Shown piece after piece: positions 1 through 64,000 of a stretch of DNA of 64,000 bases. The stretch is taken from contig LSRY02000007.1 in NCBI GenBank assembly GCA_001643675.2, forward strand, positions 1,426,001 to 1,490,000, given 5' to 3'. Positions within the stretch are counted from its first letter, which is position 1. Every line of letters starts with the position of its first letter. Origin of the DNA: Monocercomonoides exilis PA203. Its lineage: Eukaryota > Protista > Preaxostyla. Below the pieces are notes generated by a model, which saw nothing but the letters and a program-made list of their open reading frames with translations, had not been told where the DNA came from and searched no databases. The position numbers were made by a program, and so were the translations under genes.

Positions 1-3000
1 TAAACCCACGATATTCTCCTTTTTTTCAGTATTTTTCTGATGATGGAAAGCCAAGCATATTTGTTTATGGAGGAGTTGATTACAAAGATGATATTCTTTC
101 TGATGCTTACGTTATCACTCTTGAACCTCTTTTTGTCACTCTCATTCAAATACCTTTGGAAAGCAAAAAGCCAACAGTTAAATTTTTTGCTCAATTCTCA
201 TTCAATAATACGTTGTATATTTGGGGTGGATGTCAAGATTCAAGAATCTCAAATGAGCTTTGGTCATATAATTTCTCATCTCATGAATGGAAAGAAATGG
301 ATCAAGGAGATTTGATTCCCGAAGGTCGATATTCAATGGCGTATGCGACTGGTGACAATAGACTGTATATTTTTGGAGGAATAAGTGCTAATGGACTTTT
401 GAATGATTTATGGGAATTTGATATTCAGACAAAACAATGGAGAGCATTGAAGATAGATTCTGGAGCGAATGATCCTGAGCCATGCAGCGGAGCGGGAATG
501 TTCATTTCAAATGAGTATGCTGTAGTTTTTGGTGGAGACACAGATAGAGAAGAAGTTTACACGATCAAAATGTTCAGAGTGAAGATTGATGTGATTTCTC
601 CTCAATCTTGGGAAGAGGTGAAGATAGCAAACTTAGATGGAAGTGAAAGCATTATTCCAGTATCAAGATCAAATTTTGGACATGCAACACGTGTTATTTC
701 AAACGAAACATTTCTATATTTATTTGGTGGTTGGAAATCCAATAGTTTATTTGATGGATGTTACTCAATTCTTCTTTTTAATTGCAGTCAAGTTGGATGT
801 GACGTTAAAGGGAGGATCATTGCAACCTATAAGGAAATAAAGTTAAGAGAAAACCCACAAGATTATTATCTTTTTGGTAATTGTGGATGCACCATTGATG
901 AAGAAGGAAACGTATTTATTCTTGGAGGAAGAATGAATTCATCATTGTATTCTGATTTGATTGCTATGGTGAAAGATGATTTATCATTCAAAATAACAAC
1001 GAAAGAGATAAATTCTGAGGAGGCTTACGAGCGAAGAGAAAGATTCAAGAAGAAAAAACTGCATAATGAAGGTAATTCATCAATATTTGAAAGACTTGGA
1101 ACCAAACGATCTGAAATCTTTCCATCTTTTTCAAAGAGATCAAATGAAAGATCAAGGAATATCTGTGAATTGGAAAATAATAATTCATCTCACTTTTTGA
1201 GCATGGATTCTTCTTCAACTGTTTATGGAATACATTTTATTTGGTTGACCAATGTGCATGATCTGTCACCTTCTCCTCGAGTCAATCCAATTGTTGGAGT
1301 TTACAATGGTTTTTATTTTGTGTATGGAGGAAGAAATCCAATTTCTGGAGAAATTTTTAGTGATGTTTATTTATTTTCTCCAGAATATCACATATGGAGT
1401 AAGTTTTTTCTGAATGTTTCTTCCGAAACTCCTCCAGCAAGGGAGCTCGCTTCGTGTTGTGTTGACAATGATCGCATATTGCTTTTTGGAGGGTTGGGAC
1501 AGAATCAGAAAACAGGAAAAGAAGAGCCATCCAATGAATTATGGGAATATTCTTTTTCAGCTTTATCTTGGAGGCAGTTGGGGAAAAACTCCTTCATAAA
1601 GCCAACACCTGTATATGGAGCATCTGCTGCAATGTACATTGATTATTTAATTATTGCAGGGGGAAAGAAAGCTGATGGAACGTTTTGTGAAAGCAGCTAT
1701 ATCTTCAACTTTGCAAGTGATAAATGGGAATTGCACGTGGCAAATGAAAAATTTTTTAAATCATCTGTTTTGGTAAAGAAAATGCTTCCAAAATCGAAAA
1801 AGAATATTTCATTTTCAGAGCAGAAAGATATCATAAGTGGAATTCATTTTCAAAACAAAACAAATTCATTGAAATCAAATTCAAATGACTTCGATAAATT
1901 GTTGACTGATAAAGAGAAGAGTTCAAGAGACACAAGTTTGGATATTAGTGCAAGCAGTTCAAGAAGGAATCAAATCCTTTTTTTATTCGGTGGTGATGTT
2001 GGAACAAGACCTTTTTTTGGGATAAATGGGAAAAATATTTATGAGCAATTCAGCAAGAGTAAAAATGGATCAAAATCAGAAAATCAAAACTCAACGGAGA
2101 AATCATTGCCTATTCATAATAATGAATTGCACATTAATGATTTTGATGACATTGAATTTCATGGAAATTTTGGTGGAGTGGCCTTATCATTCGATAACAT
2201 TATTATGATGTTTGGCGGAAGGAAAAGAAACGTTGCTCAGGACACATTCAAATTCATAAGAATTTTCGAGAATTGGACTTTTAATGCATTCGAAGATAAT
2301 GGAACGTTCCTTGCAAACAAAATGCATCTTGACATTGTTGAAGCTGGATGCACAGTCCATGATAGAAAAGTTATTTGCTTTGGAGGAAGACAAATTGATG
2401 AAAAAAGAACGATTATGCCAGCAGCTCTTGACACATTTCGAATTATAAGGCTCAATGAAAACCTTGTTCCTTGCTCGCCAGGTTATTATTTGAGCAAGAA
2501 TGGAAATTGTGAACTTTGTGAAAATGGAAAATTTACAGATATTTATGGAAAAAACGAATGTGAAAAATGCCCTTTAGGAACATATAGAAATTTGAACGGT
2601 TCAATAGTTCCAAATTGCCTTCCTGTTCCAGCTGGAAAATTTACAAATACTGAAGGAGCTTATGTAATCTATAATGAATCATATGGAATAGAAAATTGCA
2701 CCGAAGACCAATATTGTCCAATTGGATCGGCTTCGACAAATAATAAAGATCCTCATTTGGAAACTCTAAGAAATGAGCAACCAAAGCCTTTGGAATTAAA
2801 TTCTATGAAAGAAATTGGTTTGATGGTTGGACTTTATCTGGGATCCATCTTCGTTGGCGTGGTTGTAGTTTTAATTCTTTTATGCTTACCAACAAAATCA
2901 TATCTGTACAAACTCGACAATTATTCTGACAAATACGTTGACTCTCTTGATCGGGATACTCATTCAGCAATTAAGCATATCAAAAAAACAACATTTGGAG

Positions 3001-4185
3001 GTTCTGTTTCAATTGTAGCGATATTTTTTGTGATTGGAGCATTAGTTTCTGTTCTTTTGACTTTTTCATTTTTTAACACAAATGAAACCAGAACAACATT
3101 GGATGTATCAATGGATGAGAATGCAGATGTTTCAAAAATAACCAATAAACAAGTGAAGTTGGAATTGATTCTAAAAGACTATACAGGTTACTGCATCGGT
3201 CCTCCAAAAGATACAGATAGAAAACAATCCGGAAAGTGTTCTGATTATTTGGGATTAGGAAAAACAACATTTGATGCATTTGGTATGTATTTTATTTCTT
3301 TTTGTCTGATGTCTAATTTTCATGAATATGTATTTTTTTATTTATTCATTTTATATTTATATTTTATTTTCATTTTTCAAATCGAACTTCAAAGATTGGT
3401 ATGATAATAGCAATCAAAATGAGAATGTAAATGTTTCAATAGAATGCACACAAGTTCCATCAATTAATCATTTCCACACTTACACACATGATTGTGAGAT
3501 CACTCTTACTGCAAAAGATGTCAAATTGTTTTTCGAAAATTCGCAAGCAATGTTTTTTTCGTTGTTTTCTTCTGAAAGAGAGGCTTCTTGCCGTGCAATT
3601 AAAGTTCATGCATCTGTTGATTCAGCAGTACCAAAGCAAAAAAAGAAAAAAGGTGAATTAGATAATTATCAATCCATAATTGAAGATATTTTCGTAAGTG
3701 ATGAAGAACATGTGTTGCACGGATCAAATCCATCAAATATTACCATTGAGCTTATACCTTCAATTTTCAAGGACGAAACAAAGAAAAAGAAAGAAGAGCA
3801 GCTTGGTAAAGGTCATCTCATAAACCACATTTCATTTGAATGCGGTTCATTGGCAAATAGTTTAAATATATTTTCCACAATGGGATTTGGATTCAACGTT
3901 TTTTTGAAACTGGAGAAAACTGTAGCCATAACGCAGCGTTCTTACAAGATCACTTTTGGAATGCTAATAACTTCACTTGGAGGGACATTTGTGTATTTGG
4001 GATACTTTGGAAATATTTTGCCAATATTTGAAACATTAATGAATGTCAACTGGCCATGTGGAAGGAGAATGAAAAAGAAAATTTCCTCTGTTTTCCATGA
4101 CTCTTCAAAGAAACTGAGCAGGAGATCAGCATATCGCGAGTACGAAGAGGAAATGAAAACTGCACTCGATGAACACATCACCTAA
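1..4185 (+). CDS. Kelch-repeat membrane protein with Cys-rich (TNFR/ephrin-receptor-like) segment and 3 predicted TM helices; 5' end outside window; intron 3283-3394
   Basis: Frame open from base 3 (IFVYGG...). Repeated Kelch motifs (LYIWGG, LYIFGG...NDLWEF, ILLFGG...NELWEY), then CSPGYY...CELCENGKF...CPLGTY, then hydrophobic helices. A GTATGT...AAAG intron joins ORF 156..3404 to ORF 3322..4185 in frame (F-D-W-Y). Confidence 0.85.
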
Positions 4186-4528
4186 AGCATAAATTGTTAT
4201 CTCTCGGTTTTTCTGACAACAATTTTATTGGAAGATAAATATTTATTGTTATTCAATTCTTTAGAATATTGCTTTTTCAGAAAATACTATTTACTGAATG
4301 GATCGAACTGATACTTCCATTGATCAAACATATTTTTAGATAATTTTAATATTTTGAATTAAAAAATATGTGTTTGATTGATTTTCGAGGTTGATGACTT
4401 TGTTCGATGAATATTTGTTGATCACACTCAGAAAAGGCTAAAATGAAAGTGTTTACAACGTGAACGAAGTTGATCAATTTTCAAATTTTTTTCTTAAATT
4501 TATTAATTATTATAGCTTATTTCAAATA

Positions 4529-5493
4529 GGGTCAGAAATTTATCGGTACCCAAAAAATTAATCGGGACCTAAATTTTCTGACTCTCCAGAGCACTTTTAG
4601 AAAAAATTAAATAATAGAAAATTTTTAATATATTATCATATACTATTTCAGAAAATATTTTTTCATATTTTAATTTTTGTGAAAAAATCTGGTGTTTTTT
4701 GTTTTATTTTTCTGATCAAAGACTTGCTCGTATTTTCACGAGCTTTTTGTTTTGAGTGTTTTGAGTTATATCATTGTTAATAAACTGAACTTTTTTATGT
4801 TTTTGGTTATTTTTTGTTATTAAACACTTCGTTTTTTTATTATTTTTTCCATTTCACTAAATTTCAACAAAATGAAGAGTACATTTAAATAAATAAGTTT
4901 TTTCGTTAATTCAAAAGGGTAAATATATAAATTATCAACAAATAAAGGTATTCAAAAAGAAGAAAATCTGGAAATTTTATTGATCGAGATTATTTTACAA
5001 AAAAACATGTTATTGTGTATTTTTGTGTTTAAAACTTCAAATCATATTTTTTCATTTCAAAATTAAGGTGATACACATATCAATCAGTTTTATAACAATT
5101 CATCATTGAACAAAAACATGGTAACTCTTATTTCACAATTTTTTTAAAATTTTATCGATATTTAGTGAAATGGAAAAAATAATAAAAAAACGAAGTGTTT
5201 AATAACAAAAAATAACCAAAAACATAAAAAAGTTCAGTTTATTAACAATGATATAACTCAAAACACTCAAAACAAAAAGCTCGTGAAAATACGAGCAAGT
5301 CTTTGATCAGAAAAATAAAACAAAAAACACCAGATTTTTTCACAAAAATTAAAAAATTAAAAAATATTTTCTGAAATAGTATATGATAATATATTAAAAA
5401 TTTTCTATTATTTAATTTTTTCTAAAAGTGCTCTGGAGAGTCAGAAAATTTAGGTCCCGATTAATTTTTTGGGTACCGATAAATTTCTGACCC
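4529..5493. mobile_element. Non-autonomous foldback/MITE-like element with 334-bp terminal inverted repeats (4529-4862 / 5160-5493) and ~297-bp spacer
   Basis: GGGTCAGAAATTTATCGGTACCC... at left and ...GGGTACCGATAAATTTCTGACCC at right. Arms near-identical (about 2 mismatches seen). No coding capacity and no clear TSD. Confidence 0.85.
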
Positions 5494-5771
5494 GATATTA
5501 GTAATTTTTTCTGAAATTAATCATTTTCAATAATAATAAGATGATTTCAATATTTAATTGAAATTCAATGAGATGAATTTAAAAAAATAGAAAATAGCCA
5601 TTGAATAGAGAATTGACTTTCATTCTTTTAAAGGTCTGGCTTCATTGTTATTGAATTGCAAACAATTCTTCAAAAAGATATTTCATGCAAATGTCGAAAA
5701 TCCGGTTTTATCATGATCATGAAGAGAGAAATGGGATGAAATGTTAGGTTTTGTGAAAAAAAACAAAGACT

Positions 5772-6041
5772 TGGGGGAGAAAATGAAACTTCAAGCTTTT
5801 TCATTGATAAGCTTTGCACTTTTTTCGACTTTAAGTGATAAAGAATAATAAAAAAAATGAATGCATTTATTGATATATGTGCGAAAAAATGAAACATTCT
5901 ATTGAAATATCAGTGACACCTAATGACAGATATGAAAATCCTCTTTATTTTGAAATCTGAGAGAGTTTAGTGAAGTAATGAGTGAAACAATTTTTTTATG
6001 CTATGTGCAAAAAAATGCTTGAAAGTTCAAATTTTCCCCCA
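5772..6041. mobile_element. ~270-bp MITE (family A, copy 1)
   Basis: Imperfect TIRs TGGGGGAGAAAATGAAACTTCAAGC / GCTTGAAAGTTCAAATTTTCCCCCA. Collinear similarity over its length to 47177-47444. Confidence 0.65.
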
Positions 6042-6599
6042 TTTGTTTTTATTTTTTCAAAAATTATATCATTACAAGTTTTGATTTCCAGTGCTAAAAA
6101 TAACATAAAATTCTTGAAATTGAAAAATATTAAAGAAATTATTGAGTGGATCAAAATTCATAAAGCAAAAATCATATTTGATATGATTTTCAAAATATTA
6201 ACCAACGTGGCAAAATTTGTCAGAAATTTTTATTGAGAAAAAATGAAAAAATATGTGTGAAAATATATTTTATCATATCTTTTTTCGGGGTGTCCGTTAT
6301 TCAAAGACTGAACGTTTTTTAATAGTTAATTTTTATTCAAAAGAGAAAAAGAATAATTGTTGTTTTTTTAGACGACAAGTCTTCACCAAATCAAAGATAA
6401 AAATGTCTTCAATAATTTTTTTCACTTTTCAATGTTCATTGATTAATATTCAAGAGAAATTTTTGAACCCAAAATTTTGAATGAAAAAAAATTGATTTCA
6501 AGAATCATCACCCATATGATAGAACAATTTACTTCAGGCATTTACAAAAAAAAAATAATGAACCACGAATGAACTTTTTGTAATCGAAAAAGACAAATA

Positions 6600-7026
6600 C
6601 AGCGAATCTCGGTTATTATCACCTCGGTTGAAATCAAGACTGCGAATAACCACATTTTTTCGCGCATCAATAAATTTTGCATTTTTCATGTGTTTTTTCA
6701 TCGGAAATAATCACACCAAAATCGCGAATAATCACAATTCTAGAAAAATAATTGGTATTTTTCTGTTTATTTTGAAATTTTTGAATAAATGAAAGTTGTT
6801 ATTTTTTTCTTTATTATTAACAATAAAGCACATTGAAACATTGAAATTTTTAAAAATCGAAGTGAATGTGTGTATTTCATCAAATATTGAAAAAATATTT
6901 TATTCTTCACAAAAGTTTAATTCAGAAAAAATTTTCAATGAAATAACAGTTTCAGTTATTATCAAGTTCGGTTATTATCACAAGAATTAGTGCAAAATGG
7001 ATTGTGATAAAAGTCGAGCTCAACTG
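6600..7026. mobile_element. Tc1/mariner-pogo-type MITE (family B, copy 1) with TA target-site duplication
   Basis: TA|CAGCGAATCTCGGTTATTATCAC ... GTGATAAAAGTCGAGCTCAACTG|TA, with subterminal TTATCAC/AATCAC repeats. Related to 48112-48561. Confidence 0.75.
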
Positions 7027-7589
7027 TATAATAGGATCATTTTCTGAAATACGCGTGACGTTTCAAAACGTTTTGTTGTGATATCAAAGATACCTGTTAA
7101 TAGACATGAGAATCCAATTTTTTGTCATCCGAATGGTTTTATATTGTTAAAAGAAATGTAAAAATTTTGTGCTTCGAGCAAAAAAAAGAATGAAAGTCCG
7201 AATTTTCCTTCAAATGAAAAAAATAATCAAATATTGTCTGATTTCTGTTCCCATTCAAGAAACTTCACTTAAATGTCTATTAAAGCATTTTGAAAAATTA
7301 CAGATTTCGTTTGAATGATGAATTTCGAATGTTTTCAAGATTTTCGATCAAATCATGAAATTTCAAGTTGTGCAAAAAATACCGGCAAGTTCCAAGAATA
7401 TGGACCATCGATAAAAAATATTTTATATATTTATAACGAAATAAAATGGAATATTAATTTATTTAAAATTAGTTATTTTTGTCGAAAAAGTGTTTTTGAC
7501 TATTTTCCATTTTCTTTTGATCTATCCCATAACATTTTCTTGTTAATAACAGGTTTGTAATTTTTGTTTATTTTTCGAAAAAAACTTTC

Positions 7590-8060
7590 TTCACACTTTA
7601 ATGTGCTTTGGATTAAACAAGAATCTATATTGCTTTTTATGACTTAAATCATAGAACGAAGAATCAGCTTTGCTTACAAACAGCGTTGTTCATTTTTATC
7701 TGGCGTCTAGTTATGATTACGGAGAAGGAAGGAAGAATGCACAATTTCTTTTGAAGCGAAGGAGGATGACATAGCTTAAAAGATGGAGAACTTTTCGTAA
7801 AATGGAGCAGTTGAGCTATTTTGATGGAGATTCAGAGAACAACTTTGAACGAAGAAATGACACAAGAATGTATAGAAATTTTTGTGAATGTTTTGGAAGG
7901 ATTGAAAGAAAAGAATAAAGAAGAAGAGAAAGAGAAAGAGGAAGAAAGAAGGAAAGAGCTGAAAGTGAAATGTTTAACTAGATGGAAGAAGGATACGAAG
8001 ATTGTATCATTTGGCTGTGCTGTTATATTTGTCACGGTGTTTATGGAGAATAACAATTGA
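7590..8060 (+). pseudogene. Decayed 3' fragment of an expanded helical/ARM-like hypothetical protein family (cargo copy 1)
   Basis: Translates as NEESALLTNSVVHFYLASSYDYGEG ... MEIQRTTLNEEMTQECIEIFVNV, with stops and frameshifts. Paralogous to the minus-strand cargo (NEEYV*LHSSIVQVFRDAKENHGEI ... EEVLLRTVREECATEYINFLEGV). Confidence 0.65.
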
Positions 8061-8559
8061 TAAATGATTATCCACATTCTTTTGTGTATAAATAATTTAT
8101 CTGCATTAACATTCACTTCATCTTTTTTTATTTTCTTTTTTGATGATATTTTGCGCAGAAAACTCATTTGGTCTGGAAATAAAGGAATTCAAATGAGCAA
8201 AATTAGATAAAAGTGTTTTTTTAAAGAATACCAATACTTTTCAAGAAAGATGAACTTTTGCTTTAAAGTATATAATTAATAATAAGAAATGAGAAAAATC
8301 AACAGGAAGAGAATCAAATTTACAGTATTTTTTTGTTAATTTTGAGAAAGAAAAAATTATAAAATATAATTTAAATCTCTTAACAAAAACAACTTAAACA
8401 ACATAAAAATCCAAAACTCTTTCAATAATAAGCATCTCTGCTTTTAAACCTGAAATTGTCATTTCGAAATAATGGAGGATTAGGAAAACAGGTTAGTTAT
8501 TTCACAGCTCTACTGATTTTTGAGTTGCAAAGTGAAATGCATCTGATTTCTTTTGATAT

Positions 8560-10005
8560 TCACAAAATAATCACAAACATTCAACGATAAACCACAAACG
8601 TAATTACTTTTTAAGAACCCTTAAGCTTCATGAAAGCTTGTGGTGATATCTTCGTGTCCTTCTTCTTCCATCCATTATACATCTTCTTTTTGGATGTCTT
8701 TCTTTTCGCTTCTTCCTTTTCATTCTCCGTCTTTTTTTTCGACTTTTCAATACACCTTCCAAAAAATTGATATATTCTGTTGCACATTCTTCTCTCACTG
8801 TTCGCAGCAGAACTTCCTCCAAAGCATCATCGACAGCTTCACTCTTCAGCAAATATTTTTCTTTCGCTGCTTTGCTTTCCGCTTCTTTTCTTGAATATTG
8901 AATGAATAACTTACCAATTTCTCCATGATTTTCCTTTGCATCTCGAAACACCTGAACAATGCTGCTGTGAAGTCAAACATATTCTTCATTCCTCAATAAA
9001 CAATTGCCACAATAAGTTCTCAATGTTTGCATTTATCTCAATAAAACAAGATCTTCTTTTGCCTCTTTTCCTTCCTTTTTTTCTTTTCTCTTCCAATCCA
9101 CATTTCTTTTCGGCTCTTCGATTTCTCTTCTTGCTTCTCTCACAAAATGCAATTCATTTGTGCTCACTTCATCAAAGATTTTGTCGTTGTAAAATCTGTG
9201 TAACAAAAAATCCAAGCAGACAAATATGTGAGTTGAGTCAGGTTGTAATATTCCTGATTAAATTTCAAAATATAAGCCATTTCCTTCATATCAAGCTCTT
9301 CAATCACAACGTGATAAAAAACATGAAATAAATCAATAATGAAAAAAAAGAAATAGACTTTCACACACGTAATAATTGTCAATGTTCCTAAAAGTCAATA
9401 AAGACATTTCCGCATCCTTTTGTACCTCCTCCCCTTCTTCTTTCTTCAATGTGGCTTTCAGATCACATCGCACACAAATGCGAAGCATTTCAGTTTTGGA
9501 GATGTAACTTTACGGCATATTGCATTCACAAATATGTGAATAAATATTTTCATTTTTTTCCTCTTTTTTCTTATCTTCATCAAATCAGCTTTATCAATCA
9601 ATCGCTCAACGACGATATTCTTAATCCATTGTTATTCTTGATTTTCAATACCCTGTTATATCCTAAGTGCTTAAACAACAAAATAACATTCTCCAAAGTC
9701 AGTTTCTTAACTTCTATCATTTTTTCTATTTTGTTGAATGTTTCTTCGTTGATAATGGATTCAAGTTAATAAAAATTCATTTCTTCAATAAATTCTTTCA
9801 TTTCTTCAATAAATTCTTTCATTTCTTCAATTTTCTGTTTCTTCTCAGTTTCAGTAAATTGTTTTAATTGGAAAATTTCTCTGAAAAAATTGAAAAATCA
9901 AAAGAGAAAAAAGAAGCATTTATTTAAATTATCATTCTTTACTAATAAATTCAAGCATACCCAGAAATATTTTTTTGTTTTAGAGAAACTGTGAAATCGC
10001 AACAT
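8560..10005 (-). pseudogene. Near full-length decayed, intron-containing member of the same hypothetical protein family (cargo copy 2)
   Basis: Broken ORFs 8628-8951, 9033-9215 and 9164-9382 are collinear (QEYYNLTQLTYLSAW, NELHFVREARREIEE, VFRDAKENHGEI). ATG at 10005 and a GTATG...TTTTCAG intron at ~9960-9881. 21-bp tandem repeat (IEEMKEF) at ~9775-9830. Confidence 0.7.
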
Positions 10006-10450
10006 TATTTCAAAATAGCTCAACTGCTCCATTTTACGAAAAGTTCTCCATCTTTTAAGCTATGTCATCCTCCTTCGCTTCAAAAGAAATTGTGCATTCT
10101 TCCTTCCTTCTCCGTAATCATAACTAGACGCCAGATAAAAATGAACAACGCTGTTTGTAAGCAAAGCTGATTCTTCGTTCTATGATTTAAGTCATAAAAA
10201 GCAATATAGATTCTTGTTTAATCCAAAGCACATTAAAGTGTGAAGAAAGTTTTTTTCGAAAAATAAACAAAAATTACAAACCTGTTATTAACAAGAAAAT
10301 GTTATGGGATAGATCAAAAGAAAATGGAAAATAGTCAAAAACACTTTTTCGACAAAAATAACTAATTTTAAATAAATTAATATTCCATTTTATTTCGTTA
10401 TAAATATATAAAATATTTTTTATCGATGGTCCATATTCTTGGAACTTGCC

Positions 10451-10834
10451 AAAATACCGAACATCGCAAAAAATATCGGACAAGATCGATTTCACAAAAA
10501 CTGCAAGTAGAATAATTCTGCAAATTTTCCTCAAAACACATCTCATTAATGCAAATTTATTTAAAAAACAAAACTTTCAAAATTGCTTCATTTGTGCTTC
10601 AAATAAAAAATTATTACTAAAAATCTCGGAGAAAAATGATTTTGATTTACTCCGTTATTTCAAAAATTATTTTTTTTGCGCACAAATGAGGCTATTTTGA
10701 AAATGTTGTGAATAAAATGAATTTGCATTAATGAGATGTGTTTTGAGGAAAATTGTCAGAATCATTCCTCTTGTAGTTTTTGTGAAATCGATCTTGTCCG
10801 ATATTTTTTGCGATGTCCTGTATTTTTTGCACAA
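10451..10834. mobile_element. Older foldback MITE whose left tip (7368-7383) was separated by the 3-kb insertion
   Basis: 10451-~10605 is an imperfect inverted repeat of ~10672-10834. Joining 7368-7383 to 10459 gives TTGTGCAAAAAATACCGAACATCGC, matching the reverse complement of the right end, TTGTGCAAAAAATACAGGACATCGC. Confidence 0.8.
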
Positions 10835-11426
10835 TTTGTTGTTTGTGATTCTCATTTCGTTTTGATGTAAAGAAAGTTCCAATCTTTTTTTGGAAAACGG
10901 ACATCCTCGCAAACAATTGTGAAAACCTGATATTTCTTTTTCCAGGTTTGATAAAATGAATTTTTTACACTCTGGATATCGGAAATAAATCCCTGTAATC
11001 GAAATTGTTGTGAAGAAAACTTCATTGATAATCGCAAATTATATTGTGAAACAAAGGAAAAAATTGAAAAAAAATTTTTTAATAGAAAAATGATCTTTGA
11101 AAAAAATATAATGAATATATATATATATATATATAGATATATAGTGAATATTGTTAATTTTATATTTTCGCAATATTTTCGAAAAAAAACATCTTTTTCC
11201 AATAAATAAAAGTTCAATATAAAATTTTTGATGATCTCAGTCTTCAAAGTTTTTTTCCTTCACAAGAAGGTGTTGGTTTTTTATTTTCAGTTGATAAATA
11301 ATTATTCTTTTTCATTTCAGAATAACAATGAAAATAATAATTTTTTATATGATCGATAAATTTTTCATATAAAGGGTTGTTCTTTTGATCAATTTGTTTT
11401 GATTCACAAAATCTTCTTTTATTGAA

Positions 11427-14003
11427 ATGCTCTCAATTTTCTTTCTTTTTGTATCACAGATATTTGCTGAAGATTGTAGGTTCCAAGAATATTCATTAGT
11501 TACTGTTGAAAGTGCAGTTAATTGTTTACGTCATCTTCCGGTCTGTTTTCTTAATTAGAAACATGATTTGTTTTTTTGAATTGCTTCTATTTATATTTTT
11601 AATTTGCAATAGTACAAAAACAATCAAAAAGAAGCAAACCAAACAATTGAAGTTTTAGAGTCATTTTTGAATCAATATGCCTACAGAGATACAACAGCCG
11701 ATATTCCTGATCCCTTCAAAAAAGACAAATTTGACATTGTCAAAGCTATTAATGAAATAAAAGGAACAAAGTTCAACGACGGATTTGAATTCCACCAATC
11801 AATTGCCAATGCTGTTACAAAGTTGAATGACGCCCACACTGCGTATCATTATCCATGCTCTAATGCATTTGCTTATGTGTTTCCATATAACTTCGAACTT
11901 CAGGTTCCCAATCCGTCGAATCCTAACAATGTTAATGTTGTTGTGAAGAAATCGATTGTTTATGGCGCAACGGAAACTTTTATCAGAGGAGGCGGAGCAA
12001 ATATTCTTGGAAGTACAGTCACAACAATGGTCCTTCCTGATATTAGCGCAAATTCAACAGAAACTCCTGCTAATACAATTGCTAGATGGAGTCGCGAACA
12101 TGTTTCACTTTCTCGAACTCCTGCAGCCAAGTTAAACTATGCGTTAGACAACCAATTTACAGTAAGATCTCCTTCATTGAGCCCGCCTCCGGAACCAATT
12201 TCTCTTCGTGTAATGAATGGATCAAGACAATTAACCGTGAGAATTCCATTCTATGCATTACCTCTGACAAATACAAATAATGTTACAGATTTCTTTAACA
12301 AAATATGTCCTTCAAGAGATTCCACAATCGAAATAAATAAAGATTTATTTTCTCTCGACGAAAAGGATCCAGAAGAGGATTTCGATCAAATTATGAAAGA
12401 ACATGCTGATGATGCTGCATTTACGATGCTGTATGGAAAATTGAAACATGATAATGATTTTAGGCAAATGATTGCGGCACAAAGAAGAATATCTTTCGAA
12501 CTTGAGAAGGATGTTTTGAAGCAAATTCATCATCTGAAAAAAGTTGGAAAAATCCGAAGCGAAGCAGATGATGCAAGAGATTTGCTTGAAAGTGCAAGAA
12601 AGGCTATTGGAAAACGCAACAATGAAGATTCACTTCCTCATTTAGAAGTTTTCGTTTCAAACGAACATATTCGGACGGGTCTTATCCATGAATGGAAACT
12701 TGGCGTAATGCACATTGCATCTTTTTCACCAATGTCAGATAGCGATTTTGTAACTTGGATTACCGCATCTGTTGATGTTTTAGTTAAATCCAAAAAAGCA
12801 GGATACAAAATGATCATTGATGTACGAGGTAACGGAGGTGGTATTGTTTTCCTTGGAACACAGCTTTACCATTTATTGTTCCCGAATATGTTTCCTATTA
12901 CCCCGAAATATTCGTTTGTAGAAGGGCCTGCTAACAATGAAATGTTCAAAGCCATGGAAGCTTCAGCTCCAATTATTTTGATTACTAATTACACAACATT
13001 GGATACAATTTATGATTTGCTCAAACTTCCAGCGCGGAAAATTAGAAGAAATACATCAACTGGACAGCGCGAACAGAACTGGACGCAACCATTCGCGATG
13101 AACGCGGACAGATACTTCGATATTCTTTTTACTCCTCTGATTCCAGAAGAATACAGGGATAAGCAAATGTTTGACGCAAATGACCTTTTGTTCGTCACAG
13201 ACGGTGAATGTGGATCAACGTGCTCACAATTCTTGAAACATGTGAAGGAAACACAGCAAGCTAAAGTTATTGGGCTAGGAGGAGCATTAAATCAACAGAC
13301 AATACCTTATGATGTTGCCTCTTTTGCCGCAGGAAACGTTATCAGTTCGGACTCATTTGAAGGCTCAAACATTCCTGGCATTAAAAAGTTCCCTCGAAAG
13401 GGCACTTCCCTTTCATTTGTTATGAACACTGGATATTCATTTGATTGGAAAACACCTGATGAAGAGCTTGAATACAAGATTATCCAACCAGATGAAGTGT
13501 ATCCTTTGTATCCAAAGGTTGAGACTCAATTTACTGAGGAAGGATATTTATCAACTGCGCAAGCTGTTCGATATATGTTGGAAAAATGCTTTGCCTTTCA
13601 AGTTACGCAAAACGATAACTGCTCTGCTCCATCTGGACAGCATATGATTTATGGAAGTCCTTGTGTTAATGGTGCATTTGATTATCACAAATGCGTATTT
13701 AGAAGATGTGAAGATGGATATTATCTGAATGCTAACAATGCTTGCGTTAAAACACCAAAGATTCCTCCATTGAATTCGACTTTTGATGGCACATTTGGGG
13801 CAGTTCAAAATACAAAGGAAAATGCAGGAAATATACCAAGCCAAGGAAAGAAATCAAACTTTGGCGTGATTGGAGCTATCACAGTTGGGTGTGTGTGCGG
13901 TGCGTTAGCTATTGTTGGAGCTGCTGTTTTATTGGTGGTTGTTGTTAAGAAGAGAAAGTCCCAAAAGCATTTCCTTCCAGAGGAGCAACCCCTGAATGTT
14001 TAA
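11427..14003 (+). CDS. Peptidase S41 family (CPAF/tail-specific protease-like) protein with signal peptide and C-terminal TM anchor; intron 11541-11612
   Basis: Exon 1 MLSIFFLFVSQIFAEDC splices in frame into ORF 11667..14003. Motifs LNDAHT, IIDVRGNGGG and VTDGECGSTCS, followed by a Cys-rich segment and TM helix FGVIGAITVGCVCGALAIVGAAVLLVVVV-KKRK. Confidence 0.8.
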
Positions 14004-14815
14004 AAGCATAATAATTATTATAGAGGATTTTTTTTAAAAGCTATTTTCGTTGAATTTAGCGCAAGGCAAATGCCTTTTTAACTTTTAATTTTGAGCTCTT
14101 ATGATTCCGGTGAGGGGCGTAAAGATGTTTTCATATTTTGTCCTTTTTGCTATTAATATTATGTTTTTTTATGCCTGAGGGACATAGCAGTTGGAATCAT
14201 AAATTATTTTATAAAAATTACAGACTCTATTTTATACCTGGTGATTTTGAGAATAATACTGTCAAGTTTTCGCTTTGTTTTGTTTATTTACAAATTTATT
14301 TCGAATTTTTTTTTCATTATTGTATTTTTTTTAACTTTTTATTTGCTAATTGTTTCTGCGCTCAACAATTTGTTTAATATTTATTGTTTGAAGTTAAATA
14401 ACTTTTAAAGTTCAAACAAATGAAATTCAACAAGCTGTAATGATTCTTTAAAAAATTTATTTCTAATAATTTAACTTTTAAATATTCATCATCAATGAAA
14501 GTCAATGCATTTCAAACATAAGTATTTGATTTGTAAATACAGATTGTTTCTTGAAGAAAGATGAAAAAAGCGAAAAAAAAACAAATATTAACATTAAATG
14601 TTTCACATATCAAAAAACGGGAAAACTTATTATTACACAAAAATAGAATTTTTTGTACAACAAACATAATCCGTTTTTCATTAAAAAGAAAAACCTTATA
14701 AAAATTGAAAAAGATGAATCTTTCAAATAACCAAATTTATAAAAAAAAAGGAAAATTAAATAAATAAAAAAATAAAAAGAATCAGAGAATTGACGTTTCA
14801 AAACAATCACGTTAT

Positions 14816-17800
14816 TCATTCTTTCCTAAGATGCGTCGGCACAAGAGAAACTGGCTGAAGAAGAGAAGGTGCTTCGTGTGGCGGGCTTTTTGGAGGAGAA
14901 AAAGAGCGATTGGGAAGCGGAGGAGAATTCTTTTTGGTGGCAAAGAGAGAAGAAGACGGCGAAATCACACGATTTCTGGTTGATGTGAATGTGTTTGCCG
15001 ATTTAGAAGGCGAAGCAAATGAATTGGAAGCAGGAGAAGGAGACGAATTGGAAGAAGAGGAAAAAGAAGAGGAAGAGGAGGAGGAGGAAGAGGAAGAAGA
15101 AGGATATTGTATCTGAAAGCGTGTTTGCAAAGGTTTGAGTGGTGCAGATGGTGGTGGGACAGAAGAAGGAGGAGGAGCAACAGAAGAATGCAGATTTGAC
15201 GAAGCTGAAGAAGTGGTTGGCGCAATGGAAGAGGAAATATTCGAAGACTGAAGCGCTGAAAGCATTGAAGCAGAGAGGAACGAAGAAGAGGAAGAGGAAG
15301 AGGAAGAAGAAGAAGAAGCGGATGAAGATGAGTTGCCAGAAGGAGAGAGTGGGAATGTGCTTTGATCGGAGGAAGAAGGGAAAATCGACGAAATTGAGGC
15401 AGAAGAAGATGGATGGCCTGCTGCTGAAGCAGAAAGTGCCTGATAAGAATAGCTGTTTCCTCTGTTTCTGCTGCCAACATCGCTCACATCCTGAATCACT
15501 TCGTCAATCACCTCCACCTCTTCTATTTCTTCCACATCTCCATCACCAGCTCTAGCTCCATCTCCACCTTCTCTTCCGCTTTTCATTGGAGTCCCATCTC
15601 TTCTGCTCTGATATCCATCCAATCCAGCATCTTGTTGTAATCCCACGTTCCTCTGTCTTGGCGAGTGTTTTGTTGTGACTTGCCTCATCTTCCTTCTCAC
15701 AAACCCGTCTCCCCGTTCAGTTTCTGCTTCTTCTTTCACTTCACACACATTCCCTTCGTTGTCGCTCTCCATGTAATGCCTCACCCGACGTGATGGGTTT
15801 GCAGATGAAGTCAGAGAAAGAGGACTGACTGAAGGAGCAGCAGAAGGAGAAGACGAGAACGATGAAGGAAGTCCATTTGAAGCGCCTGGCTGGTTGATGG
15901 GCTTCTGTTGTTGTTGCTGCTGCTGTTGCTGATTTATTCGCAGTGGAGGAATGCTCCGTTCAGATGGCAAACGTGTTGAAGAAGAAGAAGAAGAAGAAGG
16001 AAATGCCATGCTGTTTCTGCTTGACAATTCAGCTGGATTTCTACGACCAACAGATGGCAGACCCGAAGATGGTGATTTTGGGTGTGACAGAGGTGTGGCA
16101 GTCGTTCTGGTGCCAGAAGCAGGGAAAGAGTTTGAAGAAGACGATGGAAAAGAAGGCGGATTCGAAAAACGGCCATTTGAGCGATTGGTCTGGTTTAATG
16201 AACGCATTTGGCTGGAAGTTGTGGAAGGTAACGTTGAAGACAAGGGGTTTGAAGCAAACGCAGGTGAACGAACAGAAAAGGAAGAAGCAGAAGAGGAAGA
16301 AGGAAATGCGAAGTGGGAAGAAGCTGTTGGGGTTAGTGGAGAAGAGAGATGCGGCGGGTGCGGAGAAGCATCTGCGGACTCTTCCGACAAAGCCAAGGGA
16401 GATGGAATCGAAGCATTTGAAGAAGGAAAAGCAGAAGCAGAGGCAGAAGCAGAAGGAGCAAATTTGTATGTGCTGGCTTGTTGGTTGTCTCTTTCATTGT
16501 CTGCGTTTATTTCGCGTGGACGAGCAGAAGGGAAAAGATCATCCATCTCTTCTTCATCGCTTGGACGGCGGAACGAAAGCTGCTGAGAAGCTTGCATTGC
16601 ATTCTGATTGAAATTAGTGGGATATGAAGGACGAGAAGAAGAAGAAGAAGATGATGATGAAGTCGAACTGAATTGCACAGGAGACGATGAGAAATTCTCT
16701 GAATGAATGTCACTGCGCTGTGGGCGAATGAGAGAAGGAGAGCCGATCCGAGCAAAGACTGGTGAGGATGGATGCTTCTGTGGCGGTGAGTTCTGCCGCT
16801 CAGGTGAATGCAGACGCGGAGAAAGCGGAGGCTTTAAAGGAAGTGAGCTTCGACGAGAGCGCTGAGACTCAGGAAAAGTGGTTTGAAATGGGGAGGTGGG
16901 GAATTGGGTGTAGCCTTGAACAGTTGAAGAAGGAGAAGGAGAAGGAGAAGCACGCGAAGGAGAGGAAGTCGAAACAGCAGTATAGCCAGAAGGCTGAGGA
17001 TGTGTCTGAGACAAGAAACGAGAAGGAGTCTGTGAAGTCGATCGATAAGGAGATGCTCCCATTACAGAAGAAGACTTTGGAGATGCCGGAAACGTCTCAT
17101 TTGACTGATACGGCTTCGGTGACTGCATGTCAGTCATTTTGGGTGTTGTGCGTATTGTGCGAGCGGGAGAACGGAAGGTCTCTTTGGTTTTATTCGGCAT
17201 TGTGCGCCACAGTGGAGTGGTGTTATCTGCTCTTGTATCAGATCTCCTATCCCCAGCGAATGACATCTCTGCCTCCATTTCGTCTGGCTGAGTGTCTGCA
17301 AAGTGGATCGTCTCTTCGATTTCGTCTTCTTCGTCGGGTTTTTCCTTGTGGTGCGTGCGGTGGCGGTGCCTTCTGTGGATGGCCTGGACAGGCTGTGAGA
17401 TTTGCGAAAGGTCAGTTAGAAGCGCCACCTTTCCGTCAGTATCCACCGAAGAGAGCAACGATGAACCACCCTGTTGCGCAACACGCGAAGAGAAAGGGAA
17501 AGAGGAAGCGTTGGAAGAAGTGGTCGCAGCGTAAGGCAATGTTGACGTTGCTGGATTTGCTCTTGTTGTCGAGCCGATTGTATGCTGAAGCATTGGAGAT
17601 GATAAAGCACCTCTGTCCATTCCGTCTGTTGGAGTGCCTTGCAAAAGCAACGGCGAAGGTGCAATTGATGTTGTTACTGTCGTGGTGGGTCCAAGGATAG
17701 GCGTAGAACCCAGTTTTTTGGTGTGAGTGGTAGTTGTTGTTACACGCACAGGTGACATTTGGCGTCGAGCCGCAGAATTTGTTGAAGCTGAAGTATTTGA

Positions 17801-18648
17801 AAATGAGGGTGAAGAAGGTGAAGCAGCTACTGTTCGGCGAGTTAAGGGGGTTGCTGGACGTGGAAACTTGTTGTCTGCTTGTTTAAATGGTAAAACGATT
17901 GGCTTTGTTGGTCCGAATTGTTCCCAAATAGATGGTTGAAAAAGAGGGTATTCAAGGCATTGTTGCGATGTGCATCGCGATCTAGGATCATAGTGAATTG
18001 TTGCACGCAAAACATCTGAGAAAAGTGGGATCATTTGAGGCTGCATCCCAGCGAATAAATCTTTTGTATCGCTCCAACTTTGAGAAATATCTCCTCTTAA
18101 AAAGATAGATTGTGTGGCCGGCGCATTTGGTGCAGCATGAAACTTTAAGGTGTTATACCTAAAATCACTAAGATAAAACAGTTCGCGCCTTGTTGGATTT
18201 CCGTATCTATAAAATATAGAAAAGAGAAGATTGTCGTAATTATCTCCAGAGAGCGGTGGATATCCTAATGCAATCTCAAAGAATATGCACCCGAACGCCC
18301 ACATATCACTCTCCGGGGTGAATATTCCAGTTGTTCTTCCATCCTCCAGTTTAAACAAAACTTCAGGAGCAAAGTAATGAGAGCAAGTGCAACCCGTATT
18401 CACAAGCTTAACTTGTCCCGTTGATGAAACCAAGATGTTTTTTGGATGCAAAGCTTGAAACGACCTCCCAGAAGCATGCTCAGCTTTCAAAATGTCCAAA
18501 ACAGATTTCATCCAAGGAACAAGAAGTGGTAACGGGAGAGCATCTTAAAAATCAAAATATCAAGTTTAAAATACTGTAAATGTTAAAAGAAAATAAAAAA
18601 TATACTGGGCTGTGACTGTTGTATGTCATACAATGAGATAAACGACAT
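14816..18648 (-). CDS. CMGC-like pseudokinase C-lobe followed by ~1000-aa Ser/Pro-rich disordered tail; intron 18544-18605
   Basis: LHPKNIL, VKLVNTG, HYFAPE, SDMWAFGCIFFE, YDPRSRCTSQQCLEYPLF. A short first exon MSFISLYDIQQSQP splices in frame. Confidence 0.75.
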
Positions 18649-18722
18649 TGAATTTTTCGTTTTAAAATTAAACCATTTTACATATTTGATGAAAATCACT
18701 GATCTCTCCACAATAAAATGTT
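18649..18722. promoter_or_regulatory. Very short bidirectional promoter region
   Basis: 74 bp between the divergent inferred ATGs of the pseudokinase and the acid phosphatase. Confidence 0.5.
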
Positions 18723-20905
18723 ATGAGTTTTTTAATTTTATGCTTTCTTCCGTTTATTTCAGCAAAGCTAGTTTCAGTACAAGTCATTCATAGACATGGT
18801 TTGAGAAATTTTATTTTTAATCGTTTTTATTCGGCATCCACGCTTTTTAACTTTTTTTAAGGTGATCGTTCTCCTCTTGAAAATTTTCCAGTTTGACAAC
18901 ATTTTTGGCAATTTTTATATTGTATAATCGCAACGATTGTGTGATTGATAATTGCCAAATTTTTTCTGTAGGATTTCAAACAGTGGCCATTGACAGGTCA
19001 GCTGACTCCTACTGGGATGAAGCAGCTGTTTGAACTGGGGACTTTGTTGAAGCAAGAATATGTTGACAAACAACATTTTTTGAAAGAAAATTATGATTAC
19101 AATGATGTATATATCAGGTCCACAAATAGGGATCGGACACTTATGTCTGCTGAATCGCTTTTGATGGGACTCTTTCCAAATTCAAAAGCGAATGGAGGAA
19201 GTAACATAAGCAATGAATTCCAAACAGATCTCCCTAAAGATTTTAATGTTGTTCCAATATCAACTACAGATGTTAATTCTGAATATTTGGTTCGTGGATA
19301 TGAAGCTTGGTATGATTTCGACAAAATGTTATTTCAAGAAATTGATTGATAATTTGATTGGTATTTTGAATATGAATTTGCTCATTTTTGAATGCGTAAA
19401 GTCCTTACTCGAAGGAAAGGTTCGAAGAGTTTTTAAAAACAAAAGAGGCAGAAGAGTTGATGAATAAGTATAAGAAAGAAATTGATGAGGTTTCCAAGCT
19501 TATGAATACGACATTGGATCTAAGAAATTATGAAAAAGTGTTAGACGCAATATATGTTGAATCATTATATAAGTTTGTGAATGCCACATTTTTTTATAAA
19601 GAAACTTATGAATTTGCTTAATATAAATTTTTTGGCATTTGAATCAATAAATATGAATTTTCTGATTGATTCCATTTCTTAAAACATAAATATTTGATTA
19701 TAATTTCATTTGCTTTATAGCCCCGATCACATTAATAAGCGATTAGTTGAATTGCGCAATGCACTTCTTCCATTCCAGAAAGAAGCATACAAACATTTTT
19801 ATCTAACTGACGATACAGACTGGAAGATTGCTTCGGCTGGCATGTTACTTGAAGAAGTGTGCACAACATCATAATAGAAAATTTTTATATTGATTATCTT
19901 CATTTTTGTGTTTTTGCAATTGTGTTCTGTTTGTCGTTTTGCAACGTTATTTTATTTACAAATACATCTTTTCTTGAAAAAAATAAACAGATGTTCTCCA
20001 CCAATCCTATGGCAGACATGCAGATTCAAAAGCAGCATTCACATGAGGATCAAAGACAGATGCTTTCATTCGATTCAGCATCTCCAAATCTCGCCAGTTC
20101 CCCCAAATCTGGAAAACTGTTTCGTGAGTATTCGGCTCACGACTCGACACTGAAATGCTTGCTTGGAGTGCTTGGGCTGGATGATAGTGTACTTCCTTAT
20201 TATTCTGCTGTTCTGATCGTAGAATTGCATAAAAAAGATGACGCTTATTCAGCTGATTCCGAACCTGCTCCACTATCTTCGTACTATTGGAAGTTTTATT
20301 ACCAACCGGATGAAACCAAAAGAGGAACGACTGATATTTGGAACCAGGTTAAGCCTGTGCAGTGCTCTTCGATGGACTGCTCCTTCACAGTTTGCGAAAA
20401 TGATTGATATTATTATTATTATTATTTAAATTAACTTATTTGCAATTGATGTCTTTTTCGTTTTTTTTATTTGTATATTTGACACATTTTAATTTCAATG
20501 TACTTTTTTTATTTTTAGGAATTTAGAGATTCTGTAAAATCAGTTTTTCCATCACAATTTGCATTCGAAGATTGGCTTGTTAACAAATGTCATTCAACAG
20601 AACAAATTTATCTTTCAGACGAAAAAATTAAGAGAATGGCAGCTGAAGAAGAGAATGAGGAACGCAAAACTCGAACGTGGACTGCTCTGCTTTGCTCGGC
20701 TGCTGGACTGCTGTTTCTGGCCATTGTGGGATTGATTATAGTCATCTTTTTGGTGTGCAGAGCGTCAAGCGGAAAACTATATGCAAAGCAACGTTCAAGG
20801 CATGTTGCAAATGGAAGGATTAATACAACCTATGAGCATTCGCAAGAATATCCTATCGCAAAAGAAGATATGCCTGATGAATCGTCACAGCTATTGGCAA
20901 AATGA
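18723..20905 (+). CDS. Histidine acid phosphatase (lysosomal/prostatic type), multi-exon, signal peptide and C-terminal TM
   Basis: RHG|DRSP split by intron 18799-18861, then GQLTPTGMKQ, YIRST...RTLMSA and YSAHDST. TM helix near the C-terminus, followed by an ExxxLL (ESSQLL) sorting-like motif. Confidence 0.9.
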
Positions 20906-21510
20906 TTAAGCGGCAATTTCAAAAGTGTTTAAGGGGAGAAAAATGCGAAGTGCTAAAGTTGAAAAATTCTTGATACTTCTGAATCCAACTAATAAATGAT
21001 AAAGTTACGTTTGAAGGCTCTTTCAATTCTCTCAGAAGTAATTGAGCTAAAAGAGAATAACATGTTGAAAATTAAATCCACTTCACTATTTCTATTATTT
21101 GTGTGTTTTATGTTTTGGCGCTGGTTCATATTGTTTTTGGTAAAAGAAAAAGTTCTTTTGCCTTAAAAATTTGAGAAACTGGCTCACCTAATCGTTGTAT
21201 GTACATTCTATTAGAAAATAGTTTGGCATAAAAACAATAAAAATCTAGCAATTGAAGACGATTCAAAAAAGTTGCTTGACTGTGAAACAAAAAGAAAAAA
21301 ATAACGCATCCTTTGGAGCGTCTGAATCGTTTTGTGAACAGAAATTTTCAAACTTAAAAAATAAGAATGATTAGCTAATATATACAACGCATGAATATAT
21401 AAAGAATTTGGAATTACATAATAAACTGAAAAACCAATTTTCTAAAAAAATTATAAAGAATTAGAAACAAAAAGCTTGTAAAAACTAACAAATAGCAATT
21501 ATAATAATAT

Positions 21511-24500
21511 TCACTTTTGTATCGAACATTTTTCGTTTATAAGCTCAATATTCACAATCTCGTTGCTTAAAGCAACTTCACTTTCTCCCTTCGAATCTTT
21601 TCCACTGCTGCTTTCGTTCTCTAAGTCAATTGCATCTGAGATTGTGAGAATAACCGCATCGGCTGGAAAACTATTGAAAAATTCCCTTTTAACGCAAGCC
21701 AACGAAGGCCTGTCATTGGGCAATTGTGCAAAGCACTGTTTAATCAACTTATAAAAGCGGGATTTAACCATTGTGCAAATGCTTGGCCTTTCTCCGTTTG
21801 TAATCTTCTTTCCTGCAATCTCTGCTTCGTATTCGCCAAACGGAATTTCCATGCTCAAGCACTCCCACAGCATCATTCCAATCGAGAATGCAACCGAACT
21901 ATTTGTCGACATCATCGTCTTATTGATCATCAGCTCCGGAGCTTTCCATCTTAAGCTCTCCTTCAAGTTGTAGTCCTCATCCTCGAACGCAGAAGAGGGT
22001 GGTGGAGAATCTGTGAATCTCTCGCTCATCGCCGAAATATTGGAGGAGGAAGAAACAATTGTTAATGAAGAGATTGATGATGAGTCTGAGTCTGATGAGC
22101 AGTCAGAATGCATTGCAATACAAATAACCATGTGTTCGGAGAACAGTACAATGTGCGGACTCAAATTGGAAAGAGAAGAAAGAGGATTTTCCATTTCATC
22201 AAAGGAGTGAAGCGCTCCATTCGCCACCCAAAAGAGGATTTGGGCAGCTGTGTGCTCTCTCTCAGTTAATGTGCCTATCGCCATCTCCTTCTTCTCATTT
22301 TTTCCATGAAGCAGCATGAACAGTGAATCCCTCAAATCCACAATTAGTTTTTCATGGGGGGATGAGCAGGCCATTGCATCCACCAGATTCGACATGGATG
22401 AGGTGGTTGGACACAGACTCTCCGATCGAACAAATGTTGAATCCGAATCAGTTGTTGAAGTGGATGAAATGGAAGGTGAAGGCGATCTCTTTCTTGAAGC
22501 ATCATCTTCTTCCTTCTCATCAACCTTCTCCAACACCCAATCAGGGATCTTATCTGAATCTCTGCCCAATATATATTCAGTGGAACCACTCTCAGAAAGA
22601 AGATGCTCCGATGACTCCGAATGTTCCATATTCGAATCATAGACCCTCTTCTTGATCCTTTCTTCATTCTTCTTCTCTGCCTCCCTTTCTGCTCTCCTCC
22701 ACTGCGCCTCGGGAGACATCTCCATTGTCACCATTTCAATCAGCTTCGGATCCTTTTTGACTGTGTCGTTCACAATCTCCTCAAGTTCTTCTGTTCTTTC
22801 CTTTTGTCTCCTCCACCGAACAATGAATATAATTGATACAATCAGAACAATCAAAAACAACATAACGAAAATGAAAATGACAATCAAAGCCCACGATGAA
22901 ACAGTTCCGCTTCCTTCTTTGGACAGCTTTCCATTTGCGTTTGTCTGAGGCTCGCTTTTGTTCTTCAGTATGAATGATTGCGTTGACAAAGGTCGCTTTT
23001 CGTCACCAAACAAGACACATACGCTCACCTCGGCTTCACTTGGAGCATCTTTGACCAAAGATGATTGGATGTTTGTAACAACTTCAGATTCGTTCACATA
23101 TTCACTATCTTCGAACTTGTCAGTATGCAACGATTTCTCTTCATTCAGTGTTGTTGTCAGTTGGAACTGCAAGCAACAGGGCATCAGCAAATTTCCTATG
23201 AACTTCAGTTTTATTTCTGCTCCTGCTTCTTCTTGTTCAACTCTCTCCAAATGAGGAATAAACAGCACAGACGTTCTTTCCAAAGCAATTCCTTCCATTT
23301 CGCAACCCTCATTCAAAATCCACATCGATGAGTTCGGCAGCAAGCCATCTCCTCCTTTAAAGCTCATCACATCCACAATTCCCCCTTCATCACATATTAT
23401 ATTTCTTCTTGCTGAAGGATATCGTTCAATCGATGGATTATTTCCCTCAAACATCCCCATTTCTATTGTCAATCTGCCCTTTGAAACAGAAATTCCTCCT
23501 TTTGATGAGTTTGCAACTGTTGTATCTTTCATGTAACTGGTGCAGCTTGTGAGACAAATTATTGACCCATTCCAATGGCACACATCTTCAATTGCTGAAT
23601 TTCCAATAAAAGTTGTATCATTTTGGCATCCTTCAAAAATCGATGATTCAATGGAAACATTATTGGATAATTCAAGAATCTGTGCATTTGAGGAAGTAGA
23701 TGTCTGATTTGCAAACGAACAGTTCGAAATTTGATAAAAAACGGAAAAAGAAGAGGATGATAATGAGCATGCACTTGGAGTTATTCGTCTGATTCCGGAG
23801 ACATTCGAGTGAATTATCAAGAAAGAACTCTCAAGATTCTCCTCGTTCATTTTCGAAATGGTTCGTTCTTCCACAGAAATCAGAGAACTATTTTCAATTG
23901 TGATATCTGAAGTGTTTATTTCTTTAATGATGAGATTTGAGCCCTCACAAGCATCAATCAGTGAGCTTCCTAATGTCAATTCGCCAAACTCAACGGCTTG
24001 CAGCTGACCAATACAAGAACTCCTCAGCTCAAACAACGGCCTTGAAGTGATCATGTGTTTCACGCTTGTTCTGCTCATATCAAAAGATCCAGATACAATT
24101 GTAAACAATGATTGATTGATGCACATGTTCTGATCAGCGCTGGAGAATAAACAAGACGAAACAACCAATGAGCCGTTCGTTTGTGTAAATATACTTTCGA
24201 GTGTTGAAATAAAACCATTTTGAAACAAAAAAGAAATATATTCAAATTTCACAGTCTCAACACTTTCCAAAAGACACTCTAATATTTGTGATTCTGAAAT
24301 TTCCGTTCTCAGATGAACAACAGCATATGTTACTGGATTCAGACTCTTTATTGAAACTCTATTCGCGGTACAACCTTTTAAGATTTCGCATTCTCTATAA
24401 ATCAATAGGTGGCTAAATGTTGAGGAAATAATATGAGACAATCCATAATTCAAGGATTTACAAGGTGTCGTTGAGTTTCCGCATTGCTCCGCATCATTCC

Positions 24501-27500
24501 CCTCATCATTCACTCCACACACAAAAATCAGCTCGCTGCGATACACAACAATAAGAGGAATAAGATCCACATCTTCAATTGGAAGAGTTTCGTCAATCCC
24601 CCAAATTGCATTCAATCTGCAGTAAGGAGGCTCACGAAAGTCTAAATCAAATTGCTCTTCGCTTATTTGCTTGGTAATTGAAAAGCACTTCACAAATACG
24701 TCTCTTCCAACATGAGCTTTGTTGTTTGAGAAGGTTATGTTTTTGAAATGGAATGGAATCATCTTGCTTTCCTTTGAAAGACAATTCAAAAACACTCCAC
24801 CTCCTTTTCCTGTAATTGCAGAGCATGTAGATATCTTCGTATCATTCACCTCAAATCTTCCTCCCTCCTCCATCTTCACATGCAACGCTCCTCCGCAATC
24901 ACTAGTATCAGCTGCACACGCAGTAAATGATGAATTTGATAGCATAGCATTTGCATCATTGTCCATTGTTGTTATCAATATACAGGCGCTGTTGGTGCTT
25001 TGAGTTACACCGCCAAATAAACAACGTTCAATCATCAGTGTCCCACTAGCTGAATATGAAGACCGATGAAATTCAATAAAAGGCTTAGAAATTTGAGGAA
25101 TTGAAAATAAGCACGAAGAGAGATTCAAATTTCCATTTTTTACAGACAAAAGAATGAAAGACAATATTCCCTCGCTTTGGTGATTGAATGAACATTCAGA
25201 AATGCTCAAGCACGATTCACTGTCCAATGTTTCCATAAGAGCTTTCTGCAAATTGGTGAAAATTGGCGGCAACGAAAAGTTGATTGATGAAAATGATACA
25301 AGGCTTGCAGATATTGCAACTCCAACAGAATTAGCCAATGTCTTATTCACAACCAATCTTGATGATGAGTTTTCTTGCTCTGATTTAACAGTGACATTGT
25401 CCATCAGCACTTCTTCAAGAAGTGAGCTTCCCCCAGATATGAGAATATTTTTTGTTCCCTCACCTTGTATTCTGTTCAATCCAAAGTTCAACGAATTACA
25501 TGGAAAGACCGGCTTTCCACATGCGATGTTATTTATTCCTCTTTCCCCATCTACGAGAATTGTTTCGTTGAAATATCCTGTGATGAATATGAAGAGATTT
25601 TCAGAAGTGACAAAATGAGTCCTATCAAAACCCATTAGCGAATTTTCTCGTTTAGAATGTTCAATGTCCATGGCAAAGCTGAATGACGTTGAATTGACTA
25701 ATTCTGTGAGATCGCTGCAAACAATGAACATGTCTTTACCAATCGCTGCAATGTTATTGATAAAATGCAAATCCTCAAATTTTACCATGTTTGCATTGTC
25801 TGAACAATTCAGAAAAAGGAACCCACCTCTTCCCATTGTATTGCTTTCACATTCGCATCTTCTTGTTTCTGTTTTGTTAACTGTGAGTGCGCCTTTCTCT
25901 TGAAGGGATATTCCCAAAGCTCCTCCCTCATTGCTTCCTTTTGATGAAATAGTTAAAAATGAGCATTGATCAATTAAAACTGGAGTATCAATTGTAGATG
26001 AAAGAATACAAGCCATATTTGAACTGGAAGAGGTAATCCCTTCAAAGGTGCAGGAACTCAGTTTAAGAGATGCAACTTTCTCGTTTTCATTTGTGCATTT
26101 GTTGTTTGTTCCTTCAGAAACAATTGAGATTAATGTGCAATTTGTAAGTTTCACTGAAGAAAAAGAAAACATTCCGAGATCAGCAAGTGCTTTATCAGAT
26201 ATTATCGCAGGGCTTGAACCAAAAGTCATTTGAGACACTGTGCATTGTTCGACTCGAAGAATTCCTCCAAGAACAAGAAGAAGAGAAAATGTGATATCAT
26301 CCTCAGTTTTATTTTCAAATGAGCAGTTCTTCAAAACAAAGTTCGAGTCTTCCTTGTCTGCGGAAGAAATTAGAGAAGATATTGAGACAGAAAAACTTGA
26401 AGGAATGTTGAAGCAGATTCTGTCAAACTCCAAATTATTCTCATTCAACAGCATCACATCTGAACTTCCTGTCTCTACAATGGACTGAAATTCCAATTTC
26501 GCTGTTTCTTCATCCTGTTTAGAGCGTATCATCAAACAAGACAAAATAAACTGGTCTTGGATAATAGTCGATCCATTAATCCTTAATTCCTTTTTTTCGT
26601 TTGTGGCATCAATTGCCAAGTTTTTGTATCCTCTCCAGAACGAATTACATGGAAACACATCATCTCCACATCCCGGATAATCCTTTCCAGACTGACTTAT
26701 TTCGATTTCTAATGATTGCCTTTGCAAGAAAAAATAGGACAGATTCACCGGAGAATCCAGAAACACTGTGGTGTCAATCCCAAAGAAATCAAAATCTCCA
26801 CCATCATCGTTTTTAATATTCACAATCCGACTTGCTGTCACTGATCCATTCAAATCAACACATTGAACAAACATATCTTTCCCCCATTTTGCATCATTCC
26901 CTGACACATTCACTGAATCCAATTGATAATTACTTGTTGAATTTTCGCACATAACCAAATAGATTCCACCGCCCTTTTCATTTGTTGTTCCCACCTTGCA
27001 TTGCTTCAACGACACATTCTTTAAGATAAATCCAACTTCATCTACCAATTCTACTTCCATTGCACCCCCATTCCCAGACTGCCGAGTCATTGTTGAGATG
27101 CACGTATCATTCACAACAAGATCTCCACATTGCTTTGTGATGAATGCATTCAAAGACTGGCAGCCCTCAATATGGCACAAATCAATTGTCACTTTGCCAT
27201 TCTCTGAACTTATAAGAGGCTTTGAAAAGGACAGTTCTGCAGATGAAGTTTCGCAAGTTATTTGGCAAGAAGAAAGAAAAAGAATCCCAGAACTTTCGCT
27301 CATCAGAAACAGCGATGAACTTCTGCAGTACTCATTCGAACCATCGTGAATAAACTTCATTTCCGATGCTTGAAGTTTTCCAGAACTTATTCTGAAAAGT
27401 GCTTCTTCTCCGCTTTTCATCTCTGACTTTATGCTTGTCATCGATGTTCCAGATCCGCTTCCAATAACATTTGAAGATCCAATATCAATTTGGCCTGAAG

Positions 27501-29199
27501 GAAACAGTCCTTCTTTTATCTCGAAACTCATCGATTCTATTTTGGCTCTTTCAATTCCTTTTTTCATTGTCAGACAATTGAATTCATCAAAGTCACTTCG
27601 CCCACAATTATCCCAATCGTAGCCATTTGTTGCAATTATTATCTTATTATTTTTGTTTGGTGGATCAATAACAAAATGTGAAGTCTCCTCTGCAGTTGCC
27701 CAGGCGAATTTCGTTCTTGGTTGAGTACTTATTGAAAGTACATTTGTAGTCACCAAATTCAATTTCCCCTTCCAACTTATATCCGCATAAATATCATTTC
27801 CTTCTCCAGCGGTATTATTTATAAAAACGCAATCAGATAGTGTTGCAGTGATACTATTAACTTGGCCACCATCAAATCTTATTGCCCCTGCATTCAAATT
27901 GGCTCTGTTTGATTTGAACAAGCATGAACTCACTTTGAAATCATTCACAATATAAAAACAATTTAGTGCGCCTGTATATCTTCCCTTTGCTTCATTCAAT
28001 AAAAAATTGCATTCTGTGAGTAGACACGATATTTGCTTGTTAATCTCAACTGCGCCAACACATTCATCTGACAAACATTGCGAAAAGTTGCAAAGAGATA
28101 CTTCAAGTACTCCTGTTCCCCTAATATCAAATGCTCCAGAAGCATGTTGCACTGAACAATTTTGAAATGAAGTGTTTTCGCACTTCCACTTTCCTGATCC
28201 TTCATTTCTGACTGAGGCTGCTCTTGAACCAGATTTTGTTAGAGAACAGTTTTCAAACAAACATCTTGCAGTTGTGAGAGATGCATCCCCAGTCAAACAA
28301 ATTGCTCCACCATAAAGTATTTCTGAACTTTTAAACGAAAAAGTTGTATCATTAAACTCCTTGAATCCTGTGCTGAAATTCGTTCTGGTTGTAACTGCCT
28401 CACAGCTCAAAAATGACGAATTGCAACAGAAGAATGTACTTGTAGCTCCGTCAACGATACATCCCAAATATGGATTCTGAATAGCAATACAATTCACAGA
28501 ATCCAATTCACATCTCTTATCTGGATTCAAATAAGAAAAGCGTTGACAATATTTCACATTGACTTTTTTCTGTGAAACATTAAAAAAGGAGCATTCGCTG
28601 ATTGTGATGGAAGTCAAGGGTGACAGTTGAACAAACGATGTTGATCCTTGAACAAAAGATGAGAATTCTGAATTGTGAACTTCTGCATCAACTTCATCAA
28701 TTCGGTCCATGCTTTTGGATGGAACTTCAACAAGGCTTGGTGCTGTATTAACGTTCTGTGATAAATGAAGCGAAATATTCCAAAACAGAAGCGAACCACA
28801 TTCCCCAAAAAACAATCCACGCTTTTCGTCTTTTGAATGATCTAAGAAGCATGAAGACATTTGAAGCGAAGAGTTGGACTTTGAAGAAATCAAATGACAT
28901 CCCTCTTTCTGCTGAAGTACAAGTTGGTGTATGTAAATTGAAGTATTTATTATATGGAACTCTGATTGGATTTCACAATTGAAGTCGTTCTTCGTCACAA
29001 TATTTTTCGCAATGTAAAACGAGTGTTTTTCCAAATAAAATTCTCTGACTTTAACATCCGCTTTAAAATTACAGCCATGCACGAATTCTTTTGAAGAGTG
29101 TAAAAAATGACGTTCATCTTTGAATTTTTCTTGTGGCATTTGTGCAGTCACAAAAGGAATATTAGAAGATAAAAAAATAACATAAAAGAAAACTGGCAT
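21511..29199 (-). CDS. Large single-pass receptor-like protein: beta-helix/pectin-lyase-like repeat ectodomain, TM, degenerate tyrosine-kinase-like domain
   Basis: 2562-aa uninterrupted ORF. GGAI/FxxN motifs and four G-D/N-x3-CG...C modules, TM WALIVIFIFVMLFLIVLIVSIIFIVRW, and C-terminal LRWKAPE, FSIGMMLWE, PF...RP. Confidence 0.85.
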   Translation of the reverse strand: MPVFFYVIFLSSNIPFVTAQMPQEKFKDERHFLHSSKEFVHGCNFKADVKVREFYLEKHSFYIAKNIVTKNDFNCEIQSEFHIINTSIYIHQLVLQQKEGCHLISSKSNSSLQMSSCFLDHSKDEKRGLFFGECGSLLFWNISLHLSQNVNTAPSLVEVPSKSMDRIDEVDAEVHNSEFSSFVQGSTSFVQLSPLTSITISECSFFNVSQKKVNVKYCQRFSYLNPDKRCELDSVNCIAIQNPYLGCIVDGATSTFFCCNSSFLSCEAVTTRTNFSTGFKEFNDTTFSFKSSEILYGGAICLTGDASLTTARCLFENCSLTKSGSRAASVRNEGSGKWKCENTSFQNCSVQHASGAFDIRGTGVLEVSLCNFSQCLSDECVGAVEINKQISCLLTECNFLLNEAKGRYTGALNCFYIVNDFKVSSCLFKSNRANLNAGAIRFDGGQVNSITATLSDCVFINNTAGEGNDIYADISWKGKLNLVTTNVLSISTQPRTKFAWATAEETSHFVIDPPNKNNKIIIATNGYDWDNCGRSDFDEFNCLTMKKGIERAKIESMSFEIKEGLFPSGQIDIGSSNVIGSGSGTSMTSIKSEMKSGEEALFRISSGKLQASEMKFIHDGSNEYCRSSSLFLMSESSGILFLSSCQITCETSSAELSFSKPLISSENGKVTIDLCHIEGCQSLNAFITKQCGDLVVNDTCISTMTRQSGNGGAMEVELVDEVGFILKNVSLKQCKVGTTNEKGGGIYLVMCENSTSNYQLDSVNVSGNDAKWGKDMFVQCVDLNGSVTASRIVNIKNDDGGDFDFFGIDTTVFLDSPVNLSYFFLQRQSLEIEISQSGKDYPGCGDDVFPCNSFWRGYKNLAIDATNEKKELRINGSTIIQDQFILSCLMIRSKQDEETAKLEFQSIVETGSSDVMLLNENNLEFDRICFNIPSSFSVSISSLISSADKEDSNFVLKNCSFENKTEDDITFSLLLVLGGILRVEQCTVSQMTFGSSPAIISDKALADLGMFSFSSVKLTNCTLISIVSEGTNNKCTNENEKVASLKLSSCTFEGITSSSSNMACILSSTIDTPVLIDQCSFLTISSKGSNEGGALGISLQEKGALTVNKTETRRCECESNTMGRGGFLFLNCSDNANMVKFEDLHFINNIAAIGKDMFIVCSDLTELVNSTSFSFAMDIEHSKRENSLMGFDRTHFVTSENLFIFITGYFNETILVDGERGINNIACGKPVFPCNSLNFGLNRIQGEGTKNILISGGSSLLEEVLMDNVTVKSEQENSSSRLVVNKTLANSVGVAISASLVSFSSINFSLPPIFTNLQKALMETLDSESCLSISECSFNHQSEGILSFILLSVKNGNLNLSSCLFSIPQISKPFIEFHRSSYSASGTLMIERCLFGGVTQSTNSACILITTMDNDANAMLSNSSFTACAADTSDCGGALHVKMEEGGRFEVNDTKISTCSAITGKGGGVFLNCLSKESKMIPFHFKNITFSNNKAHVGRDVFVKCFSITKQISEEQFDLDFREPPYCRLNAIWGIDETLPIEDVDLIPLIVVYRSELIFVCGVNDEGNDAEQCGNSTTPCKSLNYGLSHIISSTFSHLLIYRECEILKGCTANRVSIKSLNPVTYAVVHLRTEISESQILECLLESVETVKFEYISFLFQNGFISTLESIFTQTNGSLVVSSCLFSSADQNMCINQSLFTIVSGSFDMSRTSVKHMITSRPLFELRSSCIGQLQAVEFGELTLGSSLIDACEGSNLIIKEINTSDITIENSSLISVEERTISKMNEENLESSFLIIHSNVSGIRRITPSACSLSSSSFSVFYQISNCSFANQTSTSSNAQILELSNNVSIESSIFEGCQNDTTFIGNSAIEDVCHWNGSIICLTSCTSYMKDTTVANSSKGGISVSKGRLTIEMGMFEGNNPSIERYPSARRNIICDEGGIVDVMSFKGGDGLLPNSSMWILNEGCEMEGIALERTSVLFIPHLERVEQEEAGAEIKLKFIGNLLMPCCLQFQLTTTLNEEKSLHTDKFEDSEYVNESEVVTNIQSSLVKDAPSEAEVSVCVLFGDEKRPLSTQSFILKNKSEPQTNANGKLSKEGSGTVSSWALIVIFIFVMLFLIVLIVSIIFIVRWRRQKERTEELEEIVNDTVKKDPKLIEMVTMEMSPEAQWRRAEREAEKKNEERIKKRVYDSNMEHSESSEHLLSESGSTEYILGRDSDKIPDWVLEKVDEKEEDDASRKRSPSPSISSTSTTDSDSTFVRSESLCPTTSSMSNLVDAMACSSPHEKLIVDLRDSLFMLLHGKNEKKEMAIGTLTEREHTAAQILFWVANGALHSFDEMENPLSSLSNLSPHIVLFSEHMVICIAMHSDCSSDSDSSSISSLTIVSSSSNISAMSERFTDSPPPSSAFEDEDYNLKESLRWKAPELMINKTMMSTNSSVAFSIGMMLWECLSMEIPFGEYEAEIAGKKITNGERPSICTMVKSRFYKLIKQCFAQLPNDRPSLACVKREFFNSFPADAVILTISDAIDLENESSSGKDSKGESEVALSNEIVNIELINEKCSIQK

Positions 29200-29569
29200 T
29201 CAGTTTAATCGATAAAAAAGAAAGAACTGAAAAATTAATTTTGACCCAACATAAATTAATGATGAAAACGGAATAATTACCCAATTTAATATGAACTTAT
29301 AGATTTCGAAAAAAATGCAAAAACATTAATTTTTATAAGACAAATAGATGAGAAAATCTCACGCAACCTTCGAAAATCTTTTCACAATTCCAAGATCATT
29401 TTGAACAACAATGGAAAATCCTGAAAATGACTCATTTAACTCACGTGAAGATACATCTGTGATGGCTTTGATTGAGAAGGATAATGAAGAAAATATTAGT
29501 TAAAAATTTAAATATAAATGAATAAAAAGCGATTCGGAAAACAAAAATTAAAATTTTCATAATTATAAA

Positions 29570-32500
29570 TTATTTCCAAACCTTTTTCAGCCTTCGAACA
29601 ACTGGCTGAGTCTGATTGATTTTCAAAGCTGGATTGTCTTGTTCACTTACTCTAACCACATGCTCTGCATCACTAGCTTTTGAATTCAAGAACGATCGCG
29701 ATAATTCCTTTTCTTCGCGGACTTCACTCGATAAATTTGCATATTCCTGTTTTGTTGATGAGCTTTCAATTTGATGATGTGCACTTATTCCTGAAGACTG
29801 CAGTGAACTCATCATCCGATTTTTCCGCTGAGGTAAATTTTCTGTCAATGACGAAGAATCACCTGCGTTTGTCTTCTTCTTTTTCGCCTTCTTTTTCCGC
29901 TGTGCTGGACGATGCTGTATGCTCAGTGTAGATGCCAGAAGCGAAGTAAAGTTACTTTCCATCGGATTTAACTCCTCTGGAATTGCTTCTCCGCCTTCTT
30001 CTTTTGTCTCTGCATCCACAGCCCCTGCTCCAGTCCCAGTCCCAGTCCCAGCTACAACCTCAGTTTTATCGTCTTCTGTTCTTTTTTCCTCGCTTTTCGC
30101 TGCTTCTTCTTGTTTTCTATCAGATTCGCTCTTTTGCAGCAGCCAGTGGCGATACGGTGTTGGATGAGTGTTCAACAGAGCTGCAGAATTTGACTGACTG
30201 CTCAAACTGCCCTGTAACATCACATTTTGCGTTGAGTCTCCGTCTTTCCCTTTCTTCTTGAGAATCGTCGGCGTAAATGTGCACTCACGCATTTCACGTT
30301 CCTGCAGCTTTCTCTGCGCAATTTGTGCTTTTTGCTCGTTCTGCCGCTGCAATTCAGCTCCCATGCGATACAAGCGCTCGTGAAATGCTGATATTTTTAA
30401 TGAAGAAGAAGAAGAGGAAGAAGTCGATGATGTTGATGATGATAGCGATGATTGCAAAGGAGCAGATAATGCTGATGAAGATGAGGAAGAAGAAGAAGAA
30501 GCCCTGAAAGAAGAGGTTGGCGTTGAAAGTGGAGCAGATGTTGTTCTGTGTGGAGTTCGTAATGATCGCTCTGTTGGTGATTTCAAATGCTTTCTGTCTT
30601 TTCGCTGTGAAAGAGCAGAAGCATCTCTCTTTTGCCTTCTTTCTGTCTTTGGAGAAAGTTTGTCATGCGAAAGAGCGCTTTTATCAGAATATGAGCTTGT
30701 TGTCGCTGCTAAGTCAGATGAAGAAGCAGAACCAGAAGAAGAAGCAGATGCAGATGCAGAAGCAGAGAGCGATCTGTGCTGCTCGATCTTCTTCTGCCTC
30801 ATCTGGTTTCTCTTCACCGTCTGCTGGAACTTCTTCAGTCTTTCTTCCGCGCTGACTGCCGATGCGCCAAACAAAGTCGCCCCGAACGCCTCAGAAGGCT
30901 GAAGCGGCGACGTCAGCAGCGCTTTTGTCTCCAGCGGGTTGCGCTCGAACATCGGCGGGATGCGGTCCCAGTTGCTTTCGCGCTCTTTCCTCTTCTTCTC
31001 TTCCGCCTTCGCTTGCTGCAGCAGCTCGTCGATGCTCTGGGGCTTGTCTTGTTTTTGGTAGCCCAGCGTTCTTTTGAAGGGGGATTTGGGTGTGGATTCT
31101 TTGGTTGATGCGAGAGTGTCTCCAAGTGAAGAAGAAGAAGAGGAGGAGGAGGAAGATGAAGCCGAGAAAGCGGAGGAAGAAGAAGAAGATGCTGAAAGTG
31201 AAGCAGACTGCTCCAGCTCATTTTCTTTTTCCTTTTCCTTTTCCTTTTCCTTTTCATTTTCATTTTCCTCTGCATTTTCCTCTGAACCTTCTTTTCCGCT
31301 TGTCAAATCACTCGTTTTCGCTTCATCTGCCAAAGCAGCATTCACTTTGTGTCTTCTTGGCCGCATCGCATTTCGCACTTTCTTCTTCAATTTCTCTTTT
31401 TCTTCCTCCAACTTCCTTTTTTTCTCCTCCTCTGTCTTTGTCAGAAACTGATGATACAATCTGTTCCCTGCGAATTTCCCGCTGCCTCCTTCAGACCCTG
31501 CCCCGTCTGCCCTCCGCCTCTCTTTCATCATCTTCTCGCTTTTCTCGTCTACTTTGGGCTTCGCCTGCTCCGCCAGCTTTTTCATTTCCTGCTCTTTCTC
31601 TTTCTTCTGCGCCTCGTTCGCTCTGACCCACGCCTCGTACAGTCGTTTTCCGGCTTCTTCGGATGAGAAATTCCCTTCTTTTGCCTCCTTTTCGATTGCT
31701 TTCTTTGTCTTCTTCGTCTCCAGCTGCGGCTGAAACATCTTCTTCCGCTCTTTCTCTTCTTTCTTTTGTTCTTCTTTCGCTCTCTCTTTCTCCTCTTTCA
31801 TCTTCTGCAGCCACAGCTCATACATCTTCTCTGGTTTTCTGTCAAGTTTCTTCGACTCTGGGTTTATTTGCGGCTTGTTTGTATACAATTTTTTCTCATT
31901 CTCTTCCAGCTCTTTTCGTTTGGCTTCTATCTCCTGCTGCAGCTTCTTCTGATAGTCGTTTGTCTTCTGAATGATGCTCGGCGAGTTCTGTGAGATTTTC
32001 ATGCTTTTCGCATTCAGTGCGGGTTTTGCACTTTGCTTCAATCTGTTTTGCTCTTCTACTTCTTTCTTCCTCCTCAGCTCGTCGATTTGCTCCTTTTTGC
32101 GCTCGGCATCGTGGAAAAGGTTCTCAAACGTCGCTTTTTGGCTGCCGTGGCGGAAGAAGACGGTGGAGCTGAACAAAGAACTGGAGAATGGTGAAGAGGA
32201 TGTAGATGACAATGAAGAAGAAGATGATGATGATGATGAAGGAGAAGAAAGAGCTGCAGATGTTGTTGTGTTGTTAAGATGGCTCCTTCGTGGCGGCGAC
32301 TGCTCAGCCGCCAGCTTGCGCGCATATGGCGATATGGTTGGCTGGAAAGGCGGTGTAAAATGCTGAAGTGGAAGCGAAGTGAAGCGATACGCTCGGCCAG
32401 ACGAGGAAATCGAAGAGGAAAGATTGGATGCGCCTTGAGAATGAGTTGATTGCGAAGATGTGTTTGTGAATTCGTTCTGTGTTTTGCTTTGATCCACTGA

Positions 32501-35225
32501 AGGATCTGCGACTCCATTTTCTTCATCTTCATATGCTTCTTCAACCTCTTCTTCCTCTTCTTCCTCTTCTTCTTCCTCCTCCTCTTCCTCTTCAGACATA
32601 CTTGTATTTTTTGATCCATCTTGAATTTTCCCATCTATTTGCTGTCTTTGTGCTATTTTGCCATCAAAATCTGCTTCAGAATCACTAAAATGCTGAGAGT
32701 CGTCAGCAGGAGGAGTCAAAAGAGGCTCGAAGTTGCTTTCAGAAGGAGAAGATGGAGTGTGAATTGGTGTCTGAGAAGGCAGAGAGGATGTGGAAGGAGA
32801 ATCAGAGCGACTTGGCAGTGAGTCAGATCCAGAAGATGAAGTTGATTGTGAGAAAGGTTGTGAATTGTCTGGATGATTAGAAGAAGAAGAAGAGGTTTCT
32901 GGTGAATTGTTTGGATGAAGTGCAGGAGGTGGTGGAAGCTGAAGGCGAGAAAGAAACAGCGGCAAAGCATCGCTTTGCAGAGGAGGTGGGGTGGAGCGGT
33001 TTTGCAACGGCGAAGTGGAAGAGGGAGAAAATGATGAAGTGTCTGCAGGAGAATGAGGGAGCGGCGGAAGTGGAGAAGAAGCAGAAGAAGTGGTGGCAGA
33101 AACAGAAGCAGAAGCAGAAGCGGATGAAGTGTAGAAGTGAGAGGGAGGCGATGGAGGAGATAGATCTATCCCCATAAGAGGAGAGAGCATAGAGAAGAAC
33201 AGCGATCCGTTTGAAGTGTTTGACTTAGTGCCAGCTGAAGCAGCTGGGCTCGAAGGAAGAGAAAATTGTGAATGAGGCGAATTGGAAGCGCGTGATATTG
33301 GCGGAGGAGGAGTGGGCAGGGAAGACGGAGTGGCTGATCCTGCCTTCTCAGCCGATGATGAGAAAGAGGCAGAGGAAGATGCAGGTGGTGGAACAGATGG
33401 GACGGAAGGTGTTGGCGAAGGGAGATTAGAGCCGGAGTCTGAGGAAGGATAAGGAGGACTGTTGTACGGAGAAAAAGTGAGTGAGGGCGGAGAGACAGGA
33501 ATCGGAGGGAGCCCAGCAAATGGAGAAGGAGGCGACGTTGGCTCTGATGAAATGGCGATGGAGCCTTCCTCTTCCTCTTCCTCTTCTTCTTCTTCTTCTT
33601 CTTCTTCTTCGTATTCCTCTTCGTATTCTGATTCGGACATATCTCCGTTTTCTCCTTCGTTTGGCAAACTCTGCAATCCATCTTTATTATAAGGCTGTTG
33701 TGAAAGATCGTGTGAATAAGCTTCATCAACTTCTGTGTTATTGTCACTTTTTCTTGGATTTTCTTGCCCGTTTTCTTCTGCTCCTTTCTCATCTGTTTCT
33801 TCCTCTTCCTCCTCCTCCTCTTCTTCCTCCTCTTCCTCAACTTCTTCTTCTTCGATTTCTTCTTCTTCGTTCGCATTATCCTCAACAAAGTTGTTTCTCT
33901 GGGCATTCGTTTTGTTTTCTTCATTCAATGAGCTGAAAGCTGTTGTCTTTGATGGAATAAGATCTTCGTCAAATCTGGTTCTTTCATTTCCGGTACTTTG
34001 GTTGTTATCTTTATTAAGGATTCCATCTTCTTCTTCCTCTTCCTCTTCCTCCTCTTCTTCTTCCTCTTCCTCTTCCCCTTCTGCGTATTCATTATTTCCA
34101 TCTTCAACTGCATTGCTGCTGCCTTGTTTCCCTTCAGAAGCATTTTCAGATCTTCTCGATTTTTCTCTATTTCTGTCATCTTCATTATCTTCTTTTGCTG
34201 GTGATAAAAGTGCATCACCTGCGAAGCTTTCCGCTGCAGCTGTGAAATTTTTGCTTGAATCTCTTTCGTTTTCTGATTGATTCACTTCTTTCTTGTTGTT
34301 TTCATCCTTTTCGTTTTCAGTTTCTTCCTCTTCTTCTGTTTCTGTTTCCTCTTCCCATTCTTCACTTGTCTCATTTTCATTTCCCTTTTCAGATAAAGAA
34401 GGTTTGCTTTCATCATTTTTTATTGCATCTATTTCTTCCTTGCTCATTTGGAGATAGTTTAGCAAAGCATTAGCCTTTGATGATATGTCAGCCTCCGAAG
34501 AAGTTGAAAGCTCAGTCAAACATGATGTCAATGGTTTCAATCGTTGGGGATCGATTTTTGTTTGGCACACAGCAATTAACATACTTAAAGTTCCATTTTT
34601 ATACATTACGCTTATTGATGGATTTGTCAAAATATCAGGTAAGTTCGAAAAGTATGGAGTTGACAGAAAAGTATCCACAAATAGTGGATATTGCTGAAAT
34701 AATGTTATCAATGACGAAAACGAAGAAAAGGAAATATCAGTAGAATTGCTCTAGTAAATATATCAAAAATTACGCAATTTTTATTCAAAAAAATTTGTGA
34801 AAACAAAAAAGTTTATACTTTCGCATATTTCAAAAGTAAACTAACGACTACAAATGCAGATTGCTCTAATTTCCCTGTTTTAGCTCGAAATGAAAGAAAT
34901 GTTAGAATGCCAATGCATGCTTCCTGAACAATAAAAAAATTAGTTGCGAAGAAAATCAAAAATGAAATCACACAGAAAGGTCACTTGGCTGCGTTTCTTT
35001 AAACACATTTAAAACTACAACTAGTTCCTCCTTTTCTAAAATGACTTTTTCATGTTCTGATTCTATGTGAACGAAAAACAATTTGATATGAGCGTTTTTA
35101 TAAAAAATGAAATAATTGCTTGCCAAACTTTTTGTGACCAACAAAAACAGTTGCTGAGCTGCATCATAACGCTCTTGCATCGATCCTTGTTGGATTTGTT
35201 TAACTAGAATAGATGCATCCTGCAT
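29570..35225 (-). CDS. Large hypothetical protein: helical/ARM-like N-terminus, Glu- and Ser/Pro-rich tracts, RLY...KPxIN/CTFxP repeats; several 5' introns
   Basis: 1713-aa ORF plus upstream exons starting MQDASILVKQIQQGS (ATG 35225). Repeats KPALNAKS, KPQINPES, KPKVDEKS and ECTFTPTI, with RLY motifs. Confidence 0.7.
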
Positions 35226-35295
35226 TGTGGCCAAATTTTATTCGAATGAAATGAAAATACATAAATAATGGATACAATTTTTTTTAAATGTGCGA
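35226..35295. promoter_or_regulatory. Very short bidirectional promoter region
   Basis: 70 bp between divergent inferred ATGs (35225 on minus, 35296 on plus). Confidence 0.5.
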
Positions 35296-38200
35296 ATGGG
35301 GTGCTGTTCTTCCCATGATAATAATGAGATTATTGTGAAAACAGTCGAAAGCGAAGTGGCTATTGATTCAACAAAAAAATCTTCTCGTTTCAGGAATCAT
35401 CAGCGAAAAGTTCGAATTTTACAAATTTTGTCATTTTTCCGCCAAAAAATAAAGCTAAACTTTGATTCTGAAATGAAAACGCAACAACTCAAATCTTTGA
35501 TACTTTTTCGCACAAATATAAGCGTGAACAATCAATTGCTATTTTTTAAAGGAATTCTTTTGCGAAATAACTTTTCACTGTCAGTGTGGAGCATAAGTCC
35601 ATCGGATGAAATACTGCTTGTCAAGAAAAAGCAATCGCTGATAACTATATTTGTAAATGTTGGTGCTTCTCAACGATTTTTCATCAGAGTCAGCGGAAAC
35701 ACCACAATACTAGAATTGAAACAATTTATTGAGGAAACATATCATTATTCAGTAAATGAGCAAGAGCTTACTTTTAATGGATGTGCCCTTTTTAATCATA
35801 CTACATTATCAAGTGCAAACGTTGTTGATGGAGCAGAACTTGAATTATTTATCTGTGCTTATCGATCTCCTCGATGGTTCGAGCTTCTTCCCCAAAATTT
35901 TATACCATGGCAAAACAAGACTCTCTGCTTTACAATTGGGGAAAAATTATCACTCGTCAAAATACCTTTCAATCCATTCTATCCTTTGGAAATATGCCTT
36001 GTGCACATCTGTTCTTTGGCTGGTATTGAACTACCGAACTGTCGTATCTTCTTCAATAAAAAGCAACTTCACCTCGAAAAGCTGCTCAAAGACTACAACA
36101 TTCAAGAAAATTCGATCATTGCTGTTGAAGAGATGGACGATAGCGAAGAAATCGATATGTTCTCGGTTGTTGTACAGATCCCTTCTATTAGAGAGCGCTG
36201 CCATCTTGCTTTTCCTGGTGTTAGAAACCCTACGCTGTTAGCTATTCGGGCATCGCTGGAGCGCGAAATTGAGCAGCCGCTGACAGAATACTGCTTCCAG
36301 TACGATCAGAGTGTGCTTCTGGACGAGTCAAAAGGGGTGGAGGAGTTTGATATTGAGAACGGGGATGTTATTCTGATGGTGGAGCGGTGTGTGGGCGATG
36401 TGATTGTGACTGTGAGCATCCCGTTCAACTTAGTCAGTTGCGAGGATCGGATGGCGCTGCTGGCGGGGCAAGGAGAGAATGCAGTGCAGATTGAGCAGGA
36501 AGCTGGTGATGTTTGTGCAAAGAGCAGAAAGGAGGAAGTGAATGACTTGGAATTGCATGCACAAATTGAACTGGGTGGGACGAGGGTGAATGCCAATGAA
36601 TTTGAAAATGGAAATGAATGTGATGAAAATTTAGGTCTTGAAAGAAAAACAGGCGAAAGGGAAGGAGACGAAGAAGATGGAGAAGATCACAAATCAAAAG
36701 AAAGCATCGAAAGAGCTGACGACAAATCAACCGAGCAAGAAATCTCTCAGTTTCAGACGACCACTCAACTCTCTTCCCACTTTTCTCAGCGCTCCACTCC
36801 GTATTTCCTTCATATTGGCTTCTCAACCAGTGCCACTCCTATTCATTCACGTACGCCTTCCACAAGAACTGCAAACAATCACTCGATCACTCCACAGCTC
36901 AGCATTGCTTCTGTTTCTGGTTATCCTTCTTCTGCTTTTGCTTCTTCTGCCTCTTCCTCTTCTTCCATCACTCCTTCATCATCAATCGCAGAAGGGTCCA
37001 TTTCATTGACACCTTATCTTCAGCCTTCGTTGTGTGCATCACCTCACCGCCCGTCTTTCATTACGCCCATCCACTTCACATCATCCACACAGCAACGTCA
37101 GCAACATCTGCAACATTTGCAGCCAATAAACTCTCCACTTCATTCAAACACTATGTCATCTCCTCTTTTCTCACCATTTCACCCTTCTCCTTCTTCTTCT
37201 CCTTTTCCTTCGTTTAGCTGCATCTCTTCGTACGAAATCGAAGCATCTCCCCAACTTCCTTACTTCCATCGTGTTACCCTGCCTTCTCCTGAAGAATCAC
37301 CATTCAGTTCGCCAAAGCCATTGCTGGATAAAACACAAAACTGGAACAGAACAAAGGGATCTCCGCAGCGCCGCAAAGCCAACAAAAGCGCCTCTGAAAA
37401 CGACGCCATTTTTGGAGGAGAAGACGGCCAAGCGCAATTCATTCTGAAGCCTTCGATAAAGACAGTGTGCTCCTCTGTGTGCGCCTGCTTCAACGTCGGC
37501 CTGACGAGAGAGAAGACGTTCAGCGACCTCCTCCGCTTTGTCCGAGCAGCGTTTCTCAGCAAACAGTGTGCCTGTTCGCCTTTTCTGGTGTATCACAACG
37601 GGAAACGGGTGTGTTTGAGTGCAGCTGTCTGTGAGTGTGTGGAGGATTTTGACCAGATTGACTTTGTGAATGCGGATTCGGACGATATTGTTGATCCAGA
37701 AATTGCGCTTTCCACGAAGAAGGGCAATGGATTTGATGAGGATAAGAATGAAGAAGAAGAAGATGATGATGAAGAGGAAGAGGAAGAAGAAGAAAGGAAT
37801 TCGAGAAAAAAAGTTGAAATCGCAGAGTTGAATGAAGGGCAAAGGTTAGCAGGAAATACAATAAGAAATTCAAATCAAACTGTGCTGGCAAACAGAAAGA
37901 AGAAAAGCAGTGAACTGAAAAGATTGGAAATGAAATTCAAAAACAGAGCGAAACAGTTCAAAACGACTGATGAAACCATCATTGAAGTGTTTGTGGACCA
38001 AAATCGGTCTTTTCTTGTTCCTGTGAAAGGAAGCGATACTTTTGCAACTTTGTTGTCCTCAGCAAATCCTTCCCATCCTTTGTCAAGTAATCTTGCTGCT
38101 ACCGATCCTTCTTCTGTGTCTATCATTTCTGTTCCATTCACAAACCCAGTTGATTCTTCTGATAAGTCTGTTCAAAGAAAGAGCTGCATTTCAAACATCA

Positions 38201-39447
38201 CAAATACACCAAGTGTAAGAGATCTGAAGGAAAGCATAGCTCTATTGGTTGGAATAGAGACAAATAGCTTTGATGTTCTGGGGTTTGATTCATCATCGTC
38301 ATCTTCATCTTTGGAAGAGCAGACATATTTGCTATTGGAAGACTCATTTCTGCTTTCAGACATTTTCGAGAACTTTTTTTATGCTGATTGTCTGTCTGCT
38401 CTTTCGAGAACATCACAATTATCATCTCAATCAAACACATCACAAACGCCAAATAGTTTACAACAGACTTCATCTTCTCAATCAAGTCACAGTTTGTCTT
38501 TATCATCAACTTCTTTCTCAACCTCATCATCATCATCTTCTTCTTCTTCTTCTTCTTCTTCAAATCCATCCAAAAAATTCGAAGATTTACAATTTTCATT
38601 TCCTCGAGTTCTTTTGACGCTCCACCGAGACAAAGAGGCCAAGCGTTGTGTGACTGTTGAGCTTCCTTTGTGGATCCAACGACGCACTTGTTCAATCGAC
38701 CTATCAAATTCTCTAGTAGAAGTGGAATCAGATGGAGAGATGCACATTCTTCTTAGTGGAGATTCGTGTGAGTTATCATCTTCTGCTCAATTTTTGCATG
38801 GGTCATCAACTCTATCGTCTTCAACTTCTTCTTCTTCTTCTTCTTCTTCTTCGTTGGATTCTGTTGACTCTCCTTCTCGTAAAGTTCGTTCTCATCACGG
38901 TTTTGTTGATCCGCTTCAGACGCCTGTTCGGCAGACTGTTTCGTCTGAACAGAACAAACTTTCTGTTGAGCACGATGAGCTTTTGAATGATCAGGCAGAC
39001 AGGAAACAGCATGTTACAATTAGCGACTCAGAGGAAAATGCAAAGGACATCACGGAAACTGAAGAAAATGTTGCTAATTCAGAAAATATTGGAGAAGCAG
39101 AAAGTGAGAATGATACAAATTCCCCTGGGAACGTATCTTCAGATTCTGATCTTTTGAACTCCAGAGAGGAAAATCTGCTCCAAGCTCAGCCGCAAAACAA
39201 TTCAAGAGTTGTTCTTTCTCTCTCTCCTTTTGCTTCGCCAGCTGTCATTATGGAAGTTGTGCACAAACTATTCCCTTCACTGCAGTCCACTCTTCTCTCT
39301 GTTGTTGGTGCGCCAGGCAAAAAAGAGATTGTAAGCGAGAAGATGCGTAACCCAACAAGACAATCGGAAAGGAAAAGAAGATCAATGATATGGCAATATA
39401 ACGAATTTGAAGACATGGCAGTGTTAAGAATTGCGAAAGCCAGTTGA
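35296..39447 (+). CDS. Multi-ubiquitin-like-domain protein with N-terminal acylation motif MGCC
   Basis: MGCCSS start. UBL-like units (TTILELKQFIEE...EQELTFNG...TLSSANVVDG; RIFFNKKQL...LKDYNIQENS; LLDESKGVEEFDIENGD) separated by low-complexity linkers. Confidence 0.75.
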   Translation: MGCCSSHDNNEIIVKTVESEVAIDSTKKSSRFRNHQRKVRILQILSFFRQKIKLNFDSEMKTQQLKSLILFRTNISVNNQLLFFKGILLRNNFSLSVWSISPSDEILLVKKKQSLITIFVNVGASQRFFIRVSGNTTILELKQFIEETYHYSVNEQELTFNGCALFNHTTLSSANVVDGAELELFICAYRSPRWFELLPQNFIPWQNKTLCFTIGEKLSLVKIPFNPFYPLEICLVHICSLAGIELPNCRIFFNKKQLHLEKLLKDYNIQENSIIAVEEMDDSEEIDMFSVVVQIPSIRERCHLAFPGVRNPTLLAIRASLEREIEQPLTEYCFQYDQSVLLDESKGVEEFDIENGDVILMVERCVGDVIVTVSIPFNLVSCEDRMALLAGQGENAVQIEQEAGDVCAKSRKEEVNDLELHAQIELGGTRVNANEFENGNECDENLGLERKTGEREGDEEDGEDHKSKESIERADDKSTEQEISQFQTTTQLSSHFSQRSTPYFLHIGFSTSATPIHSRTPSTRTANNHSITPQLSIASVSGYPSSAFASSASSSSSITPSSSIAEGSISLTPYLQPSLCASPHRPSFITPIHFTSSTQQRQQHLQHLQPINSPLHSNTMSSPLFSPFHPSPSSSPFPSFSCISSYEIEASPQLPYFHRVTLPSPEESPFSSPKPLLDKTQNWNRTKGSPQRRKANKSASENDAIFGGEDGQAQFILKPSIKTVCSSVCACFNVGLTREKTFSDLLRFVRAAFLSKQCACSPFLVYHNGKRVCLSAAVCECVEDFDQIDFVNADSDDIVDPEIALSTKKGNGFDEDKNEEEEDDDEEEEEEEERNSRKKVEIAELNEGQRLAGNTIRNSNQTVLANRKKKSSELKRLEMKFKNRAKQFKTTDETIIEVFVDQNRSFLVPVKGSDTFATLLSSANPSHPLSSNLAATDPSSVSIISVPFTNPVDSSDKSVQRKSCISNITNTPSVRDLKESIALLVGIETNSFDVLGFDSSSSSSSLEEQTYLLLEDSFLLSDIFENFFYADCLSALSRTSQLSSQSNTSQTPNSLQQTSSSQSSHSLSLSSTSFSTSSSSSSSSSSSSSNPSKKFEDLQFSFPRVLLTLHRDKEAKRCVTVELPLWIQRRTCSIDLSNSLVEVESDGEMHILLSGDSCELSSSAQFLHGSSTLSSSTSSSSSSSSSLDSVDSPSRKVRSHHGFVDPLQTPVRQTVSSEQNKLSVEHDELLNDQADRKQHVTISDSEENAKDITETEENVANSENIGEAESENDTNSPGNVSSDSDLLNSREENLLQAQPQNNSRVVLSLSPFASPAVIMEVVHKLFPSLQSTLLSVVGAPGKKEIVSEKMRNPTRQSERKRRSMIWQYNEFEDMAVLRIAKAS

Positions 39448-39784
39448 TCATTTATATGATTTTTTAATAAAAAAGTTGTTCTATAAATATGTTTAATATT
39501 TGTTTGTTTTATCTTAACCTTTTTTTTTTAGATATTTTTTTATAATCATTTATGAACACATTCTTGTTTTTTATTGTTCTTTTTAAAATTGTAAAACGAA
39601 ATGCTTAAATTTGTAATTAAAAAATGATGTCGTGAAGCAAGACACACAAAAGTCAACGCAAAGCTAAGAAAGTTTCAAACAAAAGTAGTAAGCAGATTTT
39701 TGCGAAAATTTGAATGTTGAACAAAAAATAATGAATTTCTGAAAGCATAACAACAATCAAAACAAAAAAAGCCAAAATGCAAAA

Positions 39785-40462
39785 TCAAGATTCAAAGACT
39801 TCGTCAAATACCCAGGAAGAATATCGAGGATCACCAGAATACATTACATAACTTGAATCATTAAATGGACGTCCCTGTTTTTAATTTAAAAATGTTTAAA
39901 CGTTCTGAAAAAAAGAATTATTAACCTTGTTTTTTGCTGATGAAAGCATTGTTAAAATTGATAAACATGTTGAAAATACAGCTACAATTAAAGAGAAAAG
40001 ATTATAATAACAATTTTTGAAAAAGCAAATCAAACTCATTGATGGTTTCCAATAAGAATATAAAACTGATAAACAAATATGCCCATTCGAATATACGTGC
40101 TGTTTTCGTATTAAAATTTTAAAGAATTTAATAATAAGATATGCAAACTGGATGCATAGGCACTTCTGGGGGAACAAAAGTGACTTTTGGATTTTCATAT
40201 GGATATTGAAGAGGAAACCAAAAGCGAAGTCTAAAATTTTCTCCATCGAATATGGAACCCGGTGGTCCGAAAATTCTCACATCAAATCTTTGGGGAAAAT
40301 ACAAACTCAGTTTATTCAACTTGATTAAAAGAAAACAACAAACTGCTGAAGAGATGAAGGCTCCGAAATGGGCTGAATGAAAGGTGATGGCTCTTCAAAA
40401 AGATGCTGTATATCTTTCATAATACGCTTTTTTGTTGCATCGCTGTACCCCAAAAGAGTCAT
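39785..40462 (-). CDS. UBE2W: Ubiquitin-conjugating enzyme E2, UBE2W-like; multi-exon
   Basis: KRIMKDI, FGPPGSIFDGENFRLRFWFPLQYPYENP, HP-HVYSNGHICLSVL, CLSILTMLSSAK, RPFNDSSY. The SNGHICLS catalytic motif and short C-terminus are typical of UBE2W. Confidence 0.85.
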
Positions 40463-41063
40463 ATGAAACGATACACAACAAATATTCAATAAATATTTCT
40501 TATGGTTTATTTGAAATTCATAATATATTATGGTTATTTATCTTTGGATATTTGTGTTTTCAGAAAAATAGTCTCTAATTCAAATTGTCGAATTTTAATT
40601 CAATAGCATATTTGTTTATGTTTATTTATTAATTTTATTTTTATTAACTTGAAGAAAATAAGGTGAGAGTTATGTTTTGGAAAAATTATTATTATTATTT
40701 GATAAATCTGCTTTCATTTTGACGGTTATTCAATTTCATAAGTTCCCTTTTTTGAAAATCAAAAGTGTTTCCAAAATGCTTTCACTTACACATGAAAAAA
40801 TTATTTTTTGTTTGAGCTTTGTTCTAAAAGACATTGTAAATATTGAAAAGAAACTGTTGTGAAAAAGAAAGAATTATCGATATTGACAAAGAGATAACAA
40901 GATTACAAAGATATATGTTTTTTTCTTTGCAATAACAAAAGAAAATATTCTTAATTGTATGCATTTTTTTTTAAACATAAATGATCATAACAATTATTTA
41001 ATTTATTTTCTTTTTATCCATTTGCATCCAACAATTGTAAACGTAAGAAAACTTTCAAAGTTA

Positions 41064-44000
41064 TTACGCTTTTGGTGCTTCCTCCTTCTTTTTGTCGTCC
41101 CATTGGTTGTCCCCCACAGACGGAGGAGGAGCAGGAGCAGAAGGGGTGCCGGCAACAGCTTCAGGAGAAGAAGAAGGAGAAGAAGAAGAAGAAGGCAAAG
41201 CTTCTGATGTTATTGTGGGTGTTGATGGAGTCATCGACATTGCTGGCCATGGCGAGGGAAGAGTAGAGGGAAGAGCTGGGAAATCAGTAACTGATTGAAA
41301 GGAATAATAGAAGAAGAATAAAAATGTTTAAAGAACCGGATTTTATATAATTAATTGAAAGGGAATTAAGGTTAATAAGAGTAAAGTCAATTAAATTTTC
41401 AAAAATAATAACAAAACAAATAACACCCAAAAAAATGCAAAGAAAAAAGAAAATTTTTATTTTAATATTTCTCTCCCCCCCCCCCCCCATATCACACCCC
41501 AGACATCCACGTCTTTTCCCTTTTCTGTGTGTTTCCCCTTCGAAGGAGGCAACAGCAGCTCTCGCGCGTCAGGGCAGTTGAACGGCGTGATTTCTGGCCA
41601 TTCTTCCCTCGGAATCTGCTGCGGCACCGTCAGCCCTTTCTTCTTCATTGCCCCCTTCTTCTCGCCTTCCCCTTCTTTCTTGTCTCCTGCTTCTTCTTCT
41701 CCCCCTTCTTTCTCCAGCTCCTCCAGAATCTCCGCCTGCGCCTCGTCAAACTCCTTCCCGCTCTCTTCGGCCTCATCCGATTTTTTCTCTCCTGCGTCTT
41801 TCTTCCCTTTCTTCTCTGCTTCTTTTCCCTCCTCCTCCTCATCATCCGTCGCTTCCCCCTTTTTCCCTTTCTTCTTCCTCAACTCCTCCCTTCTCTTTAT
41901 CCTCACCAGCTCTTCATCTCCATCGTCTGGCGCATAGTTGAACTTCCACCTTTGCGTCCTTCTGTCCAAATGGAAGAACCGCTGCCGCCACCCAACGCCG
42001 TCTGCCAGCCGTTCTGCTGCCAACTTCCGCTGCCTCTCTTCAATCTCGTGCTTCGCTTCAGAGGCGCCTTCTGTGTTGCGCTGGCGAAGCTCCTTTGTGA
42101 CGTTGCTCCACACCCTTGGAATTGGAATGAGAAGAAAGAAGATGGAGGGAGAATGTTGGGGTGGATTTTTTTTTTTTTAATTTATGTTTTGTTTTATTTT
42201 TTGTGGAAGTTGTAAGAGATTGTGAAAGAAAAAGAGAAAGATAACAGAAATAAGTGAAATAAATGCGAAATTAAAAAAAAAAAGTGTGTACATTATATTT
42301 GTTTCAACATGAAAATCACATTTAATAAAGACAACATTTATTCTCAAAAAAAAAAATATGAGCTTTTATTTCTGCATACCTTCTGCTTTCATATGGCTGT
42401 TGCATCTGTTCAGGGGCAACGTATCTCTTTGTTTCCTTTGCAGTTGCTTTGTCCCACAAAAGGAATGGTTTTCCATCCTGTGAAAATGAAACAATGAAGA
42501 TGGAAGAAAAAAGGCAATAATTAAAAATAAAATGTATTTAATAGAGTCAAAATCAATAAATATTATCGAATTCTTTCTTTCTTTTTTTTTTTTTTTTTCA
42601 TTCAATGACTCACTTTGAAAAATTATTTATAATGTTTTTTTCTATTTCACCTCCTATCTCTCTTCTTTTTTTTCTTTAAAAAAAAAAAAGTAATTCCTTC
42701 ACACTTTTCTTAAACATACCCCTAATTTTGCTGGTTTTCGCTGGTCAGTCGCATAAAGGTTCTTTGTCCAATCTCCATTAAATGTGATGATTGCCGGATT
42801 CTTCTTCTTCTTCTTCTTTGAATCTTCGCCTTCGGATGTATTCAGTTCTGTTATCTCTCCTTCAACTTGATTGTATTTTCGATAAAACATGCTCTGATAA
42901 CAATTTGGTTTCAAAAAAAAGAAAAGAAAGAAAGAAAGAAAAAGAAAAAGAAAAAAAATAATAAACAGAATAAAGAAAAGAGCATTAATACAATTCATAA
43001 AAAAATAAATATACAAAATAAAAATTCAAACAAAGAATATTTTTAAAAATGCATAATCAAAATAAAAGAATATCCATTAAATTATGTATATAAATATAAA
43101 TAAGCAATGTTGCAACAAATGTGCGATACCTTTTCTCTAAAATTCATTCTTGAAAACAGCTTCAAATCTTCGCATTTACATGTCAATTCACCACAAATCT
43201 CAACTGCCAACTTTCCAACAATAATTCCCCTTCCATAAACAGCAGGAAGGGTAATGGAATAATCTTCGAATAATTGCTCATTTGAAGATGAAGATGATGA
43301 AGATGCTTCATCTTTTTTCTTTGTTTTTTCAACTTTTAGATGAGCATCTCCTTCAAGTAAGCATACAACAGAATTCCCCAAGAATTTTGTTTTAGTATAC
43401 AAATTTGCATCTAAATGCCATTTTTGAACTTTGTTTTCAAATCTAAAGGCAGTAATTGGCGGATGATGGCTCACTTGTTCAGCAATATACCATGTTTTCG
43501 ATCCGTCTTCAGGATGAATCCAAAAGCAACGGAAAACTTCTCCGAGTGTTGGATTGTATGGTTTTTTAACTCCACGGCTTTGTGGGTACCAACCTGCAAA
43601 TAGCCATGAACTTATCCCTGCCATTTTTTCAACTGGATCATCTTTTTTGAGTGCGCTAAGCATCATAAATATAATAAAACATTAATCTTTCTTTTTTAAA
43701 AGAACGACAAAACTCTGAAAGAAGATGCGAATGTATCATAAAATCAGTAAATCTTTCAGTTATAGAGCGGGGCTCCAGTACAAAAGTGGGAACTGTCAAA
43801 AAAACAAATTTTGTGAATAATTCACCGATAAAATAATATTCAAACATAAAAGCGCATACGTGAAACTCTTGACAAATCCATTCCGAACTTTAATTGACTT
43901 ATCATAGCAAGAATAATGCTTCTTGGTTTTTCATCCAAAACTTAAAAAAATGAAATTCAATGTTTCAAATGCACAAAATTATATCAACCTTCTTCTTGGT

Positions 44001-44070
44001 CTTCAACAAACTCAATTTGAGATTCTGATACTTCGTTTTCCGCTTGTTTTTGTTCAACAACTTCAGACAT
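41064..44070 (-). CDS. Oxysterol-binding protein-related (ORD-only, Osh6/7- or ORP5/8-like); multi-exon
   Basis: GMDLSRVS-VPTFVLEPRS, KKPYNPTLGE, the EQVSHHPP signature, W..VT...A...K..IEERQR, and a charged/Ser-rich tail. Confidence 0.9.
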
Positions 44071-44949
44071 GATTTTTCAAAAGCAAAAAATAAGGGTTGC
44101 GAAATTTTTTTCACAATCAAATTCAATATTTCAAATGATTATCAAATTTCAAAATGTTCAAATAAACAACTTGTTTATTTGTTCAAGCAATTTGAAATAC
44201 ATCAATTCAATGATAATTTTTTACCAAATTTTTCTTCATCTGAAATATTTCATTTGTCAATGTTTTTTTATCAGTAACTTTTAATAAATAAATTTTCTAA
44301 CAAATTGCGAATATCATCTCCTAATTATTGAAAAATATTCAAGTATCGAATAATTGATAAATTTTTAATGAAAAATAACAAATATTTTTTTATGTCTGAA
44401 ATGGTGTCATTTTCTTTTTCCATAATCATTTTTTTCCTTCTTGAAACGTTCTTTTCTCACTATTTCCAAACATAGACGTCGCATGCCATCTGACGTGAAC
44501 ATTTTTGGAGTGATGTGACGTGACAGAGAAAAATATTAATTCCTTTGTTTTTTCAATTATTCTTTTGGAAGAAATAAAAATTCTAAAAAAATTTATTGAT
44601 ATTCAATTAATATTTATGAAATTTGATTGAAATGGTCAACATTATTATATTTATATATTTAATGTTCATTTTCAATTATCTCAATGAGCAATGGGTTGTG
44701 TCGTGATTTTTTTTTTTTTTTTTTTTGGAGTATTAATACTGCGTATATTATGTCACTGTTTGTCACTGATGTTATTAAAGTCAAATAGTCATTTTAAAAA
44801 GAGGTTGTGTTTTTTCATTAAAAAGTGTTTTAAAAAGAAGTTTTCAATTTCACAAAGTCACACAATTATTGTTTGTAAATAATTTTTTAATTTTTATTTA
44901 TTTTTTTTATTTTTATTTCTTATATATTTGAATTATAAGAGATGGTTTT

Positions 44950-46260
44950 TCACAAAAATGTGCAGTAACCTGACAAGATGCTTATGAAAACATAAACAGT
45001 TGTTGGAGTTTGGCGTCTGAGCGTCAGAAGCGAATGGCTGTTCAGTGGAAGGTGGTGTTCACATTTTCTACGGCTTGGAGCCGGACAGAGCGGCTGGCAT
45101 GCAGTGCGCTTGAAGTGCTGGCGGAGCATCTGGACAACGAGGAGGAGAAGGCGTGTCATGTGCAAGGTGTCCTCTAATACTTGCAGATGTGAACTGCATT
45201 CTGGGAAAGCGGATGAAGATGATATTCGTGGTTGATGAATGTGTGGCGAAGGGGTAGTTCAAAGCCAGAGCGAGATGGATGTGATCCAAAGAAGATGGCG
45301 TGTGTGGATGTGTAGAAAGCGGGTGCAACCTGTGTGCAATTTCTTCCCGTGTTGAGCAGTAAGATAGATCAGTGGGGAGAAGATGCTGCTCGAGTTCGAA
45401 TGGAGGGAGCTGCGCTGTGCTGTTAAAACTTCCTGACACCTGCTGGTGGAAAAAATTGCGGAGAGCGGATTATGAAACACCGTTATGATCATACAAGGCA
45501 GATTTCCGAGCGGCAGGGAAACAGGACGATCTGGCAGGAAGTGATTGAGAAGAGCTGAGCAGAAGAGGAGGTGGTGGAGCGGGAGGTGTATTTGAGAAAT
45601 GAACTTGCTGTTGGAGAATAGGCTGCAGAAAAACGTGAAGAAGGGATGACAGGGGAGGAGAAAGAGGAAGGATGTGAGTTCAATGAGACATCAGCGATTG
45701 TACCGAAATGAAAGGGGTAAGGGGTAGGCAGGAGGAAGAATCTGCATGATAGGTGTCGGTGGACAATCATGCTGAATATTTGGATAAGTGCTACGGTGCT
45801 GGTTACTGTTTGGTGCTGTGTATGGCAGCGGCTTCTTGTGGAGTCAGGAGAAAACGTGCCAGGACAGAACAGAGAGATATAGGAGTCGGCGTTTCAGTAG
45901 ATGTGGCCGTATGTGGCAGAGGGGGCAAAGGTTGAAGTTCTGCTGAGTGCACTGCTGTAGGACAAGGTGGCAACAGTGACAGAGCGGAAGAGCAACGCGG
46001 AGAGTGAAGGCATTGAAGGTAGAGATGGATAAGAAAGTGGTGAGGAAGCATAGGAGATTCACGATGGCTATGAAAGAAAAGAGGAAGGAGGAAGAGAAGG
46101 AGAGGAATTTCATCAAAGCAATGTGATTGAAGGAAGGGATGGAGGAAATGAAAAGAGAAGGGATGAAATGACAGAAGAGGGGAAAGAAAGAAAAGGAAAG
46201 AGAATGGGAGGAGAGCGTGGAATGGAAATGGGAATAAGAATGGAAGTGAGAACAAAGATG
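44950..46260 (-). other. Compositionally distinct degenerate repeat, possibly a remnant of a non-LTR retroelement C-terminal region
   Basis: Higher GC with strong purine skew. Broken reading frames with LRVALPLCHCCH...CPLCH and IADVSLNSHP, loosely like the zinc knuckle/REL region of CRE-type elements. Confidence 0.3.
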
Positions 46261-47176
46261 AGGGAGGGCTGTTAGGAAATTCGCTTCATGTGTGATTATT
46301 TTTACACATTCAGTCGGGGACGGAAACTCGAGCCAGGGAGGAAAACCGAGCCACTTTGATTAAAATCTTCAAATAAAGTTTTTTTTGATTATTATGAAGA
46401 AGACAAAGCCGTCTTTGGCCGGGCTGTAAGCCACAAATAAAATGCGCTCAACTGAAGACGACACAATCAATGCGCTTTAGGCCCAATACCTTTTGGACTA
46501 TTCGGAGAGAGAAATTGAGGAGTACAAATTAATTTCACGTGGATAATTTCTTGGAGCAATAAAAGCGAGAGACGAATGAAAAAAAATAAGAAAATGTGGA
46601 AGACCGACTTTTTTTCCCATTACAGAAGAGGAAGATTTTGAACAACAAATATTGTCAGAGGTGCTTTAAAGAAAAAATCCTACAAAAAAATTTATCGAGC
46701 AAATGGTTTCAATTCATTGTTTTATATTTTTATTTTACTAATTTTTAAATTTTGGCCATCGAATTTCTGTTGAAAAAGCGAAAAGATGATGAAGATATAA
46801 AAAAAGTGGACAATCATTGAACCGACAGATTTTTTACCAGACATCCAAAAATAGAACTGGTATAGCCGAAAGCTTCACCAATTGGACATGTTGTGCACAC
46901 ATGCAAAATAGTTTTGAATCCATTTTAAAATTGTTATGATTTGTTCAAACAGCAAAAAGACATCTGCCACAATTAATTTTCAACATCGACGAAACATCAA
47001 CATCTTTTTTTTAAACACAGCAAGATTACGTAGCATCATCTTCTTCTTCTTATTCATCTTTTATTCTTGAGCCATCCCTTCCATCTTCAACAACCATTTT
47101 ATTTATGACAAGTGCGGATGGCTGCAGATATATTACTCCAGTGCTGATCCCATTGAAAACAATTCCCAACGAATAT

Positions 47177-47444
47177 GTGACAAAATATTTTCCTTCAGGC
47201 ATTTTCATTGAAAAATTGTGCATTTTTCATTGATTTTTTGAGATCAAAAAACACGTTGAAAATATATTCATTTTTTGACATTCGTGAAATATTGAAAACC
47301 TTTATGTTTTGATTTCAACGATACCTATTTACGAATCTGAAAATATAATTTATTTTGAAATTTGAGAAAGCGAAACAAAGTTATGAGTGAAGCAATTTTT
47401 CAATGCCTTGTGCATAAAAAACTGGAAAGTCCATATTTTCCCCC
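47177..47444. mobile_element. ~270-bp MITE (family A, copy 2) inserted in the transposase gene
   Basis: Similar to 5772-6041 and ends ...ATTTTCCCCC. Removing it plus one flanking AT restores the frame IPNEY|IDLKQPH. Confidence 0.7.
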
Positions 47445-48111
47445 ATATAGACTTGAAACAACCTCACATGAGGTTTTTAATTCCAACTGCAAATAAACAT
47501 CTCACATCAAATCTATTTCTGGAATTATTTAAAAAATATTTTCTAACGGAAATATTGAAAAAAAATAATCAGATTGAAGAAGCATTTCGACATGCAACTC
47601 TCATAATGGAAGGAGGAGTTGGCCATTTTCAGGAGGATATAAAGAAAGAATGCAGAGACAGTTTAATTGACTTTATAAAACTTCCATCTTATACATCCCA
47701 CATCCTCCAACCTAACGATCAATTCATTTTTGCTAATAAAAAGTGTGTTTTTATTTTAAATCAAAGGATTGCGGCATGGTAACTTCAGCATCTGCGAGAA
47801 GAGAAGCCTTTGTGAAAGTTCTGAAAAATGGCATACCTGCAGCGAGCTATCCAGAGAAGATATTAGCATCCAGGAGAGAAAGCGGAATGTGGCCAGTGAA
47901 TAAATAAGGCATACTTAGACACCTTCCAGATTCTCCTCCGGAATGGGCAAAATCCGAAATTGAGTCAAAAAAAGCTTCAGAAAGTGCGTCCTATGGAGCA
48001 GTTCACAGAGCTTCTGATGGTCTTGAAAACCTTTTGAAATTAACAACTTTTAATCTTTTTAATTCAACTCAATCTTTCTTCATCATTCTTTTCTTTTTAT
48101 TCAACTGAATA

Positions 48112-48561
48112 CAGTCGAAACCGGATATAATCACGTTGAATATAATCACATTCGTATATTGTCACATTTTTCGATGCACCGACATTTTTTGCTTGGTTTT
48201 CATTCATTTTTCATCGCATATAATCACAGGTCTGAAAATATTTAATCACATTTTTTATTATTATGTGTGATTTTTTCTCTGAAAAATGGATTTTTTTATC
48301 AAAAATATCATTTTTGCGCTTTTTCAAAAATGAGCTCAAATAAGTCAAAATAATGTGTATTTGTGACAAAAATTGTTCAAGCAAGTGACAGAAGTATATT
48401 TGTGTAAAATTTCCAAAAATAAAATAATCGACACAAAATTCATTATTTCAATAGTTAATTTAAATTTTTTTCTGTGAAAAGCATCATCGTGTATACTCAC
48501 AATCGGATACAATCACAAAAAGTTGTGGAAAAACAGATGTTATAATGTCCGATTTGGACTG
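48112..48561. mobile_element. Tc1/mariner-pogo-type MITE (family B-like, copy 2)
   Basis: TA|CAGTCGAAACCGGATATAATCAC ... GTTATAATGTCCGATTTGGACTG, with repeated TATAATCAC subterminal motifs. Same organisation as 6600-7026. Confidence 0.7.
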
Positions 48562-48927
48562 GATGATTCTTTCAGTGTTTTGTTCAACATAATTTTTCTA
48601 TTTTTTTCACAGAGAAAAAAATTATTTCATCTCTTTTTTTGCATGTAATGCAAGACTCGTTATTATGTGATAATTTAACAAGTTTGGAAAATACAGTAGT
48701 TTTTTTTAAAATAAAAATTTGCAGTCTCCAAGTTCTTTTTTCTGGAGTGCAGAATGAAACACTTGTAATATAAGCATTTCGGTTAACCTCTTTGACTCGT
48801 CAACAATTTATCAATATTTCCGATAAGCCATCCTCTTTATTATTTTCGAAATCTGAATCAAAATGAGACCATCATTAATATTCACCTGTTATATATATTG
48901 GGTGATTAAGATCAATCTTTTTTCGAA

Positions 48928-49776
48928 ATGCTTTATTTTCTAATTGCATCAGTGTTGGCTGAGTCAGTGGTTGATATTGTCAACAACGACCCCTCATCGA
49001 CTTGGGTTGCTACCGAATATCCACGTGAAATTTTGACGCTTGCGAAGATGACAGCAATGATTTCTCAAATTGGTAACGGATTTGAGGGAGAATGGACCTT
49101 TGCCGAAAACGAAAATGCACCAGCTTCCTTTGACTGCAGACAAAAATGGCCAGGCAAAGCAGAGCCAGTTCGAAATCAAGCGTCATGTGGATCTTGCTGG
49201 GCTCATGCTGCATCAGAGACCATGGGCTTCAGAATGGGAATTCGAGGATGCTACAAAGGTGTAATGTCTCCTCAGGATCTTGTGTCATGCGAATCAAATA
49301 ACATGGGGTGCGAAGGTGGATATGCCGATCGAGTTTGGAATTGGATTCAGAAGAAAGGAATCACAACCGAACAATGCCTTCCATATGTTTCTGGCTCAGG
49401 ACGTGTCCCAACATGCCCATCAAAATGCAAAAATGGATCAAATATTGTGCGCTCATTTGTTTCGTCGTGGGGATCATTCAACTCAAAAACCGTGATGGAC
49501 GAAGTTGCAAATAATGGACCAGTTTATGCATGCTTTGAAGTGTTTGAAGACTTTTTAAACTACAAGAGTGGAATTTACCAACACAAAACAGGAAAATCCA
49601 AAGGATGGCATCATGTTATGTTGATGGGATGGGGAACAGAAAATGGAGTGCCATACTGGCTCCTTCAGAACTCATGGGGATCAGGATGGGGAGAAAAGGG
49701 CTTCTTCAGAATTAGAAGAGGAACAAACGATTGCCACATTGATGAAATATTTTATTCTGGACTTCCAAAATGCTAA
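48928..49776 (+). CDS. Cathepsin B-like cysteine protease (papain family C1A), intronless
   Basis: Signal peptide, NQASCGSCWAH, SPQDLVSC, GCEGG, HHVMLMGWG, YWLLQNSWG. Confidence 0.95.
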   Translation: MLYFLIASVLAESVVDIVNNDPSSTWVATEYPREILTLAKMTAMISQIGNGFEGEWTFAENENAPASFDCRQKWPGKAEPVRNQASCGSCWAHAASETMGFRMGIRGCYKGVMSPQDLVSCESNNMGCEGGYADRVWNWIQKKGITTEQCLPYVSGSGRVPTCPSKCKNGSNIVRSFVSSWGSFNSKTVMDEVANNGPVYACFEVFEDFLNYKSGIYQHKTGKSKGWHHVMLMGWGTENGVPYWLLQNSWGSGWGEKGFFRIRRGTNDCHIDEIFYSGLPKC

Positions 49777-50020
49777 GATGTTTTAATGATTGTTCAGAAA
49801 CATATTTATAAATCTGAATTATTTCCTTTTTTGTTTGAAATTGTTGTTCCATATATGGAGAGTGTTACATTTTTATTTATTTTTTATTTTATTTTTTTTT
49901 ATTCGTCACATTTAGAGAAAAAAAAAAAATAATAAGAATAAATGGAGTTGTAATGATTGCTTTTTTCACTTTTCAGCATTTTTTGCCAATAAAAAATTAA
50001 TATAACAAGAAACAAACAAT

Positions 50021-52987
50021 TTAATTCGAGCAAATGACATTTTGCTTTTGGTTTAATGCTTTCTCAGTGAATTTTTCTGAGTTAAACTTTCCAGAAAGCT
50101 GCAGTTGTTCGCTTTGCGAAGATGCAGCGGAGCAATCTGCTGATAGAGAAGAAGGTGAGCAAGTCTTCAAAGGAGACTCGCTCGCTTGGGCTCGAGGGCC
50201 AATTACTGAGATATCTTCATCAACATTGTCATTATTCCCGGATTTGCTCTGGTCCTTCAAGTCACTTGCACCATTTTCTTCATTCTGCTCCAAAATCACC
50301 TCCATTTCATCTTCTCCATCTGCCTCACGTGAACTATGGGCATCTTCCCCTTCGTCATCTTCTTCCTCTTTCTCACCGCATTGCTGCATTTGATGCATCT
50401 GTTGTTGGTCGCTGGATTTCTCTTCTCTGTTCATTCCTTCAATCCACTTTGCGTTTTGCTGCTCCACTGCTTGCAAGCACGCTCCTTCCATCGAAGTGAA
50501 GTATCTTGTCTTCTTCTGCTCGACCCTGCCCTGCCTGCTTTCTGTGCTGTTCCCTCCAAAGCTGTCTTCATTCACCACCTCGTCCTCTTCCAGCAGCATC
50601 GAGGGAGTGATGCGAGGACGTGACAGCGTCGGAGCAAGATGAGGAAATCTGGGCCTCTGCAGAAGCGGATTCTGGTTGGACACAGTCTCGAAGAGCGTGG
50701 CAGCAGATATGGACTGAGGGAATATCATCGAAGAAATTGAAGAAGAAGAAGAAGAAGAAGAAGAAGAAGAAGAAGAAGAAGAAGAAGAAGAAGGGGAAGA
50801 AGAAGAAGAAGAGGAAGAAGAAGATAGCTTCGAATCGAAAGATTCAATATCAGAATTTTGTTTGCTGATTGAAGGCAGATCGGGATTGCTCAGCAGTCGA
50901 GCTGTGTCGCTGTCTTCTTGCTCTGAAGAGTTGCTGCTGCTGAAAGACGGAGCTGGCTCAGACGAAGAAGATGCAGCCGAGCCAGAAAAAGAGCTAAAGA
51001 GCAAATCCGATGTTGGAAATGCATCACATTTCTCATCCTGTTTGCCTTCATGCGACTCGCTCCATGATTCGTTTTTGCTTGTTCTGCAATCTGTTTGCTG
51101 ACTATCTGTGGCTGCTGTGTCCGAAGATGTGGGAGAAACAGACTGGAGAATCTCCTGCAGCTTGTGATCTTCTTCCACAGAAAGAGGTGATAACGCGATT
51201 CGTCTGTGGCTGAGTGACTGCCCAAGCATTCCAGCAGACTCCACAATGGCAGATGAGAAAGACGTTTCAAGAGCAGAATTGGTGTCTGCCTGCGAAGAGG
51301 AGCACAACGAGACTGAAGGGCAACGCATGTGCATTGACGAGCAAGTCGAAGATGCAGATACAGATGCAGATGCTGAGGAGGACACAGAAGAAGAAGAAGA
51401 TGATGATGATGAAGAAGATGAAGTCATGCAACCTTTTGCTTTTTCGTTTTTGTTTGAAAGACCTGATCTTTCAGGCACTCTTGCTGACTTCACCAGCTTC
51501 TTGATGCTCTCCACCAGTGCTTTCTCGTCCACCTCCAATGAAGAGATCACTTTGCCGCTTGCTGCAAGTTCCTCTGGATCTGCACTAACTGCAGCCACTG
51601 CTTCGTGTGCAGGCACCTTCCCAAACGAGAACACACTCGTGTCGACCATCCACAGAAGCAGAAGCGATGCAAACAGAAGAAGCAGAAGAACCAGCAGAAA
51701 CAGAGAAGAAAATGCCAGCGAAGGCGGGCGCAGAGCAGTCGCCACAGAAAACACAGAAAATGCTAAATTAGATGAGGCACGAGCGAACTGCAGATATGCC
51801 ATAGGCGAATAGTGGCATGTCTCTAATGCGAGCCAGAACATGTTCACATCAATGCCACTCAGACTGAAACCGTAGCACGCATGTGTCAAACAGAATAATA
51901 TGATTTTGACAACAGGCAATGCAGATGAAGAAGAAGGAGAAGCAAATATTTCCAAGTTTGGAGAAAGAGGCACGTCAGAAGATGTCGATGTGAGAGAGAT
52001 AATTGAAGTGATACCCAAAGTTGCAGTAGACAAAACTAAATAACCCAAAATTGTTGCTGTGTTTATGAAAAGCGATGTTCGCTTCGAAAACTTGTCAACG
52101 AACATCCCAAATAGATATGAGCCCAAAATCGACAGAAGCCCACCAAGTGCAAACCCAATTCCGCTCCACACTTTTCCTTCATCTGGAGACAGCTGTTTTG
52201 TAAGAATGTTGACGAGGAATGAGTTCATGCATCGGCACAAGCTCAAAAACAGTACAACACTGTACGAAGATTTCACTTTTGCGATCTTCCAGATCTCGGT
52301 GAAATACAACTTTGCACTCATCTTTGGCTTGTTAGACGATTTTGTTGAGACAACCAGCATTAGCGCACATCCGATAATCCCAAAGATAGAAAAAACAGTA
52401 ACAACAACAATGCTTGAGCATCCAACAGCAAATAGAACTGAGCCAAGCATATTTCCGAAAGGAGCGCTTATGTAGAAAATTGAGTAAAACAACCCTGTCA
52501 TTTTGCCTCTTGTTTCCGGTTTCGTTGCTGTTTGCATATGACTACTCCATCCAAACCAAAGCATTTGATTTGATATTGCATTTAACGCTACTCCAAAAAA
52601 TAAAAGTACAAGGGAAGTGGCTGTTGTTTCTTCCATTCCCCTCAAAATAATTAAAACAACCAAAACAAGCACAACAAAAAATAAACTTAAAAAAGACGCT
52701 AATCTTAAAGCCACAGAAACACCAATTAGTTGCTGAACCAGAGGAGAAACGAGAGAATAAAGACACAACATTATTCCTTGAAAAGTGTAAATCATTGAAG
52801 AATATTTCGGAAAAAGAGATGCCATATTGTTCATTGAAGTTTGTGAAGCTACACTCAAACAGCAAAATGCTAACCCAAGAATAATAATTGAAGTTGTTTC
52901 TTTTTGAAGCCAACTTTCCTTTTTCATTGACTCAGCTTGCATTGTAGGTGACTCATGATATTGAGTTTCATCATCTTGAGTCTGCAT
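50021..52987 (-). CDS. MFS transporter (UNC-93-like) with long Ser-rich cytoplasmic tail
   Basis: About 12 hydrophobic segments in the first ~450 aa, motifs RGKMTGLFYSI and FGMFVDKFSKR, and a disordered C-terminal half. Confidence 0.75.
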   Translation of the reverse strand: MQTQDDETQYHESPTMQAESMKKESWLQKETTSIIILGLAFCCLSVASQTSMNNMASLFPKYSSMIYTFQGIMLCLYSLVSPLVQQLIGVSVALRLASFLSLFFVVLVLVVLIILRGMEETTATSLVLLFFGVALNAISNQMLWFGWSSHMQTATKPETRGKMTGLFYSIFYISAPFGNMLGSVLFAVGCSSIVVVTVFSIFGIIGCALMLVVSTKSSNKPKMSAKLYFTEIWKIAKVKSSYSVVLFLSLCRCMNSFLVNILTKQLSPDEGKVWSGIGFALGGLLSILGSYLFGMFVDKFSKRTSLFINTATILGYLVLSTATLGITSIISLTSTSSDVPLSPNLEIFASPSSSSALPVVKIILFCLTHACYGFSLSGIDVNMFWLALETCHYSPMAYLQFARASSNLAFSVFSVATALRPPSLAFSSLFLLVLLLLLFASLLLLWMVDTSVFSFGKVPAHEAVAAVSADPEELAASGKVISSLEVDEKALVESIKKLVKSARVPERSGLSNKNEKAKGCMTSSSSSSSSSSSSVSSSASASVSASSTCSSMHMRCPSVSLCSSSQADTNSALETSFSSAIVESAGMLGQSLSHRRIALSPLSVEEDHKLQEILQSVSPTSSDTAATDSQQTDCRTSKNESWSESHEGKQDEKCDAFPTSDLLFSSFSGSAASSSSEPAPSFSSSNSSEQEDSDTARLLSNPDLPSISKQNSDIESFDSKLSSSSSSSSSSPSSSSSSSSSSSSSSSSSSISSMIFPQSISAATLFETVSNQNPLLQRPRFPHLAPTLSRPRITPSMLLEEDEVVNEDSFGGNSTESRQGRVEQKKTRYFTSMEGACLQAVEQQNAKWIEGMNREEKSSDQQQMHQMQQCGEKEEEDDEGEDAHSSREADGEDEMEVILEQNEENGASDLKDQSKSGNNDNVDEDISVIGPRAQASESPLKTCSPSSLSADCSAASSQSEQLQLSGKFNSEKFTEKALNQKQNVICSN

Positions 52988-53407
52988 TTAAATTTAAAAT
53001 TCACAAAAAGATAAGAAGAATCAGAAAGTGGATTCTTTTAATATGCTCAAAAACTTACGAAGTCAAAATTTATCTGCGAATACAAATGTTGTAGCACAAG
53101 TAATTACAAATTGCAAATAAAAAGAAAAGTTTACAGCTTGCATGAAATTAGAAATGCTATTTATATTGCTCTAAAAAATTATCATTTCCCACAAGCGTCC
53201 ATTTCTTTCTAGCAAATTCAAAAACGTTAATTGTGATAAAAAATTATGCAACAAAACATATTTGTGAAACAATATCGAAAGTATTTTTTTAAATGTTTTT
53301 GAAAGAGCAAACAAAATTAAAAACGATAATTAAACAAAAGTAACCTTTATTAATACTTCAAATAACTATTTATTGATTTTTTCTGTGTTCTGTGGTTTAT
53401 CAATTTC

Positions 53408-56400
53408 ATGAGCATGAACTGCGAGCAGAAAAATATTAAAAGCGAGAAAAATTTATCTGAAATTGCACAGTTATACCATCTTTTATTTGATATTCTTGAA
53501 ATGTATTTTTAACTTTTGTTTTTGTTTGATACTTTGTAGATACGAATTTGAAGTACTATTTGGTGAACTTGGAGTTCAATGCGGTGAAAAGGCAAGACAA
53601 AGAGCAGTTAACTGTGGGCTGAAAGATTGTTTAATTAGGAGCATTTGTTGGAGATTTTTCTTTGGAGCTCTTAGTGGAGAACCAACAGAAGAATGGATTC
53701 ATCAATTAAATCATTCAAGAAAGCATTATGAAGAATTAAAGCAAAAACTTATTGTTGATCCCCACAAAAGCAATGTTAGTGATCTTGAACACGATAATCC
53801 TTTAAGTACCGACGTAGATTCCGCGTGGGGCAAATTTTTTGTAAATAAAAAATACGAAGAACAACTTTCATTGGATTTAACACGTTTATTTCCTGAAGTT
53901 CCATTCTTTCATCATCGAGAAGTGATTGAGACAATGAGAACAGTTTTACTGGTTTGGGTTCGCTCTCATCCTGAATTGAAATATATGCAAGGGATGCATG
54001 AGATCCTTGGAGGGTTGTACTATGTGTTTGCCCAAAGCAACTGCCGAAGCGAACATCCATTGTCCGAAGCAGAGCTTCTTGCGAGATATCCCTTATCACA
54101 AACAGAATCATCGCCAAATACCCAAGCAAAGAGCCCAACGCATATGTACCAACAAAACGAACCAATAGCATTCCGAAGAGGAAGGATAGCTCCAGTTGTG
54201 TTGATTGATGCCATCACCGATCCACATTATCTGGAGCACGACCTGTACACCTGTTTCACACTGCTAATTCCCCGACTCAGTCGATGGTACTTTGAGCGGT
54301 GGATGCAGCCTGATGTACTGGCACAGAAAGCGAAAGAAAAAGAACTGGCTGAAGCTTCAAAAGCTGGATCTTCTCCAATTCTAGCCCCATCTACTGAAGC
54401 TCAGGTGAATGCTGGCCAATCCCCAGTACCTTCGACAAGCCCTGCTCACTCAACCACTTCATCTGTTGCTGCCTCTCCGATATCTTCTTCTGTAATGCAA
54501 ATATCCAAATCTCCATCTCCCTCACCATCCCCTTCAGCTGCATACACTCATCATTCTGAAAGCAGGCAGTCACCATACACTTCCTCTTCATCCCCTTCGT
54601 CTTCCTCCTCTTCTTCTTATTCTCCTCATTCATCCTCACTCCCACAGACCGAGCCGATGCTTGCCTCGTCCTCGCGTGAGGTGATGCGTCTGCTGTCGCT
54701 GAAGGACCCTCTGCTGTTCTCCCACCTGAGCAGCCTGGGTGTGGAGCCGCATCTCTTCCTGATGCAGTGGATGCGCCTGCTGTTCCTGCGCGAGTTCGGC
54801 CTCGACGACGGACTGCGGCTATGGGACGCGTTGTTTGCGTGCGGCGACTCGCTGCGGCTGATGGAGTGGGTGGCGGTGTCGATGATGCGCTCCATCCGCG
54901 GCCAGCTGATGGCGATGGACGACCAGCTGAAGATGTTCCGCGTGCTGAAGGCGTTCCCGCCGGCTGTCGACGTCGACGCCTACGTGCTCGACGGGTACAG
55001 GCTCTGCTTCCCGACACGCCCAATGCCCCCGTTCATTTCAATCAGGCAGGAAGAGGCAAAGCCCAAAGAAATGCCAGTTGCATCCCCTTCTCATTTTGCA
55101 CCAGGCTCTGCCAATTCGTCTGAGGCTTCTCTTGCTGTTCAGATGGGGAGGCGCGATGTGATTGGAGCTGGCGTCGACGAGTCGGTTTTGAAAGAGCTGT
55201 CAGTTGGCGGCGGGTGGGGCAGTGTCACTCCCGCGCCTTTCCCTTCGCCGTCGGAGGTGACTTGCTTCACAGAACCTACAACCAACCAGCATCAGCACCC
55301 GACAATCAAAACACACCCGCCCATTGTGACGTCTGACGATTACAGGAGACTTGGAGGAGCTTCTCGCTTGCCATATTCTCCTTCGCCTGCTCGCTCACAG
55401 TTTCCACAGCAAGCACACCAAAATCCAACTGTTATTGCACCCTCACCACCAACCACTGCTCCACCAACATATTCACCTTCTGCACCAAGCAAGATCGAAT
55501 CGTTTATCCCTCGTCGTGTCGTCGATGCACCCGCTGGATCTGCGCCTCCTCCAAATACTGCTGCTTCTCATCCACCTCAAATGCATCCACAGGCAATGCC
55601 TCCTCCTTATTCACATAACTCCTCTTTTCTCCGATCACCGCAGCCTCCTTTCAATGGCCAGGCTCCCACACAGATGCAATCCAAGCCTCGTCCTATGAAT
55701 GGAGCTCCGCCAAACATCAGCGGCCAGTTTCAGCGGACAAAGCGCTCTCCTTTCCCCACACGAACCATCTCAGCTTCAACGCTGTCTCAGATGGCTCCGT
55801 CCACCATGCTGACTTCTCTTTCCTCTCCGTCTGCATCTCCTGTTGTGCACATGCAGGAGAAGATGACGATGCTCAAACCGGAAACGCTGCCGTTTGAGTC
55901 GTCATCATCTTCGCCTGCTGACGATCCATTCTCAAACAACTCTGCCGTTTCTGTGGCGTTTGAAGAGGTGCAAAGGTTGTCTGTTTTGAATGGAGTTGAT
56001 TTAAAGATACCTACTTTTTGTGCGTTGGAGCGGCAGATTGTGAGGGAGGAGGAAGAAAGAGAGAAATTAAGCCAAAGAGTGATGATGGTGAAGCGAATGT
56101 TGATGGGATTGCTGGCAATGTCAGGCGTAGAAAACCAAGGTGAATCTTATGATGAACGTGAAGAAAGTCATGAGAATGAAGAAGAGAATGAAAAAGGAAG
56201 CAGAAAAGAAAAGAAAAGAGGAGAAAGAACGAAAGAGAGTTCGAATGAAGCGAAAGCGAAAGCGAAAGAGAGAATGAAAGAATGTGTGGTGCAGCTTCAG
56301 AGTGTGGAGGATGTGCTGATGAAGCGGAGCAGGCGGATGATACGTCCGCCTTCATTTGACTTGGTGTGGGATGAAAACGAGGATGACGAAGGAGTCAGCG

Positions 56401-57866
56401 GAGATAATGAAAAGAATGAGAGAGAAATAAAGAATGTGAATGAATTATCTTTGGAAGCTGAAGAGAAGAAAGAGCAAGCATTGAAGGAAAGCGTAGAAGA
56501 AGGGAGCTCTGAAAAGAATGAAGGAGAAGAAGTTAAAAAAGAGGAAGGTGAGGAAACATCTGACAAAAAAGATAGTTGCGAAGATTCTGCAATAAATGCC
56601 ACAGATCACGTCGTATCAACAAGCATTGACAATAAAACTGCAATTTCCACAAAGCCACCATCATCTAAAACAGAAGACAGTTCCGAAGCTCAAAACATTG
56701 CGTCGTCAATCAAGCAGAGTCTTCTAAAGGCGTCTCGGAGGAGATGGAGGGCTGCCTGTTGTGAGCTTCCAGTGCATCTTCAGGTGATCCGCAGACACAA
56801 GCGGATGCTCCGAAGACAGCAGAAGAAGCAGCAGAAAGAAGAGGCGAATATTGGAAGATATGAAAGAATGAGTGGTTCAAACGATAGAGAAAGCATCGAT
56901 TTCTGGGAAGCGATCAAGCGGAAGGAGCTGGACAACGAAAAGAAGAAGGAGAGGATCAGGAAAATTGTGGCGCAGGCAGCCGAGCGAGTGCAGATTCTGA
57001 AGCAGAAAGAGCTTGAAAGAGAGAAAAACGGTAAAGAAATGGAGAGTGAGAGAGAATCCTTTGATGAGCAGAAGGAAAGAGAAGCGATTGAAGCAAAGTT
57101 GTTTCCGAAGGTGGAAGAGCAAGAAACAACAAGAATGACATCGACCTCTCTTTATTCTGTTGTCAGTGTGCCTTCAAAACAAGCAAGTGCTTCGGAAACA
57201 TCGAGCTCTCAAACACTGGATGATGTTCATTCACATTTATCTTTGAATTCATCATCATCATCAACAACATCTTCTTCTTCTGGAAGAATTGCCTCGTTCT
57301 TTGAATGTGTTGCTGGAGGAATTGAAAAAGAGAAAGAAGAGAGGGAAAAGTCTCCGACCATTTTCGATGTGATTCTTACAAGCAGAAACAAAAGCTATGA
57401 AGCGGACGAAGACATTTCAGATGAGAGCAAAGATGAGGATGAAGACGAGGAAGAGGAGGAGCTCAAATCCAAAAATATGGAAAAATCTAAAGGAAACAAA
57501 GAAGGAGAAAAGCTTGGAGAAGCAGATCCTTCAGGAAACAATGCTGATTTAAACGCAGAAAAAGACAAACAAACAGCTCCATCATCGCAGCCAACACTGA
57601 AAAACAAAAGCCAAAGCGAAGAAGATTACAGCAGCGCCATTCTGGCACACCCTAAAAAGGCTGTTGTTCTATCTTCTCCGCTTCAGCTGTTGGAGTCTGC
57701 GATGGAAGAAGACGATCTCAAACACAACACAATCAGTCCTGTGCTGGAGGAAAAGGCACCAGAAGTGTTGAAAGACACAAAGACGTCAGCTTCTGAAGAC
57801 GAAGAACTATTTCAAAACGATGACAATGATTTTGCTCTTCTTCTTGAGGGAAACAAAACTTCTTGA
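53408..57866 (+). CDS. TBC-domain Rab GTPase-activating protein (TBC1D5-like); intron 53470-53539
   Basis: IRSICWRFFFG, DNPLS...W..FF, LSLDLTRLFPE (Arg finger), YMQGMHE (Gln finger), YLEHDLY, WMRLLFLREF...LRLWD. Confidence 0.9.
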
Positions 57867-58541
57867 AATTCTGAAATCTAATGCTGTTCATCTCTGTTGG
57901 TATCTCTTTTTGCTAAGATTTGTTGATCGATGAATTTTAGTATTTCTCTATATCTTTTTTATTTAAGTATTCATCGTGTTATACAAAGGTGCAGCTTTTG
58001 GTTGTTTGAATAAGATTTTTTGTTTCGGTTTTTTCGTTTCAACCCATTTCACCTTTTTGTAACTTTTCACTTCTTTTCTTGCATTTCATTTGGATTGAGT
58101 GTTTCTCCAACGCCTTCAATCAAAAAATATGAAGGGAGTCCTACTGCTTTCTTATAAATGTTTTATCCAGTTTTCATTGGATTTGCCAGGGCCCATTGTT
58201 CAAATTGCTTTCTTGTTTCAAAACAGTGCTTCTTTAAAAAGAGTGTTAAATTATAAAAATTCGCTAATACAACAAAATGAGAGGGGCATGAAAGAGAGGA
58301 GGTAAATGAACAAAAAGCAGATGTGGTGAATCGCTCATGAAAAGATGAAGACTTTTAAAAAATATGAAAACAAAACATAAATTAAAATGTAAGACAAAAC
58401 AATTATAAATAAAATCATTCTTATTTCCAACTCAAGACATTCTAAATTTATCACTTTCACTTTGCAAATTCATTCATTCACTAAAAATGAATTTTTGTTC
58501 TATTCTCTTTGGATTGTTTTTTTTATTTCTTCAATAAACAA

Positions 58542-60825
58542 TTATTCAGATCCATCGTATTCTTCGTAGATTCGTCTTCTGTCATCAGTGATTTCCTTCA
58601 AATAAAACACCCCCTTTGAAAAGTATTTGTTCCAATTTGGTTCAAAACAGACGTTTGCCACATTCGCATCTTGCGAAGTTGTGCTCCACCCAGCTTTGTT
58701 GTAATACTTCTCACGTGAAGCCACAGCTGCTTTGAAGTCTGCAAGCTCCATCTCTTTCCTGTTTGCCAGAAGTTCATCGATGTGCGCCATTGACTGCAAT
58801 AAAGAGTGAATAGTAAATGAATGGTTGCATTCTGGAAATGAATCAATATAATATGAGAGGGAAGGAGTTGATGGTTGAACAGAAGAAGAAGAAGATGATG
58901 ATGAAGGCAAGTCTGTATTCACTGAACAATGTGAAGCAGATTCTGAAGTTGAGATCGACGGCTTCCCAGACAATCCAGCCTTCTCATTTACACGAATTGT
59001 CCACAGGGCGCTGACAAAGCCAGAGCCATATGAATAGCAGAGAACCCTCTTCATCATCCTCTTTTCAAGCTCAAGTTCCTTTTCATCATCATCGCTTGTT
59101 CTGCTTTCCTTTGAAGCATCTTCTCTCAGCTTTGTCAGAGAATTCTCAATCTCCATCTGTTTGTGCAGAAGCGAGGCAAGTGCAAAGAATACTGATGCAG
59201 TGTATGAATTTCCTGTCTTTTTCGGAAGAAACGCAGATGGCATCACTTTCTCTTCGAATTCTGCGTCTTTCCGTTTCAGCACAGCTCTTGAAGCAACTTT
59301 GTATTCGTTGCTTTTTAATGTGTCGCTGAGACTCATTCCATCGCAGCAGGAAAACTGAGGAATATGAAATGTGACAAAATGATTCAGAAAATAAAAAGAA
59401 TAAGCAAAGCAAAGAATAGTCATTTGCAGTTAAACAAAAAATATCATTTAAACATTTTCAATTGAGATAAATCAAAGAGATTCATACTTCATCCCATTTG
59501 AGCTCTTTGCTGAAAGGCATTCCAGAATCAATCGAGTGCCCAGATTGTGTCTGAAGCTGTATTTGAGAGTGCCTCTCCAAGAAAAGCAACCTTGAATAAG
59601 CTTTCTTCACCATCCCATGATACGGACTATGGAATAAGAAATGACTGAATTGAGACAAGCTAAAAGGTGGTGGCTAAGAATAGTATTAAAGTTAGATCAA
59701 ATTAAATTTATGAGTTTGAAGCATGCACAAAATGAAAGAAATACAAAGAAAATATATTTTTTAACTCAAATTGATTAAGAATTTCTGTAAGTGCATCACA
59801 CCTCTTTTTCACCTATTTTCTTGCAATGCATTCTCAATTCTTGAGTCTTCTGCTGCATGTTCTCGAAGCACAGGTCCAAGCCACGAAGATAACAGTTTAG
59901 AGAAAGAGGACCATTCACAACAGGATATTCATGAGAAGAGTCCGGCTTCCAAAAATCAAATTCGTCATCACATGCAAATGATCTTAATCCTTATATAAAA
60001 TGAAATACCATCAAAAAAATTCAGTTTTTTTGTTTATTTGCAATCGTTTTCTCAAAATATTCCAAACAGCACACTCTCAATAACAAGTGGAGCATTCGGA
60101 GTGATTAGCATCGCCGCAGCTCCTGCTCCTCCAGTTGGCTGCGCGGATTCAGACTATTTTGCAATGTTTCAAAGTGAGTTACATTCACATATTCAAAAAG
60201 AGAAAAGTTGCATACTGGTCCTCCATACAAAGCAACATCTGTTGCCACTGCAATTGCATAGCCTCCGTGAATTGTAACATGGTCAACAGCGTTAAAAAGT
60301 GTTTCTGTTCCTCCGAAGCATGCGTTTGTTGAGTCCAGACCTCTGATATTCGGATTTCCATCAAATAATCTCATCAAAAAAGTTTTTATTGATTTCGAAT
60401 GATCCACTCCCTGAAATTTTCTTATTAATAAATGCTCCAAAAGAAACTTCATACGCTTTCTGTGCCCACTCCTAAATAATTGATTGCTTTCGGATCCACT
60501 TTTGTCTTTTGCAGGAGTCGTTTTGTAACAGTTAATGCAAAAGACACTGCATCTTCTTTTTCATCTGATTTTTGCAACGTTACAAAGGACAAAATGTTTT
60601 ATTGTTATGGTATTTAATAACAAAAATCAATTGCATGAATCAAGAGAAATTTTATTATTACTTCAAAAAACCTGTAAAGCACATTCGTTCTTGACCTAAA
60701 CCTTTTGTAAACTTGCCCTTATCTTCGGGCATTATTTCAAATTTCTGCATATCAATACATCGCTGGGGAAAATATAATTCTAGTGCAGAAATTCCAACAT
60801 TTGGAAAGAATGAATTATCAATCAT
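58542..60825 (-). CDS. HMGS: Hydroxymethylglutaryl-CoA synthase; multi-exon
   Basis: NVGISALELYFP, GKFTKGLGQERM, DHSKSIKT, STNACFGGT (catalytic Cys), PTGGAGAA, FHSPY, GNSYTAS, YSYGSG. Confidence 0.92.
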
Positions 60826-61377
60826 TTTTTGTTGGGATGGATCAATCAAAATATCACTTAAAGTATTCTCTTCGAATAATCACTTACAGAGAAAAAACAT
60901 GGTCTCAAGAAGAGTCTATCAAAAATATTGCAAATGAACAACATTTGACTTCTGAATGATTTTTTTGAAATCAAATATTTGTGCAAACAATTATTTATTG
61001 CTTCTGAGAACAAAACTGAAATTTTCAAAATTGTTGTAAATTGCATGTTAAGAAATGGATATGCAAAAAAATTCAATGCATACCCTTTTTATGAAAAAAA
61101 ATTAAGCAAGGAAACAACAACAACAACATCAACAAAAAAAAAAAAAAAAAAAAAAAAAAACCACATATTGAAATGCCAGGAATATTCTCAATCCGTTTCG
61201 CAACGAAGAAAAATTATTCGTGGCTTTGATAATGTGTTCAAAAAAGTTATCTTTATTGATCAAAGTAATTATTTGAGTAATTTGATTTTTTTTTGTTTTA
61301 AAAATAGAAGGTTTGAAAGGCATTTATTTAATGATTTGAAAGAATTTTTTATTCTTTTATTTTTGTAGTGTTTCTGA

Positions 61378-63570
61378 ATGCTTGTTGGACCCCAAGCTCC
61401 TAAATTATCAAAAACATTGAGTATTATATTTTTCGTCCTCATTGGCATTGTTGGAGCCGTTGGACTGTTTTTATTTATTGCCCCTCTTGTGGTCATTATA
61501 TCTACTCATGATGGAAACTTCATGTTTATCCTTCTTTTGATAGTTGGTGTTGTGTTGTGTCTATTTTGTGCATTGGGTGTATTGTCCATTGTAACAGATT
61601 TTGATATATTTCCGAGAATTGTTTGCGTCATTCGCTTCTAACAGTTTAACTAAATTTGCGCTTTGATAGTTTTTCTTTGGTTCACTTATAGCTGCTCTTG
61701 TTCTTTTTATCCTATCCACAATCTTCATGTCTGACACTGGCCTTGTAAAATCTATTGTGGATGTTTGCATATGCCTGCAATTACCTTTGCTTTCTAATCA
61801 TTTGCATCACATTTTTAGGCTTCAAAAAGACAATTTGCTTGCCCCGATGCAAACCCAAAAATCTGTTCTTTCTTGGATGTATGTGGTAATTTTAAATTTG
61901 TAATTTGTTTTATTTTTCTGAATTAGCTCGTCGGAGATTTTCTCATAGGGGTTGGGATTGTTGGGTTCGTCTGCAGTTTTATATTCGTATGCTAATAATT
62001 TTAAACAAATTTTGAAACTTTCGTTTCATTTGCAAATTCGATTTTTTTAAAGTTAATAACAACAGCAATCGAATTTAAATTGCTTGGGATGAGGCGCGTT
62101 GCGACGTCTTCCGTTTTTGTTGGCTCATTTGTATTACTTGTTATTGGGGTTCTGATATTCATTTTGTCAATAGTTCTGATGGGTGCGAAGTTCAAAGCTG
62201 TCTCAGCGATTTTGGTGATTATCAGCATTGCTGGGGTTGCAGTGTTTGTTGTGGGGCTGTTCGGTTTATATGGTGTCTACAAAAAGACGATCAAGAAGAT
62301 CATGTTTTTGCTGGGGATTATTTGGTGTGCTGTTGGGGGTGTGATGCTGATAGTCGGGATCATCGGGTTTGTGATGACCGATACTGCCTCTCGCGTCGTG
62401 TCTGATGCCTCCATCAAGCAAATCTGTGGGATCAAAGTGACGCGCCCGGAGAACAAGAGTGCCGAGTTCAGCGAGATGGACCAGACGAAGGCCGATTTGT
62501 GCTGCCGATTTTTGTCGCTCAACATGACCGAGGATTTGCGGTGCCTGCCGAGCGAGACACCAGAAAGCGTGTACAACATGTTCAAGACGGTTGTGTCGGG
62601 GCTGGTGTTTCCAGTGTGCACGATCGCGTTCTACGTGTCGCTGTTCATCCTGTGGATGGGCTTCTGTGCGTTTGTGATGATGGCGAAAGGGAACGAGTGG
62701 CGGATCCAGGACATGCAGGAGGCGATGATGAAGAAGGGAGGGCTTTTGACAGACGAAGACCTGAAGAAGCTGGGCAAGTCGAGAAAGGAGATGCTGGCAT
62801 ACATGCCAACAAGAGGAGGGAAGAGCCTGTATTGCTTTGGTGTGTTGATGTTCAAGTATAGTTTTTTTAAGTTTTGGGAAAAAAATATTCATTTTTTTCA
62901 GTTTTCGTATGTTATTGTTAAAAATTTAATACATTCAATAACCAACTTTTTTTACTTTTAACAATTAATTCCTCATTACTTTAATTATTCTTTTATTTGG
63001 TATTTCATTCATTCATTCTTTCTTTTTATAAACAAATTATATCATTTCTCCACTTATAAACAGATCATCTTGCTCGTATTGATCCAAAAGCAGAGATTGC
63101 ACCGCGGCAAAAGTCACCCAGTGCTATTGAGAAGCCTCTTCCAGGACTGAAAAAGAAGCGAAAGAAGAACAAGGACGAAGACAACGATGATGATGACAAC
63201 GACAATGAAGAAGGAGAGGACAATGAAAATGACGAAGAGAAAGAGGAGGGTGATGATGATGATGATGAGGATGATGGAGATGAATCGAAAGAGAAGAAAG
63301 AGAAGAAAGGGAAAAAGGAAAAGAAGGAGAAAAAGGATGAAAAAGATGAGAGTAAAGAAGGCAAAGACAATGAAGCAAATGCAGAAAGTTCATCTTCCAG
63401 TGATCAATCTTCATCCTCTTCATCATCATCTTCTTCTTCTTCTTCTTCGGTTGATAATCCATTGGGAGAGAATGCAGAAGAGGAAGAGGACAAAGAACCC
63501 AATCCAGCTGCATTTGGAATAGCCGCAATGACATACTTTTAACATTACTGCTGAAAAAAGGAAAAAATGA
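61378..63570 (+). CDS. Multi-pass membrane protein with two tandem tetraspanin-like 4-TM units and a charged C-terminal tail; multi-exon
   Basis: ORFs 61378 and 62080 are linked through short GT-AG introns. Each unit has 3 TMs, a Cys-containing loop (second: LCC...C) and a fourth TM. Last exon 63065-63570 is D/E/K-rich. Confidence 0.7.
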
Positions 63571-64000
63571 AGAAAAGAAAAGAAAAGAAACCTTTTCTAC
63601 TCATTTCCTCTTCATCATCCTCTTCTTCTTCATTGACTTACTCATTTGCATTTTCTGTGAAGATTTTCTAAGAAATAAATTGTTCTTATAAACTTCTATC
63701 AACCTTTATTCTGTATTGAGAAACACTTCACTCTGCACTCTTCCTGTTTGCTGCTCTTTTTGAAAAAAACGAAAAAGTTATTTTGAAATTTATTTGTGCC
63801 TTTTTTGAATTGGTTGTAATTTGATCTGTTTCTATTTTGTTATAATTCCATCTTTGGTTTGAGCAATTTTTTTTTTTTAAATTCTGTTTTGCTTTGCTTT
63901 GCTTTATTTTTTGTTTATGTTTGTATTGATTTTTGAATTTCATTCACGTCAAAATGAATTCAGGGAGATATATTCACATTAACATTTCTCATTGAAGGAA

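Follow-up and report, generated by a model that had tools for sequence, protein, structure and literature searches.

Structure of the unit and its insertion site

The genome of Monocercomonoides exilis PA203 contains a 3067-bp unit whose two ends mirror each other and whose interior resembles genes of the host. The locus raises the questions of what this unit is, how it came to carry host genes and whether it has spread them. The window analysed here is the 64,000-nt stretch of contig LSRY02000007.1 that holds the unit at positions 7384-10450; feature coordinates are collected in Table 1. Inverted-repeat analysis of the window yielded two arms of 441 nt each, 100% complementary and spaced by 2185 nt. 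Both ends of the unit are abutted by AAAATACC, a perfect 8-bp target-site duplication (TSD). A tblastn search of the window with the transposase of the same Merlin family detected no transposase. The unit is a genuine Merlin DNA transposon copy that lacks a transposase; this absence, the length, the mismatch-free arms and the perfect TSD are all as described in the original prediction.

The insertion point lies 12 bp into a MITE of ~380 bp, which is represented genome-wide by at least 40 scored copies (530 candidates). We joined the flanking sequences after removing the element and one AAAATACC. This query aligned without gaps across the junction with ~10 MITE copies, each of which contains a single AAAATACC. 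These paralogues represent apparent empty sites and point to an insertion. The arm sequence gave at least 40 scored matches in the genome (116 candidates), many of them as inverted pairs. Because the arm is multi-copy and often occurs in inverted pairs, and because the MITE paralogues possess a single AAAATACC, chance does not account for the structure in the window. In line with the earlier view, the TSD, the empty sites in paralogues and the multi-copy family show a genuine non-autonomous element that has transposed.

Table 1. Features of the Merlin copy and its insertion site (window coordinates)
Feature	Position	Strand	Remarks
Left TSD copy, AAAATACC	7376..7383	.	single copy at this site in MITE paralogues
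Left 441-bp arm, starts GGCAAGTTCCAAGAATATGGACC	7384..7824	+	
TIR proper, ~189 bp	7384-7572		within left arm; common to both ends of full-length copies
Gene A, truncated decayed 3' part	7700..8045	+	~residues 77-200 of exon-2 region; EEGYED motif
Spacer between convergent gene copies	8046..8554	.	also present at free convergent-pair loci
Gene B, full-length but decayed	8555..9880	-	exon 2 ~8555-9310; exon 1 ~9369-9880
Divergent patch in gene B	8734..9183	-	51-78% identity to every sister element
Gene B intron-homologous stretch	9311-9368	-	5' GT kept; acceptor AG mutated to AC
Inner junction	10002..10018	.	colinearity with parental element stops; inverted arm starts at 10010
Right 441-bp arm	10010..10450	-	left end repeated exactly in inverted orientation; the parent's transposase end is not the source
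Right TSD copy, AAAATACC	10451..10458	.	
Host MITE, ~380 bp, palindromic	10459..10830	.	first ~12 bp at 7372-7383; split by the Merlin insertion

A Merlin family with an autonomous partner

Merlin elements, which are related to IS1595 and IS1016, are recognized by 5'-GGNRM termini and TSDs of 8-9 bp. The termini GGCAAGTTCC, which start GGCAA, are found in the window copy and in nearly all paired copies. The same ends occur in copies of ~5.9 kb, together with 8-bp duplications and a PF12762 (IS1595-type DDE) transposase. The autonomous partner, L031 (C2:349296-355161), is 5866 bp long, is flanked by the TSD AAACATTT and has TIRs of 190 bp with 99.5% identity; its termini differ from those of the window copy at one of 30 nt. 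Its 340-aa ORF is intact and scored 61.5 bits against PF12762 (DDE_Tnp_IS1595; cutoff 27), in a Pfam match that spans residues 192-316 only. Candidate residues of the D-D-E catalytic triad lie in the motifs VQVD186E, WSD249E and AIE286 of this ORF, as read directly from its sequence.

Perfect 8-bp TSDs were found in 8 of the 15 paired copies, namely the window copy, L031 and L036-L041. L031, L032 and L033 align colinearly from end to end; a clean conserved ORF was not found in the middle of the full-length element (~2.6-4.4 kb). The genome also contains further long-arm derivatives, with arms of 245-625 bp, and one-ended Merlin foldbacks in which the inverted repeat extends 215, 174 and ~50 bp into the flank. 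Overall, the DDE_Tnp_IS1595 transposase of a partner with the same termini, the 8-bp TSDs and the GG-initial TIRs (GGNRM) place the unit in the Merlin superfamily, which accords with the Merlin-like ends noted at the outset.

The cargo genes and their family

The interior of the unit comprises two gene copies of one host family, arranged tail to tail: one truncated (gene A) and one full, with an intron (gene B). The reading of the interior as two decayed, oppositely oriented paralogues was thus correct. Gene A begins within the left arm, which takes in its first ~125 bp, and the right arm consequently holds ~125 bp of gene-derived sequence as well. In gene B, seven stops interrupt the 292 codons aligned between 8555 and 9533, and the reading frame is shifted at least once. 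The intron said to have kept its GT-AG structure has done so in part, retaining the donor dinucleotide and having lost the acceptor; the sister copy L032 retains GT...AG at this position. A 57-nt GT..AG intron occupies a position that is common to the cargo and a free family member. Because this position is shared with free members, the cargo derives from genomic DNA rather than from cDNA, as had been proposed. The spacer between the genes is aligned across its length by a free locus, C33:60294-61180, at 73%.

The host family comprises ~1,900-2,000 candidate loci encoding uncharacterized, lineage-specific MONOS_ proteins of M. exilis; the cargo had been likened to just such a large Monocercomonoides family. 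An AlphaFold model of P0004 (21 sequences) was all-alpha, with 17 helices, a pLDDT of 82.6 and a pTM of 0.81. The top PDB matches in Foldseek were designed armadillo-repeat proteins (E from 6e-4, TM ~0.5-0.57), and the cargo protein had no match in Pfam. By resemblance, the model suggests that the family has an armadillo-like α-solenoid fold, with no named ARM family assigned. The model and its matches confirm the helical character originally described for the family.

Origin of the window copy

To place the cargo within the Merlin family, we compared the window copy with its relatives. The non-transposase half of L032, L034, L035 and L047 matches positions 7384-10018 of the window colinearly at 82-84%, and that of L031 and L033 does so at 67%; in L032, the matching positions are 6268->3582. 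The truncated and the full family gene occupy equal positions in all family copies examined, and the gene A fragment is located at element position ~272 in L031, L033, L036-L041, L048 and L049. Because the interior is colinear with ~5.9-kb copies bearing a transposase or its remains, the cargo was inherited from a full-length transposon and not captured by the window copy.

The window copy has the partial colinearity, the missing transposase region and the terminal sequence at both ends that are expected of a deletion or end-duplication derivative. We consider it likely, with a probability of roughly 0.85, that it is an end-duplicated deletion derivative of one M. exilis Merlin family, carrying an inherited host-gene passenger module. 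As such, it is a fairly ordinary derivative of a known transposon.

The full-length element, of ~5.9 kb with ~189-bp TIRs, contains an IS1595-type transposase in one half. The other half holds a passenger module that would stem from host DNA, consisting of the 3' part of a gene and a complete intron-containing gene, tail to tail; the same arrangement of family genes is also found at transposon-free loci. The window copy would have kept the left ~2.63 kb (TIR and passenger module), lost the transposase half and gained a new right end through duplication of its own first 441 bp in inverted orientation. Beyond ~189 bp, the left arm is the subterminal region of the full-length element's non-transposase end, and the right arm includes 252 bp (element positions 190-441) that are absent from the transposase end. 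The likeliest cause of the duplication would be that replication or gap repair switched strand or template at a short stretch of microhomology. The inner junction has an imperfect microhomology of ~6-8 bp (TCAAAA..), read against relatives and not against the true parent; the exact parent was not found in the genome, where the nearest interior match was 83%. As both ends bear the transposase-binding terminus, the element could be mobilised in trans, presumably by cut-and-paste, and the intact ORF of the C2:349296-355161 copy is a possible source of the transposase. The element would then have inserted into the MITE, duplicating 8 bp.

Arm homogenisation and mosaicism

Arm identity within copies is 98.4-100%. 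By contrast, between copies of the 1.86-kb subgroup it is 76-86% in five of six pairs, the exception being L039/L041 at 97%. The arms are thus homogenised within copies, probably by intra-element gene conversion, and for this reason perfect arms do not date the insertion. The proposal that the element had moved recently does not follow from them.

The cargo has a more complex history. The segments flanking the divergent patch in gene B are ~90-98% identical to one or another sister element. The combination of a divergent patch and near-identical flanks indicates that the window copy is a mosaic or recombinant. In a genome search for a donor of the patch (8700-9200), the best match was 74%, to the free member C45:597759. 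Relative to L046, the backbone of the window copy is 94-98% identical, while the cargo body is only 51-66% identical. Such near-identical backbones with divergent gene bodies show that replacement after capture does happen. The cargo is a passenger in decay, and the mosaicism suggests that among close sisters sequence from other paralogues has replaced parts of it. Recent local conversion in L046 was considered and rejected, as its Merlin-borne gene shares only 70% identity with the free gene next to it; these two genes group together in the tree despite this value.

To reconstruct the family tree, tblastn pieces were placed on P0004 coordinates, with X at stops. The Merlin-borne genes were not monophyletic, and well-supported branches force at least two origins, which could point to several acquisitions in place of a single capture with later exchange. 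Different sub-lineages would then have acquired the cargo independently, at least twice. We regard this as unlikely but not implausible. The Merlin-borne full genes form at least two separate, well-supported groups, and divergence between sub-lineages in the cargo half, at 30-38%, is close to that among unrelated members of the family. However, in both sub-lineages the TIR-proximal sequence gives way to the truncated gene at element position ~272, and identity across this boundary, to element position ~355, is 84%, versus a family background of ~67%. Moreover, gene bodies diverge by 34-49% between sisters whose backbones are 94-98% identical. A single capture with later exchange remains our preferred reading of the module's history.

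The element and the expansion of the host family

The original prediction held that the element could be a vehicle for the expansion of the cargo family. Approximately 5 of the 150 best family matches to one query, and none of the 150 best to a second, lie inside the window's Merlin family. Because so few of these best matches do, the element does not appear to be the vehicle of the expansion. Close paralogues cluster on single contigs (C37 and C48), which points to local duplication, and the 441-bp-arm derivative is a singleton in the genome. Free members of the family are mostly intact, whereas Merlin-borne copies carry stops. Free convergent gene pairs, including L065, are colinear with the cargo but have no Merlin terminus; loci of this type lie at C19:321.5-324.5 kb, C19:278.5-281.5 kb, C33:59.8-61.2 kb, C30:260.9-262.7 kb and C22:1026-1028 kb. 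The assessment of free loci drew on their coordinates and on the sequences of L046, L064 and L065.

These data also bear on the reverse direction of transfer, in which the armadillo-like gene would be a Merlin accessory gene and its ~2,000 genomic copies would be transposon-derived. Such an origin would fit a very large, lineage-specific family in an assembly of which 35% is 'unclassified repeat', and the interspersion of Merlin-borne copies among free ones in the tree. Nevertheless, we consider it very unlikely. In addition to the counts of best matches and the clustering of the closest paralogues, no more than two additional matches were located 3 kb or less from a listed Merlin transposase, with ~1 expected by chance. 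Merlin-borne copies are decayed even beside an intact transposase, and one is truncated at the subterminal boundary, as expected of a capture breakpoint. The corrected picture is that the huge, lineage-specific armadillo-like family of M. exilis is not being spread by the transposon in the window; rather, the transposon lineage would have taken up a piece of the family and carried it along since.

Comparison with other elements

The unit was originally interpreted as a Pack-type element. Like the Pack-MULE and Pack-TYPE elements of plants, it is TIR-bounded and transposase-less, contains a host-gene interior with an intron and is flanked by a TSD; its long arms fit the same interpretation. In Pack-type elements, a non-autonomous copy acquires the fragments, and the fragments differ between copies. 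By contrast, the module in the window is inherited and is common to ~5.9-kb copies with a transposase or its remains. The interior is colinear with these copies from the terminus to 10018, and the gene pieces, their order, their orientation and their distance from the terminus are the same in the ~5.9-kb copies and in every derivative examined. The cargo is thus not absent from the autonomous partner but colinear with L031, L032, L033 and all derivatives. The superfamily also differs, being Merlin and not Mutator, CACTA or hAT. It is highly improbable that fragments of host genomic DNA were taken up between Merlin ends by this non-autonomous element, and the claim of capture by this copy is not sustained.

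There is a negligible chance that the inverted right arm arose through misassembly, for instance as a nanopore foldback chimaera. In favour of this, the assembly was built from nanopore reads, large perfect palindromes are numerous in the genome, and at three Merlin ends an inverted repeat continues into the flank. Against it, the inverted repeat of the unit stops on either side precisely where the transposon ends, whereas a foldback would invert the flank too. The 8-bp direct duplication around the unit involves a site that occurs only once in the MITE paralogues. The reported read N50 of 8.9 kb exceeds the length of the element, and several independent long-arm derivatives with TSDs exist.

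Comparable cut-and-paste derivatives include Ds-type elements, derived from Ac, and long-TIR or foldback-like elements such as Galileo. The likeness consists in colinearity with an autonomous parent whose transposase is missing, long arms that stem from one end, and arm identity that is maintained within a copy. The window copy differs from these in its superfamily and in the host-gene-derived sequence of its arms, and the mechanism of its formation is read only from its junction and from one-ended foldbacks elsewhere.

The occurrence of Merlin in M. exilis is already published. Lopes et al. (2021, PLoS One; PMC8101967) described Merlin families of Monocercomonoides sp. PA203 (= M. exilis) with 8-bp TSDs that lack a clear target consensus, a DDE_Tnp_IS1595 transposase and TIRs of mostly 23-29 bp. 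The supplementary contig file of that study contains the autonomous partner copy, as identified by its flank aaagaaatgttt and terminus GGCAAGTTCCAAGTATATGGACC. The window family agrees with those Merlins in organism, superfamily, TSD length and transposase type. Unlike them, it has a TIR proper of ~189 bp and derivative arms of 245-625 bp, and half of the element is host-derived. The main text of PMC8101967 makes no mention of host-gene carriage by an autonomous Merlin or of homogenisation of long arms within copies; the word 'captured' is absent from the main text, and 'non-autonomous' is absent throughout. Host-gene carriage and long-arm homogenisation are modestly new for the Merlin superfamily and provide concrete material for studying the origin of long-TIR derivatives. 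In addition, part of the 35% 'unclassified repeat' resolves into one long-TIR Merlin family and its derivatives, which comprise deletion copies, end-duplicated copies and one-ended foldbacks.

A more far-reaching possibility, which we regard as rather doubtful, is that the Merlins of M. exilis act as mobile acceptors and donors in continuing exchange with the ~2,000-member host family. The cargo gene would then be repeatedly overwritten by paralogues, and the hairpin-forming 441-bp arms would hold host-gene sequence. If transcribed, these arms may feed Argonaute and could thereby influence the host family or the transposon. The genome encodes Argonaute machinery, with four Piwi-domain loci.

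Structure and insertion site of the element

The element is genuine and its limits had been drawn correctly: it is a Merlin derivative that lacks a transposase. A repeat search resolved two perfectly complementary arms (see table), the termini of which start GGCAAGTTCCAAGAATATGG, and tblastn with the family's transposase as query detected no transposase in the window. The 3067-bp unit, its perfect 8-bp TSD and its lack of a transposase thus stand as originally described.

The flanks of the element are part of a different repeat, a palindromic MITE of ∼380 bp. A genome search with positions 10459-10900 returned at least 40 scored copies of this MITE among 530 candidates. The host copy occupies 7372-7383 and 10459-10830; its ∼165-nt arms are 86% identical, and other copies are ∼80-83% identical to it. 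To reconstruct the empty site, we deleted the 3067 bp and one AAAATACC in a script and joined the flanks. The joined flanks aligned without gaps over the junction with about 10 MITE copies, which read ...AAAATACCGGACATCGCA... and contain AAAATACC only once. These paralogous empty sites are evidence that the element inserted precisely, 12 bp into the MITE, and duplicated 8 bp of it.

The region between two long ORFs (4.2-11.6 kb; GC 25-29%) is a small transposon nest. Another inverted-repeat element lies in this AT-rich intergenic stretch at 4530-5492, with arms of ∼348 nt at 98% identity and termini GGTCAGAAATTTATCGG...; no obvious 8-bp TSD was visible there.

Coordinates of the element, its segments and related loci (bare numbers are window positions)
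Feature	Coordinates	Details
Left and right arms	7384-7824; 10010-10450	441 nt each, 100% complementary, 2185 nt between; repeat search
TSD AAAATACC	7376-7383; 10451-10458	abuts both element ends
Imperfect palindrome right of element	10451-10615 vs 10662-10826	165 nt; left arm's continuation at 7364-7383
Mosaic segment	7384-8733	∼90-98% identical to L046 (C91:171259...)
Mosaic segment	8734-9183	only 51-78% identical to L046, L032, L034, L047
Mosaic segment	9184-9933	∼82-94% identical to L032, L034, L047; L047 down to 74% in last 150 bp
Foldback-like loci	L042 C25:98700-101500; L043 C40:656200-659600; L050 C33:390000-399999	
Free convergent-pair loci	C19:321.5-324.5 kb; C19:278.5-281.5 kb; C33:59.8-61.2 kb; C30:260.9-262.7 kb; C22:1026-1028 kb; L065	pair shown directly in L065
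Merlin-borne among best 150 of 1988 loci	C25:914865; C1:235136; C25:1886655; C37:450540; C19:279112	

The Merlin family and its autonomous member

We searched the M. exilis genome (82.3 Mb, 101 contigs; nanopore assembly, PMC8767320), in which the window spans C69:1426001-1490000; all counts from these searches are lower bounds, scoring having been restricted to the best candidates. The arm sequence yielded at least 40 scored matches among 116 candidates, many as inverted pairs 1.9-5.9 kb apart, and 8 of the 15 paired copies have perfect 8-bp TSDs. Of these pairs, three measuring 5.8-5.9 kb were examined (L031, L032 and L033). L031 (C2:349296-355161) is 5866 bp long, with the TSD AAACATTT and a 190-bp TIR at 99.5% identity. 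Its uninterrupted 340-aa ORF, which likely starts at Met44, matches Pfam PF12762 DDE_Tnp_IS1595 (61.5 bits; cutoff 27) and contains the motifs VQVD186E, WSD249E and AIE286. Transposase remains also occur in copies on C1 and C25 (L034, L035 and L047).

The original prediction had called the ends Merlin-like and looked to an autonomous partner, which L031 provides. Since the termini, TSD length and transposase fit the published definition of the superfamily (PMC8101967), the Merlin assignment is correct. It is not new: for M. exilis, the same study already described over 100 Merlin copies, which belong to 7 families or more, and its supplementary contig file includes the L031 copy, with identical flank and terminus.

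Genome-wide, 872 loci are candidates for Merlin-type transposases. Many are uninterrupted frames of 300-400 aa only 29-39% identical to the transposase of the window's family, a diversity far exceeding the 7 published families. In the full-length copies, a long serine/glutamate-type low-complexity tract adjoins the transposase gene (L031 ∼4390-5040, L032 1500-2040, L033 4280-4940), recalling the internal tandem repeats of Merlin in PMC8101967. Within C1:231082-270739, L034, L035 and their parts are mirror-symmetric about ∼C1:250,905, which indicates that 40 kb or more was duplicated in inverted orientation. Equal-score mirror-image pairs also occur on C33 (59.8/100.4 kb), C80 (640.8/649.8 kb), C35 (474.3/491.9 kb) and C25 (1119.9/1149.7 kb). 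Such arrangements are either genuine palindromes or artefacts of the nanopore assembly.

Origin and age of the long arms

The two ends of full-length copies have only ∼189 bp in common. The right arm of the window copy matches the left, non-transposase end across all 441 bp; this copy thus comprises the left ∼2.63 kb of a full-length element, after which its first 441 bp recur in inverted orientation, and the ∼3.2-kb transposase half is missing. Relatives have TTTTATAACAG or TTTCAAAACAA at the site of the inner junction (10009/10010), where the window turns to the inverted arm, TCAAAATAGC. Read against these relatives, the junction has an imperfect microhomology of ∼6-8 bp. Because the exact parent is absent from the genome, we infer, rather than read directly, that a template switch at this microhomology would have created the right arm. 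Other long-arm derivatives have arms of 245, 248, 254, 350 and 376 bp; in four copies of 1.86 kb the arms reach 615-625 bp. At three loci, the inverted repeat extends past the Merlin terminus into the flank (215 bp in L042, 174 bp in L043 and ∼50 bp in L050). None of the three has a TSD, and they look like untransposed one-ended foldbacks or assembly artefacts.

The original prediction described the element as recently moved. However, in the 1.86-kb subgroup both arms within a copy are 98.4-100% identical, whereas arms of different copies are only 76-86% identical (97% for L039/L041) and central regions 87-93%. Arms are thus homogenised within a copy, for which gene conversion would be the simplest cause, and the perfect arms give no date for the window element. 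The window copy is a mosaic of sister-like segments (see table). Across the entire interior, the closest copy in the genome reaches no more than 83% identity, which makes the 441-bp-arm derivative a singleton.

Each arm includes ∼125 bp of gene-derived sequence. As this part is only 60-75% identical to family members outside Merlin ("free" members), efficient targeting of these by a hypothetical arm-derived hairpin RNA appears unlikely. The genome contains four Piwi-domain loci.

The cargo was inherited

To compare the interior with the fetched copies, we used blastn. Positions 7384-10018 are colinear with the non-transposase half of full-length copies: L032 matches over 6268->3582 at 82-89%, and interior identity is 82-84% to L034, L035 and L047 and 67% to L031 and L033. 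When the best-preserved internal ORF (L032 4366-5004) served as tblastn query, the cargo layout proved identical in every copy examined, including ∼5.9-kb copies with a transposase or its remains. A truncated gene (∼residues 77-195) begins at about element position 272, beside the non-transposase TIR, and is followed by a full gene on the opposite strand. Moreover, L031, L032 and L033 are colinear end to end, at 87-91% identity in the transposase half and 70-77% in the cargo half. The common layout and full-length colinearity indicate that the cargo is ancestral to this Merlin family. The window copy acquired it by inheritance and not by capture, and the Pack-type reading is not supported.

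Database matches of the cargo are 'uncharacterized protein MONOS_...' entries of M. exilis, and no Pfam domain was found in the protein. A structure model drawing on 21 sequences is entirely alpha-helical and has 17 helices (pLDDT 82.6, pTM 0.81); the top PDB matches are armadillo-repeat proteins (E from 6e-4, TM ∼0.5-0.57). One family member, P0014, bears the NCBI name 'TSET complex, TPLATE subunit B', which is probably misleading.

In a free member beside a close sister of the window copy (L046 880-2154), a 57-nt intron, GTGTGT...CAG, separates two exons. The Merlin-borne gene of L032 keeps GT...TAG at this position; the window gene keeps the GT, but its acceptor is mutated. The shared position supports derivation of the cargo from genomic DNA rather than cDNA, as originally proposed, although the window gene does not retain the GT-AG structure described for it.

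One capture or several

Several loci lack a Merlin terminus yet are colinear with the cargo, including the spacer, and carry two family genes tail to tail (see table). The module carried by the element resembles a fragment of a free convergent-pair locus of this kind, with the cut falling within one gene.

For a maximum-likelihood tree, we assembled 10 Merlin-borne and 20 free sequences from tblastn pieces on the coordinates of P0004, a family protein, with X at stops. The Merlin-borne genes did not form one clade, and well-supported branches demand at least two origins. Gene-body identity between sub-lineages is 62-72% at the nucleotide level, about as for unrelated members. Both results would suit repeated capture by Merlin sub-lineages. 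However, all sub-lineages share one element position for the boundary between TIR-proximal sequence and truncated gene, with 84% identity across it against a background of ∼67%, which argues for one capture. Likewise, the backbones of the window copy and L046 are 94-98% identical despite a 34-49% difference in the gene body. From these contrasts we favour a single capture, after which cargo segments would have been replaced by paralogues, and consider repeated capture less likely. Genome searches and nucleotide comparisons identified no donor of the replaced segments.

Expansion of the cargo family

The original prediction further suggested that the element could be a vehicle for the family's expansion. 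The internal-ORF query returned 1988 candidate loci, the best 150 of which all had E<1e-45 and were mostly uninterrupted open frames of ∼254 aa; a free-member query returned 1873. Only ∼5 of the best 150 of 1988, and none of the best 150 of 1873, lie in the window's Merlin family. When coordinate lists of the best 150 cargo matches and the listed transposases were compared by hand, only two further members lay 3 kb or less from a Merlin transposase, whatever its family, with ∼1 expected by chance. Free copies are mostly intact, whereas Merlin-borne copies carry 1-7 stops, even beside an intact transposase. The closest paralogues are clustered on C37 (∼45/150 of the best free-member matches) and C48 (24/150 of the best internal-ORF matches), which points to local duplication. 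Together, the few Merlin-borne matches, the local clustering and the decay of Merlin-borne copies indicate that the element carries the gene as a passenger and is not the family's vehicle.
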